The position numbers and the translations under genes are program-made. A stretch of 64,000 nt of DNA from Phyllobates terribilis (taxonomy: Eukaryota): contig NW_027362767.1 in assembly GCF_046119375.1 (NCBI RefSeq), positions 384,524,001-384,588,000 of the forward strand, written 5' to 3'. This document shows, piece after piece, positions 1-64,000 of the stretch (position 1 is its first letter; every line of letters starts with the position of its first letter). A model generated the notes under the pieces. The model searched no databases. It worked only from the letters and a program-made list of their open reading frames with translations, and was not told the DNA's origin.

Positions 1-459
1 TTTCCTTAGTGACACAGATCTGCGCTGACTGTGCACCGTGTGACATATGAGTGGCCATAAAGTAACAAAGACACCAGTCCGGCAGATGTTACAAGAAAGA
101 CAAAGAGCTGCAGACCTGCTGCATTACCAATGGGTATATATTACATTCTGTTACACTGTATGTTCCCCATCGTTGTGCTGGGTGTAGAGTTGCCCTGAGC
201 CCAGCTGAGGACATTTACCCCCTTCTCGAGGTGGCATCATCGTGACACCCCTCTGTGTGAAGCGCAGCTTCCACGTTAACGACGTATCCAAGGTCATTAC
301 TCCGGTCCATGAAGGTGTTCACCTCCTACCCCATTGTGTTCATTTGGGAAGAAGATTACTATGGAAGAAACTCTTCATATAAAAGGCATAATCCTAAATT
401 TTGGGAAAAAATATCCCAGAAATAATATCTTTTTTTGTGGTGGAAAAAAAAGTAATAGT

Positions 460-1367
460 CTATGATGATAGGTCCTGGTCGAAGTGTCTATCCTCCATAC
501 CGCACACTAGCCCAACATCCTCATCATGGGCACAGTCATGTTCCCCAATTTTTGATCTCCGGCACTCCAAAAGGGTTTTCTCCCACCCGTGACATTTTAC
601 TTCATCGAGTAGAATTCGCAGCCCCTTGCCCTCCCCGAATTCAGCTTTTCTGGCCACCTTCAATACATAGGGATAGCCCAACTGTCTGCACACAATAGAG
701 CCGGCTTTGCTATCGAATCTGTCGTTGCAGACTGTCCCCCATTCTCCATTGATGTGGATCTCCACCCTTCCTCTATCAGGTTGCTTATCGTCATTGACCA
801 GGCGGACAGTTCCATGTTTGATTTTCTTTATGACCTTTACTTTTTGCTTCTTTAGGACCTTCTTCTTCATTCGCTTTACCCCCGAGCCTTTCTTGCCTCC
901 AGTCTTGCTTCCCGCTTCGGTCCTTCTTGGAAGAGGTGATGAGGTGGTCTTGGAGTTGATTGTGTATCTTGAGTGTGACGTTCCCCGGTTGGTCGTGAAG
1001 GTTGAGTGCGATCGTCCTTTGGTGGTGGAGAAAACGTCTTTTAATTCGCTTTGCCAACCTTTGGTGGGAATCCACTGACTCCCGGGCCGAGAAGTCACAG
1101 TAACCTTTACTCCTTTCTTAGCCTTAGTGACCCATTTCTCCATCTTTGGGTCTGACGTTACTGCTTTTCTTGGCGTTGTTGGCCTAGGGACAGGGGCAGC
1201 TGTGACATAAGCCGGGGTTGTCATTTTTCTGTATGTTGTGCTGGCAGGAGACATGGTGGTAAAGTGAGGCTCCAATGTTGTGCTGAATCTGGTTGCGTTT
1301 TGCAATCTGGTCGAAATTGAAGTTGGAGCGGATTCAGTTGTCATCGTTTTGGATTTTAGAATGAGTT
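460..1367 (-). CDS. HHIPL1: HHIP-like protein, exon 9: Ser/Thr/Pro-rich stalk, Lys-rich patch, C-terminal group A SRCR domain, stop
   Basis: Acceptor TTCTCCACAG| at 1368; VRLV...GRVEIHINGEWGTVCND...VCRQLG...ILLDEVKC.G.E..LLEC...HDCAHDEDVGLVC with six Cys; total CDS 2730 nt = 909 aa. Confidence 0.94.
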
Positions 1368-1502
1368 CTGTGGAGAACGAAGAGTTGGCATATGACGTCA
1401 TATTAGATGTCACCCTAAGGTCCCATCACACATTTTTCATCATTTTATGGATATTTTTTGCCGACATTGAATAGCCATATAGTACTTCACACCAATACTC
1501 AC

Positions 1503-1585
1503 TTTGCTTTGGGTAGAAATCCACCAGTTTCCCCTTTACGGGAACAGATCGAGGACTAAGTGCACATTTGCCTGGAGGGGCTCGT
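1503..1585 (-). CDS. HHIPL1: HHIP-like protein, exon 8
   Basis: RAPPGKCALSPRSVPVKGKLVDFYPKQ (RAPPGKC family motif); TTCATAG| and A|GTGAGT; 83 nt. Confidence 0.92.
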
Positions 1586-2095
1586 CTATGAACACAAGAG
1601 AGAAGACTGTTCAGAATAAGAAATCTGAAAAATGTAGGTTACTGATGAGAAAACCAAATAACTAGTTCTCAGGACTGACAAGCTTAAGCCATATATTGGC
1701 TTAATTTTATGTAATCATTGCCATATGGTGGCCATACAAATTAGATGAATGCCGGCCCAACTTAAAAATGTTGGTGCCCCATGTGACACAGTATAATAAG
1801 GAACGGAAATACATGAGAAGAAAAACACCTCTATGTCCTTCATATAAAATTGGAGAACTATGAAGGTACAGTGTAGGACCTTAGTTGTCTACATCCATGT
1901 AAAAGCAGTGTGCATGAGGCCTTAGTCTACCAGCTCTATACACCACCATACGTATGCACATAAATAGTCAATAACAGAAGATGGACTGAATATGCAGACA
2001 CTCTACGAAGAGGTAGTATAGGTAACATTGCCGAGATCTCTTTTTTCCACCCCTCCGTCCACCATCGGCCAGTAGTGATAGAAGTAGAATATTAC

Positions 2096-2177
2096 TTTGA
2101 TGGGTCCACTATTTTGTACATGGCTCCTGCTGCCACCGATGCACTGGGCGTTCCCGTAGACAAAAAGTATAATTCAC
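2096..2177 (-). CDS. HHIPL1: HHIP-like protein, exon 7
   Basis: [26 protein letters not shown]; TTTGAAG| and AA|GTAAT; 82 nt, phases fit both neighbours. Confidence 0.9.
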
Positions 2178-2678
2178 CTTCAAAGAGAAAAGAAAAAAAA
2201 TTGAACATTGGGACTTGTTCTAACATTTGTTGTCATGTGCTCTGACTATATCATAAAAATTAAGATGAAAACAAAGAACGAGCCAAAGAGTAGCTATCAA
2301 AAGGGTCTCCCTTCTTAGTCGACACGTCTTCTCCTCAGTGCATTGGTTGGCCTATTGATTTCAGTGGTTACCATGTAATGCTTTATTTCACCTGTGGGGG
2401 TGCTACAGGAGAACTGACCCCTTCCAAAAAATGTATCCCTCTTATTTCCTAATGCTCCTTATTTTACTGTCATGCTGTACTTCTTGTGCAATGCAACACC
2501 TCTGTACAACCTCTCTCCAACACTCTGCATAAATAAGTGTCTATATACGTCATATCACTCTTTATATAGAAGCCTTTATACCTAAAGGGAACATGTCACC
2601 AGAAAATGACTTAACATTTCAATGAGATTTTTATATTAAATGTATTTCAAAAAGCCCATCTGTGTGTATATACACATA

Positions 2679-4282
2679 CAGTTGAAACCAGAAGTTTACA
2701 TACACTACATAAAAAGACACATCTGCATGTTTTTCTCAATATCTGACATGAAATCAGAATAAACCTTTCCCGTTTTAGGTCAATTAGGATTACCATAATT
2801 TTTAATATTTACCAAATGCCAGAATAATGAGAGAGAGAGAATGTTTTAAGGCATTTTTATTACTTACTGCAAAGTCAAATGTTTACATACACTAAGATTA
2901 CTATGCCTTCATACAATTCTGGGCCGCCCATATGATGATGTCATGTGTTTGGAAGCTTCTGATAGTTTTTTTGGCAACATCTCATTTAATTAGAGACACA
3001 CCTGTGGATGTATTTTAATGCACACCTGAAACACACTGCTTCTTTGTGTAGCATCAGCCAAGAAATTCGCCAAGATATCAGGTAGAGAATTGTGGACTTG
3101 CACAAGTCTGGCTCATCCTTGGGTATGATTTCAAGATACCTGAAGGTGCCTCGTTCATCTGTACAAACAATTATACACAAGTACAAACAAGATGGGAATG
3201 TCCAGCCATCATACCGCTCAGGAAGGAGACGGGTTCTGTGTCCCAGAGATGAACATGCTTTGGTCCGACATGTGCATAGCAACCCAAGGACAAAAGCAAA
3301 AGACCTTGTGAAGATGATGGCGGAAGTTGGTAAGATTGTGTCAATATCCACAGTGAAACAAGTACTGTATCAACATGGGCTGAAAGGCCACTCTGCCAGG
3401 AAGAAGCCATTACTCCGAAAGAAACATAAAAAAGCCAGATTAATGTTTGCAAATGCACACAGGAACACAGACCTTAATTTTTGGAGACATGTCCTGTGTC
3501 TGATGAAAATAAAATTGAACTTTTTGGGCATAATGACCATCGTTACGTTTGGAGGAAAAAGGGAGAAGCTTGGAAGCCTAAGAACACCATCCCAACTGTG
3601 AAACATGGGGGTGGCAGCATCATGTTGTGGGGTTGTTTTGTTGCAGGAGGGACTGGGGCACATCACAAAATAGATGGCATCATGAGAAAAGAAGATTATG
3701 TGGCAATAGTGAAGCAACATCTCAAGACATCAGCCAGGAAGTTAAAGCTTGGACGGACATGGGTCTTCCAAATGGACAATGACCCGAAGCATACTGTCAA
3801 AATGGTAACAAAGTGGCTTAAGGATAACAAAGTCAATGTTTTGGAGTGGCCATCACAAAGCCCTGATCTCAATCCTATTGAAAATTTATGGGCAAAGCTG
3901 AATAGGCAGGTGCGAGCAAGGCGACCTACAAACCTGGATCAGTTACACCAGTTTTGTCAGGAGGAATGGGCCCAAATTCCGATCAACTATTGTGAGAAGC
4001 TTGTGGAAGGATATCCCAAACGTGTGACCCAAGTCATTCAGTTTAAGGGCAATAGTACCAAATACTAATGAAATATATGTAAACTTTTGACTTTGCAGTA
4101 AGTAATAAAAATGCCTTAAACATTCTCTGTCTCTCATTATTCTGGCATTTGGCAAATATTAAAAATTATGGTAATCCTAATTAACCTAAAATGGGAAAGG
4201 TTTATTCTGATTTCATGTTGGATATTGAGAAAAATATGCATATGTGTCTTTTTATATAGTGTATGTAAACTTCTGGTTTCAA
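2679..4282 (+). mobile_element. Tc1/mariner element, Sleeping Beauty-like IR/DR family, defective
   Basis: TA|CAGTTGAAACCAGAAGTTTACATACACT left end; inverted copy at the right end with the last ~3 nt lost into (TA)n; SB-like transposase. Confidence 0.93.
3056..4068 (+). pseudogene. SB-like Tc1 transposase pseudogene
   Basis: IVDLHKSGSSLG.IS..LKVPRSSVQTI...RKKPLL / SDENKIELFGHNDHRYVWRKKGEA...QMDNDPKH...SPDLNPIEN...KGNSTKY; start codons deleted, 1-nt frameshift near 3495. Confidence 0.9.
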
Positions 4283-4315
<33 letters not shown>

Positions 4316-4326
4316 ATATACACATA

Positions 4327-5910
4327 CAGTGCCTACAAGTAGTATTCAACCCCCTGCAGATTTAGCTGGTTTGATAAGATGCAAATAAGTTAGAGCCTTC
4401 AAACTGCAAACGAGAGTAGGTTTTATGAACAGAAGCATAAATCTTACAAACCAAAAAGTTATGTTGCTCAGTTGAATTTTATTAAATTTTAAACATAAAA
4501 GTGTGGGTCAATTATTATACAACCCCTATGTTTAATATTTTGTGGAATAACCCTTGTTTGCAATTACAGCTAATAATCGTCTTTTATAACACCTGATCAG
4601 GCCGGCACAGGTCTGTGGAGTTATCTTGGCCCACTCCTCCATGCAGATCTTCTCCAAGTTATCTAGGTTCTTTGGGTGTCTCATGTGGACTTTATTCTTG
4701 AGCTCCTTCCACAAGTTTTCAATTGGGTTAAGGTCAGGAGACTGACTAGGCCACTCCAACACCTTGACTTTTTCCCTCTTGAACCAGGCCTTGGTTTTCT
4801 TGGCTGTGTGCTTTTGGTCGTTGTCTTGTTGGAAGATGAAATTACGACCCATCTTAAGATCCTTGATGGAGGAGCGGAGGTTCTTGGCCAAAATCTCCAG
4901 GTAGGCCGTGCTATCCATCTTCCCATGGATGCGGACCAGATGGCCAGGCCCCTTGGCTGAGAAACAGCCCCACAGCATGATGCTGTCACCACCATGCTTG
5001 ACTGTAGGGATGGTATTCTTGGGGTCGTATGCAGTGCCATCCAGTCTCCAAACGTCACGTGTGTGGTTGGCACCAAAGATCTCAATCTTGGTCTCATCAG
5101 ACCATAGAACCTTGAACCAGTCTGTCTCAGAGTCCTCCAAGTGATCATGAGCAAACTGTAGACGAGCCTTGACATGACGCTTTGAAAGTAAAGGTACCAT
5201 ACAGGCTCGTCTGGAACGGAGACCATTGCGGTGGAGTACTTTACTTATGGTATTGACTGAAACCAATGTCCCCACTGCCATGAGATCTTCCCGGAGCTCC
5301 TTCCTTGTTGTCCTTGGGTTAGCCTTGACTCTTCGGACAAGCCTGGCCTCGGCACGGGAGGACACTTTCAAAGGCTGTCCAGGCCGTGGAAGGCTAACAG
5401 TAGTTCCATAAGCCTTCCACTTACGGATGATGCTCCCAACAGTGGAGACAGGTAGGCCCAACTCCTTGGAAAGGGTTTTGTACCCCTTGCCAGCCTTGTG
5501 ACCCTCCACGATCTTGTCTCTGATGGCCTTGGAATGCTCCTTTGTCTTTCCCATGTTGACCATGTCTGAGTGCTGTTCACAAGTTTGGGGAGGGTCTTAA
5601 ATAGTCATAAAAGGCTGGCAAAAGAGATCTATAATCCACACATGTGAAGCTCATTATTCTTGGTGCCTGAACTACTTCTTAATACTTTAGGGGGACCAAA
5701 CAGAATTCTTGTGGTTTGAGGGGTTGAATAATAAATGACACTCTGAATTAACTTTTAACGTTTTAAAAAAACAAAAAAAAAAAAAAATTTGCTGCAGTGC
5801 ATTTCCCACTTCCAGGCTGATCTACAGTACAAATGTCACAATGCCAAGTTAATTCCGCATGTGTCAACCAGCTAAATCTGCAGGGGGTTGAATACTACTT
5901 GTAGGCACTG
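4327..5910 (-). mobile_element. Full-length Tc1 element with an intact transposase ORF
   Basis: TA flanks on both sides; identical 45-bp terminal inverted repeats CAGTGCCTACAAGTAGTATTCAACCCCCTGCAGATTTAGCTGGTT; 1584 bp. Confidence 0.95.
4532..5563 (-). CDS. Tc1-family DD34E transposase, 343 aa, uninterrupted
   Basis: Paired-like HTH N-terminus; [23 protein letters not shown]; ends KGYSTKY. Confidence 0.88.
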   Translation of the reverse strand: MVNMGKTKEHSKAIRDKIVEGHKAGKGYKTLSKELGLPVSTVGSIIRKWKAYGTTVSLPRPGQPLKVSSRAEARLVRRVKANPRTTRKELREDLMAVGTLVSVNTISKVLHRNGLRSRRACMVPLLSKRHVKARLQFAHDHLEDSETDWFKVLWSDETKIEIFGANHTRDVWRLDGTAYDPKNTIPTVKHGGDSIMLWGCFSAKGPGHLVRIHGKMDSTAYLEILAKNLRSSIKDLKMGRNFIFQQDNDQKHTAKKTKAWFKREKVKVLEWPSQSPDLNPIENLWKELKNKVHMRHPKNLDNLEKICMEEWAKITPQTCAGLIRCYKRRLLAVIANKGYSTKY

Positions 5911-5949
5911 TATATTATCATCATATTTTTAAAATATATTACCTGTCAC

Positions 5950-6290
5950 TGTCCAGGAGGAGGAGGTGAGCTGTGACATCACCTATTGTGAATTGTGGAT
6001 CCTGTGTTATCTACTGTATATAGAGGTGTTATCAGTCATTGTACAGGAGGATGAGGTGAGCTGTGACATCACCTATTGTGAATGGTGGATCCTGTGTTAT
6101 CTACTGTATATAGAGGTGTTATCAGTCATTGTACAGGAGGAGGAGGTGAGCTGTGACACCACCTATTGTGAATGGTGGATCCTGTGTTATCTACTGTATA
6201 TAGAGGTGTTACCAGTCATTGTACAGGAGGAGGTGAGCTGTGACATCACCTATTGTGAATAGTGGATCCTGTGTTATCTACTGTATATAA
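5950..6290. repeat. ~90-bp minisatellite, about 3.7 copies
   Basis: GTGAGCTGTGACATCACC recurs at 5966, 6056, 6146 and 6233 (periods 90, 90, 87). Confidence 0.92.
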
Positions 6291-6459
6291 AGATAATACC
6301 TTTCATTGTAGTGCTGTCTGTCATGATAATGAGACTGCTGAAAAATCTTCTGTAAAGTTTAGGAAGTATAGTGGCCGGTCTTAATATTGCAAGATTTCAG
6401 TTTTTGTGTTTTTTATAATGATAGTGATATGATCTGGCTAATTATTTAAAAGAAAAAAT

Positions 6460-8477
6460 TGACCATATCAGACAGGAAATTTTCTCCCAATCCCCTAATA
6501 CCATGCATGGTCCTCCCTCTCCCATTGCATCTAGCTCATTCTCTGTCTTTGAACCAGTCACGGAAGAAGTAATCAGGCTCCTTGCATCTTCTCACCCTAC
6601 TACCTGCACCAGTGACCCCTATTCCCTCACATCTCCTTCAGTCCCTTTCCCTGGCTGTCACCACACACCTAACTAAAATATTTAATCTCTCTCTGTCATC
6701 CGGAATTTTTCCCTCATCATTTAAACACTCCAGCATACATCCATTACTTAAAAAACCATCCCTTGACCAAAACTGTGCTGCTAACTACAGACCTGTGTCT
6801 AATCTTCCATTCATCTCTAAACTCCTGGAACGCTTGGTCCACTCCCGTCTAATCCGCTATTTCTCAGATAACTCTCTTCTTGACCCTTTACAATCCGGTT
6901 TCTGCTCTTTACACTCCACTGAAACTGCCCTCACTAAAGTCTCTAACGATCTACTAACAGCTAAATCCAATGGTCACTGCTCCCTGCTGATTCTCCTGGA
7001 TCTCTCTGCAGCATTTGACACTGTGGATCACCAGCTCCTCCTCACTATGCTCCGCTCTATAGGCCTCAAGGAAACTGTTCTCTCCTGGTTCTCCTCCTAC
7101 CTATCTGACCACTCCTAACTCGTGGGGTTCCTCAAGGATCGGTCCTAGGCCCCCTCCTCTTCTCCTTATACACCACCCTTATTGGACAAACAATCAGCAG
7201 GTTCGATTTTCAGTACCATCTCTATGCTGATGACACCCAATTATACACCTCTTCTCCTGACCTCACCCCTGAATTATTACAAAATACCAGTGATTGTCTT
7301 TCCGCCGTCTCTAACATTATGTCCTCCCTCTATCTGAAACTGAATCTGTCAAAAATTGAACTTCTTGTGTTTCCTCCCTCCACTAACCTACCTATGCTTG
7401 ATATTGCCATCTCCGTGTGTGGCTACACCATTACTCCCCAGCAACAAGCCCGCTGTCTTGGGGTCATACTTGATTCAGATCTTTCCTTCTCTCCCCAGAT
7501 CCAATCACTCGCCCGCTCATGTCATCTCCACCTCAAAAACATTTCTAGAATCCGACCTTTTCTTACCTTTGACTCTGTAACGACTCTTACTGTCACTCTT
7601 ATTCACTCTCGTCTGGACTACTGCAACTCTCTTCTGATCGGTCTCCCTCTTACCAAACTTTCCCCTCTCCAATCTGCTCTGAATGCAGCAGCCAGGATCA
7701 TATTCCTGTCCAACTGCTACACCGATGCCTCCACCGTGTGCCAGTCATTGCACTGGTTACCCATCCGCTATAGAGTTCAATATAAACTCAACACCCTCAC
7801 CCACAAAGCGCTCCATGCTTCAGCACCCCCCCTACATCTCCTCCCTCGTCTCAGTCTACCACCCTACCCGTGCCCTCCGTTCTGCTAATGACCTAAGATT
7901 AACATCCTCAATAATCCGGACCTCCCACTACCATCTCCAAAACGTTTCATGTGCTGCGGCAATTCTTTGGAATGCACTACCCAGGACTCTTCGTTTAGTC
8001 CCCAATACCCACAGTTTTAAGCGTGCCCTAAAAACGCATTTCTTTAGGCTGACCTATCACCTCACCTATCTAACTATCACTTTTTTTTCTCATACAAAAT
8101 TTCCTTCCAAACCAGGTCCCTCGTATCTTCTGTTCACACATTCCCATGTACTTAATAGACTTCTGTGTCTGTACTTGTTCACATACTGGTTTGTGACTGG
8201 TTCATTTAGCATTAAGTGATTACCCTTTTTATTACATTGATGGTTGACTGTACAATACAAGCAATTGTTACCATCCACCTTTCGTGTCTCCCCTATTTCC
8301 TCATAGAGTGTAAGCTTGCGAGCAGGGTCCTCTCTCCTCCTGGTATCTGTTGATTAATGTGATTATTGCTATTCTGCAATGTCTTTTATTGTCTGTACAA
8401 TTCCCCTCTAAAATGTAAAGTGCTGCAGAATATGTTGGCGCTATAGAAATAAAAATTATTATTATTATTATTATTAT
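6460..8477 (+). mobile_element. 5'-truncated L2-clade LINE (RT region, 3'UTR and (ATT)n tail), decayed
   Basis: LLKKPSLD...NYRPVSNLPFISKLLER...QSGF...HSTETAL...LLDLSAAFDTVDH; [10 protein letters not shown]; YADDTQ; [10 protein letters not shown]; HWLP; deletion near 7115; ends AATAAAA(ATT)n. Confidence 0.88.
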
Positions 8478-8732
8478 ATGGAAGCCAACACAATACATTT
8501 TCTGATTATATATTCCCCTTACACCCTACAGATTATGTTCTCCTTTTTTGTGACATAATGTAAAGCCTCTATGTGTCATTACACCATCTGTAGCTCGGCT
8601 GCCGTGTGCCATCTATATGATTTGCGTATTTTGATGTGATGTAGGAATCCCTGAACCTCCTCCGACATCAAGTACGACAGCTACCCCTGCCCCCCACACA
8701 GCCCCTGCGTCTCTCACTTATACCACTCCTTA

Positions 8733-9191
<459 letters not shown>

Positions 9192-9399
9192 TTATGATGA
9201 GCCACTGGACTGCGAAGGGCCCATACTTTGTCCTTGCACAAGGGCCCTCTTCTGTCTGTGTGCGTCAGTGGATTTTGCTGCAATGAATTATTATTTTTTT
9301 GGCCCACTGCCTCTAAAATGGAAAACAAATCACATATTCCAAATGGATTTATTTAATAATCTCCTATTGTTTTGTGTCTACAGCTTTAATTCTAAACTA

Positions 9400-9451
9400 C
9401 AGTGGGGTACGGAAAGTATTCAGACCCCTTTAAATTTTTCACTCTTTGTTT
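9400..9451. mobile_element. Solo Tc1-type terminal repeat fragment
   Basis: TA|CAGTGGGGTACGGAAAGTATTCAGACCCCTT, about 25 nt into the intron after HHIPL exon 5; no partner end seen. Confidence 0.6.
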
Positions 9452-9474
9452 CTACTAACTCATAGTTTTTCTCA

Positions 9475-9687
<213 letters not shown>

Positions 9688-10910
9688 TCAGACTCCATGC
9701 TTTCTCGTTAATGAATTGCAAGACCGGATTTCTCATACGTCAGGCAGATGTGATGACTCTCGGTGATGTGGCTCCTTGTTCCAGGACGTACTGTACAATA
9801 TTGGTGGATTGGTTGTGTAATCTCCCCCAGATTTAGGAAGCGATTTTTCGAGACTCTGTATGACAGATGACTTTTGCTGGATCCATTGAGTTACTCTAGG
9901 CACTGAATCGCGTGTCTGGAAGATATCAGCTCACTGTACTGGGCATACCTTCAATCATTCCATACACTTCAAAGCCAAAACCAATTGTCATATCCTGATA
10001 TTCTTAGACTCCATTGCTCGATATAAAGGAAAACTCCATCCAAAAAAAGGAAATCATGTACGAGGACCGAGTCAGAACTCTCATCTACATATGCTTTGCA
10101 TATGAGCCTCATTTTTGCAGAATATATATTAGGAAACAATTGTGAGTGAAGCCAACTAGAGACAGGACTTAAAGGGGTTTCTGGTTTTCTCCTTCCACAG
10201 TTTGTTTAAAAAAAAAAAAAAAAAAGCGCTTTATTCACCCTCCCCAGGTCCACAGCTGAGGTTTCGCCACTGCTCCCGGTGTCTACTATTGTCTGCAACA
10301 CTGACATCAAATCAACAGCGCTGCAGCCAATCAGTGAGCTCAGCCCAAGTTGACGGCATGAGCCGCTGAGCTGACTGATTGGCAGTAGCGCTGTCCATGT
10401 GACGTTAGTGCAGCAGGCAATAACAGAAAACAGGAGCAGCGGCAGAGACTTAACGATGGACCCAGGGAGGGCGAATAAGGAACAGTTTATTATATATGTA
10501 ATGAGGAACATTACATAAATATATACATTAATAGATCAGTCTACTATAGACCCACTCCAAAGATTGGGGGGGACACAAGGCTCTTACAGTGGCCAGGAGC
10601 ATAATTATAGAGGGTAAAAAAAAACTGCATTTCTGTCCACTCCATTGTATGCTGGTTTTGACTGTCTCCCCAAAGTACAAAAACAGGGCTACAATAGCCG
10701 GACAGAAGATGCAAACTATCCGTCATGGTGAGATCCAACATAAGTAATTTGTCTCTTCCATTACATCTGTTGATAGAGAGTCGGGATACTGCCATAAATA
10801 TTAGATATTTGTCCAAGTTTGGCTGACTTTCCTCGGGTACCTTAATGGGTACCTTAAGCGCTCCAGGCTTGGTTTGTATCTGTGGTAGATTACCATCCAT
10901 TTTAAAGTCA

Positions 10911-11306
<396 letters not shown>

Positions 11307-11568
11307 TTAGAAAATATCTTCCAAAAACATCTTGAAATAGGGTTCCCGAGCCCTAGTCAACATCGGTGAAGGAGACCCCAATCATTGTATTTCACGTTGA
11401 TACTGTGTTCCCTTTTTGTAGTCATTAAGCCCTCCCCAAAACATCATGGCCTCAATGTGCAAATGAAGCCTTACTGTTCCCAATAGTAATACCCTTGTGT
11501 TTATGTACGTCGCCTGCTTAGGTTTTATCTACGTACTGAATATTAACAAGAGAAAACAGTTTTGCTCA

Positions 11569-11787
<219 letters not shown>

Positions 11788-12507
11788 CTATGCCTAAAAT
11801 TGGTCATATACATGAGATAACTGTCGGACGAATGTTGGTTCGAGCCCCCAATTAACATGATCTCTTGACTTTCCCGTTCATGTATTTTGAACGGGAAAAG
11901 AGGCGTAAAGCCCCCACCATACGCATTAGCTTAACGTTGACTGAACCCGCCGACTTCAACCGGTTTGGCCAACCCTCTGGTATGGGGGCCCCTGATAGAT
12001 GATGTCAAGGTAGATAAGAATCCAGCCATGTCCCATTTCACACTGCAATCCTTTTGTTCTTCTTGAAACAAGCCAAAGCCTAAGATGTCTGGTGGCGGCT
12101 CTCTCATAGAGAGTACTGAAGCACTCAACAGAGTGAGCGCTCCTGTGTATAGTAGAGACCGCTGTCAGACGACTCTGTCATCAACTTATCTCCCTTGAAG
12201 ACAAAAGGATCGAGTGTTAATCGGAAGGTCCAATGTACATGAAATGCTTGGCCGGTCCTGCTGAAAGCCCTTCTGAAATCGGTGAGTTCGGCTACTTATC
12301 TATCCTGTATGGGGGGTCCTATATAAGCACAGAGGTAGAGTGGATAAATTGTAATGTTTTTATATAAAGGGGTCGTTTGGTTTAGAAAACTAATTTTCTA
12401 ATAGTCTGTTAGGGAATTCTGGGTTGATCGCCGTTGGGATCCTGTTTTATTCATCGAAACTGGAGTTTCGCCTACAATTTAGAGATGATTGCTGGGGATC
12501 CTACAAG

Positions 12508-13138
12508 TAAAGCCCCCGTCTCACATAGCGAGATCGCTAGCGAGATCGCTGCTGTGTCACGGTTTTGGTGACGCAACAGCGACCTCACCAGCGATGTCGC
12601 TATGTGTGACACTTTGCAACGATCAGGCCCCTGCTGTGAGGTCGCTGATCGCTGCAAAGTGTCCTGGACCATTTTTTTGTCGTTGCCCTCCCGCTGGTCA
12701 GCACACATCACTGTGTGTGACCAGCGGGAGCAGCGATCAGGCTGGTAACTATGGTAAACATCGGGTTACTAGGGGCACACGCGCTCTTAGTAACCCGTTT
12801 ATCATGGTTACGAGCCTGCTAAAGTAAGCGGTAACCTCCCGCTCACCGTAGCAGAGTGGTAACCATGATAAACAACGGGTTACTAGGAGCGCGTGTGCCC
12901 CTAGTAACCCGATCTTTACCATAGTTACCAGCCTGCTCCTGCTTCAGCAGCAGGCTGGTAACCGGGGGCAGGACATCGTGGAAAGATTCTTTCCACGATG
13001 TCGCTGCTCCCCTGATCGCTGGTGAGCCTGCCTGTTTGACAGCTCACCAGCGACCACATAGCGACGCAGCAACGATCCCTGACAGGTCGTATCGTTGTCG
13101 GGATCATTGCAGCGTCGCTAAGTGTGACGGGGCCTTTA
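12508..13138. mobile_element. Foldback MITE with TAA/TTA ends (PIF/Harbinger-like)
   Basis: TAAAGCCCCCGTCTCACATAGCGA ... TCGCTAAGTGTGACGGGGCCTTTA; nested internal inverted arms (GGTAACTATGGTAAA.ATCGGGTTACTAGGGGCACACGCGC and its reverse complement). Confidence 0.8.
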
Positions 13139-14723
13139 GACTCTTCTAATAGAAACCATTGTAATGGAAAGGGTTTGCCCAATGCAAACAATTAAGGAGC
13201 CAACACTTACCCTATGGCTGCTACCCACCAGTCTCTGCACAGGAACTACAATACAAAAGCCCCACTTTGTTGGGCAATCATGGGCAATCCTGGTTCCCAC
13301 CACAGTGCCTTTTATTTCATAGAAATGTAAAGGATACCATAGACCCCAATTAGTATTCTGTTAACCCCAACCTATGAATTGAATGTATGGTAAAGATGAT
13401 GATCATAGTATTTCCTTTTATCGTGCCCCTTTCTCAGGCAGATAACAAATGTATGCAATAGGATATAAGATGGAGGCTGCCGGAAATATGGGGATCAGAT
13501 AATTTTTATGGTGTCTCTCATTAAATATTCAAAGTTAGGAGAAATAAAATAGTAATGGTCTCTGCCACCATTAGAAAAGGTGTAGTTTTATTTTATAAGA
13601 TTTAAAAAAAAATCTGGCAAATTATTGCAACAGCCAACCCACAAAAAAGGGACAACCTGAGGGATAAACATCCATGTGTGATGTTGTGGCGCCCCTCGTT
13701 GTGTGCGCAGCTTCCGTTTCAGTGGTCTATTCTGAGTACGTGCTCGCTGAGCTGTCCCCTCATCCTCCCTTCCTGCCCAGTATATCCAGACTCCTCACCA
13801 CAAAGTATATATTACATCCAGCCAGAGAATTAAGATGGAAACAGCTCCGTCACATCCCTCCTCTCGGATTACCTTTAGAAATAAATCAGGCCGTACTCTG
13901 CAATTCTCAAATACCAGATGAAATAAACACAGGGTACGATGGCTGATCCAGTGGTTTAAGGGCTGGGGACATCTCACAGCTGTGGTCATTCTCATGCCTG
14001 ACAAAGCCAAATTCCTTGTGTATATGGTAATATTTAAAAGAAAGGGAGCAAGATTGGACAGCACTAATCTCTAGTAATCTTCCCGGCCATCCATGCAACC
14101 TTTGCATTTATAAATCTAGATTTACCAATTTTTTTTTATTTTTTTTGTTTATCTCTGCTGGGTGCCTTGTGCTGCCGGATAAGCATCCATTAGTGTTTGC
14201 ATAATGTTAGGAAAAACACCATTGTAAGTGTATGATTGTGCAATTGATCTCCATTCACTTCAGCTGCACCACCAGACATGGCCTGTGAACATGAGAAGCG
14301 CTGTTTTTGGGAAAAAAAAACAACATCCCATCTCACACACCCTCCATAAGCAGAGTTGAGCAAAGAGATTTGCAGGTCCCTGGTGCAGCGGCCATGTTGG
14401 CGGCTACCAGAACAGGGCTCCTATTTTCTGACATCCCCAGCACCTCTACTGATTAGCGGGTCTGGTGTGATGTCATCCGTGCACTACGCCGCCATGATGA
14501 CGTCACCTACTAATCAGAAGAGGTGCCAGAGATGTCGTCAGGAGGAGGTTTGCAGCTCTGGTCCGGTGGCCACCGACTACCAATGTGGCCACTGGACGAG
14601 GGACCTGCCAATCACTTTGCTCAATTCCAGTTTTACTAGACGATATTCATGTATTGTCCTCGATTACCACCATTTACAGGGACTACTCTGTGCACACACT
14701 TCTCCCACCCTTTCCCGCCACTA

Positions 14724-15374
<651 letters not shown>

Positions 15375-15655
15375 CTAAAAAACAAAAAGAAAAGACCATC
15401 TTATAAAGAGTTTGTAAAAGTACCAATTCTAAAAGTCAACAGTAATATCCAAAAAATCTATAACAAAGGGGATGTGTTGGTTCGGGCATTAGTACTTATC
15501 CATTTCTCTATCGAAAAAAAAAATCATGGTGCTTAGTCGAAGTTTTCTGTTCCTATCCAATATAGGAGTAAAGCACAAAGTGACCTTTTGGATAGTTCCC
15601 ATCTCCATTGCTCATTAAAGGGAGTGTCACCTCCCCTCCCACAAACTTCAGCTGC

Positions 15656-16094
15656 TTAAAGGGAATTTGTCACCAAGTTTTTGCTGTCCCATCTGACAGC
15701 AGCATGATGCAGATGCAGAGACGATGATTCCAGCGATGTGTCACTTAATGGGCTGCTTGCTGAAGTTTTGATAAAATCACAGTTTTATCTGCTGCAGATT
15801 TAGCAGTTCTCTGAATGCTGAGCTCTGTATAACCCCCTCCACGCCAATGATTGGCAGCTTTCTATGTACACTGTGCATAGGCAGAAAGCTGCCAATTGGT
15901 GGTGGGTGCATGGTTATAAATATGGAGGACTATCAAGCAGCAGGTTTACTAGTCCTCTAACTATCTTCTCCTGCTGATAAAATAATGATTTTTATCAAAA
16001 CTACAGCAAGCAGCACAGTAAGTGACACATCACTGGAATCAGTGTCTCTGCTCTCAGAATAGGTGGCAAAAACCTGGTGACAGATTTCCTGTAA
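15656..16094. mobile_element. TTAA-AGGG-type MITE (T2/Kolobok-like)
   Basis: TTAAAGGGAATTTGTCACCAAGTTT ... AAACCTGGTGACAGATTTCC; internal palindrome GGCAGCTTTCT...AGAAAGCTGCC. Confidence 0.65.
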
Positions 16095-16109
16095 ACATTT
16101 GAATTCCCC

Positions 16110-16685
16110 TTAAACATGTATATAGGTGACTGAGACCCTATAATATCAAATCACTAATATACATTTTAGCGTTTTAGTTGCAGAAAAAAAAAAACACTTT
16201 TAATTCATATGCAAATGGGGGTCTTCGGTGCACCCTAGGTGTGGCCAATGGCTCGGTGCAATGATATGCCCTTCAATTTGCATATTTAGCACTGTCCCTC
16301 CCTCAGTTTGATTGACAGCACTGGCTTTCTCACAGCGAACCCTCCCTAACCTGAAATCCCTGTTCCTGGGCACTGACACTGCAGGAGCCATGCTGCGCGC
16401 ACTCAGAGTGATCTCCAACTCCTCTCTGAAGCCGCTCTCACTTGTTACACCTCCAGACATCTGAGTGTACCTGCACCCTCTCTGAGTGTGTGCCAGAGCT
16501 GACACTGTAAGTACACTTCTGGGCTCCTCCAGTGTCAGTGCACCAAGCCATTGGCCACACCGAGGGTGCACCAAAGCCTGCATTTGCATATGGATTAAAA
16601 GTGAATTTTTATGCAACTACAACTCTAAAATGTACGTTACTGATATGATTTTTATAGGCGCTAAGTCCCCTATATAAATGTTTAA
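16110..16685. mobile_element. TTAA-flanked foldback element with long imperfect arms
   Basis: TTAAACATGTATATAGG ... CCTATATAAATGTTTAA; arms include CATATGCAAAT/ATTTGCATATG and GGTGTGGCCAATGGCT/AGCCATTGGCCACACC. Confidence 0.75.
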
Positions 16686-19355
16686 GTAGCTGAATTTGCA
16701 GTTTGGGATTGACATATTCCCTTTTAGTCTGGTTGTAGAAGAGAGCCCCCATCAAACCATGAGAAACATGAGTGGAGCCCAGATTTCCATTGGTGACATC
16801 TTCCATACGTGTACGGAGGATGTGCACACTGCATGTATGGCGCAAGCTCGGGCTATAGTGCGGCTGCCATTTGTACTATACAGGCAGCACCCAAATATAA
16901 CTGCTGTGAATGGTGGAGCAACGATTGCAGCAGTCTGCCCTCTTAGATGCTGCTGCCAATCACAACAGTGGCATTTAAGAAGTTGGAAATAAGGGGTGTA
17001 CCATTTTATTCCACTGACACCCCAGCAATGCAATTGCGAGTTGCCAATGGCATTGCCATGGCAGTTGGGGGATCTACTGAAGACCCCCCCCCCCCCGTGT
17101 CTGCTATGTTTTTACACTTAAAACCAGCATGTGGTAATTTCACAATACACTTCAATATTACAGTATAGCAGTACTGACTGCAGGTTCAAGTCTTCTTTCG
17201 GGACGAATAAAAAATAAATATAAAAAATTCTGAAAAATATTTGAAATTAATAAAAAAATATATATTAAAAGTTCATATATCTTTTACCATTCATGACTGT
17301 CCAAACAAATTAAATGTCATGAATCTATGGTGGTGGAGGAGGTGAAGGACTTTTACTACCAAGCTGATTTAGGAAAACTTTTAGACCAGTCATCATTGCA
17401 TTATGGAAAAAGGCATGCAAATTAGCTCTTCACCAGGAGGCCAAAAGCGGGCTCGTTAGTGCCATCCATTGGTGAGATTGTGAATGTGAATAGTATCCTA
17501 AGTCATGTGGCAAGGCTCATTAAAGGGTCAGATATTGACTTATAAGATAGTATGTCCAATAGGTGGCACTAGAGAACAGTTTTCCTGCCTCTTGGAGAAG
17601 AGCTAATTTGCATATGTGAATATTTAATATGACAGGTGTAGGTTAATCCTATATTTGTCAGTTTATTTTTTTGCAAGTGCGGGGATTACGCAGTCCCAAT
17701 GCACAGTGTTTCCTGGAGGTGCAGGCAAACATGGAGCAGATGAAAGCGACTGTGGGACCTGCCTTCAAAAGGAAACACAGGGAAACAAACACTTGTTACT
17801 GGTGACATTGCCTGCAGGGGTCCCTCTCCCTGTGCCATCAGCCCCTTTCTCTAGTCCTTGGCCTCTGAGTATATGTGTATTTGGCCTCCAGACACAGCTT
17901 TCCTCTCATCCTCTCACAAGGGGTTTCCGTGAAGACCACAATGGAGCCTTGTACTGCTTCCTCTCATACATGCAGAGTATTCCCTGTCCGGACGCCAGCT
18001 GTAATATTAACCTTACGATCTGCTCTGCCTGCCTGTGAGCTTCAGGAAAACGGAGTGGAAAATTGGGGAATCTCATTAATTATCCCCAGTGTCTGAACGA
18101 GACCATCAACAAATGACCGCATGACATGGGGCAATGATATGCATGGTCTTCCAAAGGTCCCACAGTCTTCAAACCAATGTCAAGAGGGAAAAAGCAAAAA
18201 TAAAAGCAACTGCGAGACGTGAAGAAAAGTGTAGAGACTGGGACAGGACAGAGAGGGAAGAGGGACAGGACCAAAGGGGGGCATGATGGAGCCACTTGCT
18301 CTCAGATGTGGGAAAGGAAACAGAGGGAAGGGGTTACTCTTCGAAGAAGGAGAGGAGGAGGGAGAAGAAGCTGGAAAAGGAGGGTGGTGAACGTCTAAGG
18401 AAAAAGCGATGAAGAATGGAAGTTTACGAGTCCTCAAGGGCATGGATGGGTTGTAACAGGACACTCAACATGTACTATAAATGGGTCATCTCTGAGAAGC
18501 TCTGAAAGGTCTACTATTTCTCCATAAATCTAAGCTTTGCCCAATTTTTGACCAACAGCTCCATTTCTTAAAAACCCCAGCTTTATTTCAACAGGCTGGG
18601 CGAAATCTGCATGGAACATCTATGTCTATATGGTAACAAAACCATTGGTTTTGATTGTTTTGAGAGGAGATAGATGTTATTGGAGAATTCGAGAGACTCC
18701 ACAAGAGTAGGACAATTGATAAAGGAGGGGGTCTTCAGATGAATGAAGATTACATGGGACAATAGTCATAAAACAAGCAGTACATGAGTCACACAGGAGA
18801 CGAAGTTCGGCTAGAGAGAATATCAAAAGGGGTGAGATAGAAGAAGATGAAGAGTAAAGAGACACAATGGAAAAAAGGGGAGTGAGAAAGAAGGAGGAAC
18901 ATGGAGAAAGGGGGTGTCCAAGAGAGCGGACTGAGGAGGCCCAAAGCAATAGGTGATACGAGAGAAACATAAGATGACCTTGAAAGAGAGAAGCATATGA
19001 CATAAAACCAACCATGGAAGACCTTGGTCTAAAAATATAAATGAGTGGCACAAAACATACATGAAAATAAAGAGTTGGGCATGGAAGGCCTAAAAAATAA
19101 CCCTTGTGGCAGTGGGGAATCATGAGATGTTGGCAAAGGGAAAAAAGTGAAAATTAGATGAAGTGAAGGTGAAGGTAGGTAAGAGGAACATGGGCGCAAG
19201 TGGGTGAGAGAGTGATAGGTAGACTTGAGAAAGGTGTGAGGAGGACATCAGTGCATCTTTATATTTTGAGTGGGAAGAAGGATTAGAAAAATACAACATT
19301 GATATTTGCAGAAGTGATCATTGCCACTGGAGACAAGGGTTAAAAGGTTCAGTAC

Positions 19356-19619
19356 CTGGCAGAGGATATTCCGAATGTAGTCTCCGCAGACGCTGATCCC
19401 GCTGTGGTCCAGGAATTCAGTGATGTAGCCGAACCTATCAGCGATGGCTTTGTCCTGATCGAAGTCACAGCATCCAAAGGAGGAATAGACAGTGCAAAAA
19501 GCCAGGGGTTTTGAGGGTTGAAATGGAGGTTTATAATCTAAGCACTGTGGGTGACCTCTCACCACCCAAGTGGTGGTGACCAGCACTAGCCAAACGTTAA
19601 GAGCCGGATGGATGGTCAT
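19356..19619 (-). CDS. HHIPL1: HHIP-like protein (HHIPL1-type architecture), coding exon 1: signal peptide and start of the Cys-rich domain
   Basis: MTIHPALNVWLVLVTTTWVVRG-HPQCLDYKPPF...CGDYIRNILCQ; HPQCLD motif of the HHIPL family; donor CAG|GTACTG; 264 nt, phase 0. The symbol is family-level and the gene may be a paralog. Confidence 0.93.
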
Positions 19620-21410
19620 GGATGCCAGCTGAGGGATCTAGTAATAGCACAGTTTTTTTGTCTCCAGATGTCTATAGTCTCCTTGGACTTATCTTGAACT
19701 CAGCTGCACTTTTCTTTGTTCCTCCCTCAAATTACTCATTCTATTCCCCCTGACTTCTCTAGAACTGTGGGAACGGCTCCTTCCATCCTGTCTACTCTGG
19801 TGGTTAGAGAACCCAACGAGAGACTGTGCCACCTTGTCTCTACAAATCTGTCATCCCCATTCAAACTAGTCTTCTCGCTCACAGCAGATGTCTCCTCAAT
19901 CCTTACATTTTTTCCTCACAAGGATGTGTCTCCTATATGTCTCTCATTGCAGTCTGTCTCTCCTACACCTATTTCCCTCCTGCACTGACTTTTTTGTAAG
20001 CTCCTTCTCTCGTCCTCCTCATCTGTACATGGGGCTGCAGAATATGATCCAGTCCCCTCCTTCTCCTCCTCTTTAATCCAGCCCCAATTGTCTCTCATCA
20101 CCTTCCAAACTTACATCTCATCACAGACCGGGGTCTTCTGGGAAAAGCGCCGCCCTAGAAATCCCTACATTATAGTATCTTGCATAGCATGTCACCTCAT
20201 TTACCAAAATGACATGGAAAAAGAAAGATATAGACTGAAAAATGCACATTTTACAAGAAATGTTCCTTGTCTGGGGCTCAACAGTAAAAAATTTTCGCAG
20301 AAATCAAATTTTGCAACTGCACGCTACTTGTTTTTTAATCTTCATTAAATTAAGGATTTTTATTTTATTTTAACCTTGAGAGCTTTAATTTGGGATGATA
20401 ATTCTCAATCATGTCTAAAATCTGCACCCAGAGCAAAGAGTTGTGTTGTGAGTTGGATGTGCAGTTTGCTGGTGACTGTTATGTACCCGAGTTCACTCAG
20501 TTGTGTATATAATCCCCCAAAAATTGTGTCATATTTCTATACAATAAACAGGAATTTTCCATTTCTTCTATAGTACATACCACCTGAAAGAGGTAACACA
20601 TGGCAAAACACAGGATGCCTATGGATCTGTAGTACAGACTCATAGGAACTCCAGAGCTCAAACCTAAAAACTAATGTCAATGCGAACACAGCCTAAAATA
20701 TTGCAGCCCCGTGGCTTAGTTTGCTGCATTGTTGCTTTATAATAGGGTTTTTATACTGCTGCGGAGTCAGGACGTATCATTGAGCTTTAAACCACTTGTG
20801 CCAAAATTGAAAATGGACTCTGCACTTAGCCCTTTTATTATTATCTCAATTTTTGTGCCATTTCTCCTATTTATTAGTTTTTTTTAGGACAGGAAGTAGC
20901 TGTGTGGTAACCACCATTGTCAGCCATATTAGCACACATGTGGCTGCTTTGCCTGTCACTCGGTCACATACTGTAGATTAGAATAAAGTATCAAACTTTT
21001 TGTTTTCTTGCCTTTCTATTCAAGTAGTTTATCCCAGATTCACAGCAATATTTATTTCTATTTAACCCAAGTCAGATGATGAACTAGTTACTTCCTTCTT
21101 TACCTGGTGGTCAATGCAAAGAATTAAATCAGTGTATTTTGCCATGGATTTGCAAAAGATCGGCAAATATTAAAGGAAATTTGTCAGCATGAATGGCGTT
21201 GCTCAATAAGTGCTTTTCCCTTAATAAAAACACTTTTTTTTTTATAGATCCAATTTTCAAAATGGAAATTAGAAATCTAACCTAGAAGTCATATGCAAAT
21301 CAGGCTGGAAGTGCATTGGGGGCGTGTCAATGTACTTGAAAGAATCAGTCTAATTGCATTGACGCCCCCCAGTGTGTAACATATAGCTTCTCTTCTAGAT
21401 TTCTTATGAC

Positions 21411-21646
21411 TAAGGATGAGCGGACCCGGGGAAGTTTGGCTCCTGGTATCCGACCGAACTTTAGTCTAAAGTTCAGTTCAGGTACCAGAACTGGAACCTG
21501 AACCCAAACCCCATTGAAATCGATTGTGACCCGAACTTTGGGGCTGGAAAAATCAATCTCTCAACTCCCGAATTGTAAAACGGACTTCCAGGAGAAGTCC
21601 ATGTTAGGAGTTCAGCACCGGACACCAGGCGTTCGTTCATCTCTAC
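21411..21646. mobile_element. Short palindromic MITE
   Basis: TAAGGATGAGCGGAC ... GTTCGTTCATCTCTA ends with internal GAAC/GTTC-rich repeats. Confidence 0.6.
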
Positions 21647-21789
21647 TCATGACTGGCACATCTGATCTCTACAAAGAAGGTATCATTGTTTTAGTAGGAC
21701 CAACACTTTTACAGCCATACCACTACTTCTAGAACATAAAAATGTCCTCACAAGTTCACTTTAAGAAATTGAACAATTGACTTTGTGCA

Positions 21790-23245
21790 TTGCCCTCACT
21801 CTAATTTTTGGGTCAAAATAGCTGATGACACTTTCTCCTTATCCATCCCCTCTCTACCCCGGACATGTCCCCTCCTGGCCTGAAACAAGAATATTTCCCT
21901 GTCATATAGTGGTAGCCATATGCTAAAAACTCTATATATGCAGTAAGTGAGGGGAATTTTACCCGTATAACAGACAATCCCCGAGCTTCCCCAAGGTGCC
22001 TAAGCCAACTCCATCCTGGGTGGTTCCAAAAAAGAGCCTTTTCATATTCATCAGGTCACCTCATAGAGTTCTCTCCTGCCTCTCTCTACCATCTTACCCC
22101 CACCATAGGTCAAAACTTTGAGTACATTCAACTTCATTATTTTTATATCTTGCGAACCGGAAGACCTAATCCTGCACAGCCTCTTTCTCCGTTCTTAAAC
22201 CTATGCACTACCTCCCCTACCCCTCGGCATGCCATATCTGTCCCCTACAAAACCCCTGTTGGCTCTGGACTTCGACTCCCTCTCCCACTTCTGCACATCC
22301 TGGGAAACCAAGTTACAACAAAAATTCACAGAAGAACAATGGGGCAGTTGCTTTCCTATAAACCCTAATTGCAACTGAACCAATTCTGAAATAATTTCTA
22401 CATGGTATTGTGTTCCCTCGGTTTTGCATAAGTGGTTTCCAGAGTTTTCCAAACCTATGTTGACGTTGTGGGGTGTCTGAAGGTACTCAAATCAAACGTT
22501 TGGTGGTCTTGCCCGATCCTAGGGGCTTCCTGAGAAGGAGTTATTAAGGTGATTTGGGAAGTAACGGGAGTAGTAATGCCTAAAACACCGGAAGCGGTCA
22601 TGTTGTTCATGTTTCCTAATTAAAAAAAACAAACCACGAGACATTTGCTTCAAGCTGCCAAAATAATAATTTCTCATCATTGGAAATCTTTGAATACTTC
22701 ATCTTTAATGGTTTACAGAAACTGGTATGGTCCAGCGTATGGAAATCTTAATAACGCAAATAGAGAATACCAAAAATACCAATAAACGGTTTCACTGGGA
22801 TGTCTTCTTCTCCCCCCCATTATACATATGTTTATCTTACCATGACCCATCGCCATTTTGAATGGTTGGGACCTCAATTTTCCCAATTGTTGTAAGTCCT
22901 TTAGTCCACCTCTTGATCCCCTTCTCTCCCTCCCTCTTTATCGTTTCCCTCCCCTGCCTATCTACATATTTCACTCTTTCATGCCTCTCCATATTCATTA
23001 CCTTCCCAACTTTTCCAGCCTTTTCTGTCTCACTTTTTAGGTGACGCTTGGGTCCACTGTGACCCTCATTTCTCCCTAATCAGATTTTTGTCTTACATTC
23101 AAGGCTAATTGTTATTTTTCTCCATATTATTATACCATGGAAGGTATCGCTTTTCCGAGTATCCGGTTTCCCTAGATTATTGCTTGCTGCTATTTCTCTT
23201 TTTCTGTATGTTTAAAAAACAATAAAACTTTAAATTTGAAAAGAA
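21790..23245 (+). mobile_element. L1-clade LINE 3' fragment (ORF2 C-terminus and 3'UTR), highly decayed
   Basis: Manual translation gives FEYIQLHYF, WETKLQQKFTEEQW, WYCVPSVLHKWFPEFSNLC*RCG, WWSCP; ends AATAAAACTTTAAATTTGAAAAGAAA. Confidence 0.65.
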
Positions 23246-25841
23246 ATTGAACAATTGTCCTTAGTATTTCAGATGTTAGGGAGGAGATATACTCAGGCGT
23301 TATTATACTTGATGTTAATCAAAAGAATGCTGGAGTAAAAGATGCTAAATTTATTAAAAGATGCACATCGTGTACAGCCCTTGTGCCACAAACAGAAATC
23401 TACCGCTATATATTAATCAGAGGAACATGCAGAATAGCCTCTTGCAACAGATTGCATAGAAACCATTGTCCATATTGTGCCCTTCGGGCTCATGCACAAG
23501 ACCGATTTTCTCGTACGAGAGCTATCTGTGGTTTTCATGGATCACACTCGTACCTATGATATTCTATGGGGCTGTGCACATGTCCGATTTTTTTTATCGG
23601 ACTGAGTGGTGCGCAGAAAAAAAACGCAGACATGTCCAATTTTGGTGGGAGGCGTCGGATCAAAATTGGCAATGCAAGTCTATTGGTCCATGAAAAAAAA
23701 ATTGGACTGCACTCGGATGACATCCGAGTGCAGTCAACATTCATGGACTAACAGAAAGGACAGGGTGGAGATACTTTTTTTGCGCTTACTCTCCACATAC
23801 GAGAAAAGCTGATCTGATCAAACACTGATCAGAATTGGCCCGTTTTTCAAATGGGGAGAAATCGCTTGTGTGAATCTTCCCTTAAAGGGGTTCAAGTCAG
23901 TTGGGTGAAAGGCTGATTGCAGCACCTCTCCGCAGGAGCCCCGGACACCTCACATTGATGCCCATAAGCCTTAGAATAACACCCCCCTCTATTAGTTTAT
24001 GGGGGAAACTGAGGGATTCCCCTTGCCGATACAAACTCCATGAAATTTATCCTTTGTGAAATTCTATCCCACTGACCCAGTGTTTAAGGAAACTGTTAAT
24101 TACTCAATGTAAAATAAAAGAAAAAAAAAAGTTAAACTTTAAAAAAGTGAAAAAGGGCAAACACTCAGTCACAAAAGACAAGGTCATAAAATGTAAGACC
24201 TTTTTTTTCCATTATTCTTCCAATGCTGTTACTACTAAAACAACTTTGAAAATGGTCTTGAAAATGTGTATGCAGCGCTTACGCATATATATATGTCTCC
24301 AGGCTTACAGACTACAAACACTTTGTGTAGTCTAATTCTGCAGTGGTTTAGTTTTGGCCTTAAAGCAGTTGTCTGGCCACACCATATTGATGACCTATCC
24401 TTAAGATAGATCATCAATATCATATCTGACACCCCACTGATCAGCGTTATCAGGATAGAAGCTGTGCTGCAGTTATTAGAAGTGGTCACTACACAGTAAG
24501 CGGAGGTGATCCGGCTCCATTCATTGCTTACACCCCGCCACCACCGGAACGGCTAATAGCTGGGTGCAGAGTCCTCACAAATCTGTTATTATTGATCCTA
24601 TTCAGAGCATAGATCAATATCATACATTTAAAATATATCAAAAGCTGCCATCTATGTGTATGTATGTGAAACAATTGTGCAGGAAAAGAATGGGTTGATG
24701 ACGTGGCCTGGACTCTTTCCAGGTGCTGAAATCTTAATTTTGCAGTCTGTGATCTAAGCTTCCCCCCTCCGCTGTCTGTTCGGAGAACATCGACTACTCC
24801 TCCGATGAGTCAGTGACCGGGGGGAGGTCATGTCTTATATATTTCTTCTGTTCATGCATGAAAAATGTTCTAGTGGGTTTAAAGAAAAAAGTAAGAAAAT
24901 TTCCGCCTCTACATGTATCGCATCAATGCTCCGAGGTCACGCTAAATGCAGACATTTTTATCATTTTTTTCTCATAGACTAAACCAAGAACAAAAGAAAA
25001 AAAGGAAAAACTCAGCGCCATCCACCTGAGTTTTAGTACAGATGTCAAAGTGGTTTTACCCCCTTGGGTTTATTAATCGAGAGGGATCTGTCTGATAAGA
25101 CTCCCATGATCAGCATAGGACATATCTGATCAATATGTAATTATTTAGCAAGACTGAAATACTCCTTTAAGACTGGGGATCGGAAGAAACTTACTGTAAA
25201 CAATGCCTTGTAATAAGTATAGTGCTAATAATTAAGAGCTAATCGGTTATTAGGAAAATTACCTTTTGTTTAAATCAGGTTTTTGTGTAAAGATATAAAA
25301 AAAGACAGTTTTATTATTGATATCATGATCTGTATTGAAAAAAAAAAAGTAGTCCTGCAATTCTAACACTGTTCCTCTCACCTTTCAGGAAAAGTTTTCA
25401 GCAGGCTCTTTATCAGCAGAGGCAGGATTATGTCAAGTAACACCCCTATATACAGCGGATAACACATGATCCACCAATCATAAAAGACCCCATCCTCCCC
25501 CTCCCTTCCCTATGCTCTTTCAACACGCTCATTAAATGCTTTAATAAAAAAAAAAAGGGTCAGAGTCAGTCTATTGCTGCTAATGTACATGTGCATTTCC
25601 TGAAACACCAGGGCATTAGAAAATAGCCCCAGTGGCTTGTAAGATTTCTAATTCTTATTTTTCATTTTATTACAAATGGAAATGAGGGGGAAAAAAATAA
25701 CCAAAATTAAAAAGAAAAATATATACAGTAATTTTCTGATGGCTTATTACCTATGTTGTGATTTTCAGCATGGGAGAGATTCCCAATTTTCATATATGAT
25801 CCCCACCTCAGTATCTATAATGACAAGCTGTTTATATGATA

Positions 25842-26692
25842 CTAGATGGTGGCCCGATTCTAACGCATCGGGTATTCTAGAATATGTATGCGGCCGACCG
25901 GGCGCAATCAGCAGAACGTTGTTTAAATTTGGCGCCAAAAATCGCTGATTGGTCGCGGCCGCCACCCGTGACCAATCAGCGAGCTGTGTTAGTGAGGACC
26001 GGAGAGCTTGTTTAAATTTGGCGATAAAATCGACCAATCAGCAGAGTGGTGTTTAAATTTGGCGCCAAAATCGCTGATTGGTCGCGGCCGGTCACCGCGA
26101 TTAATCAGCAGAGCGGCGTTTAAATTTGCCGCCCATCTCGCTGATTGGTCGCGGTCGGCCAGCCACCGCGACCAATTAGCAGAGCGGCGTTTAAATTTGC
26201 CGCCCATCTCGCTCATTGGTCGTGGCCGGCCACCGCGACCAATCAGCGTCGTATTAGTGTGGGCCCAGGAGCGGCGCTGCTTGTGCGGCTCCGTATTAGC
26301 GAGGACCAGGGAGCGGCGCTGCCTGTGCGGCTCCTTCTGCTGCTAGAAGCCGGGAGATGAGCGGCTGCTCGCTACAGAAGCATCCCGACCGGCGGCGCCG
26401 CTCCCCGATCCTCCGTTCACACTTGCTGTCGGGAGATCAGCGGGCCAAGCCGCTGATCTTCCGACGTTAGCCGCATGGAGGTGAGCGGCACCGGTCGGGG
26501 GTAGTTGTGCTGCTAGTGCCGCTCATCTCCCTGCTGCATCGCTGCTGACCTCCGTCCGCCAGATGAGCCGCTAACGGCCGCCATCTTTTTTTCAGAAATC
26601 CCGCGGCGCTGATTGGCCGCTGCCGGACCAATGAGCGACGCGGGATTTCCAGGACAGACAGACAGACGGGATAAGACGATTATATATATAGA
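25842..26692 (-). mobile_element. Non-autonomous Helitron, 851 bp
   Basis: On the minus strand it begins TC, ends CTAG, sits between host A and T with no TSD, and has hairpin CCCGAT-GCGTTAGA-ATCGGG about 11 nt from the 3' end; the empty site is visible in the local duplicate at 27409/27410. Confidence 0.85.
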
Positions 26693-29139
26693 TGTTCAAT
26701 GCAGAGAAACATCTGGTGCCACCCAACCGCATGCAATAATGAGATAAAAGAAACGCTCAGTATCTAAGAAAGTGCCAAACCAAAAAAAGATTGCAGTATA
26801 AAAATAAAAGGGATATCTTGTGCATCTATGACAATGTCGAACATAAAAGAAACATCTTGCAGCGTTATGAGTCCTCAGCTAAACTAGGAGTAGGTCTGTC
26901 CACAAACTTGCTGTTTCCAATACAACCAGCAGAGCTGCAAACTATGTATCTGCTGTATAATACAGACGATGAGTCAGGATCAATGTGTTTCCAAAGTTAC
27001 TCAACTTTTTATTATAAAGAGAAAAAAGTAGGAAAGTTAAGATATCTTGTGCCTATATAATAATGGTTGCTAACAAGGAATTCTGGATTCATTTATTTTA
27101 CAATGTAATCCTATATAAAGTGCTAACTTGTCAGAAACTCCATTAACTCTATAATTGTCGGTTTTTCCTGACTACTATGAATTGGATGAGCAGACAAAAA
27201 CTTTATAGACTTTCTACAAATGTGAGTATTTCAAGACCCTGGGCTGCGATTATTAAAAAATAATTGTCATGGACAAGTATTTTTTTTTTCTTCACAGACC
27301 TGTAGAGCAAAGGGTGAGAAAGAGATTTCCAAAATTTCATAAATGATCCCCCAGGGTCCCGACAAATCACCCTGCTCATTATCTATACTGACACTCTGTT
27401 TATATGATATGTTCAATGCGGAGGAACATCTGGTGCAGCCCAACCGCATGCAACAACGAGAGAAAAGACACGCTCACTGTCTAAGAAAAGTAAGAAGGTG
27501 CCAGACAACTGGAAGAAGAAATTTATTCTAAAACCCCCCAAAAAAGAAGATATAAAATATCACAGCATAAAGGATATAAGGAATGTATCACTGACTGTAT
27601 TGTGCATCTATGACAATGGCAAATATAAAAGGAATAATGAAGTGAGTCACATTGATATTGGATAAATATTCCGCACTTTGCAAAAAGTGGTTTTCTGTAG
27701 TTCTTTTCTGGTGGAAAACACATTCAAGATTCCTCGATAGATTAGTGACAAATTAAAGGGGTTTTCTAGGCAAAAAATAAAAGCTGGCTCTCCCTGTAAT
27801 GAATCCTCAAACCTCTGTTACCTTTTAGATCCCCTTCCGCCATCCTTGTGTATGTATCTGTCACACTGATTATGATTACACACTCCTACTCTCAGTAAAG
27901 GCCCAATCTACCTTCAAGGCACCATCTTGAGACTTCTATATAGTCTCAAGGTGGATAAACTGCTGTATTTGGGCAGTGGTCAACCAGTGTGTTAATGGTT
28001 GTAATATACAAGGTCCAAGTGTTTGCTTTAACGACCAATGATTCCGCTTTTCCAAGTGACCACACAAAGATATTCAGGGGTCATTGATGGTTTCCATCAT
28101 TAATGCAACATTTTTGCGGTAAAGAAATTATTTTGCAATTTTTGGCAAGCTATTGAATTCATGTTAGCTGAATATTATAGGGTAATCTAATAACATTAGC
28201 AACACTGGGAATCAATTAAAGGAGTTTAGATGTAGATAGGGCCATCTCCTGGGTGACAAATCAAGTTGCCTTTATCTATACCCTAAATCTGTTGCGTCTA
28301 GACTTCGGCTCAAGTGTGTCTTGTGCCGATTTTGACCCATCGAGTGAATAAGCCATTTACAATTTTTGGCTAAAAAAATCTCAGTGAACTGAAAATCCAG
28401 TATGACAGAGCTCTGGTTGTTCTAGAGCTTATTTTTAACAACTATCTTGTCTCGAATAATGAACAGTTCCTGATCAGGTGTCAGTGCCAGAGGTTGACCG
28501 ATTCTACTGTAACCTTCCACAATATGTCACCTTAAACTATTAGGGGCGTGTCTGTCAAACTTGCTGACTGTTTCCAATGACAACCAGCAGAACTTTTTAT
28601 ATTGAAGAGTTTTATTTAAAAGGTAATTAGTCTGAGATCTCTTGCACCTATGTAATAATACAGGCTAAATTCTATTTTGGATTAATCAGTTTTACAATGT
28701 AATCCTATATAAAGTGCTAACGTGTCAAAAAAACTTCATGTCGAGTGCGGAAAACCATTTTCTCTCCAATTGTCTGTATTTCTCCGACTAATATGAAGAG
28801 GATGAGCTGACATAAGACTTTCTACAAATGAAAACCTGAGCTGCAATTATTAAAAAAATGATTGTCAGAGTGGTAAAATAATGCAAATCAAAGATCACAG
28901 GATGAGTATAATTAGTGATGGATCCTTGTAGGCCATGAATCCCCAAACCTCCGTTACCTTTTAGTTTTTTAGCTCCCCTTCAGCTGTCCTTGTGTATGTA
29001 TCCGTCCCACTGATTACACACTCTCAGAAACTTACCCAATCTACCTTCGAGGCACCATCTTGAGACTTCTATAAAGTCTCAAGGTGGATAAAATGCTGTA
29101 TTTGGACTGTGGCACTTGGACCCCAGGTTGTGCTGAACA

Positions 29140-29390
29140 TCATCATCCCATTTTCTTCCCCGTTGCTTGCCCCCCAGGTTATTGGCATACATGACCCCAT
29201 TATGGTGCTGGGTTTCGCCACGCAGGATAGAAGGGTTAGGTGTTAGTTTCGCCCTCCATTCCCCACCTTCTCTACAGCTCTTTAGAGACAGTAGCTCTAT
29301 ACAGGTCCTTGCCACAAGATATGGGACCCGACAAGGGCTGAGCCTCTCTCCAATGATCCTGTATACTATGCTTTTTGGGGTAGTCATAAA
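29140..29390 (+). mobile_element. Small L1-type RT fragment
   Basis: RYGTRQGLSLSPMIL resembles the L1 RT motif GTRQGCPLSPLLF. Confidence 0.5.
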
Positions 29391-29740
29391 ACACATGCTC
29401 TGTCTAATGTGTACCTTTATCTCCCCCCCCACCCCCCCCATTGCATAGGTGGTCAGTGCTTATATTTAAAGGTTTACTATAAAGATGGTAGACGGAAGAT
29501 GTTCAGGGTAGGGAGAATATTTAAGAAAACCCGTTTCCAGTCCTAAACATCACATTAATATCCCTGACAAAGTTGAGATGAACTTTTAAAAAAAGGTGCA
29601 AGATCCAGAACCACTTTGATTAGTGGTAATAAGATGGTGCCAGAGCGGGCGATCACTACAGAGATCCACTATGATTAGTTCAGGCATTAGTAGATAATCT
29701 TCTAGTAGCCGTAATGGCTGTCACACATGGATGGCCCATT

Positions 29741-29973
29741 TTACAGTTCACCCTTTTTAACATTACAAATCTGGCACACTCGGACAGCATGATACCACCC
29801 ACGAGAAGGGACCGGCCGCTGGAAATCAGAGCAAACGTGGCAGAAACCCTGGCCACAAGCCCGGCAGTGGTGTCTTGACATGTTAGGTGTGAACACTTTT
29901 TTGCACCCGTTGCAGTGGGAGATCTCTTGGTCCGATACCCAGTAGCTGGGGCGCGCTGCTTCCTTCACAAAAT
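29741..29973 (-). CDS. ZFYVE1: ZFYVE1-like, FYVE domain 2, last coding exon
   Basis: FVKEAARPSYWVSDQEISHCNGC...SRHHCRACGQGFC..CS..RPVPSRGWYHAVRVCQIC..KKGEL*; TTTTTAG| acceptor; total CDS 1956 nt = 651 aa. Confidence 0.95.
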
Positions 29974-31124
29974 CTAAAAAAAAAAAAAAAAAAAAGAAAA
30001 AAAAAATGAAATTAAAAAAATGCAGACATATTGCTCCAATCCCTTCAAAATCTAATATTACTACACATTCACATTTTGCAACTCATTACCACTTATATTT
30101 TCAGGACTACTAAGAAGAGCACAATGGCTCCTAAATTTCATAGTCTGGCTCCTAAATCCTGCAATATCTTGTCTATTCTCTCCCCAGTGTTAGGGCTTAT
30201 TCACACACTGTATTTTTCGGCATATTTTTCCCCTTGATTTGGGGTGTGCAGACTCCCGCTCGATGGTAAGAGTTTAGGAGTGTTAAATGTTAATATCTTC
30301 GGAAATCTGTCCCTACAAAGTTATATAGTGCCTGGCAGTGGCTTATTCACTCCTTCCCAGAGAAAACACATGCACGCTCGGACAAAACGATTGTGCATGA
30401 GGAAGAATAGTTGTCGGCTGACAGCTATTAAAGGACTTAATTGCGAGACTTTATTTTATTTAAATGCATGTATTTTTTAATTAAAATTATTTTTGCAATT
30501 AGGTTTCATTAAAAATAATTGCACCATCTGTCTTCTGTAGCCTCTGTGTTGCGCTGTTTACTGACGGCTGCAGAATGGGGTAACCGAGAGTCTGTCTGTA
30601 AGCTCATTCTAACAAGAGAGCTCATAACTCTTATTTTCCTTTTTCTGAGCTCTCTCTGTTAAATTATGACCACATGAAAGTAGAAAATAGCACTGTAGTC
30701 AAAAAATCAGCAGAGAAGAGCTCAGAAGAAGGAAAACAAAAGCTGTAAACTCACTGGTTAGAGGAGATCACTGACGGATTCCCAATTAAAGGGGTTGTCC
30801 AGGACTATTACATTTTTCTTTACTATGAGCCTATAAAACTAACAGGCAGATAGTTGCTAAAAGAGGCAACTACCTGCCTGTTCTACCCGGCGCCGGTGAT
30901 TTAGCTGCTCCATGTCAACAGAGAAGCTCTTCTTCCGGGATGCTCTGTTAACAGGGTGCCGGCTCCCTGCAGTTAGGCAGCGGGGAGCCCTGTCAGAAGA
31001 GAAGCATTTAAGTAAAAAAAAAAAAAAAAAAAAGCTCCTGAAGGTGCCCATAACTTTATGTTCTTTTAAAATATAATGAAATCACACTAAAATTTTTTAA
31101 AAAAAAAGGCAAAAGAAGATTTAC

Positions 31125-31232
31125 ACAGAGGATATTCTATGACAGAAGACACCATGTTCAGGGAGCTTTGAGCCATCTCAGTCACTTTGCGAGGCAAGAG
31201 ATTACTCCCATCATCTTCCACCGACTGCTGAC
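31125..31232 (-). CDS. ZFYVE1: ZFYVE1-like, inter-FYVE exon
   Basis: QQSVEDDGSNLLPRKVTEMAQSSLNMVSSVIEYPL; CCACAG| and T|GTAAAT; 108 nt, phase-compatible. Confidence 0.9.
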
Positions 31233-31642
31233 CTGTGGTGAAAGCAACAAACACACGGGAAAAAAAAGTTACAAAATATCACATGGATTTTAGACTTTAT
31301 TTGATCCTCACCCCCCAAAAAAACAGAATTAGGGGCTACAAAATGGAAAGAATTTAATAAAAAATAACCCAAGGGAAAGAACAAATAAATGATATGAAAA
31401 GCAGCAAAGTTCCACAGTGGCATATCTCACATTCACTGTAACCCTTTAAAAAGACTGGGAGATCTTTCATTTTCACGTTTCCGTTTTTCCTCCCATTTTT
31501 CCAACGGCCAGAACTTTTATATTTGTCAATTACTACTTTTGCAGTACGAGTTGTAGCTTTGAATTGCATTCATTTTTCAATATAAAAAAAAATGGGAAAA
31601 AACATAATCCAAATGCGTCAAAATGTTGAAAAATAAGCCCAT

Positions 31643-31686
<44 letters not shown>

Positions 31687-31689
<3 letters not shown>

Positions 31690-33304
31690 TATAGACCAAA
31701 AGTTTGGACACACCTCATTTAAAGATTTTTCTGTATTTTCATGACTATGAAAATTGTACATTCACACTGAAGGCATCAAACTATGAATTAACACATGTGG
31801 AATTATATACTTAACAAAAAAGTGTGAAACTACTGCAAATATGTCTTATATTCTAGGTTCTTCAAAGTAGCCACCTTTTGCTTTGATGACTGCTTTGCAC
31901 ACTCTTGGCATTCTCTTGATGAGCTTCAAGAGGTAGTCACCGGAAATGGTCTTCACTTCACAGGCGTGCCCTGTCAGGTTTAATAAGTGGGATTTCTTGC
32001 ATTATAAATGGGGTTGGGACCATCAGTTGTGTTGTGCAGAAGTCTGGTGGATACACAGCTGATAGTCCTACTGAATAGACTATTAGAATTTGTATTATGG
32101 CAAGAAAAAAGCAGCTAAGTAAAGAAAAACGAGTGGCCATCATTACTTTAAGAAATGAAGGTCAGTCAGTGCGAAAAATTGGGAAAACTTTGAAAGTGTC
32201 CCCAAGTGCAGTTGCAAAAACCATCAAGCGCTACAAAGAAACTGGCTCACATGAGGACCGCCCCAGGAAAGGAAGACCAAGAGTCACCTCTGCTTCTGAG
32301 GATGTTTATCCGAGTCACCAGCTTCAGAAATCGCAGGTTAACAGCAGCTCAGATTAGAGACCAGGTCAATGCCACACAGAGTTCTAGCAGCAGACACATC
32401 TCTTCAACAACTGTTAAGAGGAGACTTTGTGCAGCAGGCCTTCATGGTAAAATAGCTGCTAGGAAACCACTGCTAAGGACAGGCAACAAGCAGAAGTGAC
32501 TTGTTTGGGCTAAAGAACACAAGGAATGGACATTAGACCAGTGGAAATCTGTGCTTTGGTCTGATGAGTCCAAATTTGAGATCTTTGGTTCCAACCACCG
32601 TGTCTTTGTGCGACGCAGAAAAGGTGAACGGATGGACTCTACATGCCTGGTTCCCACCGTGAAACATGGAGGAGGAGGAGTGATGGTGTGGGGGTGCTTT
32701 GCTGGTGACACTGTTGGGGATTTATTCAAAATTGAAGGCATACTGAACCAGCATGGCTACCACAGCATCTTGCAGCGGCATGCTATTCCATCCGGTTTGC
32801 GTTTAGTTGGACCATCATTTATTTTTCAACAGGACAATGACCCCAAACACACCTCCAGGCTGTGTAAGGGCTATTTGACCAAGAAGGAGAGTGATGGGGT
32901 GCTACGCCAGATGACCTGGCCTCCACAGTCACCAGACCTGAACCCAATCGAGATGGTTTGGGGTGAGCTGGACCGCAGAGTGAAGGCAAAAAGGCCAACA
33001 AGTGCTAAGCATCTCTGGGAACTCCTTCAAGGTTGTTGGAAGACCATTTCCGGTGACTACCTCTTGAAGCTCATCAAGAGAATGCCAAGAGTGTGCAAAG
33101 CAGTCATCAAAGCAAAAGGTGGCTACTTTGAAGAACCTAGAATATAAGACATATTTTCAGTTGTTTCACTCTTTCTTGTTAAGTATATAATTCCACATGT
33201 GTTAATTCATAGTTTTGATGCCTTCAGTGTGAATGTACAATTTTCAAAGTCATGAAAATACAGAAAAATCTTTAAATGAGGTGTGTCCAAACTTTTGGTC
33301 TGTA

Positions 33305-33307
<3 letters not shown>
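31687..33307 (+). mobile_element. Tc1 element (MARKKQLSKEKR family), defective, ~267-bp TIRs
   Basis: TA|CAGTATAGACCAAAAGTTTGGACAC ends; transposase 32097-33147 with a 2-nt deletion near 32302 and a nonsense codon at 32497; (TA)n on both sides. Confidence 0.93.
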
Positions 33308-33399
<92 letters not shown>

Positions 33400-34022
33400 G
33401 TTAAATAAAATTTCAAAAGTTTGTTAAAAACAAAAACATCCTCGATCTGTATTTACTATGTTGGCGCACCTATGACTTCTTGATCACTATATGGGCTATT
33501 TCAGAAGAGCTCATTATGCAGACCAGAGCTGTCAGTGTACACGATGATCGGCACACAGACAGAGCACGTAACCATTATTGCCAGTGATTTTACACGCAGA
33601 GAAATGATCTGCGTTGGAAAAAAATATATACATAAAAAAAAAAAAAACGCAGCATTCACTACTTTGGTACGATTTACAGACCAGAGAAGTGCATGCAGAT
33701 GTCAGGACCAAGAAAAGATTTCAATTTTTTTTTTCATTAATGGAGATTGCTGCTGATTGTGACCCGGACCTCTCATTCTTACTGGAGATCTCAGTGTTGG
33801 ATTACTATGAAACTCCCAGCCAAAAAGAGAACGGAGGCCCCTTGACCTTGTTTTGCAAACCAAGGTGGCAGGAAACAATAATTCCAGGAAAAGCTAAGAA
33901 AGCATTTCCACTTAGTCTCCATCTTGCAGAATGGGGTCAGGACACCTGTTCTCCCACCATGTGCGTTATCTCTTGATAGTCCATGTCCACCTACCACTGG
34001 GCATCATCATTTTGCTTCTTAC

Positions 34023-34200
34023 CTTTCCCAGGCCCTTTACTGTGACACTTTTTACAGACCCGCACCGGTGACGGACCCCAGCCTCTCTCAGGGACAGGCA
34101 TCTTTTGATTGGAGCAGGTATGGCAGAAGCCTTCTCCACAAACTCGGCAGTGGTGCTTCTGCTCGGCTATTTGGAAGACCTTCTTGCACCCGTGACACTC
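34023..34200 (-). CDS. ZFYVE1: ZFYVE1-like, FYVE domain 1 exon
   Basis: ECHGCKKVF...QKHHCRVCGEGFCHTCS...PVPERGWGPSPVRVCKKC; CTAAAG| and G|GTAAG; 178 nt. Confidence 0.94.
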
Positions 34201-34343
34201 CTTTAGGTGGTCGACAAGTTGCATAGAAAAATATGGGAGAAATATTTTCATTAGCATTCAAATTACAGACCAAGTATTAAGAATATAATCTTTGCACGTA
34301 CCACAGCGGCCAGCAAGGTTGTGACATATTCCCTAAATCTTAC

Positions 34344-34514
34344 CGTAATATCTGCATTGGGGCGCCAATAAGTAGGAGCCACGCGGTCAGTGACCCAGGA
34401 GGTGACGGCACGGGTGGGCCCAGCACTGTACTCATTCACAGACTGTATAACCAGGGTGACCCCGTCCAGGACCCGCTGAGCTGCATTGTGTTGGTCCAGG
34501 GAGCAAGAGTCGCT
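34344..34514 (-). CDS. ZFYVE1: ZFYVE1-like exon
   Basis: SDSCSLDQHNAAQRVLDGV...GPTRAVTSWVTDRVAPTYWRPNADIT; CCTGCAG| and ACG|GTAAG; 171 nt. Confidence 0.94.
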
Positions 34515-35735
34515 CTGCAGGGAAATATTCAGACACTGAAGTGAAACACATTCTCATGGTGTCCTTTAAGGGACAAGTATAACACGGGACATAGCACTAT
34601 TCGGCCTCGACTGTATTAAAGGGGTTGTCCCCGTTTACAAAATTGTGGAACATTTTGTTATAAAAAAACAAACTCTGCTTTTCTCACCTTCCTCTAGTAC
34701 AGCGACGATTCTCCGCCACTACTCCTTTTATCTGGTACTGGCTGCAGCGTTGATACCTTGTTGGCAGTCAAACACTGAGCGGGACTGTGAGGAGCTGACC
34801 ACTTACTAAAGACTTTTCCAGCACAGAGCACCCATTTTAGGCAATATTATTATTCTGTTTTATTAGAGATTTGCTGGCTGTGTTTTATTAATGCGCACTT
34901 GTAAAGTGTCCAGCATTCCACTAATCTCATCAGTATCTCAGAAGCCTCTAACTATTGTTCCAAAAGGGAATAAGCCCATTATGTGAGTGTTGATTGTAGA
35001 CACAGTGGAGCCGTCACCACATGTGACCACGTCTTACATGCAGTCTCAGGTGAAGGCTCTTGGAATATTCTTCATTGTTTCAGCTAAAGTAAATACTTAA
35101 GGGGGAGGGTGTCATCACTTCTGACATTTGAGGGGCCTGACCCCAGGGAGGAAAAAGGACACGTTTTAGTGAGGAGTTTGTGGAAGGACATGGAAGGAGG
35201 AGGATGGAGACTGAGGACTTGGAAGGATGGATGTATAAGCATGTTACCATTGTGGGATCTGTCGTTTGGATTTAAACTTTCTTAAAGGATTGTTCCTACT
35301 GGATACCTGTGTTTCCATCGTTTTATCTGTGGTCTGGAGGATCGTGGACTGAGGCTACAGACTATAGATACAAAATATGTGAGCCTACCAAAGTTGGGAG
35401 ACAGTGAGTATGGACTGATACAAAGCCAATGGAACTACTGATCCCAGGTTGGGAACTTAAGGACTGAGAGAATTGTATTTTGGCTATTTACCTGGAATTG
35501 CTGTATTACCATGGATGTGATTAATAAAATATTGTTGCATCGTTAATCTGCCTAAGTGATTATTTACAACCCACAATCTCAGATCTTCACAGGAACATAT
35601 ACATAGCCTCCGGTCCCGGGTCTCATACCGGTGAATCCCTCCAGCGCACAGTGTCTGCGCTGGGTGGATTCATAAGTCTGCAGTCACACAGAGTGACTGC
35701 AGACTTATCACTTTTGACCTTTCCGTTCACCCTTT

Positions 35736-36183
35736 TTAAGAAGCACTCCTCCCAACAAAGTTTTTATCCTGCTAATATATTGCAATCATCATATTATATA
35801 GCACTGTGTACTTACAATTGCTCATTTTCCCTTTCTACCCAGTTAAATCTTCTCTTTTCTCTCCTCTATGTAGAAACAGGAAGTCTCTTGTCCCTGTATG
35901 AATCATTCCCCTCTTCCACTCCTGACCCAGCTGCTCCCTCCTCCCCCTGCCAGGGAATTTTGCAGTGACTCATGCAGAGAAAATTGACCTCCTGTTTCTA
36001 CATAGAGCTTAGATGGATTCAGCTAGTCATGTGATGTCATAGACCTAATGGAAAAGAAGAATTAGCTGGGTAGAAAGGCAAAAAGAGCAATTGTAAGTAC
36101 ACAGTGCTGTATAATATGATGACTGCAATATATTAAAAGGATACAAATTTTCATGGGAGGAGGAGGAGGAGTGCTTCTTTGAA
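35736..36183. mobile_element. TTAA-type foldback MITE
   Basis: AAGAAGCACTCCTCCC...GCACTGTGTACTTACAATTGCTC...CTACCCAG arm and its reverse complement CTGGGTAG...GAGCAATTGTAAGTACACAGTGC...GGAGTGCTTCTT. Confidence 0.75.
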
Positions 36184-37110
36184 TGCATTTGCCCTGCATT
36201 ATATTAAACCTTTAAGAAAGCAGCCAATTTTCATTTTTTGCCATTTGTTTTTTTTTTTTCTTTCCCATTTGACATAGCCATATGAGGGCTTGCTTCTTGC
36301 GGGACGAGTTGTAGTTTAATTAATTTTACCATAAAATGTACTGAAAAAAAAAAACAAGAGTGGGGTAAAATGGTGAAAAACACGCAAAGCTGACTGCTGA
36401 ATTGTGTAAAAAAGAAAAAAAAAAGTTAAATAATTGTTTTGGCCTCGTTTTTTTTTTGCTTTCCAATATGTAATTTAAATTCTTTCCATTTTGGAATACA
36501 AACAATATTTTGATCGCTTTTTATTGCATTTTTTTTCTGTTGATGGGGCGACAACTGAAAAATGGCAATTCTGGTGTTGCTATTTTATTATCTTTACTTC
36601 GTGTATCCAGGGGGTTTGTAAACATTTTTGCAGATGCAACGAGATCAAATATTTTATTAATTTCTTTATCTTTGGTTTGGAAAAAGGAGGGAGATTCAAA
36701 CATTTATTAAAATAATTAAAAAAAAAAAAAAATGTATTATTATTTTTAAATATTTGTTCTATTTCTTTTTTTGGTAGATTTTACAACTACGGGACTTGAA
36801 CTTGCGATCGTTTGCACTGTATGCTGCAATATTTCAGTACTGAAATATGCAGAGAAAATGACGATTTCCTTGGAAGCGCAGCTAAGCTTTTTGGGAGTAC
36901 AAAGATGGCGGTGGTGTCGGTTTGATGCTACTTTCATCCATCAGCACCTGTCACGCGCATGCTACAGAACCATTACAATGCTGCAGTCAATTTCTGATTT
37001 AAAGGGTTAAACGCCATGTATCAGATCCTGATACATCCCGTGTCAGGAAGGGGTTAAACACGACTCTCTTCTGTCATAGTCACATAAAATAACCAATATA
37101 TTGCAAGCAC

Positions 37111-37228
37111 CTCGGACCAGACGTGGCGAACCTCCTGGCGAACAACTGATCCATCCGGCTCCCGATTTCCGTACCAATACTGTCGACTGCGATAAATTAT
37201 CCCACACACTCGGCATTCAAGGACATAC
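37111..37228 (-). CDS. ZFYVE1: ZFYVE1-like exon
   Basis: YVLECRVCGIIYRSRQYWYGNREPDGSVVRQEVRHVWSE; TTCCCAG| and GAG|GTGCT; 118 nt. Confidence 0.93.
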
Positions 37229-37579
37229 CTGGGAATGAGGATCATCGTAATAATATCAGTATTTCTACATGGAGCGTTTCACGTGCTAAAAATGAATTAT
37301 TTTCAGCATTTGCACCGAATTTTTTGGTAGTAAATTACCCAAAAAAAAAAGAAAACACAACCTGGCAAGCTTTCTTTCAGGGATGGCAAACTGAGCATTT
37401 CTAGCAAAAATCCACGGGTATTATTTAACGCTGTATGGCGGTATTATTTGTATTGCATTATTATTAGGCCTCTAAATGGAGTGTTATTTTGACACTATAT
37501 GGCGCTGGAGTGAAATTACAGGACAAACCCTTATTTTCTATTAACCAGATCCACTCCCTTGGATATTACAGGCAAAACA

Positions 37580-38048
37580 TAAAAGGATTATTCCCATCTT
37601 CATAGATGGGTATTGTTGGATAAGAGCTTGTAAAAACAAGCACTTTTGCAATTTACTGCTTATTAAAATGTTCAGCCGTTTTTGAGATATTACCCGTTTT
37701 GTTTACAGCTCGTTGCCTAGGAGACCGACCACTGCTGCTGTCTATCTTGTACTCACAGTGTTGAAGCTGGCCAGGGTTAGGAGGTAACATCCCACTCCAG
37801 CGATCCTGGCCAGCTTCAAAACAGGGGTTTCAAGTTCAATAAAAAAAGTGCCTGTAGGCACTGCACATGTTCTGCTGTCTACCAGCAGTGGACGGTGTCC
37901 AAGGAAACAAGCTGTACACAAAAGAATAAAAGTATTAATATCTCAAGAACGGCTGAAAATTTTAATTAGCAGTAAATTGCAAAATTGCTGGTACTTACAA
38001 GCTCTATCCAATAATACTCATATAAAAAAGCTGGGACTAACACTTTCA
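37580..38048. mobile_element. Foldback MITE in a ZFYVE1-like intron
   Basis: ~85-bp arms GTATTGTTGGATAAGAGCTTGTAA...TTCAGCCGTTTTTGAGATATT / AATATCTCAAGAACGGCTGAA...TTACAAGCTCTATCCAATAATAC. Confidence 0.7.
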
Positions 38049-38092
38049 AAACAAGCAATGTAAGAATAATTTAAAAAAATAAATAAGCGTAC

Positions 38093-38190
38093 CCAGACCA
38101 GGCGTACTTTGCCAAACCCAACCAGGGGCTGTCTGTGGACGCTAAAGTCCTCGGGATGACCAGCATCTCTCGTCCACTCTCATAACATCG
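38093..38190 (-). CDS. ZFYVE1: ZFYVE1-like exon
   Basis: RCYESGREMLVIPRTLASTDSPWLGLAKYAWSG; CCCGCAG| and GG|GTACG; 98 nt. Confidence 0.93.
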
Positions 38191-38377
38191 CTGCGGGAAG
38201 GAAACCAGAATTTATAAAACACTCATTCCATATATCTGTCCTATAACATATGTATGTACAGCTCGATCCCATAAACCCAAGCTCAACAGAAAGTGACCTT
38301 ATAAGTCCCACTGATCAGACACGTCTCGATCCTCCACGCCTCCCACACTTTTCTGTATCTCGCCCCCCCCCACTCAC

Positions 38378-38486
38378 CTTGCATATTAAGACTTTGTTGT
38401 TATACTCATGGGCGTAATGACACAGACCATCGGTCTGGTGGAGAACGCCGTCCTTCAGATGGTTCATCCTGTTCTTGCATCGAGAC
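38378..38486 (-). CDS. ZFYVE1: ZFYVE1-like exon
   Basis: SRCKNRMNHLKDGVLHQTDGLCHYAHEYNNKVLICK; CCCCCAG| and AAG|GTGAG; 109 nt. Confidence 0.92.
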
Positions 38487-39524
38487 CTGGGGGTTAGAAA
38501 TAATAGATTTGCAATGAATGGAGGCGGCAGTGACGAGACCCCAGATATTTAATTGTTTTGTCTTGTTAATCAGAACCAGCAGCTTCCGTGATAAGACGAC
38601 AACGTGGTATGTTGTATAATCAATAAGAGAAAGATAAATTTAATTTCCGTCTTGCAAACTTACACAATGTAAAGCCCCTTATACACATCAGATGGCCATC
38701 AGCCCAGCCGTGGATCGGCCCAGCCATCTCTGCCTTAGGCCTCATTCACATGTCAGGTTTTTTCACATACGAGAAAAACTGACCGGGTTTCATCACTGAT
38801 TTTGATCAGAGTTTTCCCACACTTTGGTCCAAGTTTTGTCTTCTACGTAAAAAAAAAAAAAATTCTCTATTCCTTTCCTACCTAAAAGTCTGTGAAAATT
38901 GGACTGCACTCTAAAGCCATCCAAGCGCAGTCCAATTTTTCCACGGACTTGCATGGCCAATTTTGCTTAGACGATCAGATTAAAATCGGACATATCTCCG
39001 CGATTTGGTACAGATCGCAGAAAATCACGGATATGTGAATGGCCCCATTCATTATTGTGAGTGTTATTCGAGAAAATAGGATGTCTGACTGAGGCCTCAG
39101 ACAGGAGCACTCAACCTGCCGAGTGCTCCTGTGTTCTCTAAGAGAAAGCTGCTGCCACACCCTTCGGCGGAGGCTTATCCCTAAAGAACAAAAGGATCGG
39201 CAATCTGACATGTGGGATCCTTCTCTCCCCAGGGCACCGGCACCAGGTTGCTTTACCCACAGGCTACGTTCACATGATTTGATGATTTTCTAGACGTGCG
39301 GCAAAAAATGTTTTGGTTTTATTGTGATCACAGCAAAAAATAAATAACGCACCACGGGTGCAATGTGAGAACGCAGACTTAGTATCATAGACAAAACAAC
39401 TGTAAACTGATCTTTAAAGTGAATTATTAAACTGGTGGCCAGCTTAACACACGGCAGGACCATCGTTGTCTAATCAGTCTTCTAATAAACATATATTAAA
39501 TTCCTAGCTGATGTATAGAATTAC

Positions 39525-39631
39525 CGGCAGCTCAGACAACGCAAAGAACATGTGAAGTATTCGTCTGGGAAGAAAGAGGTGATATGAACCTGCTCGTCTG
39601 GAATATCCCCTGAGAAACGCTCACTCAGACT
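39525..39631 (-). CDS. ZFYVE1: ZFYVE1-like exon
   Basis: SLSERFSGDIPDEQVHITSFFPDEYFTCSLRCLSC; CTTGCAG| and CG|GTAAT; 107 nt. Confidence 0.93.
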
Positions 39632-39676
39632 CTGCAAGGGAAACACACAGGCATTACCATCCCACAAAATAAGTCA

Positions 39677-40066
39677 TTAAATGGGTATTCCCATCTCCAA
39701 GATCCTATCCCAATATGTAGTAGGTATAATAATAATATTAGCAAATCCCTCCAATTAGAAATGTAGTATAGTTCTTCTGATTTGCTATGTTGCTTACCCC
39801 ATGTGCAGGGCATTGCAGGAGCTTAGGTATCCAAGGTTAAGATTACTTTTATAGGTATCCGTGGTTACGCCCACTACCTAACTGACTATATGAGTAATCG
39901 TAACCTTGGATACCTAAGCTCCTGCAATGCCCTGCACATGGGGTAAGTGACATAGCAAATCAGAAGAACTATACTACATTTCTAATTGGAGGGATTTGCT
40001 AATATTATTATTATTACACCTACTACATATTGGGATAGGATCTTGGGGATGGGAATACCCCTTTAA
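39677..40066. mobile_element. Near-perfect 390-bp palindromic TTAA-flanked MITE (T2/Kolobok-like)
   Basis: TTAAATGGGTATTCCCATC ... GATGGGAATACCCCTTTAA; arms of about 170-175 bp are nearly exact reverse complements. Confidence 0.88.
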
Positions 40067-40575
40067 TGTCTAATATATGTGGATCCCACCTCTATGGGGC
40101 CAATGGATAGAGATAGTAAGATCGATTTGTGGGACTCTGGTCCATCGACGAGGTCAGTAGTCTGTAGACGCTGGATAGGAAGCTGGCGAATCTCTTACCC
40201 TACATGTGATTTTTGACAAGCTAGGCCCGGTAAGACGTCATCGTTGCGGCGTGTTGCCCAGCAGACATTGCACCGGCCCTAGCTAATCAAAAGCCGCATC
40301 ACTGGAGCTGGGAAGGTAAGAGATTGGAGAGCTATCTGTCCAGCGTCTACAGACTATGGACCTGGCCGAAAAACCGCCAATCGATATGCCCATCTCTAAG
40401 CCCATAGCTCTGCAGAGGAGCTGTGAACACAAAACGTCGATTTTCACTTAAGACTATACTATGCTGCTTTCAACTTGGAGACTTTGGAAATAGATAGTTC
40501 CAAAGGAGAACAAACCCTAAAATTAATGGTGACCGCATTATGCTCAAACCTACAGGAGTCATTCCTGCATCATAC

Positions 40576-40793
40576 CTGCAGGGCCGTGAACACATGGGCC
40601 AGTGGTCTGGATGAACGAGTCGATGTATCCAACACCTGCTTCTTAACGATTTCTTTTAATTGGGAGAAATCAGTGGGAGGAACTACAGTCTTTGCTCCCA
40701 CGTAGTGGATTGAGCTGAAGGCCTCTGGAGGGGTCCCCAGCTCATGGAATCTCTTGAGAAGGTCGGTCTCCGCCTGTCCATGGACTTTGCTTC
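40576..40793 (-). CDS. ZFYVE1: ZFYVE1-like exon
   Basis: ...RFHELGTPPEAFSSIHYVGAKTVVPPTDFSQL...TRSSRPLAHVFTALQ; TTTCACAG| and CAG|GTATG; 218 nt. Confidence 0.94.
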
Positions 40794-40816
40794 CTGTGAA
40801 AAACAATGTAGATATA

Positions 40817-42433
40817 CAGTGCATTGTGAAAGTATTTGGCACCTTGAACTTTTCTACCTTTTGCCACATTTCTGGCTTCAAACATAAAGATATAAAATTC
40901 TAATTTTTGGGGAAGAATCAACAACAAATGGGACACAATCGTGAAGTGGAATGAAATTTATTGGATATTTTAAACTTTTTTAACAAATTCAAAACTGAAA
41001 AGTGGGGCGTGCAATATTATTCGGCCCCTTTACTTTCAGTGCAGAAGTTCGGTGAGGATCTCTGAAGGATCCAATGTTGTCCTAAATGACTGGCAATGAT
41101 AAGTAGAATCCACCTGTGTGTAATCAAGTCTCCGTATAAATGCACCTGCTCTGTGATAGTCTCAGGGTTCTGTTTCAAGTGCAGAGAACATCATGAAGAC
41201 CAAGGAACACACCAGGCAGGTCCGAGATACTGTTGTGGCGAAGTTTAAAGCCGGATTTGGGTACAAAAAGATTTCCCAAGTTTTAAACATCTCAAGGAGC
41301 AGTGTGCAAGCGATCATATTGAAATGGAAGGAGTATCAGACCACTGCAAATCTACCAAGACCCGGCCGTCCCTCTAAACTTTCATCTCGAACAAGGAGAA
41401 GACTGATCAGAGATGCAGCCAAAAGGCCCATGATTACTCTGGATGAACTGCAGAGATCTACAGCTGAGGTGGGAGAGTCTGTCCATAGGACAACAATCAG
41501 TCGTACACTGCACAAATCTGGCCTTTATGGAAGAGTGGCAAGAAGAAAGCCATTTCTCAAAGATATCCATAAAAAGTCTTGTTTGAAGTTTGCCACAAGC
41601 CACCTGGGAGACACACCAAACATGTGGAATAAGGTGCTCTGGTCAGATGAAACCAAAAATCAAACTTTTTGGCCACAATGCAAAACGATATGTTTGGCGT
41701 AAAAGCAACACAGCTCATCACCCTCAAAATACCATCCCCACTGTCAAACATGGTGGTGGCAGCATCGTGGTTTGGGCCTGCTTTTCTTCAGCAGGGACAG
41801 GGAAGATGGTTAAAATTGATGGAAAGATGGACAGAGCCAAATACAGGACCATTCTGGAAGAAAACCTGTTGGAGTCTGCAAAAGACCTGAGACTGGTACG
41901 GAGATTTATCTTCCAACAAGACAATGATCCCAAACATAAAGCAAAATCTACAATGGAATGGTTCAAAAATAAACGTATCCAGGTGTTAGAATGGCCAAGT
42001 CAAAGTCCAGACCTGAATCCAATCGAGAATCTGTGGAAAGAGCTGAAAACTGCTGTTCACAAACGCCCTCCATCCAACCTCAATGAGCTCGAGCTGTTTT
42101 GCAAGGAAGAATGGGCAAGAATTTCAGCCTCTCAATGTGCAAGACTGATAGAGACATATCCCAAGCGACTTGCAGCTGTAATCGCAGCAAAAGGTGGCAC
42201 TACAAAGTATTAACTCAAGGGGGCCGAATAATATTGCACGTCCCATTTTTCAGTTTTGAGTTGGTTAAAAAAGTTTAAAATATCCAATAAATTTCGTTCC
42301 ACTTCACGATTGTGTCCCACTTGTTTTTGATTCTTCTCCAAAAAAATAGAATTTTATATCTTTATGTTTGAAGCCAGAAATGTGGCAAAAGGTAGAAAAG
42401 TTCAAGGGGGCCAAATACTTTCACAATGCACTG
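40817..42433 (+). mobile_element. Tc1 element, Passport-like family (MKTKEH...), copy A
   Basis: TA|CAGTGCATTGTGAAAGTATTT...CACTG|TA; ~214-bp TIRs; transposase 41193-42213 with a +1 frameshift near 41655. Confidence 0.94.
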
Positions 42434-42456
42434 TATATAAAAAAAAGCCTCCTCAC

Positions 42457-42961
42457 CATGACCCAGCAGGTTTGTCCGTAACGTCTCATGGAAAATAAGA
42501 AGAGCTGGTCCAAGACTGGACAAAGTGACTTCCAGACCACAGCGACTCGATAAGGCTTTCAGCTCCGGGGTGAAGAACTTCAGGTAAGCCTTGGAAGCAT
42601 TTCCAAGAAACTGGAACATATCATTGTGTAACCTCTCCGCCCGTGTCCTGTATATCACCAGATCGGACACCGCCAGGACCTTCAGAAGAAGACGTAGCCT
42701 CTGGCTCTGTTTATCGGTGGCCCCAAGAAGACCTTCCGTGTCCAGCAGAATCAGAGACAAGGCCGGGTAGTATGCAGCCCACACACCGATGGTGCACGAG
42801 TCCTGAGAAGGGGACGTTCTGAAGACCTCCAGACCCCCAAAAAACATATGGTTGAGAGTGTGGGATTTTCCATCTCCAGTGTTGCCAAAAATACTGAGAA
42901 CTTTCACAGGCTCTTGTGGACTACAGCCAAGCCTGGTAATGAGCTCTGACACATCTTTCAC
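42457..42961 (-). CDS. ZFYVE1: ZFYVE1-like, P-loop NTPase (atlastin/GBP-like) exon
   Basis: VLSIFGNTGDGKSHTLNH...TSPSQDSCTIGVWAAY...LLDTEGLLG...RLLLKVLAVSDLVIYRTRAERLHNDMFQFLG; TTTAAG| and G|GTGAG; 505 nt. Confidence 0.95.
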
Positions 42962-44224
42962 CTTAAAGCAAAAAAATAAATAAAAATCAGAACATTACCG
43001 GAGACAGCAGCAGACGTCCTGTTGATGGATCCAAGTATCGTTACAGGTAATGCTTCATATCTATCGATGACGGAGGTGCTCTTGAAGTTCCTGGGCCAAG
43101 ATGACAACAAAGCCCTCCACCACCCATGGGCTTTTTATGACCCTTTTAAAACTGGTTTTCTGTCTTGGGAAACCAGAACTTTGTGAAAGCACAATTTTTT
43201 TTTTCAAAAACAAACTGAGTTTCACTCATCCTCCCCGGGTCCAGCACCGAGTCTCCGTTGCTGCTCCGGGTGGCAGGTATTGTCAGCAGTGCTGACATCA
43301 TGTTGACAGAACTGCAGCCAATCAGTGAGCTCAGAATTTCTCCCCGAGTTAACGGCACAAGCTACTGAGCTCACTGATTGGCTGCAGTGCTGTAAACACT
43401 GCAGACAATGAAAGACACTGGAAGCAGCAGAGGAGTCTCAGTGCCGGACCCAGGGAGGGTGAGTGAAGCTCAGTTTGTTTGGTTTCTTTTCAACTTGCAG
43501 CCTCAGGTGGGGGGTTTTAGGGAAAAAAATAAAATTCAACATGCCCAATCCTCATCTTCCAAAACATAATTTGGAAGGATTGGGCGGCCCCTGCATTAGA
43601 CAGTCCTCCCGGTTATCAGTGAGCTTGGCCGGGCGTTCTGTACGGGCCCTTTACAATCTGGTTTCTGTGTTGGAGAAGTAAATCTCTTGGTATCATTATT
43701 AATCAGTGCATGTCCTCTCTGGGATACCGCTAACCCTAAATGGTTCAGGTAAAATGAGTCACGAGAATAAAAATACCCAGTACCCTAATTGTGAGCTATA
43801 ATCAGAGAAGAACATAGAGGTCCTGTCCTGTTTTCTTAATGACACACATAAAGGTTTCTCACCACTTTGCCTTTGTCTCCACGATTCTGCACTGATCTAT
43901 TTTCTCCATATAACATTACAGGGGTCTGATTTTCTCCGTAAATTAAAAAATCCTGGCTGCTTGCAGCTGCCACTAGAGGGAGCAGTTTATGGCCCACGAG
44001 GTTAGAATTCAGTTTAACCCCTTCAGAGCACAGCCCATTTTGGCCGCGCCGTTCTGGCTCTGTATACTGCACACAGCTGATCGGTGGTGGGATAAGTCAT
44101 CAATATCGAAGATCTGAACAACTCCTTTAATCTACCGGAAATGTATTTTATTTATTAATTAATTACATTTGCAATGTAATAAAAGAAAAAGCTTTGTTGT
44201 TTTGTGATTTATTTTGCAAGTTGC

Positions 44225-44770
44225 ACTGTGGCGGGTACAGGGGTCACTGAGGCATGTAGAGGGGACCTCTTGGGCAGGTACAAGGGGCTTCTGGGACAGG
44301 TACACGGAGAATCTGGGGCAGGTACAGGGGGGCTCTCTGCCAGGTAGGGGACAGCAAGGGGCTCTCGGGCAGGTACAGGGGGGCTCTCGGGCAGGTACAA
44401 GGGGCTCTGGGTCAGATACAGGGGGCAGTCGGCCAGGTACAGGGGGCAAGTAAAGGGGGCGCTGGGGCAGGTACAGAGGGCTGTCTGCCAGGTACAGGGG
44501 CCCCTGAGGCAGGTACAGGGGGCTCTCGGTCAGGTACAGGGGGCAGGTAGAGGGGGCTCTCGGCCAGGTACAGGGGGCAAGCAGAGGGGGAATTGGGGCA
44601 GGTACAGGGGGCAGTCGGACAGGTACAGAGGGCAGGTAGAGGGGTCAGGTACAGGGGGTTCTCGGCCAGGTACAGGGGCCCCTGGGGCAAGTAGAGGGGG
44701 CTCTGGGGCAGGTACAGGGGGTTCTCGGCCAGGTAGAGGGGCCCCTGGGGCAGGTAGAGGGGGCGCTGGT
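44225..44770. repeat. G-rich ~20-21-bp minisatellite
   Basis: Repeated CAGGTACAGGGGG(C/G)...(CTCTCGG); it generates the spurious Pro/Gly-rich ORFs of the track. Confidence 0.88.
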
Positions 44771-44853
44771 CTTGTGACTGCCGTTGGTGGAGCAATCTGC
44801 CCTGTGGCCTCTATGTATCTATACACCACGTTCACACTGAAGTCTCCTCCTAC

Positions 44854-44964
44854 CTGCAAGTTCTCGTTGTCGTCCACCAGTAAGATGCTGCCGTCCTCCT
44901 CCTCCTCCTCCTCACCCTGGTCACTCTTCATGGACAGGGGATGCTCCGGGAGCACGGCAGACAT
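44854..44964 (-). CDS. ZFYVE1: ZFYVE1/DFCP1-like protein, first coding segment
   Basis: MSAVLPEHPLSMKSDQGEEEEEEDGSILLVDDNENLQ; the LLVDxNExxQ end matches the ZFYVE1 motif before the NTPase domain; donor CAG|GTAGG. Start inferred as the first in-frame ATG after tandem in-frame TGA stops at 45160-45165. Confidence 0.8.
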
Positions 44965-45192
44965 AGTCCAGGCCGGGACAGACGCGACCGTCACCCTGCG
45001 CGGCCCGCAGACATTGCACCGGGGACTTTCAGTTTCAATGTTTACAAAACATAGTGGAGAGCTGCAGTGCCACCCAGCGGCCCGGCCGCGGTACTGCGAG
45101 GACTTGTGCTCACGTGGTGCAGGGAGACTCCATCCTGCTGACCTTTTACTTGTGAATCTTCATCATAAATCCTCCAAATACAGAATATTTCT
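44965..45192 (-). promoter_or_regulatory. 5'UTR part of the first coding exon of ZFYVE1-like, carrying four uORFs
   Basis: Acceptor GTTATTCTGCAG| at 45193; uORFs 45166-45146 (MMKIHK*), 45133-45110 (MESPCTT*), 45052-45035 (MFCKH*), 45014-44991 (MSAGRAG*). Confidence 0.6.
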
Positions 45193-46920
45193 CTGCAGAA
45201 TAACAACAACGTATGAGCCACCAATTGTTGCTTTATTTGTAAATAACTGGGTTTATATAAAGTGACTATAAATATTGAAGATTGCCTCCAGGCACTAGGG
45301 GGCACTAGGGAGACAGTTTTTTATTTTCTGGATCACAGGTATTTTTTGCAGGTTTCAGACAGATGAAATATGGCTGTTAACCCCTTAATGACCAGGCCTG
45401 AAAAGGCATTGACAGGACAATTTTATTTTATTTTTACGGCTTTGCTTTTTAGCAGATATAACTTTTATTATTTTCCTGACATGGCTGTATGGGAATTTGT
45501 TTTATGTGGGGAAAAAAAATGTTGTTGTTTTTTAGTCGGGGTTCAGATTTATGTAAGGCTCCAAATAAATTGATTTGTAATTTATAGTAATTTCGTTTAT
45601 AAAAAAAAAAAAGAAGTGATTTTTAGGATTTTTTTTTACATTTTAAACGCCGATCAGAAGATCACGCGCAGCTTTCCACTCAATTTATAGTCTGCGGGAC
45701 TGGTGGAAAAGAGCAGAATACACGGCTGGGTGTCAGGGACTTATCACATAGCCTACGAATAGGTAGTAAGTAAAATTGTAGGGACACAGGCGTCTTTGGT
45801 TTATGTCCTGTAGAAGAGTCAATAGAATTACATGAAAAAAACACCTTATCCTCAGCACGTTGCATTGTTTTTTTTGGGGGGGTGGAAATGACCAAAAAAA
45901 ATATTGTGCAAGTAATAAATTAAATAAAATGGTTTACTAGTTTCAAAAGACCCCTTTCTCCTGAAATTGAGCTTTACTCACCCTTCCAAGGTCCAGCACT
46001 GAGTGTCCACCGCGGCTCCAGTGTCTGTTGTTGTCTGCAGCGCTGATGTCATGTCAGACATTAACTGAGGTCAATGACTTGTGCTGTCAACTCGGCAGAA
46101 CCGCTGAGCTCACTGATTGGCTGCAGCGCTGTCAGCGCTGCAGACAATAACAGACAATGGGAGCAGAGACCCAAACTGGAAAAACCCTTAAACAACTCAT
46201 CAGGGAATGGAGCAGGGGTCCAGCATGTGCACTGCTGTCAATTCTAATGGGGATTAAAGTGCCCCGTTCTGATGATTGGTGCAGATCCCAGCGGTCGGAC
46301 CCCCACATCAATAAGTTATCACCTATCCCATGGATGACAGGTGATAATTTGTTTTTCCCCAAAAAAACTCTTATCTCATGTCCTCATCTCATATCACCAC
46401 ACCATTAAATATTTTAGGCAAAATTTGTAATGAAACCAGTCTCCCCTTAGTACAAACTTCTGCACCTCACGACAATAGCTTAGTCTGGAGATACGTGCGA
46501 GTCCGAGGTGAAGCTGGTCTTACCTGGCTAATAAATGACACTGAGATCTGTACTTATTGGCAGAAAAGAAAATGTGCTGCCATAGCAAACTTTCTATTTC
46601 CCATGTTTTATTATTTATATTATTGCTTTCTAGTAGGTGCGATGCTGCTTTCTAGTAGGTGTTTTATCTCACCCCAATGCTTGATTTCACAACTGCAATG
46701 CTAAGTGCTGCTGTATAATGTCCTGGCAATCAAAGGACTGTCATATATGTTGAAGTCTATGGAGTCAGCTGCCCGTTCAGCTAAAGAGCCTGGTGATCAT
46801 CAGGTGTCTGCCCGACATGGCTGAGCTCGCACTACCAGTGACTTATGTAACAATGTAACAGCAGGGGGTTGTTTTCCCTGTAAATGTAGCATATGTGGAT
46901 GGAGCTATACAATGTGACAA

Positions 46921-46967
<47 letters not shown>

Positions 46968-46970
<3 letters not shown>

Positions 46971-48576
46971 TGCATTGTGAAAGTATTTGGCTCCTTGAAC
47001 TTTTCTACCTTTTGCCACATTTCTGGCTTCAAACATAAAGATATAAAATTCTAATTTTTGGGGAAGAATCAACAAATGGGACACAATCGTGAAGTGGAAC
47101 GAAATTTATTGGATATTTTAAACTTTTTTAACAAATTAAAAACTGAAAAGTTGGGCATGCAATATTATTCGGCCCCTTTACTTTCAGTGCAGAAGTTCAG
47201 TGAGGATCTCTGAATGATCCAATGTCGTCCTAAATGACTGGTAATGATAAATAGGATCCACCTGTGTGTAATCAAGTCTCCGTATAAATGCACCTGCTCT
47301 GTGATAGTCCCAGGGTTCTGTTTCAAGTGCAGAGAACATCATGAAGACCAAGGAACACACCAGGCAGGTCCGAGATACTGTTGTGGCGAAGTTTAAAGAC
47401 AGATTTGGATACAAAAAGATTTCCCAAGTTTTAAACATCTCAAGGAGCACTGTGCAAGCGATCATATTGAAATGGAAGGAGTATCAGACCACTGCAGATC
47501 TACCAAGACTCAGCCGTCCCTCTAAACTTTCATCTCGAACAAGGAGAAGACTGATCAGAGATGCAGCCAAAAGGCCCATGATTACTCTGGATGAACTGCA
47601 GAGATCTACAGCTGAGGTGGGAGAGTCTGTCCATAGGACAACAATCAGTCGTACACTGCACAAATCTGGCCTTTATGGAAGAGTGGCAAGAAGAAAGCCA
47701 TTTCTCAAAGATATCCATAAAAAGTCTCGTTTGAAGTTTGCCACAAGCCACCTGGGAGACACACCAAACATGTGGAATAAGGTGCTCTGGTCAGATGAAA
47801 CCAAAATCAAACTTTTTGGCCACAATGCAAAACGATATGTTTGGCGTAAAAGCAACACAGCTCATCACCCTCAAAACACCATCCCCACTGTCAAACATGG
47901 TGGTGGCAGCATCATGGTTTGGGCCTGCTTTTCTTCAGCAGGGACAGGGAAGATGGTTAACATTGATGGAAGATGGACGGTGCCAAATACAGGACCATTC
48001 TGAAAGAAAACCTGTTGGAGTCTGCAAAAGACCTGAGACTGGGACAGAGATTTATCTTCCAACAAGACAATGATCCCAAACATAAAGCAAAATCTACAAT
48101 GGAATGGTTCAAAAATAAACGTATCCAGGTGTTAGAATGGCCAAGTCAAAGTCCAGACCTGAATCCAATCGAGAATCTGTGGAAAGAGCTGAAAACTGCT
48201 GTTCACAAACGCCCTCCATCCAACCTCACTGAGCTTGAGCTGTTTTGCAAGGAAGAATGGGCAAGAATTTCAGCCTCTCGATGTGCAAGACTGATAGAGA
48301 CATATCCCAAGCGACTTGAAGCTGTAATCGCAGCAAAAGGTGGCGTTACAAAGTATAAACTCAAGGGGGCCGAATAATATTGCACGCCCCACTTTTCCGT
48401 TTTGAATTTGTTAAAAAAGTTTAAAATATCCAATAAATTTCGTTCCACTTCACGATTGTGTCCCACTAGTTTTCGATTGTTCCCCAAAAAATTAGAATTT
48501 TATATCTGTATGTTTGAAGCCAGAAATGTGGCAAAAGGTAGAAAAGTTCAAGGGGGCCAAATACTTTCACAATGCA

Positions 48577-48579
<3 letters not shown>
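46968..48579 (+). mobile_element. Tc1 element, Passport-like family, copy B
   Basis: Same ends as copy A; transposase 47341-48356 with a -1 frameshift near 47968; (TA)n on both sides. Confidence 0.94.
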
Positions 48580-48650
<71 letters not shown>

Positions 48651-48653
<3 letters not shown>

Positions 48654-50293
48654 AGGTCTATATATATTTGGACAGAGACAACATTTTTCTAATTTTGGTT
48701 CTAGACATTACCACAATGAATTTTAAACAAAACAATTCAGATGCAGTTGAAGTTCAGACTTTCAGCTTTCATTTGAGGGTATCCACATTAAAATTGGATG
48801 AAGGGTTTAGGAGTTTCAGCTCCTTAACATGTGCCACCCTGTTTTTAAAGGGACCAAAAGTAATTGGACAATTGACTCCAAGGCTATTTCATGGACAGGT
48901 GTGGGCAATCCCTTCATTATGTCATTCTCAATTAAGCAGATAAAAGGCCTGGAGTTGATTTGAGGTGTGGTGCTTGCATTTGGAAGGTTTTGCTGTGAAG
49001 TAAACATGTGGTCAAATGAGCTCTCCATGCAGGTGAAACAAGCCATCCTTAAGCTGCAAAAACAGAAAAAACCCATCCGAGAAATTGCTACAATATTAGG
49101 AGTGGCAAAATCTACAGTTTGGTACATCCTGAGAAAGAAAGAAAGCACTGGTGAACTCATCAATGCAAAAAGACCTGGGCGCCCACGGAAGGCAACAGTG
49201 GTGGATGATCGCAGAATAATCTCCATGGTGAAGAGAAACCCCTTCACAACAGCCAACCAAGTGAACAACACTCTCCAGGAGGTAGGCTTATCAATATCCA
49301 AATCTACCATAAAGAGAAGACTGCAGGAAAGTAAATACAGAGGGTTCACTGCACGGTGCAAGCCACTCATAAGCATCAAGAAGAAAAAGGCTAGACTGGA
49401 CTTTGCTAAAAAACATCTAAAAAAGCCAGCACAGTTCTGGAAGAACATTCTTTGGACAGATGAAACCAAGATCAACCTCTACCAGAATGATGGAAAGAGA
49501 AAAGTATGGCGAAGGCGTGGTACAGCTCATGATCCAAAGCATACCACATCATCTGTAAAACACGGCGGAGGCAGTGTGATGGCTTGGGCATGCATGGCTG
49601 CCAGTGGCACTGGGTTACTAGTGTTTATTGATGATGTGACACAGGACAGAAGCAGCCGAATGAATTCTGATGTATTCAGAGCCATACTGTGTGCTCAGAT
49701 CCAGCCAAATGCAGCCAAACTGATTGGTCGTCGTTTCATACTACAGATAGACAATGACCCAAAACATAAAGACAAAGCAACCCAGGAGTTTATTAAAGCA
49801 AAGAAGTGGAATATTCTTGAATGGCCAAGTCAGTCACCTGATCTCAACCCAATTGAGCATGCATTTCACTTGTTAAAGACTAAACTTCAGACAGAAAGGC
49901 CCACAAACAAACAGCAACTGAAAACCACCGCAGTGAAGGCCTGACAGAGCATCAAAAAGGAGGAAACACAGCGTCTGGTGATGTCCATGAGTTCAAGACT
50001 TCAGGCAGTCATTGCCAACAAAGGGTTTTCAACCAAGTACTAGAAATGAACATTTTATTTACAATTATTTAATCTGTCCAATTACTTTTGGTCCCTTTAA
50101 AAACAGGGTGGCACATGTTAAGGAGCTGAAACTCCTAAACCCTTCATCCAATTTTAATGTGGATACCCTCAAATGAAAGCTGAAAGTCTGAACTTCAACT
50201 GCATCTGAATTGTTTTGTTTAAAATTCATTGTCGTAATGTCTAGAACCAAAATTAGAAAAATGTTGTCTCTGTCCAAATATATATGGACCTAA

Positions 50294-50296
<3 letters not shown>
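48651..50296 (+). mobile_element. Tc1 element (MWSNELSMQVKQ family), defective
   Basis: ~220-bp TIRs (CA)GTTAGGTCYATATATATTTGGACAGAGAC; DD34E transposase 49006-50043 with a premature TGA at 49942; left terminal CA lost into (TA)n. Confidence 0.92.
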
Positions 50297-50366
<70 letters not shown>

Positions 50367-50369
<3 letters not shown>

Positions 50370-51954
50370 TACAGACCAAAAGTTTGGACACATCTTCTCA
50401 TTTAAAGATTTTTCTGTATTTTCATGACTATGAAAATTGTACATTCACACTGAAGGCATCAAAACTATGAATTACCACATGTGGAATTATATACTTAACA
50501 AAAAAGTGTGAAACAACTGAAAATATATCTTATATTCTAGGTTCTTCAAAGTAGCCACCTTTTGCTTTGATGACTGCTTTGCACACTCTTGGCATTCTCT
50601 TGATGAGCTTCAAGAGGTAGTCACCGGAAATGGTCTTCCAACAATCTTGAAGGAGTTCCCAGAGATGCTTAGCACTTGTTGGCCCTTTTGCCTTCACTCT
50701 GCGGTCCAGCTCACCCCAAACCATCTCGATTGGGTTCAGGTCTGGTGACTGTGGAGGCCAGGTCATCTGGCGTAGCACCCCATCACTCTCCTCCTTGGTC
50801 AAATAGCCCTTACGCAGCCTGGAGGTGTGTTTGGGGTCATTGTCCTGTTGAAAAATAAATGATGGTCCAACTAAACGCAAACCGGATGGAATAGCATGCC
50901 GCTGCAAGATGCTGTGGTAGCCATGCTGGTTTAGTATGCCTTCAATTTTGAATAAATCCCCAACATTGTCACCAGCAAAGCACCCCCACACCATCACACC
51001 TCCTCCTCCAAGCTTCATGGTGGGAACCAGGCATGTAGAGTCCATCCGTTCACCTTTTCCGCATCGCACAAAGACACGGTGGTTGGAACCAAAGATCTCA
51101 AATTTGGACTCATCAGACCAAAGCACAGATTTCCACTGGTCTAATGTCCATTCCTTGTGTTCTTTAGCCCAAACAAGTCTCTTCTGCTTGTTGTCTGTCC
51201 TTGCTGCACAAAGTCTCCTCTTAACAGTTGTTGTAGAGATGTGTCTGCTGCTAGAACTCTGTGTGGCATTGAGCTGGTCTCTAATCTGAGCTGCTGTTAA
51301 CCTGCGATTTCTGAGGCTGGTGACTCGGATAAACTTATCCTCAGAAGCAGAGGTGACTCTTGGTCTTCCTTTCCTGGGGCGGTCCTCATGTGAGTCAGTT
51401 TCTTTGTAGCGCTTGATGGTTTTTGCAACTGCACTTGGGGACACTTTCAAAGTTTTCCCAATTTTTCGCACTGACTGACTTTCATTTCTTAAAGTAATGA
51501 TGGCCACTCGTTTTTCTTTACTTAGCTGCTTTTTTCTTGCCATAATACAAATTCTAACAGTCTATTCAATAGGACTATCAGCTGTGTATCCACCAGACTT
51601 CTGCACAACACAACTGATGGTCCCAACCCCATTTATAAGGCAAGAAATCCCACTTATTAAACCTGACAGGGCACACCTGTGAAGTGAAAACCATTTCCGG
51701 TGACTACCTCTTGAAGCTCATCAAGAGAATGCCAAGAGTGTGCAAAGCAGTCATCAAAGCAAAAGGTGGCTGGTTTGAAGAACCTAGAATATAAGACATA
51801 TTTTCAGTTGTTTCACACTTTTTTGTTAAGTATATAATTCCACATGTGTTAATTCATAGCTTTGAGGCCTTCAGTGTGAATGTACAATTTTCAAAGTCAT
51901 GAAAATACAGAAAAATCTTTAAGTGAGGTGTGTCCAAACTTTTGGTCTGTACTG
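50367..51954 (-). mobile_element. Tc1 element (MARKKQLSKEKR family), second copy, inverted
   Basis: TA|CAGTACAGACCAAAAG ... GGTCTGTACTG|TA; ORF 50530-51543 is open but has a 39-nt in-frame deletion removing GLHGKIAARKPLL. Confidence 0.93.
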
Positions 51955-52196
51955 TATATATATAGATAGATAGATAGATAGGTGTAAAGATCCGAGGCTG
52001 TGGGTTGTAAGTAATCACCTAGGCAGATTAACAATGCAACAATCTTTTATTGATCACAGCCATGGTAGTAAGCAATTCCAGGTAAATGGCCAAAAAACAG
52101 TTCTCTCATTCCACAATAATAATATTAACAAAAATGGTGGTCCGTTGCTGGAAAAGTATCATAGTCTTTAGAAAATGGGCAGCTCCTCACAATAGG

Positions 52197-52245
<49 letters not shown>

Positions 52246-53469
52246 CTAAGAAAAATATGGAATAGAATAAAAATGGAGTACAAATGTAAAGCACCATGGA
52301 ATAAATGGTGCTATAATAATAAATAATAATAGTAATAATAATACAAAAAAATGCCTCTCTAGTCACCCTACACCCCCAAAGAAAATGCAAGGATTTGCAC
52401 ATACATTACATAAAAAACCCCTACAAATATTAGGTATCCATACCATTAGGTATAACCTAACATAAAGATATAAACAAAACAAAAAATTACACAATGAATT
52501 TCTGTATTGGTGTTGCAAAAAATTGTATGTAAATTACCCCCAAACAGCTAAATAAAATTATACTATTTCTTCTGCATCAAACAAGGATTCAAAGACGTGG
52601 ATTAGTTAAAAAGTAACAAAAACCCCACTACAATACAAAAAGGCAAAACCTTAAAAAAAAGAAGAGGGGTGGGGGTGATTTTTCATGAAGCCACTTTCAG
52701 ACCTGGTCGATTCGCCTTTCTGAGATATAATTTATTGGAGGTCATTGTTTGTAGTCTTCCTTCTGGGATTCTTTCAGAACATCTTTTTCCTTTTGCATCA
52801 GGACTTATTCACATTATGTATACATAAAAAAAAATCCAGCATTTTGCGCAATGCAGCAGCCGGATCGTGGATTGTTCCTGCAGATTTATGAAACAGACAG
52901 GTCTCAGCTTCCCAGGGATCAGAGGCGGTGGGAAGAGAAGGGGTATTTATTATTGCTTATACAGGTACCTGGGAACAAAAGCTTCTGTCCTCCCGGCCAC
53001 CAATCAGACTCATGGTTCTTGAGCACAAGAAATATGTCAGGGCTCTGATTGGTGGCGGACGCCCAATGATCGGAAAGATTTATTGACATATACCTCCAAC
53101 AGCAAGTCCTGACATACGCCCCTGAATAGATGGGCTGCAACGTATGCTGCCTGTAAACTTCATACAGTATGTAAAAAAAAATGTATATTTTTTGCAAAGT
53201 TGCGTTTTGTATAGGAAAGCAGCCCAGTCTGATGCACTCAAATTACAGCGAGCTGGGGTGACAATGCTTTGTCATGACAGACAGAGACATAACAATGGTC
53301 CCTATGGCTGACATATTGTTCCTCATGTTAGACCCAGTGAAAGGACTAGAATAAAGAGTTTAAAAAAAAGCTAATAGAAAAAGGAAAAAATTCAAAAATA
53401 AAATCACATTCCCCAAACTAGTGCTAATGAACACATCAACTCATCCTGCAAAAAGCCTTCGCACAGCTC

Positions 53470-54272
53470 TGTTTCCACGGACCGTGTGTCTGTGTGCTCC
53501 ACACGCTGACATGTCAGTTTTTGGATGATAGCACGGCTCACACGGACCCATTCAAGTCAATGAGTCTGTGTAAACACGTGCCGCACACGGATGGCATACG
53601 TGTGACACGTACCGACGCTTGGGAATCAGCAGTACAGTTAGCGCTGTTCCCAAGCACCGTGTGCTGAACTCTGCCCTCATCATTGTTCCCAGCTGGCGCT
53701 GTGATCAGCACCAGCAGGGACAATGATGAGAGTCATAGTCTGCTCCCTCAGTGTCCACCTTTAAAAATAAGAATAAAATAAAAAAATATATATACTCACC
53801 TGTCCAAAGTGTCCCCTGCTGTAATCCATGAGACCGATCACACAGAGGAACCGGGGAGAATGACTCCTGCAGCGAGCAAGTCCCGAGGCTGCGCTTAGCG
53901 AGCAGTGTCCTGTCACTCACTGAGCTCAGCGCAGCTCCAGGGCCCGCTCGCTGCAGTGGCTCATTCTCCCCGACTCCTCTGCTGAGCGGTCGCATGGATT
54001 ACAGAGGGGGACACTTAGGACAGGCGAGTATAAGGATTTTTTCATTTTATTCTTATTTTTACAGGTGAAGACACGGGGAACAGACTACTACTACTCTCAT
54101 CATTGTCCCTGCCAATGCTGATCTCAGCGTTGGCAGGGAACAATGATGGGGGCAACGTTCAGCACCCGGTGCTTGGGAACAGTGCTAACTGTACTGCTGA
54201 TTCCTAAGCAGCACACGGACACGGAAATTTCCGGTACCGTAAATATCTGGACGTGTGAAACCGGCCTTAGAC
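53470..54272. mobile_element. Foldback MITE (TAA/TTA-type)
   Basis: Arms CAGCAGTACAGTTAGCGCTGTTCCCAAGCACC...GGGACAATGATGAGAG and reverse complement CTCTCATCATTGTCCC...GGTGCTTGGGAACAGTGCTAACTGTACTGCTG; ends GTGAAACCGGCCTTA. Confidence 0.65.
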
Positions 54273-55832
54273 TAAATGATGTGATGCTTATCTCACATGG
54301 TGAACGCTATAAAAAAGAAAAGAAGAAAAAAAAATGGAAAATTGCTGTTTTTTATTCCCCCCAAAAAAGCTTTGCAAACATTATATGTATCCCAAAATGG
54401 TGCCATTGAAAAATACAAATTGTCTCACAGAAAAACGAGCCACCACTATCTCTGGCAGTCCCAAAGAGAATGGCCCCTTCTCTATTGCAAAGGGACATTT
54501 CAGAGTCCCATTCCGGAGATCGATGGGGCTCCCTGCAGTCAGGTCCCAACTGATCTGCAACTTATTATCTGGATAAGTGATAACTCTAAAGGCGCAGTCA
54601 GATGGCTGTATAAATCGGACCCAGATTGGGGTGCAGTGCACGGACTGGCCAGCGGATCTCCAGACTGGAGCCAGACAGTTTCAGATATTTCTATGCAGCG
54701 GTCACACTCGGGTCCGAGAATTGTGGTCCGATTAATATGGCCGTCTGACTGCGCCTTTAATGTTGACAATAACCCTTTAATGATCCCATACACAAATTAA
54801 GTAATTCTCCCACCATATTTTTTATAGCTTGATCAAAAAGCAATAATTGTAAAACATGAACCTGTAAAATGTATCCTGAAAGGAAACTCTTAGTGTACAT
54901 TCAACCTTAAGGCCAGGTTCAGACGGCCATATTGAAGATTGGGACTGTTACGACCATAAACTGTGGCGTATGCTCGTCCGCACAGGTGCCGGAGCTGCCT
55001 TTTATTGCATGCATTATGTGCCCACGTTGCGGACCTGAAGCATATTTTTTACGCTTCTCCCTGGCGGGAAAATCGCATGCGGATATTACATGCGGTTTTC
55101 CCGCCAGGTAGAAGCGTTTGTGAGGCGTCTTTGCATGCATTTCCGCATGCGGGTTATCAAGCACTTCTCCAAGCATCACTTGGAAAAGTGCTTGACAACT
55201 TGTTCAGAATGGTAAAAAATAAAAAAATTAACTTTATACTCACCTTCTGATGCATTCTCTGCCCCGTCCGGAGGCTTGAGCAGCTCACGCTGTTGTGTGC
55301 AGGACCTGCGGTGACGTCATTGTGTCATGTGGTGGGTCACATGACTCAATGACGTGGCAGGTCCTTCAGACAACAGCGCGACGGAGGGAAAACATCAGAA
55401 GATAAGTATAAACTTTATTTTATTCTTTTTTTTACAGGTTCTTTGGTACCCAGGTCTGGATGAGAGTCTCCTCTCATCCAGACTTGGGTACCATCCGCAC
55501 ATTGATTCCGCTGCGCTTCCGCAAAATTAATGAACATGCTGCGGATTTTTGACCGCAGCATATACGCTGCGGAAAAATCCGCAGCATGGGCATTGACATT
55601 GCGGAATGCCATTGGGGACCATGGGGTGCGGATATACATGCGTTTTTCAAGCGTTTACGCTGCGGAAATTCCGCAGCATATACGCTTGAAAAACGCTACG
55701 TGGGCACACAGCCTTATTCTGCTCCATAAAACGGAGCAATTGGTCAGCATATGGTCTGTGGTGCACAAGGACTTATTATATACTCGTCTGAACAAACCTG
55801 AAAACTGTATAATGCAGTAGATGTCATAAGAG

Positions 55833-57431
55833 CAGAGGGGCATGTATAAGTTTGGGCACCCCATGTCAAAATGACTGTTATTGTGAACAGTTCAGCAAGT
55901 TGTAGATGAAATTATCTCTAAAAGGCCTAAAGTTAAAGATGACATATTTCCTGTGTATTTTAGTAAAAAAAAAATTCATCTTTTATATTTCAAAAATTAC
56001 AAAAAGGATAATGCGCCGATGCTAAAGTTTGTACACCCTGCATGGTTAGTACCTAGTAGCGCCCCCTTTTGAAAGTATCACAGCTTGCAAACGATTTTTG
56101 TAGCCAGACATGAGTTTTTCACTTCTTGTTTGAGGGATTTTTATCCATCCTTCCTTGGACAATTCTTCCAGTTCTGTGAGATTCCTGGGTCGTCTTGCAT
56201 GCACTGCTATTTTGAGGTCTAGCCTCAGATTTGCTATGATGTTCAGATCAGGGGACTGTGAGGGCCATTGTAAAACCTTCAGTTTGCGCCTTTTTAGGTC
56301 GTCTATTTTGGATTTTGACGTGTGTTTAAGATCATTATCTATTTGTAGAAGCCATCCTCTTTTCAACTTCAGCTTTTTTACAGGTGGCCTCTTTTTTTCA
56401 AGAATTTGTTGAAATTTCATTGAATCCATTCTTCCCTCTACCCCTGAAATGTTCCCCGTGCCATTGGTGCAACACAACCCCAAAGCATGATTGATCCACC
56501 CCCATGCTTAATGGTTGGCGAGATGTTCTTTTCCTGAAATTCTGTGCCCTTTTTTCTCCGCACATACTTTTGATCATTGTGGCCAAAGAGTTCTATTATA
56601 ACCTTATCGGTCCACGGGACGTGTTTCCAAAATGCATCAGGCTTATTTAGATGTTGTTTTGCATACTTCTGACCCTGCATTTTATGGTGAGGACGCAGGA
56701 GAGGTTTTCTTCTGATGACTCTTCCATGAAGGCCATATTTGTGCAGGTGTCTCTGAACAGTAGAACAATGTACCACAACTCCAGAGTCTGCTAAATCTTT
56801 CTGAAGGTCTTTTGCAGTCAAGGGGTTTTGATTTGCCTCTCTAGCAATCCTATGAGCAGCTCTCACTGACATTTTGCTTGGTCTTCCAGACCTTATCTTG
56901 ACCTTCACTGTTCCTGTTAACTGTCATTTCTTAATTACATTTTGAACTGAGGAAAGGGCAACTTGAAAACACTTTGCTGTCTTCTTATAGCCTTCTCCCG
57001 CTTTGTGGGCCTCCACCATTTTCAGAGTGCTAGGCAGCTGCTTAGAAGAACCCATGCCTGGTGTCTTTTGCTGCAAGATTAGAGGAGGCTGGGTTTTTAT
57101 GAAGCTGGGAAATTTGCATCACCTGGCCTTTCCTAATGATGATAGTGAACAAGCCATAACCCTAACAGGCTAATGAAGGTCTGAAACCTTTATCAAAGTT
57201 ATCTGAGCGCACAAATCTCCAAGGGTGCCCAAACTTTTGCATCGACACATTTTCCTTATTGTAATTTTTAAAATGTAAAAGATGAAAATATATATATATT
57301 TTGGCCTAAAATACAAAGGAAATGTGTCATTAACTTCAGCCCTTTTAGAGATCATTTCATCTTCAACTTGCTTATCTGTCCACAATAACAGTAATTTTGA
57401 CCAGGGGTGCCCAAACTTTTACATGCCACTG
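55833..57431 (-). mobile_element. Old, degenerate Tc1 element (MGSSKQL...MVEAHKAGEGYKK family)
   Basis: Ends CAG(T/AGG)GGCATGTA.AAGTTTGGGCACCC; fragmented transposase about 57055-56046 (KHGGGSIMLWGC, SQSPDLN, KGGATRY) with several frameshifts. Confidence 0.88.
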
Positions 57432-60329
57432 TATGCACCCAATGGGGTATGTTCACATGGGACTTTTCTCACTACAGCAGAAAATCCACAGCGGCAAAAT
57501 CTGTACTTAAACACATGGTGATTGGCATGGATTTCCTTTGTGGAAATGTTCTGGATTTGCAGATTTAACCCTATTGCATTTCAAATTTACAGCGCTGGTC
57601 ATTTCCAGTGCAGATTTTGTAAAATACCGTCCACAATGGTAACACTGGTACTGTAATGTGTATCTCTGCATTTTCCAAAAAATCTTTTTGGACTGGTCCA
57701 CAGGTGAACAGGAAAATCCCCTGGTAGGCCCCTGTGCAGATAAAGCCACCACCCCTTTACATGAGCAGTAGTTGGCACAATACATTTAATTCACCATATA
57801 TAAACAATGGCAACATCATGTCTTTACATCAGTATGTGTAAGCAAAAACCAGGAGTGGGTGATAAATACAGAAGTGGTGACGTGTTTCTATTATACTTTT
57901 CCTCTGATTGTTCCACTCCTGGTTTTGGCTTACAAATACTGATGGAAAATACTGACCAAATACTGAACATGGCCTTACAGAATTGAGTAGCAATGTACTG
58001 TGCATCAGATAGGCACACGTAATTCCTTTTTACAGTCACTAGATGTCACTGTGGCTCCAGTATTGTCCTGCATTGCCATGTGGGTCAGTTCTAAGAGGAT
58101 CAAATCACTGGGCTAGCCGTTAACTCTTTAACTCCTGTTTATAAAGTCTTATATCAGGACAGACATACCAACAAATTTTAGGTAGGGCAAACCATTGTTA
58201 TATTTAATTAAGCAATAGAAAGTTAAAATAAACTTGGAAAAAGAGAAGAATAAAGGAACGATAAGTACACCTATATAATTATATCAGTCATCAGTAAATC
58301 TGCTATTCCAATCCATATAGGGATTACTAGTTATTCTGCCTGACACATGCACACCTGGATAGCATACTCCAGGGCTAAAACATTTCCATGTGTAACACAC
58401 TTATGCCTTCAAGCAACCAGGACTATTACTTCTGGCCTAATGCCAAAATCATTCCTGACTTCATCAGTTCACCAATGGAGCTGCACTATATTCTCATGCC
58501 GGAGGGTATGTGCACATGGGAGGTTTTTTTGTTTTAAGTGTGTCTGCTTTAAAAAAAAGTTTGCAAAATCACTTTAAAAACCTTTCTATTCATTTCTACT
58601 GTAAGGCTATGTGCACACAGAGTTTTTCAAGCAGAAACTTTCCAAATTTCAAAACTCCTGAAAAACGTTTTTCTGCTCCGAAAACTCAGTAAAAAGACTC
58701 TGTGTGCACATACCCTTAAAACAACTCCTGCTATCCATATGTCCAGTGTTTTAAGGTTTTGAAAAATCAGGAGGCTGCAAAAAGAAAAAAAATATATTTT
58801 AGGGTAAAAAAAAAGTCTCCCAAAACTCCTCAAAAACAGCTGTAGGAAATGGAAAAACTCCTCCAAAAACTCTCCCCAAAAAAGACATTTCCACTTGAAA
58901 TCTCGTTGTTTTCACTCTGTGTGCACATAGCCGAAATGTTAAAGTCACCGTCTGATTAGGGCCCCCTTTCAATATAGAAATAAGGCTGGGATTACATGTT
59001 GGCATTTGATGAGGACGTTTTACGTGGATTTCTAACTTGAAATCTGCAGCATTTTTTTGCCAAAATCCATGTGGATTTTCTGTACTTATTTATGTGCATT
59101 TTTCTTGCGAAAATGTGAAAATTTAAAAAATGTAATCTTCAAATTTAAGGGTCCCTGTTGAAATGAATGAGTAAAATCCGCACCAACAAAGTGGGTTTCC
59201 GCAACAGAAATTGACATGCAATGGATTTAAAAAAAAAAAAAGAATTATGTGCGGATTCTGCACCCCAAAAAAGCCACAGCATGTGGATGATATTGAGATA
59301 AAACTCACCAGCAATTCTAATGGTATTGTAAAATGTGGTGGATTGTAAGCGTGTAACGTTCGGCCCAAATACGCAAAGTGTGAACGCAACCAAATAAGTT
59401 CCATATTATGTGCTTACAAGCGAAACAATATAATATTGTTTTGTAAAATTAACGCTGATGCTTCTAAATGTAGTAATCCCAATGAATACAAAATGTAAAG
59501 CTCAGATCTATTATAGCAGAAATGGTTAAAAGGAACCTAATAACAGTAGATTCATACGGCCGGGGCCTACGTGTCTCGGACCAGTCCAAGGAAGGTCCAT
59601 GGCAGCAAGTAATTTCCTTGAGAAAGTTCCAAAGTTGAGCATCCTATTAAAACTGTATCTTGAAATGTTCTTATACTATTTATTTCTGATATCTTGATGC
59701 CTTATCAATAGGATTAATCTCCTGGTGGATCCTGATAACAGTGTCCGCTTTCCGGCAACACTCCCCCTATTCTATTAGGAAGAAGTTGTCATCTATCCAC
59801 AGGTTAGGTGATAACTTCTAGTTTGGTGGGCCGGGTCCCCCTGATCAGCACTGTTATCCCTGTTAGAAAGCTTTGCCAGTGTGCATACCCGACTGCCGCT
59901 CCATTCATTCTCTATAGGACCGACATAGTGATGGCCTGTTCTGCTGATCAGTGCGGGGCCCAGGAATCTACAGGTTATCACCTATCCTACAGAGAGGCAA
60001 CCATTTCTCCCAAGCAGAATACCCCTTTAGTCACGCACAGGCGTCTGGATCAACAATCAGTTCCTGCAGAGAGACTCTTCTTTTGCAGGATCGGCGATGC
60101 TCACTGGCAATTTGCAAGATGTAGGAAAACGTTATATTGTGGTCTAAATTCTCCTGTTCTGTATGGTGAGGACAGGATCCCTCTGGCCGGTCACAATCGT
60201 AATGTAATGTACGACTCTTTGATCGCGTGTATATATGGATCTGTCATCATTTTTTACTTTAGATTCTGTATGAACGTCATGTACCGGTCGTACTGCTGCG
60301 TTTATGGCAGTCATATTGTTTCCCTCTCA

Positions 60330-60663
60330 ATATATATGTGTATATACGTGTGTGTATGTATATATATATGTGTGTGTGTATATACGTGTGTATATAGATA
60401 TATACACGTAATGTGTGTTTATGTAATGTGTATACATATATGTGCGTGTATCATGTATANNNNNNNNNNNNNNNNNNNNNNNNNNNNNNNNNNNNNNNNN
60501 NNNNNNNNNNNNNNNNNNNNNNNNNNNNNNNNNNNNNNNNNNNNNNNNNNNNNNNNNNNNNNNNNNNNNNNNNNNNNNNNNNNNNNNNNNNNNNNNNNNN
60601 NNNNNNNNNNNNNNNNNNNNNNNNNNNNNNNNNNNNNNNNNNNNNNNNNNNNNNNNNNNNNNN
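60330..60663. other. (TA/TG) microsatellite followed by an assembly gap (204 N, 60460-60663)
   Basis: Direct read of the sequence. Confidence 0.97.
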
Positions 60664-60939
60664 NTCTCCTGGTAATCAGTATGTCAGTCTCATTCCTTCC
60701 CACCTGTCTGTCTCATTCCCTCACATCCCCTGTCTGTCTCCCTGCTACCTGTGCCCAGACACCCCCTCCCTCCCTCAGTCTGTCTCCCCTGCACACCTCC
60801 TGCCTCCTGCGTGCACTCCCCTTCCTCCGGCCCCCTCCTCCCTCCTCCCCGCAGCCTGTACCCCCTTCTCGTCCCCCCACCCCTCCTTCCTGTCTTTCCC
60901 CTCTCTTTGTCACCCACCTCCCCCTCTTACAGTACCCTA

Positions 60940-61115
60940 ACCCTCTCCACCAATCAGCGCCCTTCTCGGCCTCCCAGACCTGTCTCTCGCGCGGCACTCT
61001 GGGACACGTAGTTCCTTCCTGTCTCCCTGGCAGTCCACGGCTCGCTGCCTTAGAACTACAACTCCCGACGCACCCCGCGGCCGGCTTCCCTGAGCTTGGC
61101 CTGTGATTGGCTGCT
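60940..61115. promoter_or_regulatory. CpG-rich, housekeeping-type promoter, probably of ZFYVE1-like
   Basis: Two ACTACnnnTCCC (ZNF143/THAP11-type) motifs: + strand AACTACAACTCCC at 61054-61066 and - strand AACTACGTGTCCCAGAGTGC at about 60994-61013; CCAAT boxes near 60950 (+) and 61106 (-); local CpG enrichment. Confidence 0.6.
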
Positions 61116-62207
61116 GTGTGCAGAATGAATGAAATTGTACAGTATTGTGATATTAGAGGGGCTGCAGTGTTCCTGCTTAATACCCAGCAGCACCATGAAC
61201 ACAGCCCTGCACAATCCCCTCAAATCGTGAGTACAGTGTGTGTGGCATGGCGGGAGCCCATGTCCTGCATGTGTGTGAGTGCAGGCATGCATGCAGGCAT
61301 GACTAATATGGTATGTGCACAGCCAGCTCTCACCATGTAGAATGTATAGGTAATGTGCAGGCTGTGCCTACATCTATAGGTACATCCTGCATGGACAGGG
61401 AGCAGATTGCATGGATCTGATCTGTGCTGGGGGTCACACATGTGCAGCATGTCATCCATAGGCACCCTGAGCACATACATGGAGCAGGCACCTGGCTGCC
61501 ATTAGTCAGCAGTTCTCTGCCTGTCTGCACTGGGTATACACTGGGGGGGTCTCTCTGCAGAAAGGTCAGATGGATTGCACAGCAGATCTGAGCCCCCCAT
61601 GTACAGAGAGGGCATCAGACTGTGGCCATAGTGCGCATCAGACTGTGGCCATAGTGCACATCTGGAGGGACTGAGCCCCATGTGACCAACCGCTGGGCAC
61701 CCCTTCACTGCTGGACTGCACGCTCTGCACCCAGCCGGGCTCTGCCCTCATCCATCCCTGTGACATTCCCCCAGATTAAGCCTCCCCTCGTCTCCTCACT
61801 AATGCACGGATAATATAACATGGGCTTATACCCCCCGCCCCCTGCGGAGCTGCCAAATCTTCACACTTACTATATGTTACCTATGTTTCTTATAGCGTGA
61901 TTACTTTTGCATATTTCTGTGCTATTAGTTTTATTATTTGGATATATTTTATATATATTTTTTTTTATTATTTTTTTTTGGGGTAGTTGGTAAAAAGTCA
62001 GACGGCTAAAATTGTCTTGATTTTTGGTGATATTGCTGTTGCGTTTATATTCGGATGTCTTCTGAGTTGTGCGCGCTGGTTTGCTGTGCTGCAATATTGG
62101 GATCCATGTATCTAACAGATAGCAGCGCTGTCTGTGACCTGTCTGCGATTGCAGGGGAGCGCATTCATTGGATTTCTATATATGTGCAGGGGTATTACAT
62201 GTGCTCT

Positions 62208-62246
<39 letters not shown>

Positions 62247-63015
62247 TATACTGACATCAGTCGTATGATTTATTTATTTAGGGTTATTGGTTTCTGCTAT
62301 ATACTAATTTATGTCATTTTATGACAGCTCACTATTGGATTTTCATGTATGCTGCTGTGCATTACTATCGTATACAGATCTCTATTTATTTTACATAAAA
62401 ACCTTCTCATATATATATTTCTTTTACTTATTTGTAATTTTTCAGGAGAAAACATAAAGCTCCTGTTGTTGGCTGGATAACATCGACAAGATGCTTTTGA
62501 CTGATTTTTTTTTCCTATTATTTTTTTTTTATGCCGGTAGTCCTTGATTAGGTTGATTTATTTGTGTTACTTAAATGCATGTAAAAAGAAAAATTTTGTA
62601 AGTCGATTTCATTAAAAATTTAGCAACATTTGCCTTCAATAGCCTCTATCTTGCACTGTTCTGCAGATTGAGATAATTGAGATTTTGTCAGTGAGCTCAT
62701 TCTGACTCTGATGGTCAAAAGGGAGAGTTTCTAGCTCTCTTATCTGTGTGTTTCTGAGCTCTTCTCAGCTGATTTTTTGTTACCTTAGACCACATCGAAG
62801 TTGAATGCACAGGAGACAAAAAGCCTGTAAAAGTGAAACGGTGCAATATTTTTAATGAAAACCAATTATAGCAAATGATTTTTAGCCCCAAATACATGCA
62901 TTTAAGTAAAGAAAAAATAAAGTTATCCCAAGAGGTAGACAACCCCAGGCACGTAATACTGTCTTGTTATGAAAGACACTAAAAAGTGATCTCCAAATGT
63001 CTAACCTCCCCATTC

Positions 63016-63206
63016 TAAGGCCACGTTCACACGTTCAGTATTTGGTCAGTATTTTCCATCAGTATTTGTAAGCCAAAACCAGGAGTGAAGAGTCAGAGGA
63101 AAAGTATAATAGAAACACGTCACCACTTCTGTATTTATCACCCACTCCTGGTTTTGGCTTACAAATACTGATGGAAAATACTGACCAAATACTGAACATG
63201 GCCTTA
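63016..63206. mobile_element. Short palindromic MITE; a partial inverted copy lies at about 57826-57977
   Basis: TAAGGCCACGTTCACACGTTCAGTATTTGGTCAG ... CTGACCAAATACTGAACATGGCCTTA. Confidence 0.75.
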
Positions 63207-63704
63207 AGCATGGACATTCAATTTATCATCTTTAATCCTGTCTTCTCAGTTACATGATGGAAATTACTGTCACAGACTTTTGCAATTGTACAGATCTGAA
63301 TGATAATTGCTTTTACCACCTTAATACCTCCTGATGTCCTGGCGATTAACACATTAATGGCCAAGTGTTAGATATTCATACGCTAATTGAACTACATGGA
63401 GTCTCCTGGAATAATATACTGAGCAACTTGGTGCCTTAGGGGAAAAAAAATAGGCATAATTAGAATTGAAAGTAAAGTTGACTAGACTGCTTGCTGATGG
63501 TTTCCAGGGATATTTTTTTCTAAACTGCACACAGTGAAGAGTAAAGATGAGTATATGTTAAAATTGTTCATCTTTGATAATCCAAGTATTGTGCTAGTTC
63601 TACTCATAATTACTGACGATCCATTTTCTTACAATGAACCCACCCTACAAATATACATAGAACCGGAAATCAAACTACAGCTTCCAGTTCAGATAAGTGG
63701 CCAC

Positions 63705-64000
63705 TTGCAGTCATGCTCTCTAGTAATGTTCCCTTGCAGTCATGCTCTCTTGCAGTAATGCTCCCTTGCAGTCATTCTCCCTTGCAGTCATGCTCTCTAG
63801 TAATGCTCCCTTGCAGTCTTTCTCCCTTACAGTCATGCTCCCTTGCAGACATGCTCCCTTGCAGTTAAGCTCCCTTGCAGTCATGTTCCCTTGCAGTCAT
63901 GCTCTCTAGTAATGCTCCCTTGCAGACATGCTCTCTTGCAGTCACGCTCCCTTGCAGTCATGCTCTCTAGTAACGCTCCCTTACAGTCATGCTCCCTTGC
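63705..64000. repeat. ~16-bp minisatellite running off the window end
   Basis: TTGCAGTCATGCTCCC units interspersed with CTCTAGTAATGCTCCC variants. Confidence 0.88.

What the first reader, a model, noticed from the sequence alone, without database searches (positions are those of the whole stretch)
40794..42456. A host intron that may depend on its transposon: only 44 nt remain without the Tc1
Seen: the ZFYVE1-like intron between the NTPase exon (ends 42457) and the next exon (starts 40793) is 1663 nt, of which 1617 nt is the Passport-like Tc1. Only 23 host nt flank each side (GTGAGGAGGCTTTTTTTTATATA and TATATCTACATTGTTTTTCACAG). Removing the element and one TA leaves 44 nt; a usual Tc1 excision footprint leaves about 49 nt. 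Known: vertebrate introns are rarely efficiently spliced below about 65-70 nt, and branch points usually sit 18-40 nt before the AG. Inference: the element now supplies intron length and possibly the branch point (CTTTCAC in the TIR, A at -34). It would then be locked in, because excision would damage the gene.
Basis: partly seen in the sequence, partly recalled or inferred. Interest (0 to 1): 0.75.

Follow-up and report, generated by a model that had tools for sequence, protein, structure and literature searches.

The report
Tc1 transposon filling a minimal frog intron
In the golden poison frog, a dead Tc1 transposon sits in a gene intron whose own sequence is now only 44 bases, and although the intron splices cleanly, it is unproven whether the gene now needs the transposon as a spacer.

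Summary
The window matches Phyllobates terribilis. Coding intron 2 of a ZFYVE1-like gene (minus strand, 40794-42456, 1663 nt) holds a 1617-nt Tc1 element (40817-42433). The element has TA duplications, 217-nt terminal repeats and a frameshifted transposase antisense to the gene. Host-derived sequence is 21 + TA + 21 = 44 nt.

New evidence:
- An RNA contig joins 42457 to 40793 exactly, so the intron is removed at its conserved GT-AG ends.
- The same intron is 77 and 79 nt in two other hyloid frogs and about 84 nt plus an unrelated insertion in a third. These sit at the vertebrate minimal intron size of about 76 nt. Only the Tc1-bearing lineage has fallen below it.
- The gene is under purifying selection.

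Not shown: whether the roughly 33 nt were lost before or after insertion. The copy is young, about 1.2% from its family consensus, so simple rates do not favour loss after insertion. The branch-point idea is weakened. A host adenosine at -16 aligns with the best branch motif of a relative, and the terminal-repeat candidate at -34 is predicted to be buried in the repeat stem. No empty allele was seen, and dendrobatid relatives could not be fetched.

Verdict: a real, neat, testable case, with dependence at about even odds. Earlier scan notes report possibly intact Tc1 copies elsewhere in this genome (untested).

The parts
42457..42963 (-). Coding exon 2 of the ZFYVE1-like gene (GBP-like NTPase domain). 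Its last base, 42457, is the first base of a split Gly codon.
   Evidence: ORF and Pfam GBP hit. The RNA contig of run X7 covers 42963-42456 with 0 mismatches. The translation is an exact substring of P0288.
40794..42456 (-). Coding intron 2, GT-AG, phase 1, 1663 nt.
   Evidence: Sequence. An RNA contig skips exactly these 1663 nt (table 5). Position and phase are conserved in six other frogs.
42434..42456 (-). Host 5' part of the intron: the 5' splice site GTGAGG, a T8 run, ATA, and the TA target duplication (42435-42434).
   Evidence: The DNA contig of run X21 runs from this flank 17 nt into the terminal repeat with 0 mismatches (table 8).
40817..42433 (+). Defective Tc1/mariner element, 1617 nt, with its transposase on the plus strand and therefore antisense to the host gene.
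   Evidence: TIRs. Second copy at 96.8% identity with the same ends. Pfam HTH_Tnp_Tc3_2, HTH_SB and DDE_3. Sleeping Beauty SB100X catalytic domain, E=1.2e-71.
40817..41033 (.). Terminal inverted repeat lying next to the 3' splice site. It contains the only yUnAy motif in the last 70 nt of the intron (TTCAC, A at 40827 = -34).
   Evidence: It is predicted to pair with the other arm.
42217..42433 (.). Terminal inverted repeat lying next to the 5' splice site.
41193..42213 (+). Transposase reading frame split in two pieces (41193-41702 and 41590-42213) by one frameshift near 41655.
   Evidence: About one third of the family's contigs differ by one base at 41655 (table 4).
40794..40816 (-). Host 3' part of the intron: the TA target duplication (40816-40815), TATCTAC with candidate host branch A at 40809 (-16), the pyrimidine tract, and CAG.
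   Evidence: ACATTGTTTT is shared with L001. The DNA contig of X21 runs from here 22 nt into the terminal repeat.
40576..40793 (-). Coding exon 3 (218 nt).
   Evidence: The RNA contig covers 40792-40576 with 0 mismatches. The translation is an exact substring of P0288.
46968..48579 (+). Second full-length copy of the same Tc1 family, inserted in a (TA)n tract. It is also frameshifted, but at a different place.

Best explanation
A cut-and-paste Tc1 element, now defective and antisense to the gene, inserted at the central TA of an ATATATAT tract. The tract lies in the spacer between the 5' splice site and the branch region of an intron that in hyloid frogs is a 'minimal' intron of about 77-84 nt. 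The spliceosome removes host flanks and element together as one 1663-nt GT-AG intron.

Shown:
- the anatomy of the element and the intron;
- accurate splicing;
- conservation of the intron's position and phase;
- purifying selection on the gene;
- a host remainder of only 44 nt, against about 77-84 nt in relatives.

Inferred: with the element present, the lower length limit no longer acts on the host part. Today that part leaves about 29 nt between the 5' splice site and the likely host branch A, and 16 nt from that A to the AG. The element therefore now serves as the spacer that makes the intron spliceable, and possibly as an alternative branch donor. Precise loss or excision would leave a T-rich, non-G-rich intron of 44-49 nt that a vertebrate spliceosome would handle poorly. 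That would shift the reading frame, because 44 is not a multiple of 3. This is a passive ratchet, not an evolved function.
For: - Coordinates and element ends.
- An RNA contig (2955 nt, run X7) joins 42457 to 40793 with no mismatch.
- The RefSeq protein of P. terribilis carries the same junction.
- Orthologous intron lengths are 77 nt (L001), 79 nt (Leptodactylus fuscus), and 5099 nt in Engystomops, made of about 84 nt of host plus an unrelated insertion carrying a 34-nt satellite. More distant frogs have 131, 246 and 798 nt.
- No intron shorter than 77 nt occurs among about 50 introns of this gene in five frogs.
- The vertebrate minimal intron size is about 76 bp (PMC9438311). Human introns under 66 nt are very rare and mostly G-rich (PMC4463651), whereas the 44-nt remainder is 18% G and 48% T.
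- dN/dS is about 0.04-0.08, so the gene is functional.
- No empty-site joint was found in DNA run X21. Its host-flank contigs run 22 and 17 nt into the terminal repeat, short of the 31 nt the tool requires for bridging.
Against: - The copy has only about 18-20 private substitutions in 1617 nt, about 1.2% (table 3). The lineage's synonymous divergence from other hyloids is 0.4-1.0. The element has therefore been present for only a few percent of that time, and losing about 33 nt of a 77-nt stretch in that span is improbable at ordinary indel rates.
- The target duplications and the ATATATAT context are intact, so transposase-induced flanking deletions next to the element did not occur.
- Human ultra-short introns of 37-65 nt do splice (PMC4463651, and the 56-nt HNRNPH1 intron in bioRxiv 10.1101/784868).
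- If the 217-nt repeats pair in the pre-mRNA, as the fold predicts, the effective geometry is already that of a short intron, yet splicing works.
- No dendrobatid relative, second individual or lariat read could be examined.
Confidence: 0.5

Rival explanations
1. The intron was already ultra-short (about 44 nt) and adequately spliced before the Tc1 landed in it. The element is then a neutral passenger, and its loss would simply restore a working short intron. There is no dependence.
For: About 95% or more of the lineage's independent history preceded the insertion: copy divergence is about 1.2% against dS 0.4-1.0. The window-versus-L001 intron alignment needs at least 4 separate gaps, as expected from indels accumulated over a long time. 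Validated vertebrate introns of 37-65 nt exist (PMC4463651). The likely ancestral branch A is retained in host sequence at -16.
Against: Three other hyloid lineages keep this intron at 77-84 nt despite near-complete sequence turnover, which argues for a length floor. The 44-nt sequence is T-rich and lacks the G-runs typical of validated ultra-short introns (PMC4463651). Its 5' splice site to branch distance would be 19-31 nt. Introns of 45 nt or less are extremely rare in vertebrates.
Confidence: 0.36
2. The intron had drifted below the efficient size and spliced poorly. The Tc1 insertion then improved splicing and was fixed with the help of selection. This gives dependence, but by rescue rather than by later decay.
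For: It reconciles the young age of the copy with the very short host remainder. The genome is very large and repeat-rich (12.6 Gb, 88% repeats, PMC12208295), which is compatible with weak selection that lets mildly harmful shrinkage drift.
Against: There is no direct evidence. It requires two rare events in sequence. In a genome with about 7% Tc1 (PMC12208295), fixation of a Tc1 copy needs no selective help.
Confidence: 0.1
3. The finding is an artefact: a misassembled Tc1 copy or a wrong gene model, so that the real intron or exon borders differ.
For: The family is extremely abundant, with summed k-mer depth 4-5 orders above the flanks. Short-read contigs stop inside the terminal repeat, so none bridges the junction by 31 nt.
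Against: DNA contigs of run X21 continue from each unique flank 17-22 nt into the repeat with 0 mismatches, and no empty-site joint is reported. The RNA contig skips exactly 1663 nt between GT and AG. The junction is identical in the RefSeq protein and conserved in six other frogs.
Confidence: 0.02
4. The element is taken out of the RNA by the recently described spliceosome-independent 'SOS splicing', which is triggered by paired terminal repeats, rather than by ordinary splicing.
For: The terminal repeats are predicted to pair almost completely (203 of 217 bases). SOS splicing is conserved from nematodes to human cells (PMC12779559).
Against: The observed junction lies at the conserved exon borders with GT-AG ends, not in or near the repeats. 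SOS junctions rarely use GU-AG and leave indels, and two intronic Tc1 insertions tested were not SOS-spliced (PMC12779559). SOS removal would leave a frame-shifting remnant of about 44 nt, which is not seen in the contig.
Confidence: 0.02

Closest known systems
Tc1/mariner elements of the Sleeping Beauty / Frog Prince / Passport type (long IR/DR terminal repeats) in fish and frog genomes
   Same: TA target duplication. Terminal repeats of about 217 nt starting with CAGTG. A paired-type HTH plus DDE_3 transposase very close to the SB100X catalytic domain (E=1.2e-71). Very high copy number in poison frogs, and near-identical 31-mers in fish RNA runs. This fits the reported Tc1 abundance and fish-frog transfer in Oophaga pumilio (PMC6278860).
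   Different: This copy is frameshifted and cannot make transposase. Assignment to the Passport subfamily was not tested.
Vertebrate 'minimal introns' (peak about 76-85 nt) and human ultra-short introns (37-65 nt)
   Same: The orthologous intron in other hyloids (77 and 79 nt, about 84 nt host part) sits exactly at the reported minimal size (PMC9438311). The hypothetical empty intron here (44-49 nt) would fall in the ultra-short class (PMC4463651).
   Different: The present intron is 1663 nt. The 44-nt host remainder is T-rich (48% T, 18% G) and has no G-triplets. Most validated human ultra-short introns are G-rich and use special enhancers or factors.
Transposons removed from transcripts by splicing: Tc1 in C. 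elegans mutant pre-mRNAs, and SOS splicing (PMC12779559)
   Same: A Tc1-type element with pairing terminal repeats is absent from the mature mRNA.
   Different: Here the element lies inside a pre-existing, conserved spliceosomal intron and leaves with it at GT-AG ends. No junction lies in or near the repeats.
Constructive neutral evolution (a dependency ratchet), as proposed for other cellular complexities
   Same: The logic matches: a neutral addition (the insert) makes a previously constrained feature (host spacer length) dispensable. That feature decays, and the addition becomes necessary.
   Different: The order of events is not demonstrated here. It is a single locus with no functional test.

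Membership tests
Tc1/mariner DNA transposon (Tc1-like, Sleeping Beauty type) | TA target-site duplication flanking the element | tested here: met
   TA on both sides of both copies in the window.
Tc1/mariner DNA transposon (Tc1-like, Sleeping Beauty type) | Terminal inverted repeats with conserved CAGTG termini | tested here: met
   Arms of about 217 nt, 94% complementary. The outer 32 nt are 97% complementary.
Tc1/mariner DNA transposon (Tc1-like, Sleeping Beauty type) | Transposase with a bipartite HTH DNA-binding domain and a DDE/D catalytic domain | tested here: met
   Pfam HTH_SB, HTH_Tnp_Tc3_2 and DDE_3. PDB 5cr4 SB100X, E=1.2e-71.
Tc1/mariner DNA transposon (Tc1-like, Sleeping Beauty type) | Uninterrupted transposase reading frame (an autonomous copy) | tested here: not met
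   The frame is split near 41655 into 41193-41702 and 41590-42213. It is a member of the family but a defective copy.
Passport subfamily | Closest similarity of terminal repeats and transposase to Passport of flatfish | not tested
   No reference sequence was available in the tools. Only Tc1/SB-type membership was shown.
U2-type GT-AG spliceosomal intron | GT...AG termini with a usable 5' splice site and pyrimidine tract | tested here: met
   ATG|GTGAGG ... TTGTTTTTCACAG|G.
U2-type GT-AG spliceosomal intron | Precise removal from RNA | tested here: met
   The contig of run X7 skips 1663 nt with CT..AC ends on the plus strand, which is GT..AG on the gene strand, with 0 mismatches on both sides.
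U2-type GT-AG spliceosomal intron | Conserved position and phase in orthologues | tested here: met
   Same position in L001, Engystomops, Leptodactylus, Mixophyes, Pyxicephalus and Spea.
U2-type GT-AG spliceosomal intron | Mapped branch point | not testable with these tools
   Only contigs were available. The candidates are host A-16 (40809) and terminal-repeat A-34 (40827).
Ultra-short functional intron (under 66 nt) - for the hypothetical empty allele | Existence of the short form as DNA, with spliced RNA | tested here: inconclusive
   No empty-site joint appears in the listed joints of DNA run X21, and 84 further joints were not shown. Relatives D and E gave almost no coverage. Dendrobatid loci were not retrievable.
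Ultra-short functional intron (under 66 nt) - for the hypothetical empty allele | G-rich composition or G-runs, as in most validated cases | tested here: not met
   18% G and 48% T, with no G-triplet (PMC4463651).
SOS-splicing substrate | Junctions in or near the terminal repeats that are mostly non GU-AG, with the element in an exon or UTR | tested here: not met
   The junction is at the exon borders with GT-AG ends, and the element is intronic (PMC12779559).
ZFYVE1-like (DFCP1 paralogue, about 650 aa) | GBP-like NTPase domain followed by FYVE domains, orthologous to annotated frog ZFYVE1-like proteins | tested here: met
   Pfam GBP on exon 2. All 11 coding exons map. Exons 2 and 3 are exact substrings of XP_073497557.1. 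Orthologues carry PF01363 FYVE.

The most novel reading that the evidence does not exclude
This is a natural dependency ratchet at the vertebrate minimal-intron limit. A selfish Tc1 insertion lifted the length constraint on a 77-84-nt intron. The host spacer then decayed to 44 nt, with 5' splice site to branch distance about 29 nt. The gene now cannot lose the element without losing splicing. That would make the transposon an obligatory structural part of an essential-looking gene without any sequence-specific function.
Probability: 0.42. Interest if true: 0.6.

Novelty: new member of a known kind. Interest (0 to 1): 0.4.

Why it matters
Transposons in introns are commonplace, above all in a 12.6-Gb genome with about 7% Tc1. 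What is unusual here is the host side. The intron sits at the vertebrate size floor in relatives, and in the one lineage that carries the insert the host part lies far below that floor.

If the shrinkage followed the insertion, this would be a clean natural example of how a neutral insertion becomes indispensable. It would also be a ready-made substrate for measuring the minimal spacing between 5' splice site and branch point in amphibians.

If the 44-nt intron existed first, it would be one of the shortest conventional, non-G-rich introns inferred for a vertebrate.

Either outcome can be settled by looking at a handful of available dendrobatid genomes and by one minigene series.

Tried and rejected
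1. The intron was created by the transposon. Rejected: the intron position and phase are conserved across frogs and annotated fish orthologues.
2. Read-through of the 44 nt as coding sequence. Rejected: 44 is not a multiple of 3, and the RNA lacks it.
3. SOS splicing as the removal route. Rejected.
4. Misassembly. Rejected as far as contigs allow.
5. Relatives through sequencing runs. Organisms D and E carry the same Tc1 family at huge depth. They gave only one 259-nt contig on the locus (42440-42682, 92.6% identity, with 15 unlike letters beyond 42440). That is not enough to size their intron.
6. Dendrobatid loci (Phyllobates terribilis itself, Dendrobates tinctorius, Anomaloglossus). Gene spans were returned but no DNA, because the files are too large. 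Nanorana and Xenopus tropicalis proteins were not on record, and Gastrophryne gave no DNA.
7. Metagenome scan with the exon/intron junction 27-mer: 0 hits.
8. L001 was first taken for the closest relative. Its protein is equidistant from several hyloid families, so it is only another hyloid.
9. The costly all-representatives protein search and structure prediction were not used, because the proteins were already identified.

Exons were searched by reference. Joined exon strings were built only inside local scripts, to compare with proteins already fetched. N stretches of the window (205 N) were left untouched.

Full report
**What is there.** On the minus strand, an exon ends at 42457 (...GGT CAT G) and GT follows at 42456. 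AG ends at 40794 and the next exon begins at 40793, completing a Gly codon in phase 1. The 1663 nt between them contain a 1617-nt element (40817-42433). It runs from CAGTGCATTGTG to CACAATGCACTG and is flanked by TA on each side. Its inverted repeats are about 217 nt and 94% complementary, and the outer 32 nt are 97% complementary. A second full-length copy at 46968-48579 is 96.8% identical, sits inside a (TA)n tract, and has the same termini and TA flanks. This fixes the element's ends independently of the host gene.

The plus strand of the element encodes a Tc1-type transposase. Pfam finds HTH_SB, HTH_Tnp_Tc3_2 and DDE_3. The catalytic half matches the Sleeping Beauty SB100X structure at E=1.2e-71. 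One frameshift near 41655 splits the frame into 41193-41702 and 41590-42213. The host-derived intron sequence is 21 nt + TA + 21 nt = 44 nt. Every number in the finding is correct.

**Whose gene.** The upstream exon carries a GBP-like NTPase domain. A word search with that exon found only exon-sized fragments. Cluster look-ups and a search with the full-length Engystomops protein then revealed the ZFYVE1-like paralogue of about 650 aa in many frogs. The translations of both exons flanking the intron, and the peptide across their junction, are exact substrings of Phyllobates terribilis XP_073497557.1 (P0288). That gene's annotated span of 15.2 kb equals the span of the 11 coding exons in the window. 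The window is therefore from the golden poison frog or something indistinguishable from it. Between frogs, dN/dS over these two exons is about 0.04-0.08, so the gene is under purifying selection.

**Is the intron used as predicted?** Yes. In run X7 of the same species, a 2955-nt contig lies on 42963-42456 and continues at 40792-40576 with no mismatch. It skips 1663 nt whose ends are GT..AG on the gene strand, and the cut can slide by 1-2 bases (tables 5 and 8). The contig goes on into the neighbouring exons. This also shows that X7 is RNA. In DNA run X21, contigs run from each unique flank 22 and 17 nt into the terminal repeat without mismatch, and no joint corresponding to an empty site is listed. 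These contigs stop inside the repeat, so they do not bridge by the tool's 31-nt criterion. X21 may also be the assembly's own sample.

**The comparative result.** This is the main new evidence. The same intron, at the same position and phase, has the following lengths.

| Species or locus | Intron length |
|---|---|
| Unnamed hyloid frog (L001) | 77 nt |
| Leptodactylus fuscus | 79 nt |
| Mixophyes fleayi | 131 nt |
| Spea bombifrons | 246 nt |
| Pyxicephalus adspersus | 798 nt |
| Engystomops pustulosus | 5099 nt |

In Engystomops, positions 46-4989 are a tandem array with a 34-nt period. The array lies inside what looks like a poly-A-ended insertion flanked by a direct repeat of about 20 nt. 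Removing it leaves about 84 nt of host sequence.

Three hyloid lineages thus hold this intron at 77-84 nt although their sequences hardly align. That is the behaviour expected of a 'minimal intron'. A comparative study puts the vertebrate minimal intron size at about 76 bp (PMC9438311). Among about 50 introns of this gene in five frogs, none is shorter than 77 nt. The 44-nt remainder in P. terribilis is about 33 nt below that floor, and this is the lineage with the Tc1 in it.

**How it most likely works.** The element went into the central TA of ATATATAT. From general knowledge of Sleeping Beauty-type elements this is their preferred target, but I did not test that here. The site lies between the 5' splice site and the branch region, the most tolerant place in an intron.

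The last 23 host nt align with the 3' end of the L001 intron through a shared ACATTGTTTT (10 of 10 bases). The A preceding it (window 40809, -16) corresponds to the A of UAAC in L001, which is the best branch-like motif there, at -24. The host may therefore still supply the branch point. In the empty form, that branch A would be only 29 nt from the 5' splice site.

In the minimum-energy fold of the pre-mRNA, however, 203 of 217 repeat bases pair and this A is inside the stem. The fold is only a prediction. Which A is used cannot be decided without lariat reads.

Either way, the element provides the distance between the 5' splice site and the branch. The empty intron would be T-rich (48% T, 18% G) and lacks the G-runs that characterise most validated human ultra-short introns (PMC4463651). 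Retaining it would shift the reading frame.

**Why I stop at even odds for dependence.** The copy differs from the consensus of its very abundant family at about 18-20 positions, or 1.2% (table 3). The synonymous distance of this gene to other hyloids is 0.4-1.0. The element has therefore been there for only a few percent of the lineage's separate history.

At ordinary indel rates, losing 33 nt from a 77-nt stretch in that time is a rare event. The intact TA duplications and target context argue against transposase-induced flank deletions. The alternative is that a conventional 44-nt intron existed and worked before the insertion. That is also rare, because introns that short are a tiny fraction of vertebrate introns. 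My rough estimates of the two probabilities are of similar size. They rest on assumed indel rates and on intron counts recalled from the literature, not on a computation made here.

A third possibility is that the insertion rescued an intron that had become too short. The predicted pairing of the repeats adds a complication. If it forms in vivo, the two host flanks are held together much as in the empty intron, yet splicing succeeds.

**What it is not.**
- It is not an intron made by a transposon, because the position is ancient.
- It is not an assembly artefact, as far as contigs can show.
- It is not removed by SOS splicing. That pathway cuts in or near the repeats, rarely at GU-AG, leaves indels, and did not act on the two intronic Tc1 insertions tested (PMC12779559).

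**Context.** Poison-frog genomes are swollen with such elements. Tc1 makes up about 7% of reads in P. terribilis, whose genome is 12.6 Gb and 88% repeats (PMC12208295). Oophaga pumilio carries at least 0.4 Gb of Mariner/Tc1 (PMC6278860). That study also reports likely exchange of Tc1 and mariner families with fish. This fits the fish RNA runs that share 14-16% of the sampled words of this stretch. A Tc1 landing in a minimal intron is thus expected somewhere in this genome. The interest lies only in the sub-minimal host remainder.

**Limits.** Sample S1 was not examined. The relatives gave one short contig. DNA of dendrobatid assemblies could not be fetched, and the metagenome scan was empty. 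Earlier scan notes report possibly intact Tc1 copies elsewhere in this genome. I could not check them. They matter only in that excision in trans may still be possible.

**Verdict.** This is a new example of a known kind of thing, a transposon-expanded intron. It carries a testable and moderately interesting twist.

Noticed in passing
L002:8543-13641 (Engystomops pustulosus, same intron): The orthologous minimal intron was expanded independently to 5099 nt. The added sequence is a 34-nt-period tandem array of about 4.9 kb, inside what looks like a poly-A-ended insertion flanked by a direct repeat of about 20 nt (TATATA.AGT.GTCGTAGT). Its host part is still about 84 nt.
   Followed up: partly
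window:40817-42433 and runs X15-X20: RNA runs labelled fish metagenome hold 14-16% of the sampled 31-mers of this stretch. A near-identical Tc1 family is therefore present in fish material. This fits the fish-frog horizontal transfer proposed for poison-frog Tc1/mariner families (PMC6278860).
   Followed up: no
window:40817-42433 (table 2): Summed k-mer depth over the element is 4-5 orders of magnitude above the unique flanks, both in the same species and in two related organisms (D and E). D and E show their own fixed diagnostic differences (for example 40955, 41122, 41571), which points to species-specific subfamilies of one huge family.
   Followed up: no
window:41655: About a third of the family's contigs lack one base here relative to this copy. 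The frameshift that splits this copy's transposase is therefore shared with most copies, not private to it. The second copy in the window reads through this point and is broken elsewhere.
   Followed up: partly
window:40817-42433, run X7 versus X21 (table 1): Among the kinds of change listed, A>G plus T>C make up 22 of 61 in the RNA run and 13 of 66 in the DNA run. This is a weak hint of A-to-I editing of paired terminal repeats in transcripts. It is family-wide and not specific to this copy.
   Followed up: no
window:46968-48579: A second full-length, frameshifted copy of the same Tc1 family lies about 2 kb upstream of the gene's first coding exon, inside a long (TA)n tract.
   Followed up: partly
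window:29744-44964: The ZFYVE1-like gene is only 15.2 kb in a 12.6-Gb genome, and its other introns are 137-2787 nt. The paralogue (about 650 aa, no PF22586 domain) is present throughout frogs, caecilians, salamanders and fishes, alongside the canonical protein of about 777 aa.
   Followed up: partly
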